From the NCBI GenBank assembly GCA_041690135.1, contig JAWLHY010000018.1:32001-96000 (forward strand): a stretch of DNA of 64,000 nucleotides. Reading direction: 5' to 3'. The position numbers and the translations under genes are program-made. Origin of the DNA: Armatimonadota bacterium. Lineage in GTDB: Bacteria; Armatimonadota; SYMT01. This document shows positions 1 to 64,000 of the stretch, piece by piece. A model generated the notes under the pieces. That model saw only the letters and a list, made by a program, of their open reading frames with translations. It ran no database searches and was not told where the DNA came from. Numbering within the stretch: the first letter of the stretch is position 1; every line of letters starts with the position of its first letter.

Positions 1-2
1 TC

Positions 3-569
3 GGCCTGGTGCCGGCGGCGGTCAACATGCCCGATGGTCGCGCGTGGATGCCGGGCGATGTGGTGAACACCCGGAGCGGGAAGACGGTTGAGACGGTTAC
101 CACAGACGCCGAGGGCCGCATGCTGCTGGCGGACGCCCTGGATTACGCACGGGAGTTGAAGGCGGCGCGGGTAGTGGATATCGCCACTCTCACCGGCGCC
201 TGTGTGGTAGCCCTGGGCCATGTGGCCAGCGCACTCTACGGTACCGATGCGGACCTGGTGGAACTGCTCCGGGCTTGTGGTGAAGAGACAGGCGAGCGGC
301 ACTGGCCGATGCCGCTCTTCCCCGAATATGGGGAACTGAACCGCAGCGAGATCGCGGATCTGAAAAACAGCGGCGGGCGCACGGCGGGCTCGATTACGGC
401 CGCACACTTTCTGCGGGAGTTTGCCGGCGACACGCCGTGGGCCCACCTGGATATTGCCGGTACCAGCCAGCACGACAAGGGAAAACCGTGGGCTCCGGCG
501 GGGCCGTCCGGAACGGGCGTCGGGACGTTCATCCGCCTCGCGGAGATGCTGGCGCATGGGGATGGCTAG
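3..569 (+). CDS. pepA: Leucyl aminopeptidase (M17), C-terminal part, 5'-truncated by the window edge
   Basis: Motifs GKTVE..TDAEGRM-LAD, DIATLTGA and WAHLDIAG. The frame is open from the window start. Confidence 0.93.
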   Translation, partial: GLVPAAVNMPDGRAWMPGDVVNTRSGKTVETVTTDAEGRMLLADALDYARELKAARVVDIATLTGACVVALGHVASALYGTDADLVELLRACGEETGERHWPMPLFPEYGELNRSEIADLKNSGGRTAGSITAAHFLREFAGDTPWAHLDIAGTSQHDKGKPWAPAGPSGTGVGTFIRLAEMLAHGDG

Positions 570-786
570 CGGAAATACGCCAAAGGTTTGAGGCGGTTCC
601 TCTAAAAGAACGACGCTCCCACGCCGGTCGCAATGGCGAAATCCGGGCTCGAAGTGCCACCATATAGGAAGGAGTGCCGGTGAACCCCACGAGGTTCGTC
701 AACCCGGCATCCATCCGGATTGAACCGCACGAAAAGTCGATACCCTCCCCATTCAGGCTACCTCTCAGCCAGGCAACCGAGGCTTT

Positions 787-3342
787 GTGATGTTGGGCTC
801 GCCTCGTTCGGTGTGGCGACGGTACGGGCTCTCGGCCCTCCTATGTATCGGCGCTTGTAGCTTCACGGCTGGTTCCATCGGTGACGGGCCGCCGCGGCCG
901 CTCCTTTATTTCACTCTGGCGGCGGTGCTAAGTGCCTGGTTCGGTGGGTTTGGACCGGGTCTCTTGGTGACCTTTGTGGGCGCTGCGAGCAGCCTGGCAT
1001 TCTTTCGCGTGAGTGGCCTTCCGGCGCTTCCGGAGGCGGATGAGAACAGCCGTGTGCTGGTCTTCCTGCTGCTGTGCATTCCCCTGTGTTGGCTCATCGA
1101 TCGGTACCTCATCGCGCGTGCCGTGGCCGCCGAGACCGGGAAAGAATTGCGGGCTAATGAAGCGCGTTACCGCAAGATCGTCGACACCGCGGAAGAAGGA
1201 ATTCTCACGCTCGATCCTCTCGGCCAGATTGATTACGCCAACCCGCGTTTGTGCCGGATGTTGGGATGGAGCCTGGAAGACCTTCGGGGTCGTTCCATGC
1301 ACGTCTGCCTCTTTGTAGAAGATTATTCCCGCGTCGAATGGGATCTTGAGCAACTACTGAAAGGGGAAATGCGGCAGTTCGAAATTCGGCTCCGAACCAG
1401 CGCGGATGGCGCGGTGTGGACGCGCGTGTCGGCCAGTCCCCTCTCTGGTGATTCCGTAGTACCTACCGGTAGCCTGTGGATGGTCACGGACCTGACCGCG
1501 CAAAAGCAGCAGGAAGCGGAGCGGACGCTGCTACTAGCTCGGGAGCAATCAGCGCGCTCACAGGCCGAGGCGGCTACACGGCGCCTAGCGTTCCTAGCGG
1601 AAGCCACGACTCTGCTGTCGTCCTCGTTGGACTACAGTGTTACGCTGCAACAGATCGCCGACCTGGTGGTGCCGGAACTGGCCGACTGGTGTGTCGTGGA
1701 CGTGATCGACGAAGAAGGCAACATACGCCGCCTGGCGGTCGCGCATGCCGACTCCGAAGCCCGGGAGGACCTGCGCCTCCTGAAGGAATATGCACCCTGT
1801 TGGGATCGTGAAGAGGGGGTGGCGAGCGTCCTGCGCGAAGGTGTGCCGAAGTTGCATACCCGTGTATCCGACGACGTCCTCCTGCGGATCGCGCAAGACG
1901 AACGGCACGGAAGTCTGCTCCGGCGTTTAGGGCTTGGATCGATGGTAAGCGTGCCATTGATCGCTCGGTCCCGCATCCTGGGTGCGTTGACCCTGGTTTT
2001 CGGCCACTCCGAGCGTTCCTATGGTCTGGAAGACCTGGCGTTCGCGGAGGAACTCGCGGGCCGCGCCGGCCTCGCACTCGATAATGCACGCCATTACCGG
2101 GATGCCCACGAGGGGAGCCAGCGAAAGGACGAGTTCCTGGCGGTCCTGGCTCACGAACTGCGCAGTCCCCTGGCGGCTATTGCGAATGCCGCTTACCTGC
2201 TGGGGCATCGGGAAGGTGAGGGGCCGAAGTTGGGCCGCCTGCAAGAGATCATCGAACGGCAGGCGCAGCACCTGGCGCGCCTGGTGGAGGATCTGCTGGA
2301 TGTGTCGCGGATTGCGCAGGGTAAGGTTCATCTGTGCATGCAGCGGACGGACCTGGGATTGATCGTGCAGCGTGCGGCCGAGACGGTCCGCCCCCTTATC
2401 AACACGCGGAGTCACGCGTTCATATTGGAGGTGCCCGATGAGAACGTGTGGGTCAATGGCGATCCGATCCGGCTCACCCAGATCTTTTCAAACCTGATCA
2501 CCAACGCGGCAAAGTATACGGAGCCGGGAGGAAACATCCGTGTGTCGCTCGAGCTGGAAGGCCAGGAGATGCCAAGTGGTCCGCCGCAATCCTCGGCGGT
2601 AGTGCGGGTGCGGGACGACGGGGTCGGCCTTCCTCCAGAGTTGCAGGCCCAGGTATTTCAACCCTTCATTCAAGCAGCACGCGCGCCGGGGCGGGAACTG
2701 GGAGGTCTGGGCATCGGGCTGGCGTTGGTGCAGCATCTCGTGGAGCTGCATGGTGGTACGGTGGCGGTGACAAGTGAGGGCGAGGGACGCGGCTGCGAAT
2801 TCGTGGTTCAACTCCCGCTGCTGGAGCAGGCAGCGAAAGCACCGGCTTCCTCCGACGGTTTTCCATCTGCTGAAGCGGGCGCGCAGATGCGGATGCCGAA
2901 TGCGGGGGGCATTCGTGTTCTGGTTGTAGAGGACAATACCGATGCGGCGGAGACCCTGGTAGAGGTGCTGGTGCACTGGGGGGCCGAGGCGCAACAGGTT
3001 TCCACGGGAGCCGCGGCACTGAGAGTGGCGGCGGAATGGCGTCCAGACTTCGTGATTCTGGACCTGGGACTTCCCGACATCAACGGCTGTGAAGTTGCCC
3101 AGCGGTTGAAATCTGCGTCTCCGGCCGGCGTCGCGGAAGGAGACCGTGGCGATCAATTGGGTGCGGAAAGGAAGACCACTGCACAGACGCGTCCGATCAT
3201 GATCGCCCTGACCGGACAGGGTTCGGCGGAAGACCGACGGCGGGCGGAAGAAGCGGGCTTTACCGCCTTTCTCCTGAAACCAGCAGCGCCGGAAGAGCTG
3301 ATGGCACTACTGTTCTCCGGTGGACGACGCACCGCGGCCTGA
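787..3342 (+). CDS. Membrane hybrid sensor histidine kinase (TM/DUF4118-like, PAS, GAF, HisKA, HATPase, REC)
   Basis: N-terminal TM helices, H-box LAHELRSPL, N-box NLITNAAKYT, G-box GLGIGL, receiver VEDN..D..LDLGLP..LLKP. Confidence 0.92.
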   Translation: MMLGSPRSVWRRYGLSALLCIGACSFTAGSIGDGPPRPLLYFTLAAVLSAWFGGFGPGLLVTFVGAASSLAFFRVSGLPALPEADENSRVLVFLLLCIPLCWLIDRYLIARAVAAETGKELRANEARYRKIVDTAEEGILTLDPLGQIDYANPRLCRMLGWSLEDLRGRSMHVCLFVEDYSRVEWDLEQLLKGEMRQFEIRLRTSADGAVWTRVSASPLSGDSVVPTGSLWMVTDLTAQKQQEAERTLLLAREQSARSQAEAATRRLAFLAEATTLLSSSLDYSVTLQQIADLVVPELADWCVVDVIDEEGNIRRLAVAHADSEAREDLRLLKEYAPCWDREEGVASVLREGVPKLHTRVSDDVLLRIAQDERHGSLLRRLGLGSMVSVPLIARSRILGALTLVFGHSERSYGLEDLAFAEELAGRAGLALDNARHYRDAHEGSQRKDEFLAVLAHELRSPLAAIANAAYLLGHREGEGPKLGRLQEIIERQAQHLARLVEDLLDVSRIAQGKVHLCMQRTDLGLIVQRAAETVRPLINTRSHAFILEVPDENVWVNGDPIRLTQIFSNLITNAAKYTEPGGNIRVSLELEGQEMPSGPPQSSAVVRVRDDGVGLPPELQAQVFQPFIQAARAPGRELGGLGIGLALVQHLVELHGGTVAVTSEGEGRGCEFVVQLPLLEQAAKAPASSDGFPSAEAGAQMRMPNAGGIRVLVVEDNTDAAETLVEVLVHWGAEAQQVSTGAAALRVAAEWRPDFVILDLGLPDINGCEVAQRLKSASPAGVAEGDRGDQLGAERKTTAQTRPIMIALTGQGSAEDRRRAEEAGFTAFLLKPAAPEELMALLFSGGRRTAA

Positions 3343-3372
3343 AGGTGAGGGTGGGTTATTGATGCGACCACC

Positions 3373-4611
3373 TCATCGCCGGCCGTGCCGTTGGATGTGC
3401 CGCCAGCCTCGCCAGGGCCGAACTTTCCGTTTGCGGTGCCGTCGCCGGTAGTGAAACGCCAGCAGGACTCTTTCCGCGTAACTTGGGTGCGTGTCGAACA
3501 GCACGTGCGTTAAACCGTGCCCGTGGCTTTCCTCCAGGTTGAGCCGGCGCAATTTGCGCATGACCGACAGATAGCTGTGAACATCGCCGGTCACCGCCAG
3601 AGCGTATTCATCGGCATCGCGTTCGTCACGGCGAGCTTCCGCGCACAGTAAGGGATTCAGCACGTTGGCCAGCACGATGGTGGCGGCGGCGAGGAGAGGA
3701 AACCCCGCCAGGTCCTGTACTCCCCGTAGTCCCAGGTTCGGTGCGATCACATGCAGTGCGAGGAAGCTGGAAACGCCTGCTAACAACTGTACCGATCCCC
3801 ACGCCAGCTTGCGGTGGGCTTGCGCCACCCCGGCCCGCGTACGTGCCTCCAGGTGGAGGTGGTCGTACAGGTGGCCGAATTCGTGCGCCATCACGACCCG
3901 CTCTTCACCGTCGGTAAATTCATCGATCAGGGTATCCGTCACGTAAATGGCGGTCCGTTCGCCCCGGAGCCGGATGCTGGCATTGACCCGGCGCGTGCGG
4001 TGGCTCACCTTCACCTGATAGACGGGTAGTGTCTTCTTACCTACCCCCGGGAGCGAGAACGTCTCGTGGCGCAGGAAAGTTACCGGGTAGAAGCAGTTGA
4101 GGAGCGGGTAGTAGACGTACTCGTAGAACCAGCCCCGCAGCAGCACGAAGGCCACGCACCAAGGCACGATCAGGTACTTCCACCAGGGAAGCGTCTCCAC
4201 GACAGGAAGGAGCATGCAGATCGTGGCGACACCGAAGACCGCCGAGCGACAGAGCCACTCCCACAGCCAGACATGGAGCTTTTGCCCCGTGAGGCCGTAC
4301 CGGCGCTCCAGCCAGTGCTCGTTCGCGAGATGAGCCGGGAACAGGACGAGACGCGTTACGAAGCCGATGAGGAGCAGGTAGCTGAGGTCACCCAGCCAGT
4401 TCGGCAGACCGGGGACATGGGTCGCAGCGAGGAACTTCTGGGCCAGCCCGGAAAACGTCAGATACCCCAGCGTGCCCACCAGTAGGAAGAACTCGGCGGC
4501 GTTGGCTGCCAGCTTGGCCCTGGCGTAACTCCGGCATCTCTCCTCTTCGGATGGCGCCAGTTCGATGGAATGTTTGACCGCCTGCGCTTGATCCATTTGC
4601 CTGCTGGCCAC
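3373..4611 (-). CDS. M48 family (Ste24/HtpX-like) membrane zinc metalloprotease
   Basis: Several TM helices, HEFGH (HExxH), E.DAD.YA and THPS..ER motifs. Confidence 0.88.
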   Translation of the reverse strand: MASRQMDQAQAVKHSIELAPSEEERCRSYARAKLAANAAEFFLLVGTLGYLTFSGLAQKFLAATHVPGLPNWLGDLSYLLLIGFVTRLVLFPAHLANEHWLERRYGLTGQKLHVWLWEWLCRSAVFGVATICMLLPVVETLPWWKYLIVPWCVAFVLLRGWFYEYVYYPLLNCFYPVTFLRHETFSLPGVGKKTLPVYQVKVSHRTRRVNASIRLRGERTAIYVTDTLIDEFTDGEERVVMAHEFGHLYDHLHLEARTRAGVAQAHRKLAWGSVQLLAGVSSFLALHVIAPNLGLRGVQDLAGFPLLAAATIVLANVLNPLLCAEARRDERDADEYALAVTGDVHSYLSVMRKLRRLNLEESHGHGLTHVLFDTHPSYAERVLLAFHYRRRHRKRKVRPWRGWRHIQRHGRR

Positions 4612-4738
4612 TCTCCCGCATACCGTGCGGGCTCCGCACGTGAACAGTATAATACGCGCTTGGGTTTGGCGCCAGAGCGGGTGTCGGCGCCATCACAAAA
4701 CGAGGGTCGCCGTCGGATCTGTCCCCGTCCCGCGAATG

Positions 4739-4773
4739 AAAAAGGGGTGCCGGAGAGAGCTCCGGCACCCCTT
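4739..4773 (-). terminator. Rho-independent terminator downstream of the 1764-aa surface protein
   Basis: 14-bp stem aaggggtgccggag/ctccggcacccctt with an A-run on + (U-tract on -). Confidence 0.8.
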
Positions 4774-4818
4774 CGTTATGTCCGTTCCCGGCCATCGTGG
4801 CCGGGGGGACTGATTGAT

Positions 4819-7800
4819 CTAGCGAGCAATCGAGAGCACAGCACTCCGGCTGGCGCCGCCGGTGCTCGCGGTGATGGTCACCTGGAGCGGTGTGCGAGTC
4901 TTCTTCGTCTTGATCTGGAAGCGCACTGACGAGCCCCCAGCACCGACGCGCACGTTCTTCGGAAACACCACCGACTTCGGCTGGTCCGCGGACAGATCGA
5001 TGGCCAGTCCATTCTTCGGCGCGGGACCGCTAAGCGTTACCACGGCCCAGACTGGTTTTCCGCCCTTCGTCCGCGGGCTCGCCAACTCCACACCCCGCTT
5101 GTTGGTGAACTTGAGCGACAGGATCGTGATCTGGGTCGTCGCCGAAGCAGTGTTCGAGAATGCCGAAGGACCGCTGCTGTTGTACGCCCTCACCCGGAAC
5201 TGGAACGTCTTGTTCGCCAGCAGGTTCGAGTAGACGTGACTGGTGGCACCCGCACCCAGAGTTGCTTCCTTGGAGAACTCATTGGAGTCGGGACCTTGAA
5301 CCCACACTTCGAAGCCTGCTGCTCCGCGCGTGACGCTCCAGGTGAGCCGGATGCTTCCGCTGGAAACTGCCTCCGCCTGGAGATTCAACGGCGCGGCCGG
5401 GAAGGTGAGCGCGTTGGCATTATTGGAGTACCCGGAATTGCCGCCGTTGTTATAGGCGCGCACCCGGAAGTAATAACGCTTGTTCGCTTCCAGCCCGCTT
5501 GCCGTGTAGCTGGTCGTGTTGGCCGCAACTCCACCGAAGATCTCGTTGAAGGTGAACCCGTCTTCCGACCGCTCTACGCGGAATCCGCTTTCGTTGTTCG
5601 CGCTATCGGTCCAGCTCAACGCGATCGTGCTAGCATCCACCGGTACCGCGGTGAGCCCTGTCGGTCCCGAAGGCGCAGCCGGGAAGGTGGTGGCGGTCGC
5701 GATGTTGGAGGCAGCGGATTCGCCACCCGCGTTGACCGCGATCACCCGGTAGTAGGCCGTCGTGTTGAGTGAAAGCGCGGTGTCCTGATAGGTGGTCTGG
5801 CCGGCACCGGTCGTCGCCAACTGGAAGAAGGGACCCACCTGCGAAGAGCTGCGCTCAACGCGGAAGCCCGTCTCGTTGTTGCTGTTGTCTGCCCAGCTCA
5901 GATTGATCTGCGTCTGGGAAACGGCGACGGCGGTCAATCCGCTCGGCGCCGCCGGCGGATCGGGCAGCGTTACAGCAGTCGACTCGTTGGACGCGTTCGA
6001 GTTCAGTACCGCGCCCTTCGCATAAACGCGATAGGTGTAGCTGGTGTTGCCCGCCAGCCCGGCGTCCTCGTACGTCTGCACGTCCGGACCCACGGCGTCG
6101 GTCACCAAAGTGTACGACCCGGCGCCCGTCTTCCGCTCGATGCGGAACCCGGTCTCGGTGGTGCTCGTGTCCGTCCAGAGCAACCGCACGGACCGGTTGC
6201 TCAGGGCGGTGGTGCTCAGGCTCGCGGGAGCCGCGGGAGCCGTGGTGGCGCTGGCGGTGTTGGAGTATTCCGAGTTACCGCCCTGGTTGGTGGCGAATAC
6301 TCGATAGGTATAGGTCGTGTCGGCGGCCAGCCCGAGGTCCGTCAGGGAAACCTGGTTGGTCCCGACCCGACTCACTACCGCGAAGTCCGTCCCGTTGGTA
6401 GACCGCTCGATCACAAACTCGGTCTCGTTGAGGGACTGGTCCGACCAGGCGAGAGTGATTTCATTCTGGCGGGTAAGAGTGGCGGTAAGCCCCACGGGCG
6501 GTGTCGGCGCCAACGGCAGTGTGCTGTCCGACCTCTGCGGCGTGTAGGCTGAGTCGCCGCCGCCATTGAACGCCTTCACCCGATAGAAGTAGGTTTTCGC
6601 GGGCATGAGGCCCGTGTGGACGAACTGTTCGCTATCCGGACCCAGGTTCGGAGTAATGGGAGTGAAGGCGTTACCGTCCTCCGACCACTCCACCGTGAAG
6701 CCATCTTCGTTGTTGGCGTTGTCGGTCCAGCGCAGGGTCAGGGACGTCTGCGTCTTCGCGACGATCCGCAGCAGGCTCGGGGCCGCCGGAGGATTGGGCT
6801 TGGTGGTGGCGCTTTCGACCGGCGTTGCCCCGGAGTCACCCCCCGCGTTGAACGCGACTACCCGATAGTAGTAGGTCTTTGCGGCCTCCAGCGTCCCATC
6901 CGCGTAGACAACGGTTGCTCCGGAGCCGGTCACGAACCCGACTGTGGCAATCGAGGTGAAGACCGCGCCGTCCGCGGACCGCTCAATGCGGAACCCGTCT
7001 TCATTGTCACTGCCGTCGGTCCACTCCAGTTGGATGGAAGTCTGGGACAGTACCGTCAGGTTGAGCGCCGAAGGATCCGCGGGGGGATCGGGAAGCGTGA
7101 ACGCACTGGCCTCGTCGGAGAAACCGGAAGGCCCGCCGCTGTTGGAAGCGTAGACGCGGTAGGTGTACAGGGTCTCGGGTTGGAGCCCGCTGTCGGTGTA
7201 CTGCTCTGCTCCCGGCGCAAGCGAAACGATGTCGGCGAAGGCGATGCCATCGTCACTTCGCTGAACCCACACTTCCGTCTCATTCGTGCTGTTGAGCGTC
7301 CAGGTCAGTGACACCTGCCGACCCTGCAGCGCGACCGCCTGCAAATCCGAAGGAGGTGCCGGCGGGTTGTCCAGCGTGGTACCGGACGCAGCGGGATCGG
7401 AGGGCGCACCGTCGCCACCCGCGTTGGTGCCGTATACGCGGTAGTAATAGGTGGTGAACGTCGCAAGCCCCGAGTCGAGGAAACTTACTGTCGAACCGGT
7501 CCCGGGCACCGAAGCGACGACGCCCGCGGGCGTGAAGACGGAGTTGTCCAGCGACCGCTCGATGCGGAATTCGGCTTCGTTGTCGCTGGTGTCGGTCCAC
7601 TCCACCCGGAGTTCGCTTTTTGAAACCGGCGTCACCGCGACGTTGGTGGGTGCGGTCGGGGGAAGCGGCGGCGTGGTGACCTCGACCGCATTCGAGAAGG
7701 CAGAGCCGCCCACCGCGTTGCGACTGCGGATGCGGTAGATGTAGGTCGTATTCGGGGTTACGGGCGCATCGAGGTAGCTGTTGGTGTTGGCGCCAATGTT

Positions 7801-10113
7801 CGCGCCCAGATCGGCAAATGCCTGGCCCGCGGTGCGACGCTCGAGGACGAAGTCCACCTCGTTGTCGCTGTTGTCGGACCAGGAGAGATCCACTTCGGTG
7901 GGCGAGAGCGCGATTGCCACCAGATCGCTGGGGGCCGCAGGCGGGCTGATCAGGCGTGCGACGAAGCTATCCGAAGTGCCGCCGAGCGTTCCGTCCAGCG
8001 GCAAAATGAGCGGGAAGTTGGCCGAGGTGGTCCGGCCTACCACGTAGGCACGACCCAGCCCGTCCACCGCAATACCCGTCCCGGCATCGTCGCCTGCTCC
8101 TCCGTAGTAGGTGGAGTACTCGAGCCCGGTGCCGCCCACGTTGAACTTTGTTACGAACGCATCGACGCCGCCGAACGGGCTGGTGCGGATCGCCTGCTCC
8201 ACCGGGAAGTTGGTGGAAGTTGTCGAGCCGGTGACGTAGGCCAGGAACGAGTTGTTGCCGGTGACACTGACGGCCACGCGGTTGGCGATATCGTCACCAT
8301 CGCCGCCCAGGTAGGAACAGTAGGTCTTGGCGGTTCCGGTGGAGTTGATCTTCGCGATGAAGCCGTCCGAAATGCCGCCGTTCCAGATCTCGTCAAAAGC
8401 GCCGGGAGTCGTTGGAAAATCGGTGGAAGTCGTGTAGCCGGTGACATAGGCGTTGCCGGAGTCGTCCAGGGCGATGCCGGTGCCGGTGTTCTCGCCGCTA
8501 CCCCCGAGGTAGCTGGAGTAGACGAGCTGGGAGGCAACAGGGTTGAACTTGGCGACAAAAGCGTCCGTGCTGCCCTGGTTGTCGGGTTGGAATGCTCCGG
8601 CGGTAATCGGGAAGTTGTTTGCCCGCGTAATACCCGTGATTGCGACATTCCCGATGGGATCGACGGCTACCGCGTTGCCGCGGTCCTCGCCGAGGCCGCC
8701 GAGGTATGTGCTGTAGACCAGCCCCGTACCCTCGGTATTGATCCGGGTCAGGAAAGCATCCAACGTGGCGCCGTTATCCGCATGCGCACCCTGGAAGGCA
8801 TTCTTGGTATTGAAGTCGGTGGAAGTCGTTTCACCGACGATGTAGCTGCTGCCAGTTGCGTCTACGGCGATACCGTTGCCGCCATCCTGTCCGCGGCCGC
8901 CGAGATAGGTGGACCAGAGGAGGGTATTACCGGCCGGGTTCAGCTTGAAAACGAACGCATCGCCGCTGCCGGCATTGTTCACCTGGATGGGCTGGACGAC
9001 GGGAAGATTCGTGGACGTGGTGTAACCAGTCACGTACACGTTGCGAGAGCCGTCGATAGCCAGGCCGCCATAGTTGGCACCGGATCCGTCCCGGTTCTCT
9101 TCCCCATTCCCGCCGAAGTAGGTGGAGAACACCACCCCGGAGCCCGTTGGGTTGAGCTTGTAGACGAAGGCGTCGTAACCGGTATTGTTGCCGGTCCCGC
9201 CCGGAGCGCCGGCTACCGGGAAGTCGTTGGAAAGGGTGAGCCCCGTAATGTACGGGTTGCCGTCCGCGTCGACCACCACGTCGGTCGTGAACTCTTCGCC
9301 GCTCCCGCCGAAGTAGGTGGAATAGTTAACGACGGGGTCGATTACCAGCTCGCGGCTCGGGTCATAGGCACCCAGCCGGAAAGTTACCTGGTTATCGGCC
9401 AGCAGCTGGTAGTCACCCTGGATCGCATGCTTGCGCCCACCTCGCACCTGGTAGACATAGGGTTTTTCCTGCTTGACGACGTCCGCTCCGGTATGGAGTT
9501 CCAGGCTGCCGTCGCCGCCCAGGGCCAGGCGGTCTACGCCGCTGTAGGAGAGACGAATGGCGTGCGGGTCGGCCTTGGGCGCCACAACGAAGTCATATTC
9601 CAGCCGGTTCTGGTTGCCGTAGTAGACGAGGTCCACGCCGGGATAGACCGCGTCGTAGCGCACCTTGCCGAACTGCGGAACGTCCGTCTTCCACTGTGAT
9701 GGATCATTGCCGAGGAAGTAGTTGCTCTTGCCGGGCAGCGGCTCGACCCCGCGGGAACGCGGCGAAGGCGCCGCGCCGACAAGCTTCATCCGCACGATGG
9801 CGGAGTTGGCCTTCTTCCGCGATTGCGTTTGCGGCTTGCTCAGGGCGAGCACCGCCTCGTTGGAGGTGAGATACAGCCCGTATCCTTCGCCCCGGGCCGT
9901 AAAGCGCACATCGGCGTCTGTCTGGCCATGGTTGGGCTCGAAAGCCATCGGGAGCCTCTGGTAGGCTTCCCTGACGGCCGTTTCAGTCCCCTCTGCCTTC
10001 TCCCGCGTTGCCTGGCGCAACTGCCCGGAGAACGTGCAGATCAGACCCAGCCCGGCAGCCGCCATGGCGCCGAACCAACGGGTAGTCGTCTTCGCGCTCA
10101 TCCTGATGCTCAT
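4819..10113 (-). CDS. Large secreted protein: N-terminal domain, SBBP beta-propeller repeats, about 10 fibronectin-III domains, basic Ig-like C-terminal domain
   Basis: Signal-like N-terminus, FEPNHGQTD and VIDPVVNYSTYFGG, repeated YSTYLGG..D.G..IAVD..GNAYVTG.T.S.DFP, ten PxAPxxL..WxDNSxNE..F.IERS..Y.YRV.A.N units counted by eye. Confidence 0.9.
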   Translation of the reverse strand: MSIRMSAKTTTRWFGAMAAAGLGLICTFSGQLRQATREKAEGTETAVREAYQRLPMAFEPNHGQTDADVRFTARGEGYGLYLTSNEAVLALSKPQTQSRKKANSAIVRMKLVGAAPSPRSRGVEPLPGKSNYFLGNDPSQWKTDVPQFGKVRYDAVYPGVDLVYYGNQNRLEYDFVVAPKADPHAIRLSYSGVDRLALGGDGSLELHTGADVVKQEKPYVYQVRGGRKHAIQGDYQLLADNQVTFRLGAYDPSRELVIDPVVNYSTYFGGSGEEFTTDVVVDADGNPYITGLTLSNDFPVAGAPGGTGNNTGYDAFVYKLNPTGSGVVFSTYFGGNGEENRDGSGANYGGLAIDGSRNVYVTGYTTSTNLPVVQPIQVNNAGSGDAFVFKLNPAGNTLLWSTYLGGRGQDGGNGIAVDATGSSYIVGETTSTDFNTKNAFQGAHADNGATLDAFLTRINTEGTGLVYSTYLGGLGEDRGNAVAVDPIGNVAITGITRANNFPITAGAFQPDNQGSTDAFVAKFNPVASQLVYSSYLGGSGENTGTGIALDDSGNAYVTGYTTSTDFPTTPGAFDEIWNGGISDGFIAKINSTGTAKTYCSYLGGDGDDIANRVAVSVTGNNSFLAYVTGSTTSTNFPVEQAIRTSPFGGVDAFVTKFNVGGTGLEYSTYYGGAGDDAGTGIAVDGLGRAYVVGRTTSANFPLILPLDGTLGGTSDSFVARLISPPAAPSDLVAIALSPTEVDLSWSDNSDNEVDFVLERRTAGQAFADLGANIGANTNSYLDAPVTPNTTYIYRIRSRNAVGGSAFSNAVEVTTPPLPPTAPTNVAVTPVSKSELRVEWTDTSDNEAEFRIERSLDNSVFTPAGVVASVPGTGSTVSFLDSGLATFTTYYYRVYGTNAGGDGAPSDPAASGTTLDNPPAPPSDLQAVALQGRQVSLTWTLNSTNETEVWVQRSDDGIAFADIVSLAPGAEQYTDSGLQPETLYTYRVYASNSGGPSGFSDEASAFTLPDPPADPSALNLTVLSQTSIQLEWTDGSDNEDGFRIERSADGAVFTSIATVGFVTGSGATVVYADGTLEAAKTYYYRVVAFNAGGDSGATPVESATTKPNPPAAPSLLRIVAKTQTSLTLRWTDNANNEDGFTVEWSEDGNAFTPITPNLGPDSEQFVHTGLMPAKTYFYRVKAFNGGGDSAYTPQRSDSTLPLAPTPPVGLTATLTRQNEITLAWSDQSLNETEFVIERSTNGTDFAVVSRVGTNQVSLTDLGLAADTTYTYRVFATNQGGNSEYSNTASATTAPAAPASLSTTALSNRSVRLLWTDTSTTETGFRIERKTGAGSYTLVTDAVGPDVQTYEDAGLAGNTSYTYRVYAKGAVLNSNASNESTAVTLPDPPAAPSGLTAVAVSQTQINLSWADNSNNETGFRVERSSSQVGPFFQLATTGAGQTTYQDTALSLNTTAYYRVIAVNAGGESAASNIATATTFPAAPSGPTGLTAVPVDASTIALSWTDSANNESGFRVERSEDGFTFNEIFGGVAANTTSYTASGLEANKRYYFRVRAYNNGGNSGYSNNANALTFPAAPLNLQAEAVSSGSIRLTWSVTRGAAGFEVWVQGPDSNEFSKEATLGAGATSHVYSNLLANKTFQFRVRAYNSSGPSAFSNTASATTQITILSLKFTNKRGVELASPRTKGGKPVWAVVTLSGPAPKNGLAIDLSADQPKSVVFPKNVRVGAGGSSVRFQIKTKKTRTPLQVTITASTGGASRSAVLSIAR

Positions 10114-10246
10114 AGAGTCACTACTTCTTCTAAAGGTCTAATCCGTCCGGGCCGGAGCCGCGGGCTGCAGGTTGATTAGTCTTCTATGGATCGTTTTCCT
10201 GCCCCAGTTCCGCTCGAATGCTGGCTTGAGTGAAAAGGGGGAGGCG

Positions 10247-10278
10247 GGGAAGCCGGTAGCCAGGGCTGCCGGCTTCCC
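10247..10278 (-). terminator. Stem-loop between the two surface-protein genes (terminator or processing site)
   Basis: gggaagccggtagc-cagg-gctgccggcttccc inverted repeat; the U-tract is weak and offset. Confidence 0.55.
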
Positions 10279-10308
10279 GAGATTGGGTGCTTCTCGATTC
10301 CGGACGGC

Positions 10309-13300
10309 TTACCGCCGCCCTTTCCGCGGTACGGTGCCGTTGCCCAGGAGTTGGACGTTGGCCCGAGAGCGTCGCGGGTCGGTGCTGGTAATGCGGAGCG
10401 TGCTCCGCGCCCGTCCTCTGGCGGCCGGCGTGAAGCTGACCGTTACTTCCACGAAGTCCTTCGGCTGCAGCAGGATGCTGACGGCCTGCGGGGCCTCTAC
10501 GTTGAACGGAGCTTCGACCGGGGTGTAGGCCACCATCAGCGGCGTGGTGCCGATGTTGGTCAGCCGCACGGTGCGGGTGGCGCTGCCGCCCACGAGCACA
10601 TTCGCGAAGTTCACCTTGGTCCGGGAGACTTTCAGCCGTCCGGAGCCCGGTGTTACGCCGGATGCTTCATTGGACGGGCTCGAGTCACCGCCCGCGTTGA
10701 ACGCAATCACCCGGAAGGTTTGCACGGCGCTGGTTTCCAGTCCGCCCACCTTCGTAGAGGTGACATTGGCACCCGTGGTGTTGACCACCGCGAACTGGTT
10801 CTCGCCGATCTTGCGTTCGACGCGGAACCCGGTCTCGTCGTTGCTGTTGTCCTGCCACTCCACCCGGAGGATGTCCGAACCCGCTACGAGCACGGTCACG
10901 TTGCTCGGCGCGGCCGGCGGGTTAGGCAGGGTCTCACCCTGGGCCTCACCCGACGGTGAACTGTCTCCGGTGGGGTTGCGGGCGATCACCCGGTAGATGT
11001 AGGTCGTACCCGGCACCAGGTTGGTGTCGGTGAAGGTAGTTACCCCCTCGCCCACCGATCCGGCCTGCGTAAAGGCCCCCTGTGCCGTGCGTCGCTGGAT
11101 GACGTAGCTGCTCTCCCGCTGGCTGTCGGACCACGTTACGACCAGTTGCGTCCGACCCGCGGGTGCTGCGGGCGTCGAGACAGTCACTCCGGCCGGGGTG
11201 CTCGGAAGATCGGTGAGGGTCGTGGCATTTGCTTCGTTGGAAGCAGGCCCGTCACCGCCCGTATTCTTCGCCCGGACGCGGTAGTAGTAGGTCGTACTTG
11301 CCGCGAGGCCGTTGTCGAAGTGCTCCGTGGCGTTGGCCGGCGCGGAGCCTACCGTCTGGAAGTTGCCCCCTTCCGGCTTCCGTTCGATAGTGAAGCCGGT
11401 CTCGCCGGTGACTGCGTCCGTCCAGTTCAGACGGATACTGCTGCTGCTAACCGCCGTGGCCTGCAGGCCGGTCGGGGACGTGCCCGGAGGGTTCGGTAGG
11501 GTTGTGCCGCTTGCCTCGGCCGTGGCCGCGGAATCGCCGCCTGCGTTCGTTGCGACCACCACGTAGAAGTAAGTGGTCTGCGGAGACAGGTTCTGATCCG
11601 TGTAGGTCGTGATGTTCGTCCCGACCGTGGCGTTCGGCTGGGCTCCGAAATTCTCGCCGGCAGTGCGACGGTAGATTTCGAAGCCGTCCTCGTTGTTGCT
11701 GTTGTCCTGCCAGGTCAGCACCAGGGAAGTGCTTCCCGCGGCGGCAGCGGCTACCGATCCGTTCGTGGGGACGGTCACCAGCAAGTTGCTGGGCGCGGCC
11801 GGCGGGTTCGGCAGCGTGGTGACGTTCGCCTCATTGCTGAAGCTGGAGACACCGCCATCGTTTGCCGCCTGGACGCGGTAGACATAGCCGGTGTTGGCGA
11901 TGAGGCCGCTCGTGTCCGTGAACTGCTCCAAATCGGCTCCCACGGTGCCCGCGAGGCTGAACGTGCCGCCGGAGGCGAGACGACGCTCGATCCGGAAGGA
12001 GCTTTCGTTGTCGGAGTTATCCTGCCAGGTGAGCAGCACGCTCGTCTGGCCCGTCGCCACGGCCGTCAGGCTGGACGGCGCACTCGGCGGGTTGGGATGC
12101 GTCCGGCCGCTGGTGCTGACGGCAGTCGAGTCGCCGCCGATGTTGCTGGCCACGAGCCGATAGTAGTAGATCGTGTCTACATTCAGGCCGTTGTCCAGGT
12201 AGCTCGTAGTGTTGGCGCCCAGAGTTGCGAGCGAGATCCAGGTTGTCTGGTTCTGCGACCGCTCCAGCTTGAAGCTGGTCTCGTCCGTGGAGTTGTCCTG
12301 CCACGTGAGCCGAATGCTGTTCTGCGACTGGCCCGTGGCGGTGAACAAGGACGGCGCCGCCGGAGCGTTCGGGTGGGTGGTGGCGGTGGCGGTATTGCTC
12401 GGGTTGGAGCTGCCGCCGCCGTTCCGCGCCCGCACCTGATAGCTATAGGCTGTGTTGGCGGTCAGGCCGCTGTCGCTGTAGCTGGTGCTGTTCGCAGCGA
12501 CGGTGTCGTGCTCGACGAACGCGCCCATGTCGTTGCGGCGGAAGATCACGAACTCGTCTTCGTTGCTGCTGCTGTCGGACCAGCTCAGCCAGATCTCCGT
12601 CTGTGACTGGGCCGTGGCGGTGAGGCCGGACGGCGCTCCCGGCGGGTTGGGAAGCGTAGTCGCTTGGGCGGTGTTGCTGTAGGCGGAGTCGCCGCCGCCG
12701 TTGGCTGCCCGCACCCGGTAGATGTAGAGCGTGTTGGAGACCAGCCCCTGGTCCGTATGCGTGACCTGGGTGTCCGCGCCCGGCGCCGTGCCCTTAGTGG
12801 CCACCTGCCGGAAGGTCACCCCGTCCGTGGAGCGCTCGATCTTGAACAGCGTCTCGTTGTCCGACTTGTCCGTCCAGGCGAGCAGGATGGACGTGGTCGA
12901 CTGCGCGGTCGCTGTCAAGGTCTCCGGAGCTTGCGGCGCATCCGGCGGCACCACCACCGTGGCTTCATTGGTCGAGCCCGTGGAGAGATCGCCGTTGGTG
13001 TTGATAGCGACGATCACATAGGTGTAGGTCTTGCCCGCCATCACGGTGTCGTCCGTGTAGGTGGTGCCGCTGGCGGCGGCGCGGTCCGTCAGGATAAGGA
13101 ACGAATTACTTCCCTCCTTCCGCATAATGCGGTTCCCGGAAGGGTTCGCGCCGTTATTGTCCGTCCAGGCCAATTCCACCCGGCGCGGGTTGGTCTGCAG
13201 CGAAGCCGTCAGCCCGGAAGGGTTCGCGGGGAAGGTGAGGTCGCTGGCAGGTCCGACCCACGCGGATACGTTGTTGTTCCGGGCACGGACGCGGAAGACG

Positions 13301-16300
13301 TAGCTCGTGTTTGGGTTCAGACCGGTTGCGTCGAACGTTACCGTCTGGCCCGTTCCGGCGGACACCTGATTGACCGTGCGAGTCGAGGCAGTCCCGCCCT
13401 GCGGGGTTACTTCTACTTCGAAGCCGGTTTCGTTGGAGGCGTTGTCCGTCCAGGTCAGGCGCACGACGCTGGCGCTGGTGGCGTTGGCGTCGAGGTTGGA
13501 CGGGGCGGCCGGAGGCGTCTGCAGCGTGGTGCCGCCCGCTTCACGGCTGGGAGCACTGTCGCCGCCGTTGTTGAACGCATACACGCGGTAGGTGTAGGTC
13601 GTGTTCTCCGTCAGGCCGGTGTCCTGGTAGGAGTTGCTGTTTACCGGCAGACTGGTCGCACCTGCGAGCGGAGCAAAGGTGCCGTTGATGCCGATCTTCC
13701 GCTCGATCCGGAAGCCTTCTTCGTTGTTGGCCGTATCGGTCCACGCCAGGTTGATCTGGCTGGAGGAGATCACGGTGGCGGTCAGGCCTTCCGGTCCGGT
13801 CGGCGGGACCTTCAGGGTGGTGGCGCATTGCGTATTGGAGACGTCGCCGTTGCCGCTACCGTTGGTGCCGATCACTCGGTAGCAGTATTGCGTGTTCTCC
13901 GTGAGCCCGGTGTCGGTGTAGGCGTTGACGCCCGCCTGCGCCGTACCGATCTGCGTCCAGCCGCTCATCCCGTCCGGCGAACGTTCGACGCGGAACTGGG
14001 TGGGCGCGAAGCTGTTGTCGGTCCAGGTCAGGTCGATCTCCGTGCGACCGCGGCGAGGATTGCCGGTGGTCGGCACGGTAGCAAGCAGGTTGGTGGCCGC
14101 TGCAGGCAGCGTTAGCCGGTTGCCGGTAATGGCAGCCGAGTTGCCGCCGGGGTTGGTGGCCATCACCCGGTAGAAGTAGGTGCGGTTCCCGTTCAGGTTC
14201 GTGCCACCGTTGTTGTCGTCGACGGTGGTCGTGCCCGCCGGAAGGGTGGCGACGAGCGTCCAGGTGGACTGGTCGGTGGACCGCTCCACGCGGTGCGCGG
14301 AAGTAGAGCCGGGTGCGTTCGCGTCGGTGAAGGCGATCCGCAGATTGGTCGTCGGGGCGATATTGGTGATCAGGAGAGCCTGCGGCACCGACGGCAGCGT
14401 CCAGGCGCTGTCCACGTTGCTGTTCGCCGGCGAGTCGCCTCCACCATCGCAGCCGGCCGGAGCCGTGTTGAACGCGCGGACCCGGAAGAAGTACTGCGTG
14501 TTCGGCGTGAGGCCCGTCACCTGGAACGACTTCTGTCCGCCGGCAGGCGTGTTCCCGTCGTTGGCCACGAACGTCCAGTTGCTGCTGCCATCGGGAGATC
14601 GCTCGATCCGGAAGTTCGAGGTAGTCCCAGCGGGATTGTTGTCGTCCCAGGTGAGGTCGATCACCGTTTGAGAGGTGGTGGCCGCATCGAGGTTGCTGGC
14701 ATTAACGGCCTGGGTCAGCACGCAGTCGGTGTTGCTGGGTTGCGCGTCGCTATCCCCCACCCCGTTGTTCGCGAATGCGATGACGCGGAAGTAGAAGACC
14801 GTGTTCCGCTGCAGGCCGTTGATCGTGGTTGTTCTCAGGCCGGTGGCCGGAACCTCTGCGGGTTGGGACGTGTAGGTGGTCGTCAGGGTCCAGGGGCCGC
14901 CCGCCGCGAGAGCCTGTTCGATCTTGAAGCCGGTCTCGTCCGTGCTGTTGTCCGTCCATTCGAGGTTGGCGGCGTCCGGAGGCGTCAACGTTACGCTCAG
15001 GTCGCTGGCATCCTGCGGCGGATTCGGCAGCGTGGTCGCGGAAACGGTCGATGACAGCGGCCCATCGCCACTCTGGTTGTAGGCGCGAACCTGATAGTAG
15101 TAGGTGGTGTTGGCGGCCCGCCCGCCGTCAGTGAAGCTGTAGACTTTATCGAACGGAGCCGTGGTGTCGGTCAGGTCCGGTCCCTGGGTATCGGTTCGGA
15201 TCAGGTTAAATGGCCCGCCCGGTGCGGTGGCTCGATAGAGCTTGAAACCGACCTGGTCTTGCGCGTTGTAGGTCCAGGTCAGGTTGACCTGCGAGTTGGT
15301 AGCCGTAGGAGCATTGAAGACTGGCTGAACCGTAGGTGCGGTGGGTAGGGTCGTGCCCTGGACCGGACCCAGGATCGCCGAGTCGCCCGCCGCATTGTTT
15401 GCGCGGATCTGGTACTCGTAAGTCGTATTCGGCGCCAATCCGGCACCCGCGTTATCATCGGTGAACGTCCGTGCACCGGTGCCGGGCCCGTTTGTCGCAT
15501 CCGAGAGGATATTTGCGATCTGCATAAACGAGGTCGCCGGCGTGGTGATCCGACGCCGCTCGATGATGAAACTCGCCTCGTTGTTGCTCGCGTCGTTCCA
15601 GTCCAGTTTCAACCGCTGCGTATCGATCGGCGTCACTACCAGGTTCGTCGGCGCCGCCGGGGGTTCCGGCAGGGTGGTAACGGTCAACTGGTTGGAATAG
15701 GGTCCGTAGAAGGTCGTGTTGACATTCGCGACAACCGCCCGGTTGAAAGGTCGGACCCGGTAAGTGTAGGTCGTGGTTGCGACGAGCCCAGAGTTCGTGT
15801 GGGTGACGGTATTGGCAGTGTTGATCGTGGCGACAACCTGCCAGGGGGAGGCGCTGCTCTGGTCACCCAGCTTTCGTTCCACTTCGAATCCGCCTTCGTT
15901 ATCACTGTTGTCAGTCCACGCCAGGCTGATGAAGTGGTTTCCGCCGTTGTTACCGATCGCGGTGGTGATCAGATTCGAAGGCGCGAAGGGGGGGGAGTGA
16001 TGCTGGGCGACAAACACATCCGCCACCGGCATGAGTTCATACCGGCCGTTGAGGGGACCCTGCTGACCGTTTCGGTAGGTAAAGAAGCTTGTGGGCAGAT
16101 CAAGAGACGCCGTGGTGCCGGCGATGTAAGCCTGCCCATTGCTGTCCACGTCGATTCCCAGGGCGAGATCGTCGGGAGGACCGCTCCAACCTGCGCTGCC
16201 GCCGAAGTAGGTGGAATACTCGAACTCCGCACCGTTCGGCCGCAGCTTAGCCAGGAAACAGTCGACACCTCCACGCAGGTCGTTCTGCGAAGGATTGACC

Positions 16301-18522
16301 AGTGGGAACGAAGGGAAGCTGGAGGTGGTGGTCCCGCAGACGTATGCCTGCCCCGAGGGGCTCACCGCGATGTCATTGCCGACGTCGGTCCCATTTCCAC
16401 CCAGGTAGGTGGAGTAGATCCATTCGTTGCCAGATGTGTTCAACTTAGCAACGAATGCGTCGCTGGCGCCGCCCTGGAAGCTGGCGGTATATGCGGGGAT
16501 CGATGCCGCCGTCGGCGCCACCGTCGGGAAGTCGCCGGATGCGGTGTAACCCGTTACATAGGCCTCGCCCTGCGGGTTGATGGCGATGGACCGGCAAGCA
16601 TCGTCACCGCCGCCACCCAGGTAGGTTCCATACACGGGCCGTCCTGCCGTGTCGAATTTCGCTACGAAGCCATCCATGCGGCCGGTGTCGGGTGCGTGGG
16701 CCGGTTGGGGACCGTTCTGAGCGCCAGGAGGGAAAGAGGCGAACAGATCCAGTGATGCGGTTCCGCCCGCGACGAAAGTGTTTCCCTGGTCGTCCACGGC
16801 GATTGCAACCGCCTGGTCGTCGCCATAGGGCGTGGCAAACGCTCGGCCATTCCAGGTCTGCGTTCCGGGGCTGGAATACGGGGCGCGGGGAACGATGTAG
16901 TTGAAGTTGATCGGCGCAGTGACCGGCAGTCCGCTTTCGCTTCCGGACCCACCAAAGTACGTGTAGTAGTTGAAGGCGGAACCGGAGGCGTCCAGGCTGA
17001 CCAGGAAAATATCCGACGACCCCGCCAACGTGCTTTGGAAAGGCTGTCCGTCGGTGCTGAAGACCGGCAGGTTGGTGGAGTTGGTGATGCCCGCGATGTG
17101 AACGTTCTGCGTCCCGTCCACCGCGATAGCGCGACCGATGTCGTTGCCGGACCCACCGAGGTAGGTTGAGAAGACGAGCTGGCTGGCGCCGCTTCGACTC
17201 GTGTCGAGCTTGACCGCAAACCCATCGCGCCCCCCCTGCTGGTTTTGGACGGCAACCTGCAAGGGCCAATAAATGGACTCCGTGCAGCCCGTTACGTAGA
17301 TAAAGGGATGATCGACTGAGGAACTGGGCGAGGTGGTAAGTGCGAGGCCGTAGTCGTCGTTCTCCGCTCCCAGGTAGGTGGAATAGAGCAGAGGACTCGT
17401 CCCCGTGGCGTTGAACTTGGTGACGAATGCGTCGTAGCTGCTTTCGTCGAAGTAGGTGAAGTTGTTGTCCGGGTTCTCGGTGGTGTTGAAGTTGCTCCGG
17501 GATGAGTTATTGATCCGGTCCGGATCTCCCTGGAACTGGTTCACCAGCGGCCATTCAGTCAAAACCGATACCGGATCCCGGCTCGGTTCATTGTTTGCAT
17601 CCTGGAAGAACGAGCCGGTGTAGCCCGTAATGTATGCATTTCGCGACGCATCGACCTGCACGTCAAAGGCGTAGTCGTCCGCGCTCCCGCCAATATAGGT
17701 CGAATAGCGGATGACGGGGTCGATGACCAGTTGCTGGGACTCGTCGTAGGGTCCTACTTTGAACCCCACCTGGTTGTCGGCCAGCAGTTGGTATTCGGCT
17801 TCGACCGGCTTGCGCTCGCCCTTCACCACCTGGTAAGCGATGGGGGCCTTTTGCCTAACCTCACCCAACCCGGTGTTCAGTACCAGTTCCCCGCTCTCAT
17901 CAACGCGGAGTTCCTTTTGTCCCTCATACTCCAGGCGCACGGTCTTGGGGCTGACACCAGGATCCAGAATGAAGTCATGCTCCAGTTCCTGCTGGTTGCC
18001 GTAGTAGACGAGGTCCACGCCCTTCCACACGTCTTCACACAGTACGCGCCCGAAACTGGGGACGTCGGTCACCCAGTTCTCCGGTTTATTACCGATGAAG
18101 TAGTTGCTAAGGCCCAGTTGGTCTCCGTCGTGTCGGATGTTGGCCTTGGGATTGCCACCCACCAGGCTCATCTTGAGACGGGAGACCGGCGCACCTTCGG
18201 GCAGCTTCTGTGCCTTTTGACCCTGTTTTGCCGATTCGGGGAGACGGGCCAGGGCGAGGTATGAGGCCGTCGGGGTGATGTAGAAGTTGTAACCCGCCCC
18301 GCGGGACAGGAACTTCACCTGCCCGTCGGTCTGGCCGCGGTTGGCTTCGAAGATGAGCGGCAAGCGGCTCATCGCCAGTTTCGCGTCGGCCACGTCCTTT
18401 CCGGAGCGAGAGTTGAACTCCATCAGGCGGATCGCCCCCGTCAGCGCGCCCGCCAGCACTACGGTGCCTAGCAGCGCGCCCAGCCATCGCGGGGTCGCTA
18501 TCGCGGCTCTCACACTACGCAT
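10309..18522 (-). CDS. Giant secreted protein: SBBP beta-propeller repeats, about 18 fibronectin-III domains, C-terminal ASH/choice-of-anchor-D-like Ig domain
   Basis: Same N-terminal architecture as the neighbour (FEANRGQTD, VIDPVIRYSTYIGG), 18 FN3 units counted by eye, C-terminal VNF..V.VG.SATRTV.LTN.G..PL..V.FTP..G, RBS GGAGAGG. Confidence 0.9.
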   Translation of the reverse strand: MRSVRAAIATPRWLGALLGTVVLAGALTGAIRLMEFNSRSGKDVADAKLAMSRLPLIFEANRGQTDGQVKFLSRGAGYNFYITPTASYLALARLPESAKQGQKAQKLPEGAPVSRLKMSLVGGNPKANIRHDGDQLGLSNYFIGNKPENWVTDVPSFGRVLCEDVWKGVDLVYYGNQQELEHDFILDPGVSPKTVRLEYEGQKELRVDESGELVLNTGLGEVRQKAPIAYQVVKGERKPVEAEYQLLADNQVGFKVGPYDESQQLVIDPVIRYSTYIGGSADDYAFDVQVDASRNAYITGYTGSFFQDANNEPSRDPVSVLTEWPLVNQFQGDPDRINNSSRSNFNTTENPDNNFTYFDESSYDAFVTKFNATGTSPLLYSTYLGAENDDYGLALTTSPSSSVDHPFIYVTGCTESIYWPLQVAVQNQQGGRDGFAVKLDTSRSGASQLVFSTYLGGSGNDIGRAIAVDGTQNVHIAGITNSTNLPVFSTDGQPFQSTLAGSSDIFLVSLDASGSAFNYYTYFGGSGSESGLPVTAPINFNYIVPRAPYSSPGTQTWNGRAFATPYGDDQAVAIAVDDQGNTFVAGGTASLDLFASFPPGAQNGPQPAHAPDTGRMDGFVAKFDTAGRPVYGTYLGGGGDDACRSIAINPQGEAYVTGYTASGDFPTVAPTAASIPAYTASFQGGASDAFVAKLNTSGNEWIYSTYLGGNGTDVGNDIAVSPSGQAYVCGTTTSSFPSFPLVNPSQNDLRGGVDCFLAKLRPNGAEFEYSTYFGGSAGWSGPPDDLALGIDVDSNGQAYIAGTTASLDLPTSFFTYRNGQQGPLNGRYELMPVADVFVAQHHSPPFAPSNLITTAIGNNGGNHFISLAWTDNSDNEGGFEVERKLGDQSSASPWQVVATINTANTVTHTNSGLVATTTYTYRVRPFNRAVVANVNTTFYGPYSNQLTVTTLPEPPAAPTNLVVTPIDTQRLKLDWNDASNNEASFIIERRRITTPATSFMQIANILSDATNGPGTGARTFTDDNAGAGLAPNTTYEYQIRANNAAGDSAILGPVQGTTLPTAPTVQPVFNAPTATNSQVNLTWTYNAQDQVGFKLYRATAPGGPFNLIRTDTQGPDLTDTTAPFDKVYSFTDGGRAANTTYYYQVRAYNQSGDGPLSSTVSATTLPNPPQDASDLSVTLTPPDAANLEWTDNSTDETGFKIEQALAAGGPWTLTTTYTSQPAEVPATGLRTTTINGLQRNTVFYFRVIAFANNGVGDSDAQPSNTDCVLTQAVNASNLDAATTSQTVIDLTWDDNNPAGTTSNFRIERSPDGSSNWTFVANDGNTPAGGQKSFQVTGLTPNTQYFFRVRAFNTAPAGCDGGGDSPANSNVDSAWTLPSVPQALLITNIAPTTNLRIAFTDANAPGSTSAHRVERSTDQSTWTLVATLPAGTTTVDDNNGGTNLNGNRTYFYRVMATNPGGNSAAITGNRLTLPAAATNLLATVPTTGNPRRGRTEIDLTWTDNSFAPTQFRVERSPDGMSGWTQIGTAQAGVNAYTDTGLTENTQYCYRVIGTNGSGNGDVSNTQCATTLKVPPTGPEGLTATVISSSQINLAWTDTANNEEGFRIERKIGINGTFAPLAGATSLPVNSNSYQDTGLTENTTYTYRVYAFNNGGDSAPSREAGGTTLQTPPAAPSNLDANATSASVVRLTWTDNASNETGFEVEVTPQGGTASTRTVNQVSAGTGQTVTFDATGLNPNTSYVFRVRARNNNVSAWVGPASDLTFPANPSGLTASLQTNPRRVELAWTDNNGANPSGNRIMRKEGSNSFLILTDRAAASGTTYTDDTVMAGKTYTYVIVAINTNGDLSTGSTNEATVVVPPDAPQAPETLTATAQSTTSILLAWTDKSDNETLFKIERSTDGVTFRQVATKGTAPGADTQVTHTDQGLVSNTLYIYRVRAANGGGDSAYSNTAQATTLPNPPGAPSGLTATAQSQTEIWLSWSDSSSNEDEFVIFRRNDMGAFVEHDTVAANSTSYSDSGLTANTAYSYQVRARNGGGSSNPSNTATATTHPNAPAAPSLFTATGQSQNSIRLTWQDNSTDETSFKLERSQNQTTWISLATLGANTTSYLDNGLNVDTIYYYRLVASNIGGDSTAVSTSGRTHPNPPSAPSSLTAVATGQTSVLLTWQDNSDNESSFRIERRLASGGTFSLAGTVGADLEQFTDTSGLIANTGYVYRVQAANDGGVSSFSNEANVTTLPNPPAAPSNLLVTVPTNGSVAAAAAGSTSLVLTWQDNSNNEDGFEIYRRTAGENFGAQPNATVGTNITTYTDQNLSPQTTYFYVVVATNAGGDSAATAEASGTTLPNPPGTSPTGLQATAVSSSSIRLNWTDAVTGETGFTIERKPEGGNFQTVGSAPANATEHFDNGLAASTTYYYRVRAKNTGGDGPASNEANATTLTDLPSTPAGVTVSTPAAPAGRTQLVVTWSDSQRESSYVIQRRTAQGAFTQAGSVGEGVTTFTDTNLVPGTTYIYRVIARNPTGDSSPSGEAQGETLPNPPAAPSNVTVLVAGSDILRVEWQDNSNDETGFRVERKIGENQFAVVNTTGANVTSTKVGGLETSAVQTFRVIAFNAGGDSSPSNEASGVTPGSGRLKVSRTKVNFANVLVGGSATRTVRLTNIGTTPLMVAYTPVEAPFNVEAPQAVSILLQPKDFVEVTVSFTPAARGRARSTLRITSTDPRRSRANVQLLGNGTVPRKGRR

Positions 18523-19177
18523 GTGGACCTCTCCGTCAGTATCAATGGGATAAAAAGACCAGTTTTCCGGCCGTAGGTGGTGTTGGTGGGCCTGGAAGCT
18601 CCGGGCGGTCCGGCGTTGGCTCCAGGGGTCCGTTTGTTTGTTAACCGCTTGGGGACCGACCAGAGTTTCCGCGCGGAGGCGGTTCGCACCTCCCGCGCGG
18701 GCGGATCCCTGGTGAAAACTCTAGCTTGTGACACCCTGCTCGCCTTAAGATTGTGCTTAGGTGGCTGAGCGCAATCTGCCCGGACACATCGAGAGGGGTC
18801 GTCACTGTGACCGGCATTCGGAGAATTCGTCAGTTAGACGCTTCTTCCCTCCGTAGAGGTTGCCTTTTTTTGACCGGAACCCAACAGCCGCCTTGCCTGC
18901 TGTCCAGGTGCGCGGTTTAGGGCGCGAGCCCTACCATGACAGCCTTTGGCGAGGGGGATGCGGATCCCTGCATCGGAATCCGGAGAAGGGTGACGAGACC
19001 TTGGATCTTCGGCGATGCTCCGCCATCTCCACAAATGCCTGTATGCTAGGGTGGTGTGCATTCAGTGGCGCGAAATTTGTGCTAAAAGTGTACAATGCTC
19101 TGGCTGGCACTGGGCTGCTTGCCGGTTGTGTGAGCGCTTCGCGTCGGCGGCGGTGACTCCCCGGGTATACTCAACCT

Positions 19178-20122
19178 ATGGTGGACATCGGCGGGGAATC
19201 CGGCGCCGCACGGGCGCAAGATCCAGGAGCGCGGCTGCGGGCACAGCAGCGGGCGGCGACACTGTCGCTGGGTTCGAACGTGTTTCTGGTAGCGGTGAAG
19301 ATCGCTGCGGGGGTGGCGTCGGGCGCGATCAGTGTTCTGGCAGAGGGGATTCAGTCGACGGTGGACGTGCTCGCATCGGGCCTGATTCTGTTCACCGTGC
19401 GGGCGGCGAGTGCCCCTCCCGACCGGAGCCATCCCTACGGTCACGGTAAGTTTGAGAATCTGGCTTCGCTGGGCCAGATGCTGCTGATTCTGGGCACGGT
19501 AGCCTATCTTCTGTCGGCAGCCTGGCAGCGGTGGCAAGAGCCGGTGATGCCGCGGGTGGACTGGGGTGTGGCGGCGCTGGTCATTGCCCTGGTAGTCAAC
19601 ACGCTGGTTTCGCGGCGACTGATGAAAGTGGCCGCAGAAACCGGGTCCCAGGCGCTGGAGGCCGAAGCGGCGCACCTTCGTACCGACATGCTGGCTTGCG
19701 TCGGCGTGCTTGGAGGTTTGCTCGCCGTGGCGATCACGGGTGAGCCGCGCTTTGATCCCGCCGTGGCCGCGGTGATGACGGTAGTGGCTGCGTTGGCGGC
19801 CGTATCCCTATTGAGAGAGACGCTGCGTCCGCTGCTGGATGAGAGCCTGCCGGAGGAAGAGGAGCGCCAGGTGCGGGCGGTGCTGGAAGGCGACGGGCGG
19901 GTGTTGGGGTATCACCGTCTCCGCACGCGGCGCGCCGGCGCGCGGCGCTTGGTGGATGTTCACGTGTTGCTTGATGACGATCTCAGTTTTGCGCAGGCGC
20001 ATGCGCAGGCCGAGGAGGTGGAGCAGGCTATTCGCTCGGTGCTGCCGAACGCGGATGTCATCGTGCATGCGGAACCGTACGAAGCGGAACTGCAACATCA
20101 GGAGGAGGCACATCGTGGGTGA
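19178..20122 (+). CDS. Cation diffusion facilitator (FieF/YiiP-like) metal transporter
   Basis: PPD..HPYGHGKFE, HLRTD, C-terminal LRTR.AG..VDVH..AH..VHAEP. Confidence 0.93.
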   Translation: MVDIGGESGAARAQDPGARLRAQQRAATLSLGSNVFLVAVKIAAGVASGAISVLAEGIQSTVDVLASGLILFTVRAASAPPDRSHPYGHGKFENLASLGQMLLILGTVAYLLSAAWQRWQEPVMPRVDWGVAALVIALVVNTLVSRRLMKVAAETGSQALEAEAAHLRTDMLACVGVLGGLLAVAITGEPRFDPAVAAVMTVVAALAAVSLLRETLRPLLDESLPEEEERQVRAVLEGDGRVLGYHRLRTRRAGARRLVDVHVLLDDDLSFAQAHAQAEEVEQAIRSVLPNADVIVHAEPYEAELQHQEEAHRG

Positions 20123-20483
20123 GCGGGTGCGCTACACCTTCTTCTATGACGAGGATTGTGGCATGTGAGCGCGGTTTGCGCGCTGGTTGGCGCGCGCCGC
20201 AGGCTCTCGGGTTAGGGTCAGCCCACTGGGGGGACCGGAGGCCGACCGGGTTCTTGCCGGTATTGATTCGGTCGAGCGTTACCGCCAGGCCTGGGGCACG
20301 GACGGCACGCGCCTGTACGCCGCCGACCGCTCCGTCTGGGAGGCACTTTACCGGGTTCCTGGCGGCTGGTTGCTGCGCTCCCTTCGTTTTATCCCCGGAT
20401 TTACCTGGGTCAGCCCAAGAGTCTACCGCTGGGTAGCGGAACACCGCTCCCCCGCATGTCGGCTCAAGAACAGCGCGGAATGA
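20115..20483 (+). CDS. DCC1/DUF393-family thiol-disulfide oxidoreductase, probable selenoprotein (CxxU, TGA at 20166-20168), 122 aa
   Basis: RBS GGAGGAGG at 20101-20108 and GTG at 20115. Reads MGERVRYTFFYDEDCGM-TGA-ARFARWLARAAG in frame into track ORF 20187-20483, which ends in YRWVAEHR. Matches the DCC family YDxxCxxC and YxxxAxxR motifs. SECIS-like hairpin follows. Confidence 0.88.
20169..20200 (+). promoter_or_regulatory. Putative bacterial SECIS element
   Basis: gcgg/ccgc lower stem, U-G pair, UU bulge, gcgcgc/gcgcgc upper stem, U-G closing pair, apical loop GGUU (20185-20188) beginning 16 nt after the UGA. Confidence 0.75.
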
Positions 20484-20571
20484 AGGGCCGGTTTCAGTTC
20501 CTCCCGTGCTGTGGGTTTTCTCGCACCAGGAGCCTGAACTGCGAATCGGTCGACCGTATTCCCTTCCTCCT

Positions 20572-20610
20572 TCGCGTCTCTCCGTGTTCTACTCCGTGTC
20601 TCCGTTGTGA
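20572..20610. repeat. Short imperfect ctccgtgt-type tandem repeat
   Basis: ctctccgtgttctactccgtgtctccgttgtga in the intergenic region. Confidence 0.45.
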
Positions 20611-20772
20611 GGTTCGGAGTCGGTTCGGGCATCTGCACAGACGGTTCCGGTCGTGGCACTGCCGACAATAGGCCGGGGTAATCCCCACCCGGCGCGACAA
20701 CTGTTGCGCTCCGGTGTATCATGATCCTCCACGTCCAATTGCCGGGCCTCCGGCGAGCCAGGTTTAGACGCG

Positions 20773-21639
20773 ATGCGCATTATCGACTGCTTCGGCAACG
20801 GCCGCCCCGTGTTCTCCTTCGAGTTCTTCCCTCCGAAGACGGAGGAGGGGCTCCACAACCTCTATAGCACCATCGGGTATCTTGCGGAGTTGAACCCCTC
20901 CTTCGTTTCCGTGACCTACGGGGCGGGCGGCAGCACGCGCGATCTTACGGTGGATCTTGTGGGCCGGATCAAGGCGGAGATCGGGTTGGAGACGATGGCG
21001 CATCTCACCTGCGTGGGGCACAGCGCGGAGGAGATTGCCGGGGTGTTGGACCGGTTGCAGGGCAACGGAATCGAAAACGTCCTCGCCCTGCGCGGAGATC
21101 CGCCCCGGGGTGAAACCCAGTTCGTGCGCCCGGAGAACGGTTTCGGGTACGCCCAGGAGTTGGTGCGGTTCATCCGCTCGCGCTACGACTTCTGCGTGGC
21201 GGGTGCATGCTACCCGGAACGTCACCCGGAAGCCGCGGATGCCGAAACCGACCTGGCCCACCTGAAAGAGAAGGTCGACGCCGGCGCGGAGTTCCTGGTC
21301 AGCCAGCTCTTTTTCGATCCGGCCGTGTACTTCCGTTTCGTGGAGAGGGCTCGCGCCATCGGCATCACCGTGCCCATCCTGCCGGGCATCATGCCGGTTA
21401 CCAACGTAAGCCAGTTGGAGCGGTTCACCACGATGTGTGGCGCGAGCATTCCGGAAGAGTTGCGCGACCGGCTGGATCGGGTGCGGAATGACGAGCAGGC
21501 GGTCGTGTGCGAAGGAATCTCCTGGGCTACCCGGCAGTGCCGCGAATTGCTGGAAGGCGGCGCGCCCGGCATCCACTTCTACACCCTTAACCGTTCGCTC
21601 TCAACCCGAATGGTGTACCTGAACCTTCAGCGGTCCTGA
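20773..21639 (+). CDS. metF: 5,10-methylenetetrahydrofolate reductase
   Basis: SFEFFPPKT, FVSVTYGAGGST, AHLTC, LALRGDPP, YPE.HPE, SQLFFD, HFYTLN. Confidence 0.97.
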   Translation: MRIIDCFGNGRPVFSFEFFPPKTEEGLHNLYSTIGYLAELNPSFVSVTYGAGGSTRDLTVDLVGRIKAEIGLETMAHLTCVGHSAEEIAGVLDRLQGNGIENVLALRGDPPRGETQFVRPENGFGYAQELVRFIRSRYDFCVAGACYPERHPEAADAETDLAHLKEKVDAGAEFLVSQLFFDPAVYFRFVERARAIGITVPILPGIMPVTNVSQLERFTTMCGASIPEELRDRLDRVRNDEQAVVCEGISWATRQCRELLEGGAPGIHFYTLNRSLSTRMVYLNLQRS

Positions 21640-21822
21640 GCGGAGTGGACCCCGAGTAAGCACTGGGCAGCCGATAAGGCCGGTTGGGGCAGAGATACCG
21701 AACGACCACCGCGGCGGGCGAGATGCCCGCCGCACTCTACCCCATGGGCCTTCCTCTCACTCCTACTCCGCTGCTCTCATCCACTCACCCCTCCGTCACT
21801 CACCTCTCTCCCTCACCAGGCA

Positions 21823-23325
21823 TCACCATGGAAACCGGACTTCCGCTAGAACTCCGTCCCCATGGGTAAGGGAGAAGCGACCGTTGAGATCCCGCTCGGC
21901 GAGGATCCGTACCACGTCCAGTCCCACGTGCGAGTCCCGGTTCATGTCGAATCCTGGGGGTAATCCGGGGCCGTTGTCCTGCACCCGAAGCACCAACTCC
22001 TCCCCCTCCTGGTAGAGGGTCACGTAGAGCTTTCCGCCCGCCGGGCCCGGGCACGCATGCCCGGCGGAGAAGGCATGCTTGAAGGCGTGCTTGGCGGCGT
22101 TGGTGATCAACTCATTGAGGATCAGGGCGAGGCTGGTCGCCTTTTTGGACGACAAGGGAAACTGTGGTACTTCCAGCCGCAGATCGACCCCGCCGGTATC
22201 GGGCATGCTACTGCGGAGCGCCATCGGCACGAGTGCTTCCGTCAATTCGCGTGTGTCCACGATGCGGACGTCCCGGTCCTGAGAGAGGAGATCGTGGACG
22301 AGGGCGATCGCCTGGATTCGGTCCATGCTTTCACGCAGGGCTTCGGTTCCCTTCGCGCCGTTGTTGGAAGCCAGTTCCAGGTACAGCAGGTCGGTGATCG
22401 CCTGCAGGTTGTTCTTGATGCGGTGGTGCGCCTCGCGTACCGAAAGCTGAAGCTGTTCGCTCTTTTCCCGTTCGCTGGCCAACAGGCGCTCCCGTTCCGC
22501 CTCCGCTTTCTTACGCTCGGTGATGTCGCTGACCACCCCGAGAAAGCCGGTGATGCCGCGCTTCTTCTCGTGCAACGCCGTCACCGACAGGAGGACGGGG
22601 AAGCGGCTCCCGTCGCGCCGGACGTAGGTCCACTCGCGCTCTTCAATCTCGCCGCGCCGGGCCCGCGCTACCAACACCTCGAATCCGGGGGCGACGGGAT
22701 CCCCCAATGCTTGCGACAGCTCCGCCGCGCGCGCTGCAACCTCCGCGGGATCGTGCCACGCCGCCGGGGTCATCTTGCCGATGACCTCCTCCTCCGTGTA
22801 ACCCAGCCAGCGCTGTGCGGCCGCGTTGAAGGTGCAGACAATCCCCTCGGGAGAGGTGGCGATGATGGCGTAGTTGGCGCTGTCCAGGATGGCGCGCTGG
22901 AGAGTCGTCACCTCGCGCAGGGCGACTTCAGCCCGCTTGCGTTCAATGGCGTAGCGCATGGACCGCGCCAGGGCTCGTCCGTCCATGCAGCCCTTGACCA
23001 GGTAGTCCTGGGCCCCGCGCTGCATGGTGGTGACCGCCAGTTCCTCGTCGTCCAGACCCGTCAACACCACAATCGGCAGGTCGGGCATGGCTCCGCTCGC
23101 GCGGAGTACCGTATCGATGCCCTGGCTGTCCGGGAGTGAGAGGTCGAGCAGCATCACGTCGAATCGCTCCCGCTCCAGGCGCTGCAATGCGGGACCGAGT
23201 TGATCGACGGTGCAGAGCTCGAACCGGCGTTCTCCCAATTCGTCCAGCTCGATCTGAATGAGCCGGGCGTCCCCCGGATTGTCTTCCACGAGCAAGACGT
23301 GAAAGGGGCTCTCGCTGCCGCTCAC
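21823..23325 (-). CDS. REC-PAS-histidine kinase of the HisKA_2/HWE-like class
   Basis: N-terminal receiver (VEDNPGD, LDLSLPD, DYLVK), PAS ([11 protein letters not shown]), [28 protein letters not shown]. Confidence 0.9.
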
Positions 23326-23768
23326 TGGTCCGGCAGCCTGACAATGGTGAACCAGAAGTCCTGAATCGACCGTACAACTTCAATGAACTGATCGAAATCG
23401 ACCGGCTTGGTCACGTAGCAGTTCGCGTGCAGGTCGTAGGCGCGGAGGATATCCTGTTCCGCGCTGGAGGTGGTCATCACCACCACGGGGATGCGCCGAA
23501 GCGTGTCATCTTTCTTGATTTCGGCCAGTACCTCCCGGCCGTCCTTCCGTGGCAGGTTCAGGTCGAGCAGGATCACATCCGGGCGTGGCGCGTCTGCATA
23601 CTTCCCCTGGCGGTGCAGGAACTCCATAGCTTCCACGCCGTCTCCCACGCGATGGAGGCGGTTGCGGATCTTGCCCTCCCGCAGGGCTTCCTGGGTCAGG
23701 CGGACATCGCCGGGGTTGTCCTCAACCAGGAGAATTTCTACCGGCCTTCCGGCGTCTCCACTGCTCAC
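23322..23768 (-). CDS. Single-domain response regulator, Rcp1-like
   Basis: [48 protein letters not shown]. Confidence 0.93.
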
Positions 23769-26275
23769 TCGTGTTGCCCTCCTCGATGGGGGATGGTGAA
23801 AAAGAAGGTTGTCCCTTCTCCCAACTGCGATTCCAGCCAGATTCGGCCGCCATGCCTCTCCACGATCCGCTTGCAGATCGCGAGGCCGATGCCCGTACCG
23901 GGATAGTCCGTTCGGCTGTGGAGCCGCTGAAAGATCAAGAAGATCCGCTCGGCGTACTGCGGCTCGATGCCGATACCGTTATCTCTAACGGAGAATACCC
24001 ACTCGTCCCCCTGCTGCGCGGCGCTCACATGGACTCTCGGCGGATCTTCGCCGTGGAACTTCACTGCGTTGCTGATGAGGTTCTGGAACAACTGACCGAT
24101 CTGGGTCCCATCCGCCAAAATCGTCGGCAGCGGCTCGTGGGTCACCGTTGCGCCGTTCTCCTCCAGCGTCGTTTGCATCCCGAACAGGACGCGGCTCAAC
24201 ACCGCCTCGCAATCCGTGGGGGCGAACTCCTTACCCATTCTGCCCACCCGCGAATAAGCCAGCAGGTCGTTGATCAGGTCCTGCATGCGCCGGACACCGT
24301 CCACGGTGTACCCGATGAACTCGTCGGCGTCCGCGTCCAGTTTGCCGCGGTAACGTCTTGCCAGCAACTGGGTGTAGCTGGCGACCATCCGCAGGGGTTC
24401 CTGGAGATCGTGGGAGGCGACGTAGGCGAACTGCTCCAGTTCCGCGTTGGAGCGGGCCAACTCCCGTGCCTGGCGTTCCAGTTCGCGTTGGGCCTCGCGA
24501 CGCTCGGTAATGTCGCGAATGGCGCCGGTTACCAGCACGCCTTCATCAGTTTCCAGGGGGCTCAAGCTGATCTCTACCGGGAACTCCGATCCGTCCTTCC
24601 GACGGCCGAACAGTTCCACTCCCAGGCCCATCGGTCGGGGCCTCGGTTCGCGGAAGTAGCCCGCTCGGTGCTCCAGGTGGCGTTCCCGGAACCGCTCCGG
24701 CAAGAGCAACTCGATTTCCTTGCCCAGCATCTCTTCGCGGCTGTAACCGAACATTCGCTCCATCTGCGTATTGACCAGTACGATGCGGCCGTTGCGGTCG
24801 GCGATCACCATCGCATCCGGAGCGGACTCCAGTAGGGCGCGGAAACGCTCTTCCGCCTTCTTCCGCTCGGTAATGTCGCGGATCACACTGATCACTACGG
24901 AGCCGTCCCCGTTCCGCAGTTTGCTGGGGCTAAGGCTGATTTCCACCGGGAACTCGGAGGCATCCTTCCGGCGAGCCAGCAGGGCCAGGCCGGCGCCCAT
25001 GGGGCGGGTGCGAGGATCTGCATGGTAGGAATCTCGCTGCTGCGCGTGCCCGGGCCGGAAGCGGTCCGGTATCAGCACCTCGATCGGCTGCCCGATGAGC
25101 TCGTCGCGGCCATACCCGAACTGCCGTTCCACCTGTCCATTGATGAGTACGATCCGCCCCTGCCGGTCGACGATGATAATCCCGTCGGGTGCGGATTCCA
25201 GCAAGTCGCGGAATTGTTCTTCCGCGGCTTCCGCCGCCGCGCGTGAGGCCTGTTCACGAGCGAGGAGCCGGGCGGCTGCGATCCATACCGACGCCTGGTT
25301 CGCAAAGATCATCGCCAGGTCGAGTTCGTCCGGGTCCGGAGCCAGCGTCACGCCGTTGCGGTCGCCCACCAGGAAACCGATTTCCTCGTCGTGCGCCCCG
25401 AGCGGTACGGCCACGGCGCTATAGACCCCCGCGCGCGCCGCCATATCCCCCGGCAGCAACCCCTCCCCTACCGGGTCCGCGCTCACCGCTACCTGGCCTT
25501 CGCAGGCCACGGTGGTGGCGAGGGGAAGTTCTTGCAGCGATTCCCGGATTCCCAGCAGGTCCGGATCGAAGCCGTGGACGGCCGCTACCTCGATTTCGCC
25601 CGTATCCCGGTTCCAGAACAACACCGCGGTTCGCTCGAGTTCCAGAAGCTGTGCCATTCGTTCCGTTACCAGGCGCAGCACGTGTGGAACGTCCGGCGCC
25701 GGTCCCAGGTCCTGGCTACACTGGTGGAGCGCGGAGAGGTAGCGGATCTTTCGCTGCGCAGCGCCGTAGAGTTCGGCATTGGCGACGGCCAACCCGATCT
25801 GGTTGACGAGCGCCAGCAAGAGCTCCTGGTCCCCTTGCGAAAAGTCGCGCACCTCTTTCGCGGCCATGGTGAGCGTTCCGAGAAGCATGCCCCGGTTGAG
25901 CAGGGGGGCACAGATGAAGGTGCGGTAACCATGCCGGGTCCAGGGAGATTCCTCTTGTGGTGTGTTCTGCAAATCTTCGAGCACCACCATGGACCGTCGC
26001 TGCGCGGCCAGGCCGATGACGCCGTCGCCGATACGGAACGTGTGCGAGAGTTCTTGTGCCAGTCTCACCGGAAGGCCCGAAAACGTCGCAAGGCGCAGCT
26101 TGCCTGTGGTCGGCTCGAGTAGCCGAACTGCGCCGCTGGGAAAGGCGAAGGCACCCAGCACCTCCTCCAGCGCGCGCGTCAGCACACCTTCCAGATTGAG
26201 GGAGGCGCTGATCGTGTTGGAGATGCTGAAGAAGGCCTCCAGGGTGGCCTGGGTGTTTGGCTCGCGGGGATTCAC
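23765..26275 (-). CDS. Soluble GAF-GAF-PAS-PAS histidine kinase with a Cph1-type kinase module
   Basis: Two GAF domains, two PAS domains ([16 protein letters not shown]), [38 protein letters not shown]. Confidence 0.92.
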
Positions 26276-26508
26276 GGGTTCTACTCGCTGCTACAATGCC
26301 GGACCTCCCTTTCAGAGTGCCCGGCTTGTACCCTTAACTTTCGGGGGAAAACGGATTAAAATAGCGGAAAGTCGCGCTCGTGTATTTTTTCACAAAGGAC
26401 TTGCCGGGCGCAATTCACAGATTTGCGGTTCCAGGGTAGCGATTTTGCCGCCCGCTGGGGATATGACTTCCCAGGACCGCGCTCATCGTGCGGTCAGAGG
26501 TACTCGAT

Positions 26509-27642
26509 ATGGCATTGGTCACTCTAGGAGGGCTCGCTCGTCAGGCGCGCCAGGCGCCCGTACAGGAGCCACTCCCTGATTACTATTTCGACGCTTCGGA
26601 CGAAGAGACCCATGAGAAGATCGGCGTGGCACGCGCCACGCTAGGGGATCGGGTCGTTATCCTGGGCCACCACTATCAGCGCGACGAGATCATCCGCTGG
26701 GCGGACTATATCGGGGACTCTTTCAAACTGGCCCAGTATGGCGCTCAGCGGAAGGACGCGGACTACATCGTCTTCTGCGGCGTGCACTTCATGGCGGAAA
26801 GCGCGGACATCCTCGCGGCGGACCACCAGCACGTCATCCTGCCGAATATGACGGCTGGTTGCTCGATGGCCGATATGGCGGATATCTACCAGGTGGAAGA
26901 TGCCTGGGCCGCCCTGACGCGGGTCATTTCCGACAAAATCATCCCCATCACCTACATGAACTCCGCGGCCAACCTCAAGGCATTCGTGGGGGAGCGGGAC
27001 GGCGCGGTTTGCACTTCGTCCAACGCCCGCACCGTGCTGACCTGGGCCTTCGAGCGGGGCCGGAAGGTGCTCTTCTTTCCGGATCAGCACCTTGGACGCA
27101 ACACCGCTTTGCGGATGGGTGTGCCTCCCGAGGAAATGGTCGTCTGGGACCCGTGGGCCCTGAACGGCGGCACCACGGAGGAAGCGCTGCGGAACGCGAA
27201 GGTGATCCTGTGGAAGGGCCACTGCTCGGTGCACGCCCGGTTTACCGTGGACCAGATCCGCGAGGCCCGCGAGCGCTATCCGGATATCCGGGTCATCGTC
27301 CATCCCGAGTGCGAACGGGAAGTCGTGGATGCCGCGGACGACTTCGGCTCGACGGAGAAGATCGTCAAGGTGGTCAACGAGGCCCCCGCCGGCACGAAGT
27401 TCGCCATCGGTACGGAGATCAACCTGGTCAACCGCCTGGCCCGCGAGCACCCGGACAAACTGATCTACTGCCTCGACCCGGTGGTCTGCCCCTGCAGCAC
27501 CATGTACCGGATTCACCCCGCCTATCTGCGCTGGGTGCTGGACAATCTGCTGGACGGGCGGGTGGTCAACGAGATCATCGTTCCCGACGCGATCAAGCAT
27601 TGGGCCCGCGTCGCTCTCGACCGTATGCTCGCCCTCGCCTAG
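26509..27642 (+). CDS. nadA: Quinolinate synthase
   Basis: ILGHHYQ, GDS.KL, FCGVHFMAE, AGCSMA, CTSSNA, FFPDQHLG, G.CSVH, HPEC, GTE, C.TM; RBS GAGG before ATG 26509. Confidence 0.97.
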   Translation: MALVTLGGLARQARQAPVQEPLPDYYFDASDEETHEKIGVARATLGDRVVILGHHYQRDEIIRWADYIGDSFKLAQYGAQRKDADYIVFCGVHFMAESADILAADHQHVILPNMTAGCSMADMADIYQVEDAWAALTRVISDKIIPITYMNSAANLKAFVGERDGAVCTSSNARTVLTWAFERGRKVLFFPDQHLGRNTALRMGVPPEEMVVWDPWALNGGTTEEALRNAKVILWKGHCSVHARFTVDQIREARERYPDIRVIVHPECEREVVDAADDFGSTEKIVKVVNEAPAGTKFAIGTEINLVNRLAREHPDKLIYCLDPVVCPCSTMYRIHPAYLRWVLDNLLDGRVVNEIIVPDAIKHWARVALDRMLALA

Positions 27643-27662
27643 GTTCGGCATAGGTCACCGCA

Positions 27663-27693
27663 CGGCCAAGGACTGCCTTGCAGTCCTTGGCCG
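27663..27693. terminator. Perfect 14-bp hairpin after nadA (terminator or REP-like)
   Basis: cggccaaggactgc-ctt-gcagtccttggccg with no U-tract. Confidence 0.5.
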
Positions 27694-28097
27694 GGCCCCG
27701 GGTGCACCGCATTTCACCTCGCCTCTTTGCCGAACCAATCCCTCCTCGGCCTCAGAACCGCGGTTTCGCGCGTCTCCATACCGCGCCCCCGGCTTCGCCT
27801 AACACAGTTGGAGCAGCGCAACTCCGCCCCCACTCTGCCCCCACTCTGCCCCAGGCGGACCTGTTGGCTACCCAGTCGCCGAGCCCGAGTGAACCGGGTC
27901 CGGCTGTGTACACCCACTCCGGGGCGCACTCTGGAGAGATGCGAGGCCAGAACCCACGTGCATCACGGTGTAAGTAACAGGGACGCATGACCCCGCCGGG
28001 TGCACCGAATGGGTCTCCATCGGTGGTGATCATCTCCCACGGCGAAAACCGATCTCGCTTGTGAACTGTCCCTTACACCTCACGCACAAACACGTGA

Positions 28098-29558
28098 CTA
28101 CCGCTTCCGGTACTGTGTCATTGCAACGCCCGCGGGACCTGCCACCACGAAGGTTGTGCTCTGCCACTCGTTGATCTTGCACCCGAGGGCCCGTCCCAAT
28201 GCTCGGGAGACCCAGACGGAGCCCAGGGCCGCAGGGAAACCAACATAGGGGTGTGGAGCCGCTAAAAAGCACACGGGCGCACACAGGATGCCCAGGGTGA
28301 TTCCAAAGTTGCCACAGGTGGTTTCCGCGTCTTCCGTATTTGCGCCAATCAACCCGATGATTGCGTACAAGACCGGCCCGAGCGCCAGCCCCATAGCGCA
28401 GACGGTAAGGATGAGCGGCATCATTCGGCCGAGTTGGGACGCGGAAGTAACCAGCATGAAAAGCAGAAACGCATACACGGCGACGGCCAAGCCCCACCAC
28501 ACGCCCATGCCCATGCCCGCCAGGTAACAGTGGCCGTTCTGCTCGCCCTTCGTCATCGCCAATTCGGGGGCGTCCACTGCGGCCACTACCGCCCCTCCGC
28601 TCCCGGTGGCCAGGTGTGGACTGGGTGGTGGTGGCGGAGCGGTCTGCCCAGATGCCAGCCCTCCCGGCGGGCTCGGCGGAGGCGCCCAATCCCCCAGGGG
28701 CTGCATGCCTCCCGGGGGGCCTCCCGGCGCGCTGGGTGGCGGGGGTGGCGGGGCCCAATCGCCCAAGGGTTGCATCCCTCCAGGCGGTCCCGACACGGGT
28801 GGAGGCGCTCCATAGGGGGAGGGAGCGCTCGGAGTCGGTGGAGCGACGCCGCCCAGAGGTCCGGCAACCGGAGGCGGTGCACCGTAGGGAGAAGCGGAAG
28901 CGGGGGGCGGCGGAGCGGCTCCCATAGCCGGATACTGGGGCGGTGGTGCGCTTCCTCCTGGATTGGCTTGCGGTGGCGGCGGAGCCGAATAGGCCTGTGA
29001 TCCGGGAATCGCGAAATCGCCTAGCCCGGCCGGGGCGGCCGGGCTCCCGGAAGCTGGGGCTGATGCAGCGGCCGGGGGAGGATAGGCAGGCGGTTTGGCC
29101 GGAGTTGCGGCCGGGGGAGGATAGGCAGGCGGGTTGGCCGGAGTTGCGGCCGAAGGTGGATAGGCGGGCGGCGTCGCCGCCTGGGAAGGGACGCCTCTGG
29201 GTGCGGTCGCGGGCTCGCCCAACCGGCTCAGGGCCTGGCGCGCCTTTTCATGGTTGGCGTCCAGCACCAGGCACTGGCGGTAAGAGGCGACGGCTTCCTC
29301 CCGCTTTCCGCATTTTTCCAGGGCCATTCCCAGGTTATAGCGGATAGGAGCGGAGAGGGGCGCCAGTTGGCTCGCCTTGCCGAAGGCTTCCACGGCCTGC
29401 TGCGGCATGTTCAATTGGCCGTACGCGGCCCCGAGGTAGGCATGGGCTTGTGCATCCTGCGGGTTTTGCTGGACTGCCTGCGCGAGATGCTGCAGCGCTG
29501 TTTTGGGGTCTCCGGCCTGAAGGGCCTGGACGCCCGCATTGCGACTTGTTTCCGACAT
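28098..29558 (-). CDS. TPR-repeat protein with a long Pro-rich linker and C-terminal TM helices
   Basis: N-terminal TPRs (P.DAQAHAYLGAAY, YNLGMAL), about 200 aa of Pro/Ala/Gly-rich sequence, about 4 hydrophobic helices. Confidence 0.8.
   Translation of the reverse strand: MSETSRNAGVQALQAGDPKTALQHLAQAVQQNPQDAQAHAYLGAAYGQLNMPQQAVEAFGKASQLAPLSAPIRYNLGMALEKCGKREEAVASYRQCLVLDANHEKARQALSRLGEPATAPRGVPSQAATPPAYPPSAATPANPPAYPPPAATPAKPPAYPPPAAASAPASGSPAAPAGLGDFAIPGSQAYSAPPPPQANPGGSAPPPQYPAMGAAPPPPASASPYGAPPPVAGPLGGVAPPTPSAPSPYGAPPPVSGPPGGMQPLGDWAPPPPPPSAPGGPPGGMQPLGDWAPPPSPPGGLASGQTAPPPPPSPHLATGSGGAVVAAVDAPELAMTKGEQNGHCYLAGMGMGVWWGLAVAVYAFLLFMLVTSASQLGRMMPLILTVCAMGLALGPVLYAIIGLIGANTEDAETTCGNFGITLGILCAPVCFLAAPHPYVGFPAALGSVWVSRALGRALGCKINEWQSTTFVVAGPAGVAMTQYRKR
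29068..29172. repeat. In-frame 39-bp tandem repeat (about 2.7 copies) encoding PPAYPPPAATPAx
   Basis: gcggccgggggaggataggcaggcgg(t/g)ttggccggagtt starting at 29068 and 29107, with a diverged partial copy at 29146. Confidence 0.85.
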
Positions 29559-29634
29559 GATGGGCTACACTCCCCAGTGTTAGCGAAAGCTGAGAATGCC
29601 TTCGCCAACCAACCGCGAACCTCCTTTCTTAATA

Positions 29635-30027
29635 ATGACGGAAGAGCTCAATTTCGGATACGCGCTAGACCGTTGGGTGGAATTGTTCAACACCGGGGCA
29701 TACTACGAGGCGCATGAAGTCGCTGAAGAAGTGTGGCATCGAGCCGCAGAGCCGGAGAAGACCTTCTTCAAAGGCCTGATTCACGCGGCCGTTTCCCTCT
29801 GCCATCTCACCCGGGGCAACGCTCACGGCGCACGGGTGAAGTACCACTCCTGCTGTCGCTACCTTTCGATCTACCGTCCCACCTGGGCCGGGCTGGACGT
29901 GGACGCGCTCCTCCGCGAGTTAGAGAGCTATCTCACTCCTCTGCTCGTCTTGCCCCCAGGCTCCCCCATCCCGGAACTTGGCCCCCACCCTCCCCAGGCC
30001 ACTTTTACTTCAGCGCCCACCGGATAA
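29635..30027 (+). CDS. DUF309 domain protein
   Basis: LFN.G.YYEAHEV.E..W and KGLI..AV...H..RGN..GA. Confidence 0.88.
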   Translation: MTEELNFGYALDRWVELFNTGAYYEAHEVAEEVWHRAAEPEKTFFKGLIHAAVSLCHLTRGNAHGARVKYHSCCRYLSIYRPTWAGLDVDALLRELESYLTPLLVLPPGSPIPELGPHPPQATFTSAPTG

Positions 30028-30112
30028 CAGTGCTCCATTTCACAGCCCTGCCCTGCGGCTACACCGCCAAGTTTGGGTATTACCGGCCGTAAGGGAGTTT
30101 GGAGCTAAACAA

Positions 30113-31228
30113 ATGGAACATCAGGAAAAGGAACATGTCCTGGCGGTAGCCGCCAGGTATCTTCGGCGTCGGTGGCGCGGCCCGGTGCGCACCGGGGGTC
30201 TGGTTTTGCTGTCGGCCGGGGTGGCCGGGGTCGCGGTCGATCGCCTGCTCCGTCCGGAGAAGATCGAGGCCGCGGGGCATCCGGCGCCGGTCTCGACTAC
30301 GGGAGTAGTGGAAAGTCAAATCGCGAAAGGTATCGGCGCTCCTTTTGACGCCCGCGTTCTGGACGTACCCGTCCGGAAGGGCGCGCCCGTTAAGCGCGGG
30401 GACGTGCTCTTCCGCCTGGATGCGGCTCCGCTTCGCAGCGAGCTTGCGCAGGCGAAGTCGGATGCTCAACTCGCGGCGGCGGCGCTTCGGGATGCGAAGG
30501 CCCGGCGGAGCGCGGAAGAGCGCGCTGCCCGGAAGGAGGTTCTTGCGCTGCGGGCGGAGGTGAAGCGCGATCGGCAGCAATATGAGGCGTGGCGCCATTC
30601 GGTGGCCCAGGCAATCTCGATACTGGAGAACCAGGGTACTGGCGCCGACGACGGCATGTCGGGTGGCGGGCTTGCGGGAAGCCGGTCGGCTTACGGCCTG
30701 GGGAACTCCTACGATACCAGCCGTCAACAAGAACTACAGGCTCGTCTGGCCCTGGCCGAGGAGCAGTTGAGCCAGATCCGCTCCAGTTGGGAGCCCATCG
30801 TCCAGGAAGCTGAGCGGCAGTCCGCCGCGATGCACCGGCAGGTAAAGACACTGGAGGGCCTGTTGGGCATGGCGGTCCGCCGCAGCCCCATCGATGGGGT
30901 CGTAACGAGCGTTTCCGTGCGCGCCGGAGAATGGGCCAACCGGGATCAGCCGCTGGTACGGGTGGACGACCCCGCAGGTTACCGCTTGATCACCCTGGTG
31001 GATCAGGACGTGCGCGACCAGGCTAAAGCCGCGGGTGAAATGTCTTTCAATGCGCATGGGCAGCCGGCCCAGGCCAGTCTGGAAAAGGTCGTTGCGGGTG
31101 AGGGAAAGGAGCTGTTCTACTACTACCTGTGGCTCAAACCCGAGAACCCGAACCGCCTCCACCCTGGTCAGAAGCTACCGGTGATCGTCCCCGTACCCGC
31201 ACCACGCCTGGCGTCGGTTGCTGAGTAA
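30113..31228 (+). CDS. HlyD/membrane-fusion-type periplasmic adaptor
   Basis: N-terminal TM, lipoyl-like halves V..G..VKRGDVLFRLD and RSPIDGVVT..V..GE flanking a coiled coil; RBS GGAG. Confidence 0.8.
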   Translation: MEHQEKEHVLAVAARYLRRRWRGPVRTGGLVLLSAGVAGVAVDRLLRPEKIEAAGHPAPVSTTGVVESQIAKGIGAPFDARVLDVPVRKGAPVKRGDVLFRLDAAPLRSELAQAKSDAQLAAAALRDAKARRSAEERAARKEVLALRAEVKRDRQQYEAWRHSVAQAISILENQGTGADDGMSGGGLAGSRSAYGLGNSYDTSRQQELQARLALAEEQLSQIRSSWEPIVQEAERQSAAMHRQVKTLEGLLGMAVRRSPIDGVVTSVSVRAGEWANRDQPLVRVDDPAGYRLITLVDQDVRDQAKAAGEMSFNAHGQPAQASLEKVVAGEGKELFYYYLWLKPENPNRLHPGQKLPVIVPVPAPRLASVAE

Positions 31229-31259
31229 CCATCCTTTCGCTTCTGCGAGCTAGAGATTA

Positions 31260-31285
31260 AGAGCCGGGGCTCCTATCCCGGCTCT
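31260..31285. terminator. Stem-loop downstream of the HlyD-like gene
   Basis: agagccggg...cccggctct inverted repeat. Confidence 0.5.
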
Positions 31286-31527
31286 CCCATAGGTTCGTCC
31301 GCCGGGCGGCATCGGATTGACCTTGTCTGCTCCGCACCGGCGGCGACCAGCGGAATCTACTCCCACTTTGGGGGATGTGAACCCGTAGAACAGATGGCGC
31401 GTTAGCTAGCCTTCCTTATTCGCACTTCTGTCACTCTTTATCCTCATCCTTATCGTGGCCTACCGACGAGGGATCGGCCCGTCCCTTGGAGAATCAGGTT
31501 TGATGGTGATTTCTTCAATGAGGCACG

Positions 31528-32319
31528 ATGGGGGATCAGGACGTGGACACTCCGATTTTCGATCTCAAGGGTCAGGTGGCCCTGGTTACCGGAGGGACCA
31601 GCGGCCTCGGCCGGGCAATTGCGGTGGCACTGGCCCGGGCGGGCGCCCAGGTGACGGTCGGCTCGCGGGATGCGGCGAAGATCGACGATACGCTGGGGGA
31701 ACTGGCTTCGCTGGGCACCGGTCACGGCGGGGTTCAACTGGACGTGGCGGATTTTGCTGCGGTGGACCGTGCCGTTGAGAGCGTGGTTGCCTCGCACGGG
31801 CGTCTCGATCTCCTCGTGAATGCCGCGGGCGTCACCCGCCGGACGCCCAGCCTGGATGTAACGATGGACGAGTTTGAGCAGATCGTACGCACGAACTATC
31901 TCGGTCTGTTCAAGTGCTGTCAGGCCGCCGCTCGCATCATGCGGGAGCAGGACGGCGGGTGCATTATCAATATTGCCAGCATCTCCGCCGCTTTTGGCTG
32001 GGCCGATGTCGCTGCCTACAGTTCCAGCAAAGCCGCCGTCGTGAACCTCACCAGGAGCTTGGCGAACGATTGGGCGAAGTACCGCATCCGGGTGAACGCG
32101 ATTGCGCCGGGCGTGATTCCCACGGCCTTGAACCGCCCGCTCATCGAGGGCACGCCTCGCGGCGAGTGGTTCCTGGCGCACACCCCGCAGGGGCGTTTCG
32201 GCGAGCCGCACGAGATTGCCGGGGCTGCCGTCTACCTGGCGAGCCCGGCTGCCAGCTACTGCACCGGCGAGGTGCTCACCGTCGACGGGGGCTTCTCGGC
32301 CCGCGGAGTGGGCGTTTAG
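31528..32319 (+). CDS. SDR family oxidoreductase (KduD/gluconate 5-dehydrogenase-like)
   Basis: TGGTSGLG, NAAG, YSSSK (YxxxK), VNAIAPG, VDGG. Confidence 0.92.
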   Translation: MGDQDVDTPIFDLKGQVALVTGGTSGLGRAIAVALARAGAQVTVGSRDAAKIDDTLGELASLGTGHGGVQLDVADFAAVDRAVESVVASHGRLDLLVNAAGVTRRTPSLDVTMDEFEQIVRTNYLGLFKCCQAAARIMREQDGGCIINIASISAAFGWADVAAYSSSKAAVVNLTRSLANDWAKYRIRVNAIAPGVIPTALNRPLIEGTPRGEWFLAHTPQGRFGEPHEIAGAAVYLASPAASYCTGEVLTVDGGFSARGVGV

Positions 32320-32424
32320 ATCCGGAGCCGCGTCGCGCGTAGTCCCTTTCTAACTTCCCCTGTTGGCTAGTGGGCTCACCCCACCCCGCCGTTCTGACCC
32401 GGCGGAATCGATTCTGGAAACGAA

Positions 32425-33600
32425 ATGCGAGTTACCGGAAAACTGTGTGAAACGGGCGAGGTCGTCACCCTTCGGACCGAGGGACGACGGATCGCCGGAT
32501 GGGAGCCGGGCGTGCGAGAGCCGGACCTGGGTGGTCCCGACATCTGGCTGTCTCCCGGCTTCATCGATGTTCAGCTGAACGGTTATTGCGGGGCCGACTT
32601 CAACATCGAGACCTGGGGTCACCGGGATGAAGCAGCAGCGGACCTGTCGCTGGTCTTCGAACTGGCTGCTCGGGCCGGCACCCCCCTGCTCTGTCCGACC
32701 TTTATCACCAACAGCCACGGCGCTATCGTCAAGGGCCTGACGCGGCTGTTACGAGTTCTTGAACAGAACCGAAGCCTGGTGGATGCTGTCCCTGGGATTC
32801 ACGTGGAAGGTCCCTACATCTCCGCGGAAGACGGTCCGCGCGGCGCCCACCCGATTGAGCACGTGCGCCTGCCCGACTGGGAGGAGTTCCAGCGCTTCCA
32901 GGAGGCGGCCCAGGGAAAGATCAAGATCCTGACTCTGGCGCCGGAACTACCGGGCGCTCTTCCGTTCATCGAGAAGGTGGCCGACGCGGGCGTGGTGGTG
33001 GCGATCGGTCACTCCGGCGCCGAGCCGGAGGTGATTCGGGATGCCGTGCGCGCCGGAGCGCAGATGTCCACTCACCTGGGAAACGGGGCACACGGAACCA
33101 TCCGACGGCATCCCAACTACATCTGGGAACAACTCGCGCACGATGACCTCTACGCCAGCATCATCACGGACGGCCATCACCTCCCGGCATCGGTTTGCAA
33201 GTCGTTCGCGCGGGTGAAGGGTCCGGAGAAGCTGGTGTTGGTGAGCGACGCCGTGGCCCTGGGCGGTCTCCAGCCGGGGGTGTACGCCGGCGGCCGGTAC
33301 GAAGTGCTCCCGACGGGCAAGGTGGTGACGGCGGGCACTCCCTACCTGGCTGGAGCGGGGCACCTGTTGGACACCTGTCTGGCCAATGCTCTCCGGTTCA
33401 CTGATCTTTCGCTGGCACAGGTCATCCGCTGCGCCAGTACTATTCCCGCCCGGATTCTGGGTCTCGAATCGCGCAAGGGACATCTCCGGGTCGGATACGA
33501 TGCCGATCTCACCCTCTTCCGGGTGCCGGATTCGGGTCCCCTCCAGATCGAAGCCACCGTACGCGCGGGGGAACGGGTCTATGACGCGCCCGCTCGTTGA
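32425..33600 (+). CDS. NagA-like N-acetyl-amino-sugar deacetylase (amidohydrolase)
   Basis: PGFIDVQLNG, GIHVEGPY, GAH, TLAPE, GHS, THLGN, DGHH, SDA, G.DADL. Confidence 0.87.
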   Translation: MRVTGKLCETGEVVTLRTEGRRIAGWEPGVREPDLGGPDIWLSPGFIDVQLNGYCGADFNIETWGHRDEAAADLSLVFELAARAGTPLLCPTFITNSHGAIVKGLTRLLRVLEQNRSLVDAVPGIHVEGPYISAEDGPRGAHPIEHVRLPDWEEFQRFQEAAQGKIKILTLAPELPGALPFIEKVADAGVVVAIGHSGAEPEVIRDAVRAGAQMSTHLGNGAHGTIRRHPNYIWEQLAHDDLYASIITDGHHLPASVCKSFARVKGPEKLVLVSDAVALGGLQPGVYAGGRYEVLPTGKVVTAGTPYLAGAGHLLDTCLANALRFTDLSLAQVIRCASTIPARILGLESRKGHLRVGYDADLTLFRVPDSGPLQIEATVRAGERVYDAPAR

Positions 33601-33647
33601 ACAGATCGTGACGACTTTGAACGTGAGCCATCGCGGAAAAGGAAACC

Positions 33648-34934
33648 ATGTCCAATCGTAAGATGAAAGTGGCCCTCATCGGGGCCGGTATGTTCGGTGG
33701 CGACGTCCACCTGCGTGCGTTCGCGGACGTCCAGCGCTCGGGGCTCAGCGGCTTCCTGGCCCGCCTGGGGCAAGATGAATACTGCCGCGCAGTTGCCGAC
33801 ATCGACTTTGAACTGGTCGCAGTCGCCACTCGCTCCGAGAGTTCGGCGATCCGGGCCGCCGACTACTTCCACGGTCTCACGGGCTATCGGCCCGAGCCGT
33901 TCTGCGGCTCCGCCCCCTGGAACGACGTGCTCGCCGCCCATCCCGACCTCGATATTCTGGCGGTCGCCACTCCCGACAACCTCCATACCCAGCCGGTCCT
34001 CGCCGGGCTGGAGGCCGGCTGCCACGTCGTGGTCGAGAAGCCGATGTGTCTCAGCCTGGAAGAGGCGGACCGCATCATCGAGTTGGCCAACGAGAAGAAC
34101 CGCGTGGTGTGCGTCGATATGCACAAGCGGTACGATCCGGACCACTTGCGCATCCGCAACGACATCCGTAACCGGATCGGCGAGCCTCTCTACGGTACGG
34201 CGATCCTGGAAGAGCCGCTGGAAGTCTCGACCAGCACCTTCAAGTGGGCGGAGCAAAGTGACCCCTTTAGTTATGTGGGCCCCCACTGGACGGACCTCAT
34301 CCATCACTACTATGGCGCCAAGCCCGTGGGCCTGACCGCCGTCGGCCAGAAGAAGCGGCTGGTGCGCGATGGCATCAATGCTTACGACGCCGTACAGGTC
34401 CGCGTAGACTGGGACAACGGGATGAGCATCTACTTCCAGAACAACTGGATCAATCCTCCGGATTTCGAAGGGCCCGTGAACCAGGGGCACGAGATCGTGG
34501 GCACGGAAGGCAAGGTGGAGAGCGACCAGCAATACCGGGGCTTCCGCTACTGGTACAACGGTGGTGGCTCTCGCACTTCCAACAACCACTTCACCCGCGA
34601 CGTTCCCCGCGCCGACGGAACGGCCTCCTATGTCGGCTATGGAACAGACAGCATCCACGTCGGCCTCCTGGCGGCGTGCCGGATCAAGTTCATGGGCGCC
34701 ACTCTGGAAGAGGTGAAGCCGACCTTCCCCACCCCGGAAGAAGGGCGGATTACGGTGGCCATCGTCCACGCGGCGCGCCTGGTTCGCGACCTGAACTTCC
34801 GGTACCAGCAGGAAGGCAAAGCCCCGGCGGTCAGCGCCGGATTCGGACCGGATGGGATCACGATCATCGATCCTTACCGGGTCACCGAGGGTCCGGACGC
34901 GGTATTCCAGAAGATCTACACCCACCCGATATAA
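33648..34934 (+). CDS. Gfo/Idh/MocA family NAD(P)-dependent oxidoreductase
   Basis: VALIGAGMFG, VATPD.LH, HVVVEKP, HKRYDP. Confidence 0.9.
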   Translation: MSNRKMKVALIGAGMFGGDVHLRAFADVQRSGLSGFLARLGQDEYCRAVADIDFELVAVATRSESSAIRAADYFHGLTGYRPEPFCGSAPWNDVLAAHPDLDILAVATPDNLHTQPVLAGLEAGCHVVVEKPMCLSLEEADRIIELANEKNRVVCVDMHKRYDPDHLRIRNDIRNRIGEPLYGTAILEEPLEVSTSTFKWAEQSDPFSYVGPHWTDLIHHYYGAKPVGLTAVGQKKRLVRDGINAYDAVQVRVDWDNGMSIYFQNNWINPPDFEGPVNQGHEIVGTEGKVESDQQYRGFRYWYNGGGSRTSNNHFTRDVPRADGTASYVGYGTDSIHVGLLAACRIKFMGATLEEVKPTFPTPEEGRITVAIVHAARLVRDLNFRYQQEGKAPAVSAGFGPDGITIIDPYRVTEGPDAVFQKIYTHPI

Positions 34935-34960
34935 CTTATCTAGAGGATAGTAAGAACCCC

Positions 34961-36334
34961 ATGGGCAAGCCTTTCGACATCACCCCTAAAGAAGTTCCCC
35001 CGGTGGAGACCCCGTTCCGCCGGATCTGCACCCCCATCCCGCACCCTGACTCTGTTCCCACGTTGGAGCGACTGCTGAAGTTCGAGCCCCGCTCGATGTC
35101 CGGTCAACCACCGATCGTGTGGGAGCGCGCCGAGGGCTTCCACGTCTACGACCGCTACGGCAACAAGTGGCTGGACTGGTCCTCGGGGGTGCTCGTCACC
35201 AACGCGGGGCACTCGCATCCCGAGGTGCGCGCAGCCGTCATCGACCAGGCGGAAAGTGGACTGCTCCACAGCTACTGCTTCCCGAACGAGGAGCGTGCCG
35301 AGTTGGTGGAGTTACTGGTCGGTCTCGCGCCCGAGGGTCTGGAGAAGTGCTTCCTATTGACCACGGGCTCCGAGACCACGGAGTGCGCGCTGAAGTTAGC
35401 GCGGAGTTGGGGGCAGCGGACCGGCGGGCCCGAGAAGATCGGTATCGTCAGCTTTCTGCAGGGCTTCCACGGCCGGACCATGGGCGCGCAGCAAATGGGG
35501 CCTCTCGGAGGCGGCAACCAGTGGATCCGGAATCTCGATCCCTCGATCCACCACGTGCCGTTCCCGGATGGCTACCGCGTAGAAGACACCAGTTTCGACC
35601 TCTTTCTCCACACGCTGGACGAGCGCGGCCTGACTCCGGACAGGATCGCCGGCGTGATCACCGAGACCTACCAGGGGGTGGGACCGGACTTCCTGCCCGT
35701 CGAGTACGCACAGAAGCTGCGCCGGTGGTGCGATGAGCACGGCGTGGTCCTGATCTTCGACGAGGTCCAGGCCGGCTTCGGGCGCTGCGGCACGTTCTGG
35801 GGTTTCGAGCACTACAACGTGGTGCCCGATCTCATCACGTGCGGCAAGGGAATCACCAGTTCCCTCCCGCTCGGCGCAGTGCTGGGGCGATCCGCGATCA
35901 TGGACCAGTACGATCCCGGCTCCATGACCAGCACACACTCCGGCAACCCGGTTTGCTGCCGGGCGGCGGTCGCCAGCGTTAAGGCAATCCTCGAAGAGGG
36001 CATGGTCGAGAACGCGCGGCACATGGAGCAGGTTCTGATGCCGGGCCTGCAGGCCATCCAGGCGCGGCACCCCAACGTCATCGGCTGCGTTCACGGCAAG
36101 GGTCTCGTGGCCGGCCTGCAAATGGTGAAAGCCGGAACCAAGGACCCCGACCACGATCTTGCCCATCGCATCATCGAGAAGTGTTTCCAGCGCGGGCTGC
36201 TCTTCTTCGCGCCGGTTGGTGTCGGCGGCGGCTGCGTCAAGATCTCGCCCCCGCTCAACATCACGGCGGAGGCGATCCGGGACGGCCTCGCCGCCCTCAG
36301 CGAAGCCTGCGACGAAGCCATCGCCGAGCTCTGA
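34961..36334 (+). CDS. Class III PLP-dependent aminotransferase
   Basis: GFHGRT, FDEVQAGFGR.G, PDLITCGKG (PLP lysine), THSGNP; start placed at ATG 34961. Confidence 0.92.
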   Translation: MGKPFDITPKEVPPVETPFRRICTPIPHPDSVPTLERLLKFEPRSMSGQPPIVWERAEGFHVYDRYGNKWLDWSSGVLVTNAGHSHPEVRAAVIDQAESGLLHSYCFPNEERAELVELLVGLAPEGLEKCFLLTTGSETTECALKLARSWGQRTGGPEKIGIVSFLQGFHGRTMGAQQMGPLGGGNQWIRNLDPSIHHVPFPDGYRVEDTSFDLFLHTLDERGLTPDRIAGVITETYQGVGPDFLPVEYAQKLRRWCDEHGVVLIFDEVQAGFGRCGTFWGFEHYNVVPDLITCGKGITSSLPLGAVLGRSAIMDQYDPGSMTSTHSGNPVCCRAAVASVKAILEEGMVENARHMEQVLMPGLQAIQARHPNVIGCVHGKGLVAGLQMVKAGTKDPDHDLAHRIIEKCFQRGLLFFAPVGVGGGCVKISPPLNITAEAIRDGLAALSEACDEAIAEL

Positions 36335-36344
36335 TAACGCGACG

Positions 36345-36398
36345 CCTTCAACCTTCAACCTTCAACCTTCAACCTTCTGACCTGCAAACCTTCCAACC
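36345..36398. repeat. Heptamer tandem repeat (CCTTCAA)x4 plus degenerate copies
   Basis: ccttcaa ccttcaa ccttcaa ccttcaa ccttctga cctgcaaa ccttccaa. Confidence 0.9.
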
Positions 36399-36444
36399 CG
36401 CAGCCCAGCCTGCAGGCCAAACCGTAGACGTCAAGGTGCAACAA

Positions 36445-37467
36445 ATGTCGGATGTGATCCTTACCGGCCTCGCGGACGAGGGGCCGGTTTCCAAGCGTGC
36501 CGAAGAGCAGTTGACGATGGTGCGCGCCCTGGGGCTTTCCTACTACAGCCTCCGGTTCGTGGATGTAGGCAACGGTATCAAGAATGCCATGCTCCTCACG
36601 GACGAGGAAGTGGCGCGGCTCGTGAAGTTGCACGAGGAGTACGAAGTCCGCGTATCTTCGCTCGCCTCCCCCATCGGCAAGGTGAAGCTGTTCGACTTCG
36701 ACGACGGAACCTCCAACCGGTTTGTGCCGTTCGACCAGTACCTGCGCGAGGACGTGGCGCATTCCATCGAATTGGCGCAGAAACTGGGCACGCAGCTCAT
36801 CCGCGGGTTTTCCTTCTACCCGCCCAAGGACGATGATCCGTATGACCACGTCCCCCAAGCGGCGGAGCAACTACGGGCTATCGCGGAGGCCTGCGCCAGT
36901 GCCGGGCTCTACTTCGGCCTGGAAGTCGAGGCCAACCTGGTGGGCCGCAACGGCGAGCTCGAAGCCGCTCTCTGGGAGGCGGTAAAACACCCGAACCTGG
37001 GACTGGTCTTCGACGCCGCAAACATGGTCTGCCAGGGATACGGTCCGGACGAGGTGTTCGAACAGTACCAGGCCATGGAACCTGGCCTGCTCTGGCTCCA
37101 TATCAAGGATTACCTCGACCCCGAACTGCGGAAAGCCTCCGCGGCCGAACGGACGCGGGGTCACGTGGCGGAAGACGCCCTGCTGCACTTCGTTCCCGCG
37201 GACCGCGGCGACTCGGACCACCGCCGCATCTTCCGGGCCGTGAAAGAGTCCCTGCCCGCCTTCCAGCAGCGCCTGTCCGAGAAAGGCCTACCAGGCCTGT
37301 TCCTGGACCTGGAGCCGCACGTGAAGGGCGGGGGTCAGTTCGGCGGGTTCAGCGGCGTGGACGGGTTCGGCGTGGCGCTCCGGGCGCTTTGCCGCGTGCT
37401 GGATGACACCGACGTATCCTACCATCTGACCGAATTCGACGAGCTTCGCCGGACCGCAAAGTCCTGA
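36445..37467 (+). CDS. Sugar phosphate isomerase/epimerase (xylose-isomerase-like TIM barrel)
   Basis: GLADE, SPIGK, IRGFSFY, LEVE, FDAAN, HIKD, LEPH; RBS AAGGTG before ATG 36445. Confidence 0.87.
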   Translation: MSDVILTGLADEGPVSKRAEEQLTMVRALGLSYYSLRFVDVGNGIKNAMLLTDEEVARLVKLHEEYEVRVSSLASPIGKVKLFDFDDGTSNRFVPFDQYLREDVAHSIELAQKLGTQLIRGFSFYPPKDDDPYDHVPQAAEQLRAIAEACASAGLYFGLEVEANLVGRNGELEAALWEAVKHPNLGLVFDAANMVCQGYGPDEVFEQYQAMEPGLLWLHIKDYLDPELRKASAAERTRGHVAEDALLHFVPADRGDSDHRRIFRAVKESLPAFQQRLSEKGLPGLFLDLEPHVKGGGQFGGFSGVDGFGVALRALCRVLDDTDVSYHLTEFDELRRTAKS

Positions 37468-37499
37468 ATCCGGCTCAATAACTCCAGGAGACTCTGACC

Positions 37500-38744
37500 A
37501 TGCATCCCTTGCGCCTGGCAGTCCCACTTTCCCTTTGCGCCACCCTCGCCGCGGCGGCCACCGCGCCGTACCGGCAGACACTCACGAGTGTCGAGCGCAA
37601 CAAGCGTGCCGAGAAGTGGCAAATCACGAGCAAAGAAGTCACGCCTCGCAGCAAGGTGCCCTGGTCGGTCCGCAAGGTCACGCTCCATGGTGGAAAGCAG
37701 GAAGGGGTGGACCTGATCCACGTCGATAACGGCAAGATCCGGTTCACCGTTTGCCCAACCCGCGGGATGGGGCTCATCTCCGCCTCCCGCGGGGATCTCC
37801 GGCTCGGCTGGGATTCGCCGGTGAAGGAGATCGTCCATCCGCAGTACGTCAACCTGCAGGCGCGTGGCGGGCTGGGTTGGCTGGATGGGTTCAACGAGTG
37901 GATGTGCCGGTGCGGCCTGGAGAACAACGGCGGCCCCGGCACCGATCGTTTCATCAACAACGTGGGTGATGAGGCGACGATGGACCTCACCCTGCACGGC
38001 AAGATCGCCAACCTACCCGCGCAGGAGGTGGAGGTGGTCGTGGACCGTGAGCCGCCATACACCATCCACATCCGCGGGACGGTCCACGAGCGGATGTTCT
38101 ATGGGCCCAAGCTGGAACTCCGGACGGACATCTCAACAGTTCCGGGGTCCGACACGCTCCGGGTCAAAGATGTGATCACCAACCGGGGTGCGCAGCCGCA
38201 GGAGTTCCAGATCCTCTACCACACGAACTTCGGCCGGCCTCTCCTGGAGCAGGGAGCGACCTTCGCGGCGCCGGTCGCGCGGGTGATCCCGATGAATGAC
38301 GTGGCGGCCCGCGCGATCAACAACTATCCGAAGTACCTGGGTCCGACACTCGGGTTCGTGGAGCAGGTCTACTGCATGTATCCGCGGGCGGATGCCTCGG
38401 GCCGCTCCCTGGCGATCCTGCAGAACCGGGCGCGGAACCAGGCCGCTTCCGTCCGTTATTCCGTGACGGAGTTGCCGTACCTCACGCTCTGGAAGAACAC
38501 GGCGGCCACGAACGATGGCTACGTCACGGGGATCGAGCCGGGAACCAACTTCCCGAACACTCGCAGCGTGGAGCGCAAATTGGGCCGGGTTCCGAAGCTG
38601 GGCCCCGGCGCCAGTTACTCGATCGCCGTCGATTTCGGTCTCCACAGCGGCACCTCGGAAGTGCAGGCACTTACGGACGAGATTGCCGCCATCCAGGGTG
38701 ACCATCGTCCCGTCCTCGAACCGCGCCCCGAGAAGAAAGATTGA
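37500..38744 (+). CDS. Exported aldose 1-epimerase-like protein (DUF4432 type)
   Basis: Signal peptide, LHGGKQEGV, PTRGM, CGLE..G, TLHG.I.N, YH.NFG, GYVTGIEPGT. Confidence 0.85.
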   Translation: MHPLRLAVPLSLCATLAAAATAPYRQTLTSVERNKRAEKWQITSKEVTPRSKVPWSVRKVTLHGGKQEGVDLIHVDNGKIRFTVCPTRGMGLISASRGDLRLGWDSPVKEIVHPQYVNLQARGGLGWLDGFNEWMCRCGLENNGGPGTDRFINNVGDEATMDLTLHGKIANLPAQEVEVVVDREPPYTIHIRGTVHERMFYGPKLELRTDISTVPGSDTLRVKDVITNRGAQPQEFQILYHTNFGRPLLEQGATFAAPVARVIPMNDVAARAINNYPKYLGPTLGFVEQVYCMYPRADASGRSLAILQNRARNQAASVRYSVTELPYLTLWKNTAATNDGYVTGIEPGTNFPNTRSVERKLGRVPKLGPGASYSIAVDFGLHSGTSEVQALTDEIAAIQGDHRPVLEPRPEKKD

Positions 38745-38772
38745 AGCCGGCTTGATGCCTGGAGGATTCCCG

Positions 38773-39654
38773 ATGATCAAATGCATCCGCCCCCTACTGG
38801 CGGGTTCCCTGGCGGTACTTACTGTCTGTGCCGCCGGAGGTGTCCACTCCCAGGAGAAGTCCGCCAAGAAAGAAGAGAAGAAGCCGGAAACCCCCGAACT
38901 GGTGGTCCGTAAGGATAGAGCGGGCGACATCCCGGTGATGGTGATCTCGCCGAAGGATACAAAGGGCCGCCACCTGGTAATCTGGCTGCCCGGCTTCAGT
39001 GGCTCGAAAGAGGGCACGGAAGGCCCCCTCCGCCAGTTGGCGGCCCGGGGGTTCGTGGCGCTGAGCTTTGACCCCTATCAGCACGGGGAACGCGCCATCG
39101 AGACCCGCCCGGAGCTTTCGAACCGGGTCCGCGGCAACATCCGCCGCTACTTCTGGCCCATCCTGGCCAAGACCGCCGAGGAAGTGCCGCAGGTCATCGA
39201 CTGGGCGATCAAGGAATTGGGTGTCAGCAAGGAAGTGGGGATGGGTGGCACCTCCATGGGCGGCGATATCTCCGTGGCGGCTGCCAGTGTCGATAAGCGC
39301 CTCAAGGCGATTTCCGCCTGCGTCGCTACTCCGGACTGGATGCGCCCGGGTTCCTTCGAGCCGCCCGGGACACCGGATGAGGCGGCCCAACGGGACTACG
39401 ATCGCCGCAATCCCCTCACCCATCTGGAACTGTACAAGCATCGCCCGGCTATCGCATTCCAGAGCGGCGCCGACGACCGGCAGGTTCCGCCGGATGGCGG
39501 GGTCCGCTTCATCGAGGCGCTCAAGCCGATGTACGGCAAGAGCGCGGAGGAGAAGTTGGTGGTGAACCTCCAGCCCAACACGCCGCACCGTTTCACCCCG
39601 GAGATGATGGCCAACTCCATTGCCTGGTTCGAAAAGCACTTGCTCAAGAAGTAA
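38773..39654 (+). CDS. Exported alpha/beta-hydrolase (esterase-like)
   Basis: Signal peptide, GTSMGG nucleophile elbow, D.QVP, C-terminal His (PHRF). Confidence 0.85.
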   Translation: MIKCIRPLLAGSLAVLTVCAAGGVHSQEKSAKKEEKKPETPELVVRKDRAGDIPVMVISPKDTKGRHLVIWLPGFSGSKEGTEGPLRQLAARGFVALSFDPYQHGERAIETRPELSNRVRGNIRRYFWPILAKTAEEVPQVIDWAIKELGVSKEVGMGGTSMGGDISVAAASVDKRLKAISACVATPDWMRPGSFEPPGTPDEAAQRDYDRRNPLTHLELYKHRPAIAFQSGADDRQVPPDGGVRFIEALKPMYGKSAEEKLVVNLQPNTPHRFTPEMMANSIAWFEKHLLKK

Positions 39655-39694
39655 CAGCAAACAAACTGCTTCGCAGATTCCGGGAGAACGATCG

Positions 39695-40504
39695 ATGTGC
39701 TTCGCAGGTATTCGCAGGCAGCATTGGATTCCGGTACTGGCGTTAATTCTGGTGAGTGCCCAACCCTTGTACGCCCTCCAGCCTGGGCAGGGTCCACCAG
39801 GGGCCGTGCTCAACCGGATCGTGGAGCTTGTGCGGACCGAAGATAGCTATGCGGTAGCACAGTACGTGGAGGCGCAGGGAAACCCGTCCCAGGTCGGGGA
39901 ACTTTACGACCGCCTCATCATGGCGCTCTACTTCACGAAGAAGGATCTTCCTGGCGTGACGGTCACGGCACGTGCCGGCATTCACTACTGCCTGACCAAG
40001 AGCGCCGAGGAAGCCGGTCGAGACCCCATGGCCTCGGAAAAGTTCAAAGGTACCGCCAAGACGATCGCTTACAACCTGGCGTCCTGCACCTGGTCGGGCT
40101 GGGATGAGCCGGGTATCCGCATCACTCCCGCCGACCTCTCAATGGGACTCGATGCGGCCCGCCTCAATCTCCGCCTGGGCCGGGAGTTGAAGCGTGGAGA
40201 TGCCCCGATGGCGGCTGCTCACTGGATGCTGGGCGCGCATCTCCTGGCGGCAGGTGACTACGCCGCGGCCGTCCGCGAATTCGATGCCTCAGCGGTCCGG
40301 GCACGGGAGGCCAAGGACACCGGGAGCGAACTGCTCGCGCGCGGGTTTGCCGGGATGGCGAAGCAGATAGGGGAACTGGATGCCGCGGGCGAGCGGGAAT
40401 ACACCGCTGTCCGAGACGAACTGGCGGCGGGCAAGATCAAGGACGGGAAGTTCTTCGCGGATCAGCTCGACACGGCGCGCAAAGTCTTTATGCGCCCCCG
40501 GTGA
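39695..40504 (+). CDS. Exported helical (TPR-like) hypothetical protein
   Basis: Signal-like N-terminus, Ala-rich helical composition, YNLAS.TW.GWDEPG segment. Confidence 0.65.
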   Translation: MCFAGIRRQHWIPVLALILVSAQPLYALQPGQGPPGAVLNRIVELVRTEDSYAVAQYVEAQGNPSQVGELYDRLIMALYFTKKDLPGVTVTARAGIHYCLTKSAEEAGRDPMASEKFKGTAKTIAYNLASCTWSGWDEPGIRITPADLSMGLDAARLNLRLGRELKRGDAPMAAAHWMLGAHLLAAGDYAAAVREFDASAVRAREAKDTGSELLARGFAGMAKQIGELDAAGEREYTAVRDELAAGKIKDGKFFADQLDTARKVFMRPR

Positions 40505-41471
40505 GAATCACCTTGATGGCTCCGTCTCGCCGGTCGGCAAAAAGCGAAAAACCCTCCTGGGCCTGCTCCAGCGGGTAGTGGTGCGTGACAATGGGGCCAA
40601 CATCGATGGTCCCGCCGGCGATCAGTTCTACGGCGATCGGGAAATCGTGCTGGATATCCGGCCCGAGGCTGTTGATGAGCCGGCCTTCTTTCACGAAGAA
40701 GTCGCGGAACGCCATGTCGTAATGGGCGTGGTGCGGTACCCCGAAGGAGAGCAGGATTCCGTTCCGGCGAATGAGCGAGGCGGCCGTGTTCAGGGTTTCC
40801 TGGTGTCCCACGGCTTCCACCACCAGGTCCGCGCCGCGCCCTCCGGTCAATTCCTGGATGGCGGCAACCACCTCGGCATCGCTGCCTGACTGCGCCTGGA
40901 CCGTGTGCGTGGCGCCCATCTTCCGGGAGACCTCCAACCGTTCCGGCAGCAGATCGACCCCCACGAGGTTCACCACCCCCATGGTGCGGAGTAGGGCTGT
41001 AAAGAGCTGGCCGATCGGCCCCTGCCCTACCACGACCGCCGTCCACCCGAGAACGTTCGGCAACTTGAGGCAGGCGTGGACGATGGTTCCCAGCGGCTGG
41101 GAGAGGACCAACCGGTCCGCTGGCCCGTCCGGCACGGGGACGGTCATGCCCTCTTCAGAGAGGAAATACGTTCCCAGGCCCTGTTGGACATAGGGGAGCG
41201 CGAGGACGCGATCGCCTTCTTGGAAGCGCGAACTACGCGACATCGCCACCCGCCCGACCAGTTCGTGCAGCGAGAACAACGGCGGCAGGGGTAGTTCCAT
41301 CCCGACCAGCGCCGGATGATCGCGCTCGTAGAGGAAGTACGGCAGGTCGCTCCCGCAGATGGCGCCCGCCTCCACCTTCACCACGATCTGCCCCGGACCC
41401 GGCTCGGGGACCCCGACTTCGACCATCTCGAGTTTCCGAGGCGCCGTGATCTGTCCTGCCAGCATCTTCAT
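40488..41471 (-). CDS. Zinc-dependent medium-chain (polyol/threonine-type) dehydrogenase
   Basis: ICGSD, LHE.VG, GQGPIG, GADLVVEAVG; the structural-Zn 4-Cys loop is absent. Confidence 0.9.
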   Translation of the reverse strand: MKMLAGQITAPRKLEMVEVGVPEPGPGQIVVKVEAGAICGSDLPYFLYERDHPALVGMELPLPPLFSLHELVGRVAMSRSSRFQEGDRVLALPYVQQGLGTYFLSEEGMTVPVPDGPADRLVLSQPLGTIVHACLKLPNVLGWTAVVVGQGPIGQLFTALLRTMGVVNLVGVDLLPERLEVSRKMGATHTVQAQSGSDAEVVAAIQELTGGRGADLVVEAVGHQETLNTAASLIRRNGILLSFGVPHHAHYDMAFRDFFVKEGRLINSLGPDIQHDFPIAVELIAGGTIDVGPIVTHHYPLEQAQEGFSLFADRRDGAIKVILTGGA

Positions 41472-41505
41472 CGCGAGGTCTCCGGTTCCGGGTCCGTGCA
41501 AGTGT

Positions 41506-44500
41506 CTAGTCGTTCCGCAGAGTGGCCGCTTCCAGGGTGATCGCTACCACCTTGATGGCGGGCTGCCGGGGGAGCGTGATCCCCGAGAGCGTCTTCAGCG
41601 ACTCCGTTTTCAGCACGTGGTGGGCGATGTAGCAGCGCGTCTCCGGGTCGTCGCCCAACGAGGTGTGCCGGTGCGGCGTGCTGAAGGCTATCCGCTCGCC
41701 GTGTTTGGGCGGGTCGTTCCAGTGCGTGAAAGTCACCTTCTGGGACTCGGTGGTGCCGTCCGAGTAATGCAAGACGAACTCGGCGGTTGCATCCACTTCG
41801 GTCGATAGCGCGGCCACGTGGACCCCCGTGCGTGGGAAGCTGCCAAAGGTGATGCGCTGACCCTGGCAGGCCACCATGTTCGGGGTGCCGTTGTTCTTAC
41901 TGGGATACAGGAAGCAGGCCCGGGTTGCTTCGAAATCATTGAGCGGACGCACCCAGAGGCCGCTTGGATAGAGCGGCAGCGCGAAACTGGCCGGAGTGCC
42001 CCCATTGGGTCTCGGGACGTACGGCGGCAAGAACTCCGCAGGGAAGGAGTTGAAGCGCCCGTCGAGGTTGCCATCGCGCCGGTCGGAGTCGCTGCTGATG
42101 CCGTCGATGTTGTAATACGCCTGGATCGGCAGCGGTGTGAACGTCGGGCTGAAGACGTTGACCGGGATTACGAGGAGGTCGTTGCCCTTGCTGCCCGGCA
42201 GCGCGCTTGCGTTCTGGCCGTCGTGGATGAAATCGAGGACGCAGTACATCGGGCCGAAGTAGTAGGGCACCCGGACTGGAACCTCGCGGAGCACCGCGTC
42301 GCGGATTACCTGCTCGAACTTCTCTTTCGGCTCTTCTTTCGCCCCCTTCTTTCCTCTTTTCTTGCCCTTGGCTTCCTTCTCTTCCCGGGGGCTCAGTGGC
42401 CGATCCAGCGGTACCTCGACCTGGATCTTGGAGAACGGGGGCACATCGGCGGGGAGTGGCAGCACGTCGTCGTTCCAGGAAGCCTCGGTGCCATCGAAGT
42501 AGTACCAGTGGACGGCGACCTTGTCGCGATCCTTCTTCCACGTTTCCGGGCCGCTGTTGCGCAGGCCGACGGTGATCAACTGCTTCTTTCCGGCCACCAG
42601 GTCCGCAGGGAGGTTGCAACCGATGAAGCTCGGTGCGGGGTCGCGCTCCACGATACGGACCGGCTCTCGCAACGTGGCGCCGCCCGACTGGCCGAGGTAC
42701 TTCTGCCCGTCGAAAACATCCCACTCCAGCACGTAGCTCCAGGTGTCCTTGGCGGAGATCGCCGCCAGAGGCTTTCCTGCCGCAGCAGTCGTGACCGGGA
42801 CATCGACCGTTACCATTTGGCCGGGAATGACCTCTTCCGGTAATGCTACGCGCTGGCCTTCTCCCACCACCTCATCGAGATCGGTCGAAGCCCCCTTCAG
42901 ATAAGTGGAAGCCTTCCGCCAGCGGTAACCGATGGAGACCACACCCTGCTTCCAGGGTTCGGCACCGTCGTTCCGGATACGGACACGCACAGGATAGGTC
43001 GCGTCTCGCTTCATGACGGTGGGAAGAGTCGAATGGACCCAGTAGGGGTGGACGGAAGGTCCGCTCCCCACCGTGACCGGCACCCGGTAGGGCGCGCTCG
43101 CGCTCAAATCGAACCACACTTCTTCCCCACTGGCGCGGCGGACCATGTTGAGCTCCAGCTCGTACTCGCCCGCGGGAAGGAACTTCCCCTCCTCCATTGG
43201 CGCACTGATGCCCAGGAGGTAGGTCCGAGCCTCGCCGTGCCCCTGGCCCTTGTTGGTCACCGGTACGCCGCGGTCGCCGATCGGTTTCCCGTCTTTGATC
43301 CACTGATACGAGAGGGAAGCTAGGTTGAACGAGTCCCAATCGGCAAGACCGGAGTTCTGGACGAGTACTTCGACCTGGCACACGCGGTTGGGTTGAATGT
43401 AGCGAGGCACCCAGGCCTTAAGGATGTTGGCTGCAAAGTCGAGCGACTTCGGGGTCTGCTTGAATTCGAGAATCGCGCCGCGGATCAGGTCGCGGTAAAG
43501 CAGGCCGTTCTCCAGAGTGGGGGCGATCTCGCTGCCGCGGGGGTAGTCGTTCCAGGAGTCGAGAATCACCCACTCCGGGTTGGCCGCGAGCACCTGCTTG
43601 AAGTCGGTCACGGTGCGAACCCCGTTCTCCCGGGAACGGATCGAAGCCCCGGCACCGCGTATGGAGTCGTCGTAGCCGGGGCCCAGGGTCGCGGTCCGAA
43701 CCCAGCCCGCGTCGGAGATCACGGCCGGCTCCGTAGCCGCGGGGAACGGCGCCACCGAGTCGAAGGCGCCGACCAACTCCTGGAGGTCCGGCGTGCCCAC
43801 CCACACGAGCCCGGCGCCGAACTCCTCGGCAAAGCGCCGATTCACATACTTCAGAAAGCTGGAATCGGCCGCTTTCACGGCCTGATCATTGATCAGGCGC
43901 ACGACATAAGCGGTGCCTCGCGCCGTGCTGAACCGCTTCGGATCCGTGTCCACGGCTCCGGCAGCGGCAACTCGCTTCCTGGGCAGTTGGATCGAGGCGC
44001 GAAACTCCTCGGGCACGTGCCGGTAGAAGTCGCGGACCATTCCGTACAGGCTGCGTTGCACGTCGGGGTTTTTCAGGTCGACGGGACCGCCGTACTGGTC
44101 GGCCAAACCACCCAGGTCCAGCGCCATCCCGACCAGGGGATAATCCCGCACTTTCATCAGCGGGGCCAATCCTTCCGATCGCAGTTCCTTGAGCCCCTGC
44201 GTCAAGGCATCAAGTCCCTGAAGTGCATACGCCTGGCGGTTCTCTTGATCCCCCCGGTAAACGGCCAGGGCCACATCGATCCCACCGCCCGCCATCAACT
44301 GGAATTGGCTCTTATGCCACTGGGCCCGGTCGAAGCTCATCCAGGGACCTACGCTATCCCAGGGATGGCTGGTCAGCATGCTGTATCCCTTCGCATCCCG
44401 AACATGTCGGAACGGGGCGGGCTTCCGGGGATCGCCCTGGTAGGAGTAGTAGTAGTGGGTGAAAACGAGGCGCTGGGTGGAGTGCGCCCGCTCCGGGGAC

Positions 44501-44619
44501 CGCGTCTCCTGCGCGCCAATCGGCCGCTGTGCTGAGAGCAGGCCGGCTCCTGCCACCAGCAGAAGCGTGAGCCCGGCCAGGGCGCGCGCGCGGACGGGAG
44601 AGATGGGAGAAAGCTGCAT
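41506..44619 (-). CDS. Large exported protein: GH99/GH71-like barrel, three Ig-like domains, C-terminal beta-sandwich
   Basis: Signal peptide, HYYYSY..WH..Q...M..GGID, PGYDD, WND; three V...N.G...W Ig-like units. Start 44619 is an estimate. Confidence 0.7.
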   Translation of the reverse strand: MQLSPISPVRARALAGLTLLLVAGAGLLSAQRPIGAQETRSPERAHSTQRLVFTHYYYSYQGDPRKPAPFRHVRDAKGYSMLTSHPWDSVGPWMSFDRAQWHKSQFQLMAGGGIDVALAVYRGDQENRQAYALQGLDALTQGLKELRSEGLAPLMKVRDYPLVGMALDLGGLADQYGGPVDLKNPDVQRSLYGMVRDFYRHVPEEFRASIQLPRKRVAAAGAVDTDPKRFSTARGTAYVVRLINDQAVKAADSSFLKYVNRRFAEEFGAGLVWVGTPDLQELVGAFDSVAPFPAATEPAVISDAGWVRTATLGPGYDDSIRGAGASIRSRENGVRTVTDFKQVLAANPEWVILDSWNDYPRGSEIAPTLENGLLYRDLIRGAILEFKQTPKSLDFAANILKAWVPRYIQPNRVCQVEVLVQNSGLADWDSFNLASLSYQWIKDGKPIGDRGVPVTNKGQGHGEARTYLLGISAPMEEGKFLPAGEYELELNMVRRASGEEVWFDLSASAPYRVPVTVGSGPSVHPYWVHSTLPTVMKRDATYPVRVRIRNDGAEPWKQGVVSIGYRWRKASTYLKGASTDLDEVVGEGQRVALPEEVIPGQMVTVDVPVTTAAAGKPLAAISAKDTWSYVLEWDVFDGQKYLGQSGGATLREPVRIVERDPAPSFIGCNLPADLVAGKKQLITVGLRNSGPETWKKDRDKVAVHWYYFDGTEASWNDDVLPLPADVPPFSKIQVEVPLDRPLSPREEKEAKGKKRGKKGAKEEPKEKFEQVIRDAVLREVPVRVPYYFGPMYCVLDFIHDGQNASALPGSKGNDLLVIPVNVFSPTFTPLPIQAYYNIDGISSDSDRRDGNLDGRFNSFPAEFLPPYVPRPNGGTPASFALPLYPSGLWVRPLNDFEATRACFLYPSKNNGTPNMVACQGQRITFGSFPRTGVHVAALSTEVDATAEFVLHYSDGTTESQKVTFTHWNDPPKHGERIAFSTPHRHTSLGDDPETRCYIAHHVLKTESLKTLSGITLPRQPAIKVVAITLEAATLRND

Positions 44620-44886
44620 GTGCGGGTCCCTCGGGCAGGCGTGGCGCCGGAAGCGTTGGTTAGCGGAGAGCGAGATAACGAGCCCCGGCGGCAATAGGAG
44701 CGGGCAGTGATCGGGTAGTGATCGGGTCCTTCAGTCTGCTATTTTACACGAGTACCCGTTCGGAACGCAGTTGCAGTTGGCCTCCCCCGCCTGACGCAGT
44801 TTTGCAACGGCCGGAAAGGCCGGAAAGGATTGAAGGACCGTCCACGCATAAATTAGGCCTAAACCAGCTCCCGAGGAAGCTACCCC

Positions 44887-46260
44887 ATGATTGCCATTCT
44901 CCTGGCGGCCGGTGCCGGCCGGAAACTCTGGCCCTATAACGAAGTCCGCAACAAGTGTGCTTTTCCCGTGGGAAACGTACCGATGGTCCGGCGTCTCGCC
45001 GATCAACTGGTCTCCGCGGGAGTCACGGATCTGGTCGTGGTGGTGGGGTCGGGTGCCGGTTCCGTGCGTGCCGCTTTGCTGGGTTGCGCGGCCAACGTGC
45101 GGTACGTGGAGCAGCCTGCGCCGGAAGGCACGGCGGCGGCGGCTGTTCGCGCGCTGAAACTGATGGGCGAGGATCCTTGCCTGGTACTTTCGGCGGATGT
45201 GGTGACCACGCCCGAAACGATTGCCATGTTGGTGCAGGTGGCACGCCAGGGCGGCACTCCCGCAGTGGCGGTTGTTCAGTCGCTGGGGAGAGAACGTCCC
45301 GGCGATTGGATCACTGCCCATTTGAAGTCAGGCGCGCTGGAAGGATATGAGGGGCATGGTCGAGAGGGCAGTCACCGCCTGTGCGGCCTCTATGCGTTCC
45401 AGCCGGCAGCCTACCCCTATCTCCTCGCCAATCCCGGCCTGATGACGCATGTGCCCGTGGGTGGGATGCCCGCTCCCGAGGCGGAAATCGCGGAGTCCCT
45501 GGCGCAGATGACAGCTGACGGGATCCCGGTGGTGGGTCTCGAAACGCAGGGTTTCCTGGTGGATGTCGATAAGCCCTGGCACCTGCTGGAAGCGAACGAG
45601 GCACTGCTCCAGGACCTCTCCAATCGGGCCACGGATTCCTCTATCCCGGCCGGCGCCCGCGTGGCGGATAGTGCGGAGATCCAGGGCCGGATCATCCTGG
45701 AAGCCGGCGCGGTGATCGGGGAACGGGTAGTGGTTAAGGGTGACCTCTGGCTGGGCGCCGGCGCCTCCGTCACGAACGGTTCCATCCTCAACGGCCGCAC
45801 GCTGATCGGTCCTCGCTCCCACGTGCGCGATTATGCGCTCCTGGGGGAGAATTCGTCCCTGGGGGCCGAGACGATCTGCGGCCATGGCGCGGAGTTCGAG
45901 GGCGTGCTGCTCGAAGGTGCTTATCTCTACCACTACTGTGAACTGTATGGAGTGATCGGAGCTCGGGTCGATATCGGCGCAGCTACGGTCTGTGGGACCC
46001 TGCGCTTCGATGACGGCCCGACCGTGCACCGCATCCAGGGGCGGCCGGAGCAACCGTTGCGGCATGCCAACGCCTCTTACCTGGGCGACTACAGTCGCAC
46101 GGGCGTCAACGCCATCCTCATGCCCGGGGTGAAGGTGGGCGCCTATTCCTGCGTCGGGGCCGGTGTAATCCTCTACGAAGACCTCCCCTCGCGTGAGCTG
46201 GTGCTCGTCAAACAGGAACTGGTTCGGCGGCCCTGGGGTCCGGAGCGTTACGGTTGGTAG
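44887..46260 (+). CDS. GlmU-like sugar-phosphate nucleotidyltransferase with a C-terminal hexapeptide (LbH) domain
   Basis: ILLAAGAGRKLWP..K, GTA.A, DVDKPW.LLEAN, hexapeptide repeats, TGVNAILMPGVKVG. Confidence 0.88.
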   Translation: MIAILLAAGAGRKLWPYNEVRNKCAFPVGNVPMVRRLADQLVSAGVTDLVVVVGSGAGSVRAALLGCAANVRYVEQPAPEGTAAAAVRALKLMGEDPCLVLSADVVTTPETIAMLVQVARQGGTPAVAVVQSLGRERPGDWITAHLKSGALEGYEGHGREGSHRLCGLYAFQPAAYPYLLANPGLMTHVPVGGMPAPEAEIAESLAQMTADGIPVVGLETQGFLVDVDKPWHLLEANEALLQDLSNRATDSSIPAGARVADSAEIQGRIILEAGAVIGERVVVKGDLWLGAGASVTNGSILNGRTLIGPRSHVRDYALLGENSSLGAETICGHGAEFEGVLLEGAYLYHYCELYGVIGARVDIGAATVCGTLRFDDGPTVHRIQGRPEQPLRHANASYLGDYSRTGVNAILMPGVKVGAYSCVGAGVILYEDLPSRELVLVKQELVRRPWGPERYGW

Positions 46261-47131
46261 CCTCTCGCTGAATGCCGGATTCCGTGATATATCCGGCGAC
46301 GAGCTCCGGCGGAGTCGCGTCGAAAGCGATATTGGAGACCTGCAGGCCGGGAGCGGAAGTGGCAAGCACCTCGCCCGGCGAGCGCCGCACCCGGACGAAA
46401 CGCGCCAGTTCCGTGCCCGCTTCGATCCAGCGCGAATGATCGGCAATGATGTAGAGGGGAACGCCGTGTGCCGCGCACAGGCGGGCGAGAACGGCCGTCC
46501 CGACCGGTGCGACCACCATCCCGTCCGGCAGGATCCTTTCGGCCGCAGTGATGGCAGCGTCGATGTCCGGCAGGAATAGTTCAAGCTGGGCCTCCGTCAC
46601 TAGCCGGACCGGCAGACCCTCGGCCGCCAGCTCCTGCGCGAGGCGGGCGCCTTTCGAGAGTGGCCGTCCCTCGCTTACGGTGATGGCTTCGAGCCGGTCG
46701 CCATACCGCCCCAGCATGGCGCGCACCGTCTCGTGATAGCCCAGGGTCAACACGCGCCGCCCCGGCGGGAACAGCGGTTCCGCCGCGGCGAGAATCCGCT
46801 CTTCCATTCCCTCGAACTCGGCGAGCGTGGCCGCCAGGTCCTCGAGTACGCTCTTCCTTCCCTCTCCTGCCCGGCGGAGACCCCGCTGCAACCACACGGC
46901 AGCTGACGGGGAGCCGGCCAGCGCGCGCTGTAGACGTGCGGCATACAGTTCCAGCTTTTCGCCGGCATCCGCGGGCTCGTGCGGCGGCTCCCAGGCTTCG
47001 GACGCGGCCTCCTGCAACGCGAGCAGTGCCTGGTGCACGGGGTCGGACGTGCCACCGTCCACGCCGGTCTCAAGATCAAGGGCGCGAAGCAGCCAGGTTT
47101 TCGGGAGAGCGGTTCCGGACGACATCAGCAA
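46208..47131 (-). CDS. eIF-2B alpha/beta/delta-like (IF-2B/MtnA family) protein
   Basis: VLT.GY.ETV, VSEGRP...G..LA..L, VGT..LA, N.AFD.TP.ELV..YITE.G. Confidence 0.8.
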   Translation of the reverse strand: MLMSSGTALPKTWLLRALDLETGVDGGTSDPVHQALLALQEAASEAWEPPHEPADAGEKLELYAARLQRALAGSPSAAVWLQRGLRRAGEGRKSVLEDLAATLAEFEGMEERILAAAEPLFPPGRRVLTLGYHETVRAMLGRYGDRLEAITVSEGRPLSKGARLAQELAAEGLPVRLVTEAQLELFLPDIDAAITAAERILPDGMVVAPVGTAVLARLCAAHGVPLYIIADHSRWIEAGTELARFVRVRRSPGEVLATSAPGLQVSNIAFDATPPELVAGYITESGIQREATNRNAPDPRAAEPVPV

Positions 47132-47163
47132 TAAACCTCCGGCCTACTTATTCCCACGGTCCG

Positions 47164-47214
47164 AAAAACAGAACAGAAAAACAGAACAGCCCCCGCGCAT
47201 CCGCGGGGGCTGTT
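47164..47214 (-). terminator. Rho-independent terminator
   Basis: aacagcccccgcg/cgcgggggctgtt stem followed on the - strand by ctgtttttctgttctgttttt. Confidence 0.8.
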
Positions 47215-47429
47215 GCCGGAGTCTGGGTGCCCGGATGGGTTAAAGGGACCCACGTAGGCAGATAGGGTCAGGATCGTTGATGATCGCTAGTGGGTGGGGC
47301 TTCACCAAACCACCGGCTTCCTGGAATATGACAAGCAGCCAGGAGATTTGTTCTAAGTGTACCCACCCTCTGCTAAAGACTGTCGGAAGGTTTGCGACCG
47401 TCTGCTAAAATGTTCCTAAAAGGTTCCAG

Positions 47430-47696
47430 TCAGGCGCTCGCCGCCGGCGTATCGGCCGCCTCTTCGGCGGCTTGGGGCGTATCTTGCTTCGCCCGTTCTC
47501 GTGCCCAGCGTGCCTGTCCTCCTTTTCGTCCGAGCTCGCGGAAGTGGTCGGGGCCGTGCTTTTCCTTATTCGAAGCCCCTCCGACCTTCCCCATCGACAC
47601 GAAGTGATCGCGGCCGAATCGCTCCTTTAGCGTGGCTGCCCCCTTCTTCCCGGCCTCGGAAGCCAGATCCTTATTGTCGAAACCGCGTCCCGCCAT
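47430..47696 (-). CDS. KGG/GsiB-like general stress protein, 88 aa
   Basis: RGF..ASEAGKKG, MGKVGG and ELGRKGG repeats; RBS GAGGGG before ATG 47696. Confidence 0.82.
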   Translation of the reverse strand: MAGRGFDNKDLASEAGKKGAATLKERFGRDHFVSMGKVGGASNKEKHGPDHFRELGRKGGQARWARERAKQDTPQAAEEAADTPAASA

Positions 47697-47893
47697 AGCC
47701 TTCCCCTCGCTGGCTGTTCCTTCACATACCGGGCTGACTGCCTTTCGCCGACCGCCCGGCTGGTGGACCCCGGTTGATTTTACCTCCTGCCAGCTTGTAG
47801 AGCAACTGCTAGTCGGCTGGTTGGACGCTTTCTCCCGACCTTGTGCCGGCCTCAGGCCTGTGGTATAATTCGGCCGTTCCCAGGAGAAATTGC

Positions 47894-48055
47894 ATGAAAC
47901 GAACTTTTCAGCCTCATAATCGACGCCGGCGTCGGACCCACGGGTTCCGCGCTCGGATGGCCTCTTCGGATGGCCGGAATGTCCTCGCGGCACGCCGCGC
48001 CAAGGGTCGCCACCGCCTGACCGTTTCCGCGGATACGGCTCGGACCTCCAAGTAA
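47894..48055 (+). CDS. rpmH: 50S ribosomal protein L34
   Basis: [32 protein letters not shown]; RBS AGGAG; upstream TGGTATAAT extended -10. Confidence 0.98.
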
Positions 48056-48107
48056 TCCACCTGGCCGGCCCTCACCCATCCGCGGCGGGCCGGCCGGTCT
48101 GCGTCTG

Positions 48108-48554
48108 ATGCTGCCGAAAGCCAACCGTCTGCGTGCGAGGCAGGACTTCCAGAAGGTCTACCGGAGAGGTAGATCGTGGGCCCATCCGTTACTGGCGCTG
48201 CATGTCGGCGCCGAGCCGGAAGGGCGCCGGATGGGAGTTTCGGTCAGCAAAAAGGTGGGCAAGGCGGCCGTGAGAAACCGGGTACGGCGGCGTATCCGGG
48301 AGATTCTGCGGGCGCGTTTGCCGGAGTGGCGCGAGGGTTTGGCCGGCGTCGTCGTGGCCAGATCTGCGGCGGCCGAGGCATCCTTTGCGGAGTTGGAGAA
48401 CGCCCTCGTCGAATTGGCGAGACGAGCCCGGCTCCCGAGGGAACCCGGAGAGCCCTTCGACGCGCTTTATACCATGCCGCAGTCGCACGGTGCGAGCGGT
48501 CGCCAGCGTCGCGGCCGTCCACCGGCGGCGCCGGGTCCGGCAGATAATGGATGA
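48108..48554 (+). CDS. rnpA: Ribonuclease P protein component
   Basis: RL....[28 protein letters not shown]; synteny with rpmH. Confidence 0.96.
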
Positions 48555-48564
48555 GGAGAAGGCG

Positions 48565-48774
48565 ATGGTTGCGCGTATCTTCATCTGGCTGATCCGCGTT
48601 TATCAGAGCACGGCACGGTGGCGTCCTCCGGTTTGCCGGTTTACGCCCTCCTGCTCCCAGTACGCGGTGGAAGCGATTCAGAAGCACGGGGCCTTGCGCG
48701 GTTCGGCGATGGCGTTGTGGCGGATTTGCCGCTGCAGCCCCCTTTGTCGGGGTGGGTATGATCCCGTTCGTTAA
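48565..48774 (+). CDS. yidD: Membrane protein insertion efficiency factor
   Basis: [23 protein letters not shown]...GGYDPV; RBS AGGAG. Confidence 0.96.
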
Positions 48775-48924
48775 CAGGTTGGGTGGGGCCGGGCGCGCGC
48801 ACGGCCCCGGTAAGGACTGCTCCTGCCTGGCAGAAGCAGTGGTGTCGAGGCGATTGACCGCCGCTTTCGGCGGGACCAGCTCGTCCGCGTCGTGTGGACG
48901 AGCTTTTGCTTGAGCGAGGGGTGA

Positions 48925-50349
48925 TTGGCGCCCTTCGTCGGAATACTGATGGCACAGCAGAACAGCAATAGGAACAGTCTCCGAATATTTCTGATCATAT
49001 ACCTGATTGGATCCTGGTTCCTATTCCAGAACATTCTGAACCGGCAGCCGGCCGGGCCGGAGCAGACGCAGTCGATTCTCGCGCAGGCGCAAGCTCTGGA
49101 CGCGGAAGGTCGCAAGGCGGATGCCAACGTGCCGGAAGCGGATCGCGTCAAGAAGCTGGAAGACGCGATCAAGAAGTACGAGCAGTTCTACGAGCAGAAT
49201 CCCAAATCGCCGGAGGGCTACCAGGCTCGCTTCAACGAGATCAACATCTACGACTACCTGGCCAATCTTCAGAAGCGCTCGGGCACTCACTGGTACGACC
49301 AGGCCGAAGCGCGCCTGAAGGATATGGAGAAGAAGTTTCACGGCGTTACCGGCTCCGTTGAGATCGAGCGCGCCGGCGAACGGACCCGGGTAGAAAACGT
49401 GGATCTTGGTGAGCTGGCGACTACGCGCCTGAACGAGCTCCGTGCCGGTCGGGACGTGGTGAACTCCGATAAGCCGACCTATAAGGTGCTGGACTTCCTG
49501 GTGAATGTCACGGGAAGGCAGGCGGGCTTCAGTTACTTCTTCGCTCTGGCGTTGGTCGTCGTGGTGCTCAAGGCGATTACCTTTCCGTTCCAGAAGAAGC
49601 AGTACAAGTACCAGCAGGACATGATGCGGGTAGCTCCGCTGATTCGCGAGATCCAGGAGAGCATGAAGGGCCGGCCGCCGGATGAAGTCAACCGGCGGGT
49701 GTTCCAGGTCTACAAGGAGAACAACGTCAACATTGCGGGCGGTTGTCTGCCGATGCTCGTACTGATGTTCGTGCTGTTCCCCGTCTTCTGGATGGTGCGG
49801 GACTACGAGTATCAGTTCACGAACGCGACGTTCCTCTGGATCGGCTCGGAGTATTCCAAGCAGGTCTGGTGGCTGGGAGATAACCTGGCGCAGTTCGACG
49901 TGCCGCTCTTCGTCATCTACCTGCTGAGCACCGTGCTCTACTCGCTGCTCCAGCCGAAGCCGGCCGACCCGCAGCAGGCCCAGCAGCAGAAGATGATGCT
50001 CATCATGATGCCTGCCATGTTCGGCGTGTTTATGTGGATGGGCCAGTGGTCGTCCGCCTTCATGCTCTACTGGCTCGTATTGAACGTGGTGAGCATGTAT
50101 CAGAGCTGGGTGCTGATGAAGCAGTTCGGCCTGATCGCCCAGGGTTCGTCCGCCACGCCCGGGGCCACGCCTCCGCTGGCGGGCGCCGGGGCGGGTGGCG
50201 GAACGGTGGTGATGCCACAGGCTGCGGAGAACCCGCTCAAGCCGATGCAGGGAGTTCATACTCCGAAGCAGAATAACGGGAACAGCGGGCAGCGGACCCC
50301 GCAGGACCCGCTGGGCCGAGCCCGGCCGAAGGGTTCGCGGCGGCGCTGA
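48925..50349 (+). CDS. yidC: Membrane protein insertase YidC
   Basis: YKENNVN..GGCLP, FLWI, LYW...N..S..Q; synteny; TPR-like periplasmic domain. Confidence 0.93.
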   Translation: MAPFVGILMAQQNSNRNSLRIFLIIYLIGSWFLFQNILNRQPAGPEQTQSILAQAQALDAEGRKADANVPEADRVKKLEDAIKKYEQFYEQNPKSPEGYQARFNEINIYDYLANLQKRSGTHWYDQAEARLKDMEKKFHGVTGSVEIERAGERTRVENVDLGELATTRLNELRAGRDVVNSDKPTYKVLDFLVNVTGRQAGFSYFFALALVVVVLKAITFPFQKKQYKYQQDMMRVAPLIREIQESMKGRPPDEVNRRVFQVYKENNVNIAGGCLPMLVLMFVLFPVFWMVRDYEYQFTNATFLWIGSEYSKQVWWLGDNLAQFDVPLFVIYLLSTVLYSLLQPKPADPQQAQQQKMMLIMMPAMFGVFMWMGQWSSAFMLYWLVLNVVSMYQSWVLMKQFGLIAQGSSATPGATPPLAGAGAGGGTVVMPQAAENPLKPMQGVHTPKQNNGNSGQRTPQDPLGRARPKGSRRR

Positions 50350-50468
50350 TCCGCAACGGCAGCCGGAGTGATGGAGATCCGGGGAGCGGCCGGCCCGAAT
50401 GGGGGTGGGCCGCTCCCCCATTTGCGTTGTTCCGCGCGGCGGCGTCCTGCGCCTGGCGGGACGGATGG

Positions 50469-50966
50469 ATGGAAAAGATGGATGTAGAAGAGACGAATGT
50501 CGAAACCCCGGATCAGGGGCAGGTGGCCCAGGAGTTTTTGCGGGAAGTCCTGGCCTCAATGCATTTTTCCGCCGACGTCGAAGTAGCGACCCACGAAGAC
50601 GGCTCCTGCTGGCTGGAGATCGTGGGGGAAGACGCAGGTCGGACCATTGGACGGCACGGCAGCACCCTCAATGCCCTCCAGTACCTCACCGGGCTCGTGA
50701 CCCAGAAGGAGACGGGAGAGTACTTCCGTCTTACGGTCGACGCGGAAGGTTACCGGGAACGTCGGCAGGCGGCGTTGGTGGAGCAGGCGCGGGAACTCGC
50801 CGCCGCGGTGAAAGAGGCGAACCAGGAAGCGGAGCTCGACCCGCTCCCCGCCTACGAACGGCGGATCATCCATAACGCCCTCATGGATCACCCGGACGTG
50901 GTGACCTACAGCGAGGGCGAGGGCGACGACCGGCGCGTGATCATTGCGCCGCGCCCGAGGAAATAA
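50469..50966 (+). CDS. jag: Jag/KhpB RNA-binding protein (KH + R3H, no Jag_N domain)
   Basis: IGRHGSTLNALQYL, DAEGYRERR, ERRIIH, TYSEGEG..RRVII. Confidence 0.93.
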   Translation: MEKMDVEETNVETPDQGQVAQEFLREVLASMHFSADVEVATHEDGSCWLEIVGEDAGRTIGRHGSTLNALQYLTGLVTQKETGEYFRLTVDAEGYRERRQAALVEQARELAAAVKEANQEAELDPLPAYERRIIHNALMDHPDVVTYSEGEGDDRRVIIAPRPRK

Positions 50967-50979
50967 GAACAACGATGCC

Positions 50980-51007
50980 AAAAAGCGGGCTGCCTCAGCC
51001 CGCTTTT
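50980..51007. terminator. Bidirectional terminator between convergent genes
   Basis: aaaaagcgggctg-cct-cagcccgctttt. Confidence 0.85.
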
Positions 51008-51025
51008 CCCCTCAAGCCCCCAGCG

Positions 51026-51733
51026 TTAGGGCTTCCAGAACTGCCACCAGGGTCGCTTCTGCGCCGCCGTCACCAGCTCATCGATCAGGCGTTCCTGCTT
51101 TCCGGCGTGGTCCTTGAGTTGGTCGATATCCTGCCGGAGCCCTTCCATTTCTCGTAGTCGCTCCTGCGCGCGCTCCAACTCCTGGCGTAAAGTCTCGGCC
51201 TCTCGTGCCTGACGCTCCTTCTCCAACTGGCTCTCGTGCAACGCGCCGCGCATCGATTCGAGCTGCTGATCACGGGCGGCCCGGTCTTGCTGGAGCGATT
51301 CCGCGGTCTCCGCCAGGGATTTCACCCGCTCCAGTTCGCTTTGCAGGTAGCCGAGACGGAACATGGCCTGCTCGTGCCGTTGGTAGAGCTCGGCCAGCGC
51401 CGACAGGGTGGAGTGTGCCAGCGCCTGTGCCCCTTCGCCGCTGGACTCTTCCACCGGAACGGCGGTCTGGATCCGCGCGCCGTTCTCTCCTTCGGGTGTG
51501 AACTCGGCATCGAGCACAGCCTCTGCCGGAACATCTTCGCCCAGTGGGCCCTGCGCGGCGAGCAGGCCGGCGGCCACCAGTGCGCCGTGGGCGATCCGGT
51601 ACTCGTCACCGAACTTCCCGGGTTGGATGGTGGCATCGAGCTGGCCCAACCGGATTCGCTGCCGAATCGTGTTGCGGTGCAGACCCGTTAGCGCGGCTGC
51701 TTCGTTAATGGTGTAGGTGGGCTGCTGTGGCAT
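51026..51733 (-). CDS. MerR/excisionase-like HTH protein with a long coiled coil and a C-terminal KRPWWQFWKP tail
   Basis: YTINEAAALTGLHRNTIRQRIRLGQL, about 100-aa E/Q/R/L coiled coil, aromatic/basic terminus. Confidence 0.82.
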   Translation of the reverse strand: MPQQPTYTINEAAALTGLHRNTIRQRIRLGQLDATIQPGKFGDEYRIAHGALVAAGLLAAQGPLGEDVPAEAVLDAEFTPEGENGARIQTAVPVEESSGEGAQALAHSTLSALAELYQRHEQAMFRLGYLQSELERVKSLAETAESLQQDRAARDQQLESMRGALHESQLEKERQAREAETLRQELERAQERLREMEGLRQDIDQLKDHAGKQERLIDELVTAAQKRPWWQFWKP

Positions 51734-51967
51734 GGGGGCGGTAGATTCCTAGCGTTCTCATCGTAGCAAACGCTAGGACCTCTCGTCAAAAGGAGTGCGT
51801 GCGTAAAGGCATGGCGAACCGCGAGGAGGCGTGGGCTGGGGAGTCATGGTATTCTTGTGTTACCGTGGCTACGTGCGTCCTGGAAATGGGACGAAAGAGG
51901 CTGGACCCTCCCCGGTTGAGTCCCCATGGAGCCGCGGTAGAATGCGTGAAGGATCAGGAGGTTGGGA

Positions 51968-52714
51968 TTGAAACTGGCGTGTTCGACGGCCGCGTTTCCG
52001 GCTGACCGGCTCGATATCGCCATAGCGAAGGTAGCCTGGGCCGGATACGGAGGCTTCGAGCTGTGGCTCGAAGCGGAGCCCTATCCCTCGGAAGAGGCCC
52101 TCCAGCGGCGGCTGCGCCACGAAGAGTTGGAACTGATGGCCGTCCGCGTGAGTTCCCTTCCCACCGGAAGTGCCGCACAGGTCGTGGATGCGCTCGCCCC
52201 GATCGGCCGGGCGGCCGCCCTCGCCCGTGCCCTGGATTGCGGAATCCTGGTTACCTCTGCTCCGGCCGAGGGGAATCTGGGGGATCTCCGAGAGGTATTG
52301 CGTCTGCTGGATAGGGCGCTGGGCTCGCTGGCCGTGGATGTGTGCCTGGTGAACTCCCCCGGCACGCTGCTGGCGCTGCCGGGTGACTTCCAATCTCTCT
52401 GGGCAGACGGCGTGCCGAGCCGATACGGGGTCGCCCTGGATCCCGCAAGGGCGCTGCAGGCCGGTTGGGATCCGACCGGTCTATCGGAATTGCCGGACGT
52501 TCCGCGGTATGTCTACTTGAACGGCCTGGCTGGAGGACGGATAACTCCCCCCGGCCAGGGGGAGCCGGATCCCGAATTGTTGCTCGAGGCCCTCCGCGCG
52601 GCGGGATTCGCGGGAACACTGACGGTCGATCTGGAAGGTGCGGATGCCTGGGCTGTGGAGCCGATTGCCAAGGAAACCCGCGAAGCATTGCAGACGTGGG
52701 TAAGGCAGGGCTGA
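51968..52714 (+). CDS. Xylose-isomerase-like TIM barrel protein with degenerate metal ligands
   Basis: MKLACST..GY.GFEL, ALDP, PG.GE.D..L..L...GF.G.LTV; RBS AGGAGG. Confidence 0.72.
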   Translation: MKLACSTAAFPADRLDIAIAKVAWAGYGGFELWLEAEPYPSEEALQRRLRHEELELMAVRVSSLPTGSAAQVVDALAPIGRAAALARALDCGILVTSAPAEGNLGDLREVLRLLDRALGSLAVDVCLVNSPGTLLALPGDFQSLWADGVPSRYGVALDPARALQAGWDPTGLSELPDVPRYVYLNGLAGGRITPPGQGEPDPELLLEALRAAGFAGTLTVDLEGADAWAVEPIAKETREALQTWVRQG

Positions 52715-52796
52715 GATTCGAGTTCACTCGTCACGCCGAATGTAGCGGATGCGACGAGGACGCGCGCGGCCCCGTGTCGCGCTAGGGAGATGTAGA

Positions 52797-54035
52797 ATGG
52801 CCCGTTGGGAACATCCGTTACAACTCTTCGCCCTGGAACACCCGGACGATTGGGAGCCGCAGTACCAGGCGGAAACCGGGGGAGTGCTGTTCACCCTCGG
52901 CGGCGGAGCGGAGATGAGTGCACTCAGTCTCAACCCCGTCGCGCTCACGCGCGCCCAGTTCGTTCCTCGGGACCACCTGTTGCTCGCTGCAGATCGGGTT
53001 GGCGTTACACTGGACCCGGATACGATCCGGGCCGAGGCAGGCGACACCCCGATCTGTGCCTATGGCGAGGGGGTGCGGAAGGAGCCTTTTGAGACGCCGT
53101 TCCGCTTCTGGGTGATCCGCCACGACGGGTTAGCGCTCTTCGCCACCCACCTGGGTCCGGGGGCCGGCCTGAAAGCGCCCCGCCGTAGTGTGGACGAATC
53201 GCTGGAGGGCATCGATTTTCCCGAGATCCTCCCCCCCACCCCCGAGGAGTTCCGCGACCGCGTCCTGGAGATCCTGGCGCGCGAGTATCCCCAGGTGATC
53301 GGCACGCCGAGTGGCGAGTGGGGTGTCGACCTCCGCAGCGTGGAAGGAGCAGTACTCTCCTCCTTGGGGCTGGAGAATCTCTACCGGGTCTGCCTCCTTA
53401 GTTCGGAAGTCACCGGCGCGTTGATCCGCGAGCATCTGGACCAGGTGCTGACGCTCCCCGAGGGAGGGGCGCCGCAGTCGCAGCCCCTCGACGACGTGGC
53501 GGAACGTCTGCTGCCGATGCTCAAGTCGGACCAGTGGGTGCAGGAAGTGGGGCAGCAGCTCGAACTGGCCCGCGTCGATTTCGCGCCCGGCCTGGTGCTC
53601 TGCTTTGCCGTCGACGAGCCGAAGCGGCTGGCCTATGTCACTCAGGAGATGCTGGCGGAGTGGGACATGCCGATGGAGCGTCTGCAGCAGATCGCGCAGG
53701 ACAACCTTGCCCGCAAGAGCATCGATCTCCCGCTCACGGTACTGGACGGGGAAGACGACCGGCCGCTGGCGGTCATCATCAACACGCAGGACGGTTACGA
53801 CGCCGCGCGCCTGGCGATTCCCTCGATCCGCGAGAACCTGGCGGAGCAATTAGGGGATGAATACCTGGTGGGGCTGCCGAACCGCGACTTCCTGATTGCC
53901 TTCACCAACCGGGATCCGGAGATGCAGACCCGGATCATCCGGCAGGTAAGGCATGACTATCAGCGGATGCATCACCCGTTAAGCGAGACGATCTACCGCG
54001 TCCGATTCGACTCGGTGGAGCCGACCGAGCTCTAG
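52797..54035 (+). CDS. DUF1444 (YtpQ-like) domain protein with an extra N-terminal domain
   Basis: LLPMLK, AVD.P..YVT..L.EW, A..NL, DGYDAARL, VGLPNRDFL. Confidence 0.72.
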   Translation: MARWEHPLQLFALEHPDDWEPQYQAETGGVLFTLGGGAEMSALSLNPVALTRAQFVPRDHLLLAADRVGVTLDPDTIRAEAGDTPICAYGEGVRKEPFETPFRFWVIRHDGLALFATHLGPGAGLKAPRRSVDESLEGIDFPEILPPTPEEFRDRVLEILAREYPQVIGTPSGEWGVDLRSVEGAVLSSLGLENLYRVCLLSSEVTGALIREHLDQVLTLPEGGAPQSQPLDDVAERLLPMLKSDQWVQEVGQQLELARVDFAPGLVLCFAVDEPKRLAYVTQEMLAEWDMPMERLQQIAQDNLARKSIDLPLTVLDGEDDRPLAVIINTQDGYDAARLAIPSIRENLAEQLGDEYLVGLPNRDFLIAFTNRDPEMQTRIIRQVRHDYQRMHHPLSETIYRVRFDSVEPTEL

Positions 54036-54712
54036 TGTCTGTCGAAGCCGCCACGGGTCGCGTCGTGCTGTTTTGTAAAGCTCCCGCCGCGGGAAGGGTT
54101 AAGACGCGCCTTTGTCCCCCACTCCGCCCCGAACAGGCCGCGTCTCTTGCCGAGGCCTTCTTGCTCGACGAACTGGAGATCCTGCTGGCTGCTCCGGCTT
54201 GGTCGGTGGAAGTAGCGTATGCTCCGGAGGACGCGGCTGGCTGGTTCCGGAGCCGGGTCCCTGCGAACACCGAGCTCTGGCCGCAGTCGGGAGACGATCT
54301 TGGCCAGAGACTCTCCAGAGCGTTGGCCGGGTGCGAGCCGGAGCGCCCCATGGTGATTCTGGGGGCTGACAGCCCCGATCTTCCCATCGAGTGCGTGCGG
54401 GAGGCCTTCCGGGTACTGCATGCCGGCGCCCATGGCGTGCTGGGACCGACTCCCGACGGGGGCTACTACCTCATCGGTTTGCGCCGGCCCCATCCGGAAC
54501 TCTTTCGGAACATTCCGTGGAGTACGGATCGGGTGCTTCGGGAGACAATGGACCGCGCCCATGAAGCTGGGGTGCGACTTCACGTGCTGGAGCCCTGGTC
54601 GGATGTCGATCGGATCGACGATTTGCGACAACTGCGGCGACGCCTGGCGACCGTGCCGCTGGAAGTCGCTCCCCGCACGCGAGCCTGTATGGCTGTACTG
54701 GGAGAATTCTGA
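54035..54712 (+). CDS. DUF2064/TIGR04282-type glycosyltransferase-like protein
   Basis: FCKAP..GRVKTRL, Q.G.DLG.RL, GADSPDL, LGPT.DGGYYLIGL, IPWST, DVD..DDL. Confidence 0.9.
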   Translation: MSVEAATGRVVLFCKAPAAGRVKTRLCPPLRPEQAASLAEAFLLDELEILLAAPAWSVEVAYAPEDAAGWFRSRVPANTELWPQSGDDLGQRLSRALAGCEPERPMVILGADSPDLPIECVREAFRVLHAGAHGVLGPTPDGGYYLIGLRRPHPELFRNIPWSTDRVLRETMDRAHEAGVRLHVLEPWSDVDRIDDLRQLRRRLATVPLEVAPRTRACMAVLGEF

Positions 54713-54724
54713 AGAGGCGAGGGA

Positions 54725-55417
54725 ATGATGTCGTGCCGGCGCTTCCCGATTAGGCTGGGCTTCATACTCGCTGTCTGGGCTTGGATCTGCTTCCCCCGGC
54801 TGGAAGCCTCCGCGACCGCTTCCCCACTCATTCTTGATGATGTGCGCCGGTATGAGCCCACGATCCGAGTGAAGCTGAAGTACAACTCGCCGGATAATGC
54901 CTTCAAACGCCGGTTCTACCGAAACGAAACGGCCGTGCTCCGCCCCGCCGTGGCCCGGCGCCTGGCCCGAGCGCAGGGGATTCTCCGCAAACAGGGCTTC
55001 GGTTTGCTGGTGTGGGACGCCTATCGCGCCCCCAGCGTGCAGTACGCCCTGTACCGGGCGAAACCCGGCTCCCGCTATCTATCCAATCCGCGAAAGGGAA
55101 GCAAGCACAGCCGGGCGGCTGCCGTGGACGTCACGCTGGTGGGGCCCGACGGTCGCCCGGCCACGATGCCCACGCCGCACGATGAGTTTAGCCCCCGGGC
55201 CCGGCCGGGCGCCGTCCGCGGCGTATCGCAGGCCGCACGCCGGAACTCCAGGATTCTGGCGCAGGCCATGCGGAGCGCCGGGTTCATCCAGAACGCCTAC
55301 GAGTGGTGGCATTTCAGCGACCCCAATGCCAACCGCTACTCGCTCATCTTCCTGCCACCCCAGCGAGTGCTGATACGCGGGCCGCAGGTGCGGGAGCAGA
55401 CGGCTTCTCGCCTGTAA
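54725..55417 (+). CDS. M15D D-Ala-D-Ala dipeptidase (VanX/DdpX-like) with a signal peptide
   Basis: WDAYR, SKHSRAAAVD (SxHxxxxAxD), EWWHF. Confidence 0.9.
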   Translation: MMSCRRFPIRLGFILAVWAWICFPRLEASATASPLILDDVRRYEPTIRVKLKYNSPDNAFKRRFYRNETAVLRPAVARRLARAQGILRKQGFGLLVWDAYRAPSVQYALYRAKPGSRYLSNPRKGSKHSRAAAVDVTLVGPDGRPATMPTPHDEFSPRARPGAVRGVSQAARRNSRILAQAMRSAGFIQNAYEWWHFSDPNANRYSLIFLPPQRVLIRGPQVREQTASRL

Positions 55418-55535
55418 TCGGCGGTCCCGCACCTGCCCCGAGGTCTCCGCATGCATGAGGTGCGCCGCGAATCTGCTCGGCAGATCTCTGCCGCCGGGCC
55501 GGTAGCCGTGCGAGAATAACGGTGAGGTAACGCGC

Positions 55536-55919
55536 GTGGCGGCATTTGAGAAACATTTCACCCTGGAAGAAGCGACCGCTCTGCTGCCGGAAATTCGCAA
55601 GATCCTGGAGCGGCTGCAGGAGGCCCGGGGCAAGCTGGTCGTCGATTGGGAAACGGCGGCGCCGGTCCTCCGCGCGGCGCACCAGAATGGCGGCGGTAAA
55701 GAAGCGCACCCGTATCTCCAGGACCTGCAGGGGTTGAACGACCGCCTGCGGCGGCTGGCAGAGCTGGGTGTGGAGCTGAAGGACCTGGACAAGGGTCTGG
55801 TGGATTTTCCCAGTTGGCGCGGCGACCGGGAAGTCTTCCTCTGCTGGCACCTGGGCGAGGAGACCATCGCCTTCTGGCATGACCTGGACTCCGGCTTTGC
55901 GGGTCGCCAGCCCCTCTAA
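55536..55919 (+). CDS. DUF2203 family protein
   Basis: FTLEEA..LLP, GV.LKDLD.GLVDFP, LCW.LGE..I.FWH...GFAGRQP. Confidence 0.92.
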   Translation: MAAFEKHFTLEEATALLPEIRKILERLQEARGKLVVDWETAAPVLRAAHQNGGGKEAHPYLQDLQGLNDRLRRLAELGVELKDLDKGLVDFPSWRGDREVFLCWHLGEETIAFWHDLDSGFAGRQPL

Positions 55920-55946
55920 CCGCCAAGTTTAGAAAAGGAGCACCCC

Positions 55947-56273
55947 ATGAGTTTCGTCAACGTCCGGGAGCGGATTGCCTTCCGGGCGGACAAGATGAAC
56001 AAGATCAACCTCTTCGACGAGGCGCAGATGTTCATGGACGTCTACTGCCTCGAGCCGGGGCAGGCACAGAAGCCGCACGCCCACGCCGGGGCCGCCAAGA
56101 CCTACTTCGTGCTGGAGGGCGAAGGGGTCTTTCAGGTAGGCGAAGAAGAACGGAAGCTGGGCGCCGGGCATGCGATCCTGGCTCCCGCCGGTATCGACCA
56201 TGGGGTCCGCAACGAGGGACCGGAGCGGCTCGTCGTGCTGGTCTCGATGGCGCCCAACCCCAACTACGCGTAG
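55947..56273 (+). CDS. Cupin domain protein
   Basis: EPGQ....HAH..FVLEGEG..PAG..HGVRN; RBS AAGGAG. Confidence 0.9.
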   Translation: MSFVNVRERIAFRADKMNKINLFDEAQMFMDVYCLEPGQAQKPHAHAGAAKTYFVLEGEGVFQVGEEERKLGAGHAILAPAGIDHGVRNEGPERLVVLVSMAPNPNYA

Positions 56274-56279
56274 AAGAAG

Positions 56280-56624
56280 ATGATTACGTTCTATTGCAAG
56301 TCCACCTGAACCACCTGTCGCAAGGCCAGGAGTTTCCTGCAAGCCCATTCCGTCCCCTTTGAAGAGCGGGACATGTCGAAGCGACCGCTTACCGAAGCGG
56401 AGGTCCGCTCCCTGATCGGGGATCGGGAGCATACGCCGTTCCTCAATTCCCGCAACGAGCTGTACCGCGAGCGGGGAATGAAGGCGAACCCGCCCGACCG
56501 CGAGGAGGCGATCCGCCTCATGGCCCAGAACCCGAATCTGATCCGGCGCCCCCTCATCGTCGATGGAGACACCTATCTCTTTGGGTTCGACGAGGAGGCC
56601 TATCGCGCCTTGACGTCCGAGTAG
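56280..56624 (+). CDS. ArsC/Spx/MgsR-family thioredoxin-fold protein, probable selenoprotein (UxxC, TGA at 56307-56309), 114 aa
   Basis: ATG at 56280 reads MITFYCKST-TGA-TTCRKARSFL in frame into track ORF 56373-56624 (NPNLIRRP, GFDE). The family motif is CxTCRKA. SECIS-like hairpin follows. Confidence 0.92.
56310..56345 (+). promoter_or_regulatory. Putative bacterial SECIS element
   Basis: ggc/gcc, caa bulge, cagga/tcctg stem, apical loop GUU (56332-56334) beginning 22 nt after the UGA. Confidence 0.68.
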
Positions 56625-56636
56625 AAGGTCCAAGCC

Positions 56637-57197
56637 ATGGCCGAGCCAGCCGTTGTTCCGCGCCCCATGACGTTTGAAGACGCCGCTCAACTCGATCCCG
56701 ATCAGGATCGGGGCGAAATCGTGAACGGAGAGTGGATACCCGTGAGCAACAATACCTGGCGTCACGGAGAGATACTTTTCGCGCTGTGCGGGATCATCCA
56801 GCGCTACCTGTTGACCCATCCGGGTTGGAGCGTTTCCGTTGGAGATCCCGGAACTAAGCTTTCCACCGAGCCCGCCACCCTGAGAGGACCGGACATCGGC
56901 ATGGTCCGCGAGGAACGCCGCCCCACCGGCACCGGAGTGGACGGCTGGTTGGAGGGCGCGCCTACGCTTGCCGTGGAGGTTGTCGGTGACAGGCAGTCCG
57001 TGGCCGGGGTGATCAACAAGTCGCTGGAGTATCTCGCCGCGGGAGCCCTGGTAGTGTGGGTGATCGATCCCGCGTCATCGAAGGTCCTGGTGCTGACTCC
57101 GCCAAACTGCATTCAGGTAATAGGTGCGGAAGATACCCTGGAAGGTGGCGATGTGCTACCTGACTTCGCGTGTAAGGTTGCGGAGATCCTAAAGTGA
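56637..57197 (+). CDS. Uma2/DUF820 family endonuclease-like protein
   Basis: EIVNG, H, R.PD, GAP.LAVEV, K..EYL.AG...VWVIDP, LEGGDVLP.F. Confidence 0.92.
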   Translation: MAEPAVVPRPMTFEDAAQLDPDQDRGEIVNGEWIPVSNNTWRHGEILFALCGIIQRYLLTHPGWSVSVGDPGTKLSTEPATLRGPDIGMVREERRPTGTGVDGWLEGAPTLAVEVVGDRQSVAGVINKSLEYLAAGALVVWVIDPASSKVLVLTPPNCIQVIGAEDTLEGGDVLPDFACKVAEILK

Positions 57198-57238
57198 TCG
57201 GTGACTGAGGCGATTGAAATCGACTCAGGTCTGGAAGA

Positions 57239-57280
57239 AACAAGCAGGTTCCCCGAGAGGGGGCCTGCTTGTTGGCTTTT
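57239..57280 (+). terminator. Rho-independent terminator
   Basis: aacaagcagg-ttcccc-gaga-ggggg-cctgcttgtt followed by ggctttt. Confidence 0.7.
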
Positions 57281-57336
57281 ATGGCCAGGGGCGACAACCC
57301 GCGAAAAGCTGGGAAGAATAGACTCAGGTAGGATTT

Positions 57337-58191
57337 ATGGAAACACAACCACGCAACGCAAACCAGTCGCGGGGTCGCGCCGCGGGCTTACCCGTGGATG
57401 CGGTTGTACTGGCCGGGTCGATCAATCGGATACCCCTCTTCCCCGGCAATCGTCCGGGCCGGAAAGCCCTGGTGCCAATCCAGGGCCGGCCGATGATCGC
57501 CTATGTGCTTGATGCCCTGAAGGAAGCGCGTTCGGTGGGACGGGTACTGGTGGTCGGATCGCCGGAAGTGCTGGAGTATGCGACCCGGTGGCCGCAGGTT
57601 GACGGGCTGCTGGAAGGCTCCTCGCTGGTAGACAATGCCTGGCGCGGGTTGGAAGCTTCTTCGGGCGAACGCGTGTTGTTCTGCAATCCGGATCAGCCGC
57701 TGCTGACGGCGGAGATGGTAGATTGCTTCGTGGAGCAGGCGGTGCGGCAGGACGCCGACCTCGTCACGAGCTGGGCTCGCCTGGAAAACCTGGGGCCCTA
57801 TACCGAAGGTGACCACAAGTTCGCGAAGTTCGGTGATGGCGAGTACGCGCATGGCAACCTCTTTCTGGCGCGCCGGCGATTCCCGAATGCCCCACAGGTA
57901 CGTCGCCGGTTGGACCGGTTGTACGGGGCGCGGAAAAACATGTACCGCTTCGCTTGGGAACTGGGCCCCTCCCTGTTTCTGCGGTTCCTCGTTTCCCTGC
58001 TCTGCAGGCGTCTTCCGTCGCTGGATAAATCCCTGGAAATCGGCGGTCGTAGCTTCGGCATCACGATGACCGGCGTGGTGTGTCCCCATCCGGAGATCGT
58101 CCTGGACATCGACGAGCCGGAAGACTACGCCGCCGCGGAACGGTACCTTTCCTGGCAGGAGCCGTCACAGGCGGCCGCGGGTCGCCGGTAA
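57337..58191 (+). CDS. MobA-like NTP transferase family protein
   Basis: DAVVLAG, KALVPI.GRPMI.YV..AL, D.PL, GNLF, PEI..DID.P.D. Confidence 0.85.
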   Translation: METQPRNANQSRGRAAGLPVDAVVLAGSINRIPLFPGNRPGRKALVPIQGRPMIAYVLDALKEARSVGRVLVVGSPEVLEYATRWPQVDGLLEGSSLVDNAWRGLEASSGERVLFCNPDQPLLTAEMVDCFVEQAVRQDADLVTSWARLENLGPYTEGDHKFAKFGDGEYAHGNLFLARRRFPNAPQVRRRLDRLYGARKNMYRFAWELGPSLFLRFLVSLLCRRLPSLDKSLEIGGRSFGITMTGVVCPHPEIVLDIDEPEDYAAAERYLSWQEPSQAAAGRR

Positions 58192-58203
58192 GTCCGGCAA
58201 CCC

Positions 58204-59307
58204 CTACGCCGGCGGGGCTTCGGGGTTCTGGATCAGCGCCGCGCGGACCAGGAGATACTCGGAGACGTTCTCCGTAGTCAGCAGTCCGCAGAGCCGGTCC
58301 GCAGTGTGGACCGGCACGATCGTTGCCCCCTCTCCGGCCATGCGGTCCATCACCTCCTGGAGCGCCATGTCGGGTGGAACGGGGGGCGGCGCCGGCTCCA
58401 TGACCTCGCTAACGTAGACCGCACGTCCCCCGTGTGCCAGGGCCTCCAGGAGGCGGCGACGGGTCAACACGCCCACCACTTGCTGGCTGCCCACCCAATC
58501 GGTGACCGGGAAGTCCTGTTGTGTTCCGGCGAGGAGCAGGTCCACGGCACGCCCGAGTTGGTCGCCGCGCGTGAGCGTATGAAACTCCGTCAGCATCGCC
58601 TCCCGTACCGGCACGCCTTCCACAAAGCTCTGTGTCTGCACGCGGAGATGCTCTTCCGAGGCACCCATGAAGATGAAGATGGCGATCAACGTCAACATCA
58701 GGTTCGGGCCGGTCAGGCCGAGGAAGCCCAGGAAGAAAGCCACCAGTTGCCCGAGTTGGGCCGCCATCTGCGTGGCCCGCGGATAGGGCATCCGCCGGGC
58801 GAGGAGCGCGCGGAAGACGCGCCCGCCATCCATCGGAAAGGCGGGGAGCAGGTTGGACAGGCCGAGCATCAGGTTGACGTAAGCCAGTTTTCCCAGCAGG
58901 GCTCCAGGGGCGTCCATCAGCCGCAACGGCGCTACGGCCGGCTCCCAGATCAGGTGGGCCGCATAGAACAGGGGGGCGAGGACGAAGTTCACCAGCGGTC
59001 CCGCAATGGCGACCCAGAACTCCTCCCGTGGATTCTTCGGAATGGTGGCCATCCGTGCCAGACCGCCGATCGGCAGGAGCGTGATGTCGAGCACGCGCAC
59101 CCCGTAACGCTGCGCCACGGCGCTGTGCCCCAACTCGTGGGCGAGGACGCAGGCGAACACACCCACGGAAAGAAAGAACAGCGTCAGGCTTCCGGACTGT
59201 ACCCCCAGCACCCCCAGCCAGCCGATCAGCAAGAGGAAAGTGAGGTGCAGGCGGATCGGGATTCCCAGGATCTTTGCAATTTGAATCGACCAGCTCATGA
59301 AGTACAC
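58204..59307 (-). CDS. M50 site-2 protease with tandem CBS domains
   Basis: HELGH, LLPIGG, AIAGP, NLLPAFPMDGGR, C-terminal CBS pair. Confidence 0.95.
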   Translation of the reverse strand: MYFMSWSIQIAKILGIPIRLHLTFLLLIGWLGVLGVQSGSLTLFFLSVGVFACVLAHELGHSAVAQRYGVRVLDITLLPIGGLARMATIPKNPREEFWVAIAGPLVNFVLAPLFYAAHLIWEPAVAPLRLMDAPGALLGKLAYVNLMLGLSNLLPAFPMDGGRVFRALLARRMPYPRATQMAAQLGQLVAFFLGFLGLTGPNLMLTLIAIFIFMGASEEHLRVQTQSFVEGVPVREAMLTEFHTLTRGDQLGRAVDLLLAGTQQDFPVTDWVGSQQVVGVLTRRRLLEALAHGGRAVYVSEVMEPAPPPVPPDMALQEVMDRMAGEGATIVPVHTADRLCGLLTTENVSEYLLVRAALIQNPEAPPA

Positions 59308-59373
59308 TCCTAATCCCAGGATAACCGTTCCGGTCGTGTTTACTTCGATCGAAGGCTGCCCTATTATTAGCCT

Positions 59374-59979
59374 GTGACGCCAGAAGAGACGAAACTGCTG
59401 CCCGAGCTCACCGAGCGAATCGGTACCGGACTGGTGCGCCTTTCCCAGGGAATGCGGGGCATGCTATGGAACCAGGCGCGGCAGGAGGGACTCTCCCCCA
59501 GCCAGGCCCAGGCGCTTCTGGCGCTGCAGTCCTCACCGGAACCGCTTACCGTGGGTTCCCTTGCCGAGCAGTTTGGGATCGCCGCGCCGACCGCCAGCGA
59601 GCTGGCGGGCACCCTGGAGCGGAAGGGATACATCGAGCGGCGGCACTCCACGACCGATCGACGCCAGGTCCATCTGTGTCTGACCGATGCGGGGGAGATG
59701 CTGGCGGGCCGCCTCATTGGCTGGAACGGTCTGCTGGGTGAAGCCATTGAGAGCCTGCAGGTCGAGGACCGCGAGGCGTTCTACCGCACCCTGCTCTCTC
59801 TCCTCTCCACCCTGGAGCGTTCCGGCGCCGTTCACGCCCACGCCTGCCCCGCCTGTGCGTACTTCAGCGCGTGTTGCGGCGGCTCCGACGAGCGAGTGCA
59901 TCTCTGCTCCCTTACCCAGACCCGGATGATCGATGCCGAGCTCCGCGTCGACTGCCCGGATTTCATCCTCCAGTCGTAA
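59374..59979 (+). CDS. MarR-family regulator with a Cys-rich C-terminal domain
   Basis: GLSPSQ, LERKGYIER...DRR....LT.AG; C-terminal CxxC..CC..HxC..DC.D. Confidence 0.88.
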   Translation: MTPEETKLLPELTERIGTGLVRLSQGMRGMLWNQARQEGLSPSQAQALLALQSSPEPLTVGSLAEQFGIAAPTASELAGTLERKGYIERRHSTTDRRQVHLCLTDAGEMLAGRLIGWNGLLGEAIESLQVEDREAFYRTLLSLLSTLERSGAVHAHACPACAYFSACCGGSDERVHLCSLTQTRMIDAELRVDCPDFILQS

Positions 59980-60158
59980 CCTCGACCGGCGGAGTGTGGG
60001 GCATTTGGGCGCACCGCCGGCTCGGTACTGAGTTTTCGCTCTGCTCAGGGTTTCTGAGCGTTCCCGCGTATCTCTGCTTGCCGACCGGCGATATCCTGGG
60101 GTAGAAATACTTCGGAATACGAATTATTCGGAGTCCGAATGACTGCCAGGAGGGTAGG

Positions 60159-60977
60159 TTGAGCCAGGAGTTCGTGGGTTCGGTTTCCGCGCTGATCCAG
60201 CGCTCGCGTCGCCCCGCGCGATCCGAGGAACGGGAATTGATCCGGCGTGCCCAGGCCGGTGACGAGCAGGCCCGGCGCGCGCTGATCGAAGGCAATCTGC
60301 GTCTGGTGTTGTACGTGGCCCGGCGCTACCAGTCGAGCAGCCTGACCCAGGAGGACCTCCTCCAGGAGGGTGTGGTGGGACTCATCGACGCCCTGGAGCG
60401 GTACGATTCATCCGCGGGTCATAGCTTCAGTTCCTACGCCGTGCCATGGATTCGTCTCCGCATCGGCCGGGCGGTTTACCGGATGGGGCGCCTCATCCGG
60501 GTACCGGAACGGAGCGAGCGGCTCCTGGCGCGTTGGCATCAGATCTGTGAAGCGGCCCAGGAGCGAAACGAGCCTCCCCCCTCCCTTGAGGACGGCGCGG
60601 CAATGTTGGGTGTGACGCCCGATACTCTGGTCGCCATGATCGAGGCCAGCGCACCCACTGCCTGCCTCTACCCCGCCGATGGTGATGATGATGCCCCGCA
60701 GGTGGCGGAGCTCGTCGCGGACGACCGGGCTGCCGATCCGCTGACGGAGCTTCTGCAGACTGAAGAATGGCGGGAGATTCGCGCCGCGCTTGCCGAGTTG
60801 CGCCCGAACTACCGGCGGGTGATCGAGGAGAGCTACGGCCTCAACGACGGTGAGCCGCAGACGCTCAACGACATTGCCCACCGCTTGGGAGTCACCAAGC
60901 AGGCCGTGAGCGGTCTTCGGAAGCGCGCCCTGGAGTCTCTGCGGGCCGCCATGAACCTTCAGGCCGGGTGTGCCTGA
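60159..60977 (+). CDS. Alternative sigma-70 family factor (regions 1.2/2/3/4)
   Basis: LIEGNLRLV..VARRY, DLLQEG..GL..A.ERYD, FSSYA..WIR, TL.DIA..LGVT...V. Confidence 0.92.
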   Translation: MSQEFVGSVSALIQRSRRPARSEERELIRRAQAGDEQARRALIEGNLRLVLYVARRYQSSSLTQEDLLQEGVVGLIDALERYDSSAGHSFSSYAVPWIRLRIGRAVYRMGRLIRVPERSERLLARWHQICEAAQERNEPPPSLEDGAAMLGVTPDTLVAMIEASAPTACLYPADGDDDAPQVAELVADDRAADPLTELLQTEEWREIRAALAELRPNYRRVIEESYGLNDGEPQTLNDIAHRLGVTKQAVSGLRKRALESLRAAMNLQAGCA

Positions 60978-60987
60978 CACATAAGTC

Positions 60988-62367
60988 TTATCGTGGCGAG
61001 GCGGGGCGGTGGCGGGGGATTTCCGCCTTGAAGTCGCCGAGGCTGGACCAGTGGGTTCGCTTGTTGAGATCGACTTCGGCGACGGCGACGGTCCCCCACT
61101 CTTTCGCCTGAGCGAGCGGCCGGCCGTCGTGGCCGTAGACGGCGGAGATCATCCAGTCCTGGGACACGTCCGTGTAGGTGCTGCTGATCAGGTAGACGTG
61201 GTTCTCGCACGCCCGCGCGGCACCGAGAAGCGGATTGCAGCCCCACACCGGCCAGGCGATGATCTCCGCGCCCCGATTGGTCAATTCGCGGGCCACCTCG
61301 GGGAAGAAGCCGTCGTAGCAAACCATCATCCCAATTTTCCCGAAGCGGGTCTGGAATACGGGGTACTCATGGCCCGGAGTGATGCCCCCTTCGATCTCCC
61401 CACGCGGTAGGCAAACCTTCCGATACTTGCCGGCTACCTTACCATCGGGGCCCAGCAGCACCGCCACGTTGTACACCAGGTGCCGGTCGCGCTCCAGCAG
61501 GCCGGCGACGATGTACAGCCCGTGTTTGCGCGCCAGACCGCCGAAGTACTCGGTCGAGGGCCCCGGCACTGGCTCGGCGCACTCCGCAAAACTCTTGCCG
61601 GTCCCGTAGAAGGTGAGGGTTTCCGGCAGCACCACGAGATCCGCCTTCTTGCGGGCGGCTTCCTCAATCAAGGGCGCAAAGAGGCGGCATTTGTCCGCCG
61701 GAGTCTTGCCCTCGCGAGGAAGATAGTGCACCGTGGCCAGGCGGACCACTCGCGGCGCGGGAGCGGGTACCTCCTGGAGGGAAACCTCGCTCCATTCCAC
61801 CGTGGCGTGGGGCGCCCAGCGAAACTCCAGTTCCACCACCGCACGGGTCGCCCCTTTCGGTACGGGATAGGTGTCCGCCACCTCCACCCACCCGGGAGCC
61901 ACTTCTCGACCGTCGCTCGGATACTCCGGCTCCGAACGAGGCACCTTGCCCGGCTGGAAACTCACTGCAGCGGGCTCGTCACGCATGACCGGCCGCCCCT
62001 GGTCGTCGGTCCAGAGCACCCGGGCTACGGCTACCCGCCGCGGCGACTCTACGCTCTTCGCCCGGCGCAGCGCGGAGAAGCGGTAGTACTTGCCGCCCCG
62101 AACGGGGTAGGTGCGAGTCCAGCGTCCCTGGAGCCCTTCCCGGCTATCGGCCCGGATGACGAAGCTCCCCTTGCGGTGCGGCCCGCCCGCCGGGTCGTAG
62201 GCAAACTCCGGCCGGATCTCGTCACGCGGAGCAGCGGTCTCCCACCCATCCGGCGCGGCCGGATTGGCTCCCGCTGCGCCCATTCCCTCAACGGCGGCAA
62301 CGAGCAGGAGCGCCGCAGTGAGGAGCAACGGTAGCGCGGGCTGTGAGATGGAGTTCCAGGTAGACAT
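60988..62367 (-). CDS. Exported carbon-nitrogen hydrolase (nitrilase superfamily) with an N-terminal beta-sandwich domain
   Basis: Signal peptide; E-K-C triad in LPET, YRK and VCYD.FFPE. Confidence 0.9.
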
Positions 62368-62393
62368 GGCTTATTGTTCTTGGGGTTCCGGAT

Positions 62394-62515
62394 CTCCCCG
62401 GATAGAAATCCGGGACCGACTGACCGAGGTCCGCGCTCACACCGGCTCGCGGGCCGCCTCCCCGGATTGAAATCCGGGGCTGACTGACCGAAGTCCGCCT
62501 GCGCGGACTCACACG
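62394..62515. repeat. REP-like palindromic element, two 41-bp copies
   Basis: 62394-62434 and 62458-62498 differ at 4 positions. Each has a cccggat-Ngaa-atccggg hairpin; the second is followed by agtccgc-ctgc-gcggact. Confidence 0.8.
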
Positions 62516-62592
62516 ATACGGTAACGTCTGGCTGAATCAGCGGCTGCGGCCATATCCTTTGTCATTTCATGCGCCGATCGGTTTCCTCTCGT

Positions 62593-63750
62593 TTAAAGCG
62601 GTTCGAACTGGAAATCGCGGATCACGACTTCCGCCTCCTGCCCGTTTTGCGGCGCCGGACCCGACAGCCAGAAGTTGATCCGGACTTTCTCGTCTCCTGC
62701 CTGGGGGATGCCGTTGGTGAGAGTTGCCTCGTGAATGACCTGCCCTGGGGAGCCGTCCGGTCCCAGCCGGCTGCTGCGGAACGCGACCGCATCCGGGGCC
62801 CAGGTGAACTGATGCGTCGAGCCCTGCACCTCCGGCCCGAGGATGAACCGGGAGATGTTGCGGGGATCTGTGAACGGCTGGACCACGAACTGCGCATTCG
62901 CGTTGGCCGGATTGCCCCACCTGGAGAGCTCAACATCGATTTCGCGATGACTGAAAGACGATTCCCGGCTGTAGGTGAACAGTCCAACCACGACGTTGGG
63001 ATCCAGCGCGTCCGCCGGAGTCTCCACATCAAACCGGTAGGTCCCGTAGCCGAAACTCTGGAGCGAAACGATCTCGGCGCACTTCCACACGCGCCCCTGC
63101 CGCGTGATGCGCAAATGGAGCTTGCCATCACTGTCGAGGCGAACATTGCGGCGGGATCCGGAGAACAGGTTAGGACCGGGGCCAATGGGGGCGGGGCAGG
63201 TCTTGGCTACCCAGTCGTAGCCGGCGAAGCGAATCCGCGGAGCGTTTGCCGGATGGCTCCCGGCAGAGGCCAGCACGTCGCCCCCCACCGGTGGTAGTCC
63301 GGAAAGGACGGGCGCGGGGCGATATCCGGCACGGACCAGCAGGGCGTGATACTCGCAGCCCAGATGGGTGCGGCTCTTCCAGCGCCCATTCGGAGCGATC
63401 CGGATCAGCGGATTTGCGGTGGTCGGCTGCACATAGAGCTGGTCCACAAGCGCGTACAACACCACCCGGTGGTCACGGGGATCCACGCCTTCCACTTTGC
63501 CTTGAACGATGCCTTTGGCGCCAGGCCCGGCCCCGGCGCGGGGACTGCGGGTGATGGTGATGACCGGCGCTTCAAGACCCGCCGGGCGAGTGGCCGGCGA
63601 CGCGGTGACTACCGGGACCGCCAGTGCGGTCATAAGGGCAACGACCAGGGGAAAGTGCTGCCCGCGGCGGGGAAACGACCGACCGCCCAGGTGCGCGCGA
63701 GGGAGCATGGAACAACCCTCCAGACCATTAGCACGTGGATTGCCTTCCAT
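62593..63750 (-). CDS. GH16-like glycoside hydrolase domain protein, probably exported
   Basis: EIDVE (ExDxE) motif, GYGTY.F, hydrophobic leader. The start codon is uncertain. Confidence 0.75.
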   Translation of the reverse strand: MEGNPRANGLEGCSMLPRAHLGGRSFPRRGQHFPLVVALMTALAVPVVTASPATRPAGLEAPVITITRSPRAGAGPGAKGIVQGKVEGVDPRDHRVVLYALVDQLYVQPTTANPLIRIAPNGRWKSRTHLGCEYHALLVRAGYRPAPVLSGLPPVGGDVLASAGSHPANAPRIRFAGYDWVAKTCPAPIGPGPNLFSGSRRNVRLDSDGKLHLRITRQGRVWKCAEIVSLQSFGYGTYRFDVETPADALDPNVVVGLFTYSRESSFSHREIDVELSRWGNPANANAQFVVQPFTDPRNISRFILGPEVQGSTHQFTWAPDAVAFRSSRLGPDGSPGQVIHEATLTNGIPQAGDEKVRINFWLSGPAPQNGQEAEVVIRDFQFEPL

Positions 63751-64000
63751 TTTACCGCCGTTGCAGGCGGTTCCGCACGCCAGGTGATCCGGGCTGTATC
63801 CTATCGAGCAGAGGAGAGGCAGTTTACCCGTGAGGCGAACTGCCTTGGGTGGAACTCGCGCGAGCCTGGGAACACGAGAGGTCGGCTCACCCGGTTTGGC
63901 GCGTCGAACTAGGGATTGCGAGCCAGCTTGTTCCTGTCGGAAGCGGAATCGCCTTCTCTGCTTCTAATGGACCCGGCAGAAGGATTGCGCGCGGCGATGT

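What the first reader, a model, noticed from the sequence alone, without database searches (positions are those of the whole stretch)
20115..20483. Hidden DCC1/DUF393-family selenoprotein (DxxCxxU) coupled to a CDF metal transporter
Seen: a strong RBS and GTG start, then YDEDCGM-TGA. The frame continues 104 more sense codons to a DCC-type YRWVAEHR end, and a hairpin with a bulged UU and a GGUU apical loop starts right after the TGA. The start overlaps the CDF stop by 8 nt. Known: DCC proteins carry DxxCxxC, and bacterial Sec insertion needs a hairpin just 3' of the UGA with a G(U) apical loop. Inference: this is a CxxU selenoprotein that gene callers would truncate or miss. DCC is not a family I recognise among the classical bacterial selenoproteins, so it may be new or little described. 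Co-translation with a metal exporter suggests a Se-dependent metal/thiol-stress module.
Basis: partly seen in the sequence, partly recalled or inferred. Interest (0 to 1): 0.88.

Follow-up and report, generated by a model that had tools for sequence, protein, structure and literature searches.

The report
Hidden selenocysteine DCC1-like redox protein
A small thioredoxin-like "DCC" gene next to a metal-export gene has an apparent stop codon that almost certainly encodes selenocysteine, adding a protein family that is missing from the selenoprotein catalogues I could read.

Summary
Window 20115-20483 (+) starts at a GTG behind an AGGAGGAGG ribosome-binding site and overlaps the stop of a CDF metal exporter by 8 nt. 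It reads Y-D-E-D-C-G-M-TGA and then 104 more sense codons. With the TGA read through, it scores over the Pfam cut-off for DCC1-like (PF04134).

The TGA sits on the second Cys of the DxxCxxC redox motif. The genome (9.1 Mb, 65% GC, same order as a MAG titled "Armatimonadetes bacterium") has selA, selB, selD and tRNA-Sec, and at least 9 other Pfam-verifiable selenoprotein genes.

In the window's class (8 species genomes, 9 DCC genes), 5 genes carry in-frame stops. All 6 stops are TGA and all 6 lie on a motif Cys: three CxxU, one UxxU, and one UxxC that also has a frameshift. Orthologues elsewhere have CxxC.

The post-TGA hairpin (GGUU loop at +20-23) matches the genome's other SECIS elements. 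It does not discriminate, because a CxxC orthologue folds as stably at the same place.

No DCC, DUF393 or PF04134 entry appears in the selenoprotein literature I could search. The CDF pairing is conserved in 3 of 4 orthologues; its meaning is inference.

Verdict: a real gene, and a new selenoprotein family of a known mechanistic kind.

The parts
19178..20122 (+). CDF (cation diffusion facilitator) metal-efflux gene, 314 aa, immediately upstream. Its stop TGA (20120-20122) lies inside the first codons of the DCC gene.
   Evidence: Pfam PF01545 136.3 bits and PF16916 82.3 bits. NCBIfam TIGR01297 212 bits; FieF, MntE and other equivalog models all score below their cut-offs.
20100..20108 (+). Shine-Dalgarno-like AGGAGGAGG, 6 nt upstream of the GTG start.
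   Evidence: Read directly from the sequence.
20115..20483 (+). DCC1-like selenoprotein gene: 122 codons plus stop, with motif D12-x-x-C15-x-x-U18.
   Evidence: Translation with TGA=U. PF04134 50.9 bits against a cut-off of 27.8, residues 10-113. AF2 model pLDDT 90.2.
20157..20159 (+). TGT, Cys15: the first residue of the CxxU redox motif, at the N-cap of helix alpha-1.
   Evidence: The column is invariant Cys in a 122-sequence alignment.
20166..20168 (+). In-frame TGA, proposed Sec18. It aligns with the invariant second Cys of DxxCxxC.
   Evidence: A 151-nt contig of run X1 is identical over 20085-20235.
20167..20206 (+). SECIS-like hairpin: upper stem 20178-20184 / 20189-20195, UU bulge 20176-20177, apical loop GGUU 20185-20188 (+20 to +23 from the U of UGA).
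   Evidence: RNAfold -26.4 kcal/mol. Loop position and G-U content are like the hairpins of other selenoprotein genes in this genome. Not discriminating.
20187..20483 (+). The 98-aa TTG ORF that table-11 gene calling would report instead. It lacks the redox motif, and its 'start' lies inside the hairpin loop.
   Evidence: Analogous truncated public calls: P0002 (87% identical), P0008, P0010, P0011, P0012.
20481..20483 (+). Terminal TGA stop of the DCC gene. This shows that TGA is also an ordinary stop in this organism.
20503..20525 (+). Terminator-like stem-loop with a T-rich tail, 20 nt after the stop. It suggests a two-gene CDF-DCC transcription unit.
   Evidence: Consensus scan: 3 sites found against 1.6 expected, so weak.

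Best explanation
Window 20115-20483 encodes a 122-residue thioredoxin-fold thiol/selenol oxidoreductase of the DCC1-like (DUF393, PF04134) family. The second cysteine of the DxxCxxC active site is selenocysteine (D-E-D-C-G-M-U).

How it is read (inferred). The UGA at 20166-20168 is decoded by the organism's SelA/SelB/SelD/tRNA-Sec system. The hairpin that starts directly after the UGA, with a G-U-containing apical loop about 20 nt downstream, would recruit SelB.

Expression (inferred). The gene is probably translationally coupled to the upstream CDF metal exporter through an 8-nt overlap.

What is shown:
- the reading frame and family membership;
- the alignment of the TGA with the catalytic Cys;
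- Sec machinery and other selenoprotein genes in the genome;
- recurrence of TGA at motif Cys positions in related genomes, with Cys elsewhere;
- a predicted Trx-like active-site geometry.

What is inferred:
- actual Sec insertion;
- the reaction, taken to be formation and reduction of a Cys15-Sec18 selenylsulfide acting on a protein or small-molecule disulfide;
- any functional tie to the CDF. The candidates are redox control of the exporter or selenolate/thiolate handling of a soft metal. I rate a functional tie at about one in three.
For: 1. Family. PF04134 scores 50.9 bits against a cut-off of 27.8, and the match spans the TGA (residues 10-113). Positions 15 and 18 are the only invariant Cys columns in 122 aligned family members.

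2. Machinery in the same genome.
- selA 566.6 bits, selB 383.6 bits, selD 369.6 bits with its own in-frame TGA, tRNA-Sec 67.2 bits. ARAGORN calls it tRNA-SeC with anticodon tca.
- Eight further in-frame-TGA genes have a Pfam domain spanning the TGA: 3 CMD/AhpD-like, 2 rhodanese, 2 AhpC-TSA/redoxin, 1 Rdx/SelW-like. SelD makes nine.
- NCBIfam (seleno)protein-type families match three of them. The AhpD-like gene is over a cut-off (TIGR01926) and so is the SelW-like gene (TIGR02174). The rhodanese match (NF041203) is below its cut-off.

3. Sec/Cys pairing. The window's class equals its order: 8 species genomes with 9 DCC genes.
- Five genes have in-frame stops: G000 C-x-x-TGA; G007 TGA-x-x-TGA; G006 gene a TGA-x-x-C; G006 gene b and G002 gene b C-x-x-TGA.
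- All 6 stops are TGA and all 6 lie on the two motif Cys columns.
- Orthologues G001, G059, G005, G027, P0005, P0006 and P0007 have CxxC.
- Only about 5.2% of possible single-base nonsense changes in four Cys-form orthologues hit those two codons. Six of six by chance is about 2e-8, and four independent events about 7e-6.
- A true DCC pseudogene elsewhere in the phylum (G344) keeps both Cys and has one TGA and one TAA elsewhere.

4. Coding constraint downstream of the TGA between TGA-bearing genes.
- G000 vs G007: 98 codons, 47% amino-acid identity, dN/dS 0.39.
- G006b vs G002b: 104 codons, dN/dS 0.43.

5. Public gene calls. Of the 9 closest 50%-cluster representatives (E <= 1e-10), 5 are full-length CxxC. 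Four start just after the motif, at query residues 28-33, and one of those (P0011) is the verified G007 gene. None of the other 141 listed hits has that shape. P0002 (87% identical) is truncated the same way. P0155 is seen on 15 contigs.

6. Hairpin. The GGUU loop lies at +20-23. The other nine selenoprotein genes of this genome have apical loops at +19 to +39, and in 8 of the 9 MFE folds the loop contains G-U.

7. Sequence accuracy. A 151-nt contig from run X1 shows 0 differences over 20085-20235.

8. Structure. AF2 pLDDT 90.2, pTM 0.82. The order is beta1 (7-11), C15-x-x-U18 at the start of alpha1 (16-32), then beta2 (33-37). The best structural neighbours all have the thioredoxin fold.

9. 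Only copy. This is the only DCC gene found in the genome, so there is no Cys-form back-up.
Against: - No direct evidence of Sec insertion or of expression.
- The hairpin's stability is explained by composition: shuffle z = -0.39, and 70 of 200 shuffles fold as well.
- Cys-form controls fold comparably at the same position: G059 CxxC -26.3 kcal/mol with loop GGCUG at +20-24; L044 -21.7; G034 -21.0.
- The hairpins of the other TGA-bearing DCC genes are unremarkable: -12.4 to -22.2 kcal/mol, and some loops lack G-U.
- Rfam found nothing in the window at gathering thresholds.
- G006 gene a also has a frameshift about 50 codons downstream. It may be a pseudogene, which removes the only UxxC example.
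- dS is near saturation (1.3-1.9), so the dN/dS values are rough.
- selB was not recovered in G007, an 88%-complete genome, and its best tRNA-Sec hit is 46.4 bits against a cut-off of 47.
- All TGA forms come from one small class, so the events are not fully independent.
- 0 of 13 metagenome matches to the Y-D-E-D-C-G-x-C pattern had TGA.
- Run X1 may come from the sample the genome was assembled from.
- Fold matches are weak: Foldseek gives none at E <= 0.001, and VIA gives Z <= 5.5.
Confidence: 0.85

Rival explanations
1. Recent nonsense pseudogene. A Cys codon (TGC/TGT) mutated to TGA, and the downstream frame has not yet decayed.
For: - TGY to TGA is a single-base change.
- In 65% G+C DNA, open frames persist by chance.
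- One relative (G006 gene a) combines a TGA at a motif Cys with a frameshift.
- The hairpin is not discriminating.
Against: - Six of six in-frame stops in five genes fall on the two motif Cys codons and all are TGA, where about 5% per stop is expected.
- The real pseudogene G344 looks different.
- G000 and G007 share the TGA column yet keep 47% identity and dN/dS 0.39 downstream.
- A relative 87% identical (P0002) is truncated at the same place.
- The N-terminal Y-T-F-F-Y-D-E-D-C-G is identical to the Cys form P0005.
- It is the only DCC gene in the genome.
Confidence: 0.08
2. The TGA is a true stop. A shorter protein without the redox motif is made from an internal start (TTG 20187 or the GTG near 20211, as in public calls), and the 17-codon upstream ORF is a leader or a remnant.
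For: Gene callers make exactly this call (P0002, P0008, P0010-P0012). P0155 is named a DCC family protein by its source at 108 aa.
Against: - There is no Shine-Dalgarno-like sequence before 20187, which lies inside the hairpin loop.
- The strong RBS and the 8-nt coupling serve the GTG at 20115.
- The 17 upstream codons carry the family's invariant motif.
- A product starting at 20187 would lack strand beta1 and the first third of helix alpha1 of the predicted fold.
Confidence: 0.04
3. Assembly or sequencing error, or another genetic code (TGA read as Trp or Gly).
For: There is only thin read-level support: one 151-nt contig, depth 2, possibly from the same sample.
Against: - That contig is identical across the TGA.
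- The same feature recurs in four other genes of three other assemblies.
- TGA ends both the CDF gene and the DCC gene itself, so the genome does not read TGA as a sense codon in general.
Confidence: 0.02

Closest known systems
DCC1-like / DUF393 / YuxK thiol-disulfide oxidoreductases (Pfam PF04134), Cys forms, e.g. Arabidopsis DCC1
   Same: - HMM match over the cut-off.
- N-terminal DxxCxxC register, about 120 aa, conserved C-terminal Y..A..R.
- Predicted Trx-like core.
- Arabidopsis DCC1 is described as a DxxCxxC thiol-disulfide oxidoreductase that reduces a complex-I subunit (passage read in the review PMC7598583).
   Different: The second Cys is encoded by TGA. The gene is coupled to a CDF exporter. 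No bacterial member has a defined substrate that I know of (recalled).
Rdx-family (SelW/SelT/SelH-like) CxxU selenoproteins
   Same: Small thioredoxin-fold proteins with Sec at the second position of the CxxC-type motif, at the start of helix 1. One is present in this genome (L066: PF10262 79.7 bits, TIGR02174 64 bits).
   Different: A different family: P0001 matches no Pfam or NCBIfam Rdx model. It has the DCC-specific Asp three residues before the first Cys and a helical C-terminal extension.
Prx-like thiol:disulfide oxidoreductase selenoproteins (UxxC, UxxU) listed in the 2026 review, Table 1
   Same: A Trx-superfamily redox motif with Sec. Both single-Sec and double-Sec (UxxU) forms are listed for one family (PMC13188914, Table 1 passages). 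This parallels CxxU in G000 and UxxU in G007.
   Different: Those are PF00578 proteins with Sec usually at the first position. Here the family is PF04134 and Sec is mostly at the second position.
Metal-associated bacterial selenoproteins (SO_0444-family Cu/Zn efflux transporter UxC, E1-E2 cation ATPase UxxC, mercuric transport protein C/SxxU, CopZ-family forms), from the same Table 1
   Same: They are precedent for Sec in, or beside, metal export and handling proteins.
   Different: In those, the Sec is in the transporter or in a known metal-binding domain. Here the exporter has no Sec, and the partner is a DCC protein whose metal binding is untested.
Escherichia coli fdhF-type bacterial SECIS (recalled from memory, not from a call)
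   Same: A hairpin directly 3' of the UGA, a bulged U in the stem, and a G-U in the apical loop roughly 20 nt from the UGA.
   Different: The stem is longer and more G+C-rich. bSECISearch could not be run, and Rfam gave no hit in the window.

Membership tests
DCC1-like (PF04134 / DUF393) | Profile match above Pfam's gathering score | tested here: met
   50.9 bits against 27.8, residues 10-113 of 123, profile positions 2-109 of 113, with the TGA read as C.
DCC1-like (PF04134 / DUF393) | N-terminal D-x-x-C-x-x-C motif | tested here: met
   D12, C15 and TGA18 are in register. C15 and C18 are invariant and D12 is >= 90% conserved in 122 sequences. The last position is TGA rather than a Cys codon.
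DCC1-like (PF04134 / DUF393) | Thioredoxin-like fold with the motif at the N-terminus of helix 1 | tested here: inconclusive
   AF2 gives beta1, then the motif, then alpha1 and beta2, at pLDDT 90.2. The structural neighbours are Trx-fold proteins, but only at Foldseek E >= 0.05 and VIA Z <= 5.5. No solved DCC structure was found by sequence.
Bacterial selenoprotein (SelB/SECIS-decoded UGA) | In-frame UGA aligned with Cys in homologues | tested here: met
Bacterial selenoprotein (SelB/SECIS-decoded UGA) | selA, selB, selD and tRNA-Sec in the genome | tested here: met
   All four score over their curated cut-offs.
Bacterial selenoprotein (SelB/SECIS-decoded UGA) | Other UGA-containing orthologues with intact frames | tested here: met
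   G007 (two TGA), G006 gene b and G002 gene b are intact; G006 gene a is frameshifted. dN/dS is 0.39-0.43 downstream.
Bacterial selenoprotein (SelB/SECIS-decoded UGA) | SECIS hairpin just 3' of the UGA with G(U) in the apical loop at a suitable distance | tested here: inconclusive
   It is present (GGUU at +20-23) and like the genome's other SECIS elements. But composition explains its stability, and a Cys-form orthologue has an equivalent hairpin. bSECISearch was not available.
Bacterial selenoprotein (SelB/SECIS-decoded UGA) | Selenium actually incorporated at the UGA | not testable with these tools
   Needs 75Se labelling, mass spectrometry or a reporter assay.
Cation diffusion facilitator (neighbouring gene) | Cation_efflux transmembrane domain plus ZT_dimer C-terminal domain | tested here: met
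   PF01545 136.3 bits, PF16916 82.3 bits. TIGR01297 212 bits. No metal-specific equivalog reaches its cut-off.

The most novel reading that the evidence does not exclude
In one small Armatimonadota class, the DCC1-like family is a hot-spot of repeated Cys-to-Sec conversion: at the second position, at both positions, and possibly at the first position of the redox motif.

The conversions would be made easy by a 'proto-SECIS'. The Ala/Arg-rich helix after the motif is encoded by self-complementary GCG/CGC codons, and these already form a SECIS-like hairpin in Cys forms (G059).

The Sec form coupled to the CDF exporter would work as a selenolate-based redox or metal-handling partner of that transporter.
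Probability: 0.25. Interest if true: 0.75.

Novelty: new member of a known kind. Interest (0 to 1): 0.6.

Why it matters
The finding would add a widespread family of unknown bacterial function (DCC1/DUF393/YuxK) to the selenoprotein families. It would also extend the selenoproteome of a poorly studied phylum.

Sec at the catalytic position is strong evidence that the DxxCxxC motif is a working redox centre in bacteria. That gives a handle on the family's function.

The lineage offers a natural series (CxxC, CxxU, UxxU) in one small protein. This suits a study of what Sec buys at each position of a Trx-type motif.

It also offers a test case for how a SECIS can arise from pre-existing coding sequence.

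In practice, gene callers truncate these genes: public calls of 90-108 aa lack the active site. Annotation pipelines would need a model for this family.

The conserved coupling to a CDF exporter gives a testable hypothesis linking selenium, thiol redox and metal efflux.

Tried and rejected
Searches and tests that gave nothing or little:
- Rfam gathering scan of the whole window: 0 matches. ARAGORN on the window: 0 tRNAs.
- Shuffle z-score of the hairpin region: -0.39, not significant.
- The search for related loci with the 8-sequence alignment A1 was answered with an error, no conserved stretch. I repeated it with the 3-sequence alignment A2. That found only G001's and G007's contigs and one Actinomycetes MAG with CxxC.
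- Metagenome scan with A2: 96 pattern matches, no relative.
- Degenerate DNA pattern allowing Cys or TGA at both motif positions: 13 loci. Eleven are in-frame DCC-like CxxC, two are not DCC-like downstream, and none has TGA.
- The search for homologous proteins: only 3 hits.
- Sequencing runs: no RNA holder listed. Three holders had small shares, and only one 151-nt contig covers the TGA. 20244-20700 has no cover. I make no statement on expression or habitat.
- Structure searches: no solved relative by sequence. Foldseek gave none at E <= 0.001. VIA gave best Z 5.5. The ArsD and CopG rows (Z 3.4-3.6) tie with many unrelated Trx-fold rows and are not used as evidence.
- selB was not found over the cut-off in G006 or G007. 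G006 has a 104-576 partial match. G007 has only EF-Tu-like N-terminal matches.

Limits of my own analyses:
- My crude genome-wide in-frame-TGA scan is noisy, and its own filter missed the DCC gene, because the upstream frame runs on into the overlapping CDF gene. Of the 17 candidates I picked by eye, 8 had a Pfam domain across the TGA. One sigma-70 ORF had its domains before the TGA only. Eight had none.
- G006 gene a (TGA-x-x-C) is not counted as a secure Sec gene because of its frameshift.
- The phylum survey with PF04134 listed 150 of 207 matches. The 57 unlisted ones could hide further TGA forms. The P0001 survey listed all 22 matches, with TGA only in G000 and G007.

Tools and files not available:
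- Supplementary tables (for example BSepDB's list of 111 families, and the deep-Sep tables) were not visible and could contain a DCC entry.
Full report
**What is in the sequence**

- A CDF metal-efflux gene (19178-20122; PF01545 136.3 bits and PF16916 82.3 bits) ends in TGA at 20120-20122.
- Eight bases before that end, a GTG (20115) preceded by AGGAGGAGG (20100-20108) opens a frame that reads Y-D-E-D-C-G-M, then TGA (20166-20168).
- After the TGA come 104 further sense codons, up to a second TGA at 20481-20483.
- Under table 11 the gene falls into two pieces: a fragment ending at the first TGA, and a 98-aa TTG ORF at 20187-20483.
- With TGA read through, the 122-residue product matches Pfam DCC1-like (PF04134) at 50.9 bits against a cut-off of 27.8. 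The match covers residues 10-113, so it spans the TGA.
- In an alignment of 122 family members, the only invariant Cys columns are residues 15 and 18. The TGA occupies column 18.

**The organism decodes selenocysteine**

The window lies on contig C18 of a 9.1-Mb, 25-contig genome with 65.1% G+C.
- It has selA (566.6 bits), selD (369.6 bits, itself with one in-frame TGA) and tRNA-Sec (67.2 bits; ARAGORN: SeC, anticodon tca) clustered on C1. selB (383.6 bits) is on C8. All four are over their curated cut-offs.
- A rough scan of my own, followed by Pfam, found eight more genes in which a known domain spans an in-frame TGA: three CMD/AhpD-like (CxxU), two rhodanese (CxU, one fused to a Na+/H+ exchanger), two AhpC-TSA/redoxin (UxxC) and one Rdx/SelW-like (CxxU).
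- NCBIfam (seleno)protein-type families match three of them. The AhpD-like and SelW-like genes score over a cut-off; the rhodanese match is below its cut-off.
- TGA is also an ordinary stop here, since it ends both the CDF and the DCC gene. A reassigned genetic code is therefore excluded.

**Comparative evidence, the core of the case**

The window's class and order are the same 8 species genomes. One of them bears the title 'Armatimonadetes bacterium'. They hold nine DCC genes.

Five of the nine have in-frame stops:
- the window's gene: C-x-x-TGA;
- its orthologue in G007: TGA-x-x-TGA, otherwise intact;
- its orthologue in G006: TGA-x-x-C, but with a frameshift about 50 codons on, so possibly a pseudogene;
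- two members of a second subfamily, in G006 and G002: C-G-F-TGA-R-R-S-V-A-W.

Cys-form orthologues of both subfamilies exist: G001, G059, G005, G027, and P0005 at 63% identity.

All six stops are TGA and all six lie on the two motif Cys columns.
- In four Cys-form orthologues, only about 5.2% of the possible single-base nonsense changes hit those two codons. Six of six by chance is about 2e-8, and four independent events about 7e-6.
- A real DCC pseudogene in another family of the phylum (G344) looks quite different. It keeps both Cys and has one TGA and one TAA elsewhere.

The frames downstream of the TGA are constrained between TGA-bearing genes.
- G000 vs G007: 98 codons, 47% identity, dN/dS 0.39.
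- G006b vs G002b: 104 codons, dN/dS 0.43.
- These values are rough, because dS (1.3) is near saturation.

Sec machinery in the relatives:
- selA is over its cut-off in 5 of 5 relatives tested.
- selD with an in-frame TGA is present in G002, G006 and G007; the G007 copy is partial, at a contig end.
- tRNA-Sec is over its cut-off in G002 and G006, and scores 46.4 bits against 47 in G007.
- selB is over its cut-off in G001, G002 and G005. It is partial in G006 and was not recovered in the 88%-complete G007.

**Distribution**
- In a 401-genome sample of the phylum, 189 genomes have a DCC gene.
- With the window's protein as query, all 22 matches are listed, and only G000 and G007 have stops.
- A narrow metagenome pattern gave 13 loci and none with TGA.
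- Among 1.84 billion cluster representatives, 283 match at E <= 0.001. Of the nine closest, five are full-length CxxC and four are calls that begin just after the motif. One of the four is the verified G007 gene. None of the other 141 listed hits has that shape.
- A further relative 87% identical to the window's protein is truncated in the same way. One truncated form recurs on 15 contigs.
- I could not see the DNA of these relatives.

**The hairpin**

The 44 nt from the TGA fold into a long interrupted stem with a UU bulge and a GGUU loop at +20 to +23 (-26.4 kcal/mol).
- Only 0.20% of the window's 44-nt segments fold as well, 0.59% of GC-matched ones, and 2 of 1,393 TGA triplets.
- The other nine selenoprotein genes of this genome have apical loops at +19 to +39. 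In 8 of the 9 MFE folds the loop contains G-U. Their energies are weaker, -13.7 to -18.9 kcal/mol. The DCC element fits the local pattern.
- The hairpin is not discriminating evidence. Dinucleotide shuffles fold as well (z = -0.39). The Cys-form orthologue in G059 has an equally stable hairpin with a G-containing loop at the same place (-26.3 kcal/mol). The other TGA-bearing DCC genes have ordinary hairpins.
- The helix after the motif is Ala/Arg-rich, and its GCG/CGC codons are self-complementary. This may be why the family acquires Sec easily. That is speculation.

**Sequence accuracy and structure**
- One 151-nt contig of a public run is identical over 20085-20235. It may stem from the same sample as the assembly.
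- AlphaFold2 with 122 sequences gives pLDDT 90.2 and pTM 0.82. The order is beta1 (7-11), C15-x-x-U18 at the N-terminus of alpha1 (16-32), then beta2 (33-37). This is the active-site geometry of thioredoxin-fold oxidoreductases.
- The structural neighbours are thioredoxins, glutaredoxins, NrdH and GST N-domains, but only at weak scores: Foldseek E >= 0.05, VIA Z <= 5.5.
- No solved DCC structure was found.

**Function and the CDF link**

The most likely chemistry is that of a Trx-type couple. Cys15 sits exposed at the helix N-cap, and Sec18 forms a selenylsulfide with it. This is the arrangement of the Rdx (SelW/T/H) selenoproteins. The substrate is unknown.

The CDF-DCC pair is conserved in G001 (Cys form, genes abutting) and in G006 (50-nt gap). 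It is not conserved in G007, where the neighbours are a divergent SpoIID-domain gene and an ABC permease. A terminator-like site follows the DCC gene (weak).

The exporter matches no metal-specific equivalog model. Sec in or beside metal exporters has precedent in Table 1 of the 2026 review.

A functional tie, whether redox control of the exporter or soft-metal handling, is therefore plausible but untested. I give it about one in three.

**Novelty**

Full-text searches:
- no paper holds both 'selenoprotein' and 'DUF393';
- no paper holds both 'oxidoreductase DCC' and 'selenocysteine'.

The terms DCC, DUF393 and PF04134 (and YuxK in most of the papers) do not occur in the main texts of the following. 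I used term searches of these papers, and for the 2026 review I also read the Table 1 passages returned:
- the 2026 review, whose Table 1 lists known and predicted prokaryotic selenoprotein families with domain ids (PMC13188914);
- deep-Sep (PMC12013277);
- BSepDB (PMC13326102);
- the GOS, Sargasso and Olavius selenoproteome papers;
- the 2016 ISME survey;
- the 2022 review.

No NCBIfam model matches the window's protein or two of its TGA-bearing relatives.

Supplements were closed, and subscription journals are not covered, so an earlier mention cannot be excluded.

**Verdict**

I rate this as a new selenoprotein family of a known mechanistic kind. Confidence that the gene is a true selenoprotein is 0.85. 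Interest is 0.6.

Noticed in passing
G000:C14:43329-44426 (-) (locus L061) and G000:C1:180320-180853 (-) (locus L073): Two ORFs with signal-peptide-like N-termini and one in-frame TGA next to a Cys (G-G-H-C-TGA and L-C-Y-V-TGA). Neither has a Pfam or NCBIfam match. The first has an AGUU loop at about +28-31, like the AhpD-like SECIS elements of this genome. They may be further unlisted selenoproteins.
   Followed up: partly
G000:C5:442469-444079 (-) (locus L063): A Na+/H+ exchanger fused to a C-terminal rhodanese domain whose active-site region reads C-T-TGA-P (PF00999 150.7 bits, PF00581 51.5 bits). This is a transporter-linked selenoprotein candidate in the same genome.
   Followed up: partly
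G000:C1:1149453-1152359: selA, a Sec-containing selD (V-K-C-G-G-TGA-A-S-K) and tRNA-Sec lie together, followed by a tRNA-Ala. selD also carries an in-frame TGA in G002, G006 and G007.
   Followed up: yes
L025 (G059:C114), DCC gene with CxxC: A Cys-form orthologue already has a -26.3 kcal/mol hairpin with loop GGCUG at +20-24 after the second Cys codon. This is a possible 'proto-SECIS' arising from Ala/Arg codons.
   Followed up: partly
L075 (G344:C2:36577-37494): A decaying DCC pseudogene. The CxxC is intact, and one TGA and one TAA lie at other positions. It served as a negative control.
   Followed up: yes
L033 (G006:C219), about 50 codons after the motif: The TGA-x-x-C orthologue changes frame by +1 within the coding region. 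This is either an assembly indel in a 610-contig MAG or a pseudogene.
   Followed up: partly
rows for genus g54 and others; representatives P0032, P0074, P0111 (about 617-627 aa): In other Armatimonadota families and elsewhere, the DCC domain sits in open frames or proteins of about 440-650 residues. This suggests fused forms. Domain partners were not examined.
   Followed up: no
window 10309-18522 (-): A 2,737-aa ORF whose translation looks like a long array of repeated modules of about 90 residues (T-W-x-D-N-S-x-N-E motifs), probably a secreted fibronectin-type-III-like giant protein. This is read from the translation only.
   Followed up: no
window 20773-21639 (+): A methylenetetrahydrofolate reductase gene (PF02219 339.4 bits) follows after a 289-nt spacer with a promoter-like site at 20694-20722. 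It looks like a separate transcription unit.
   Followed up: partly
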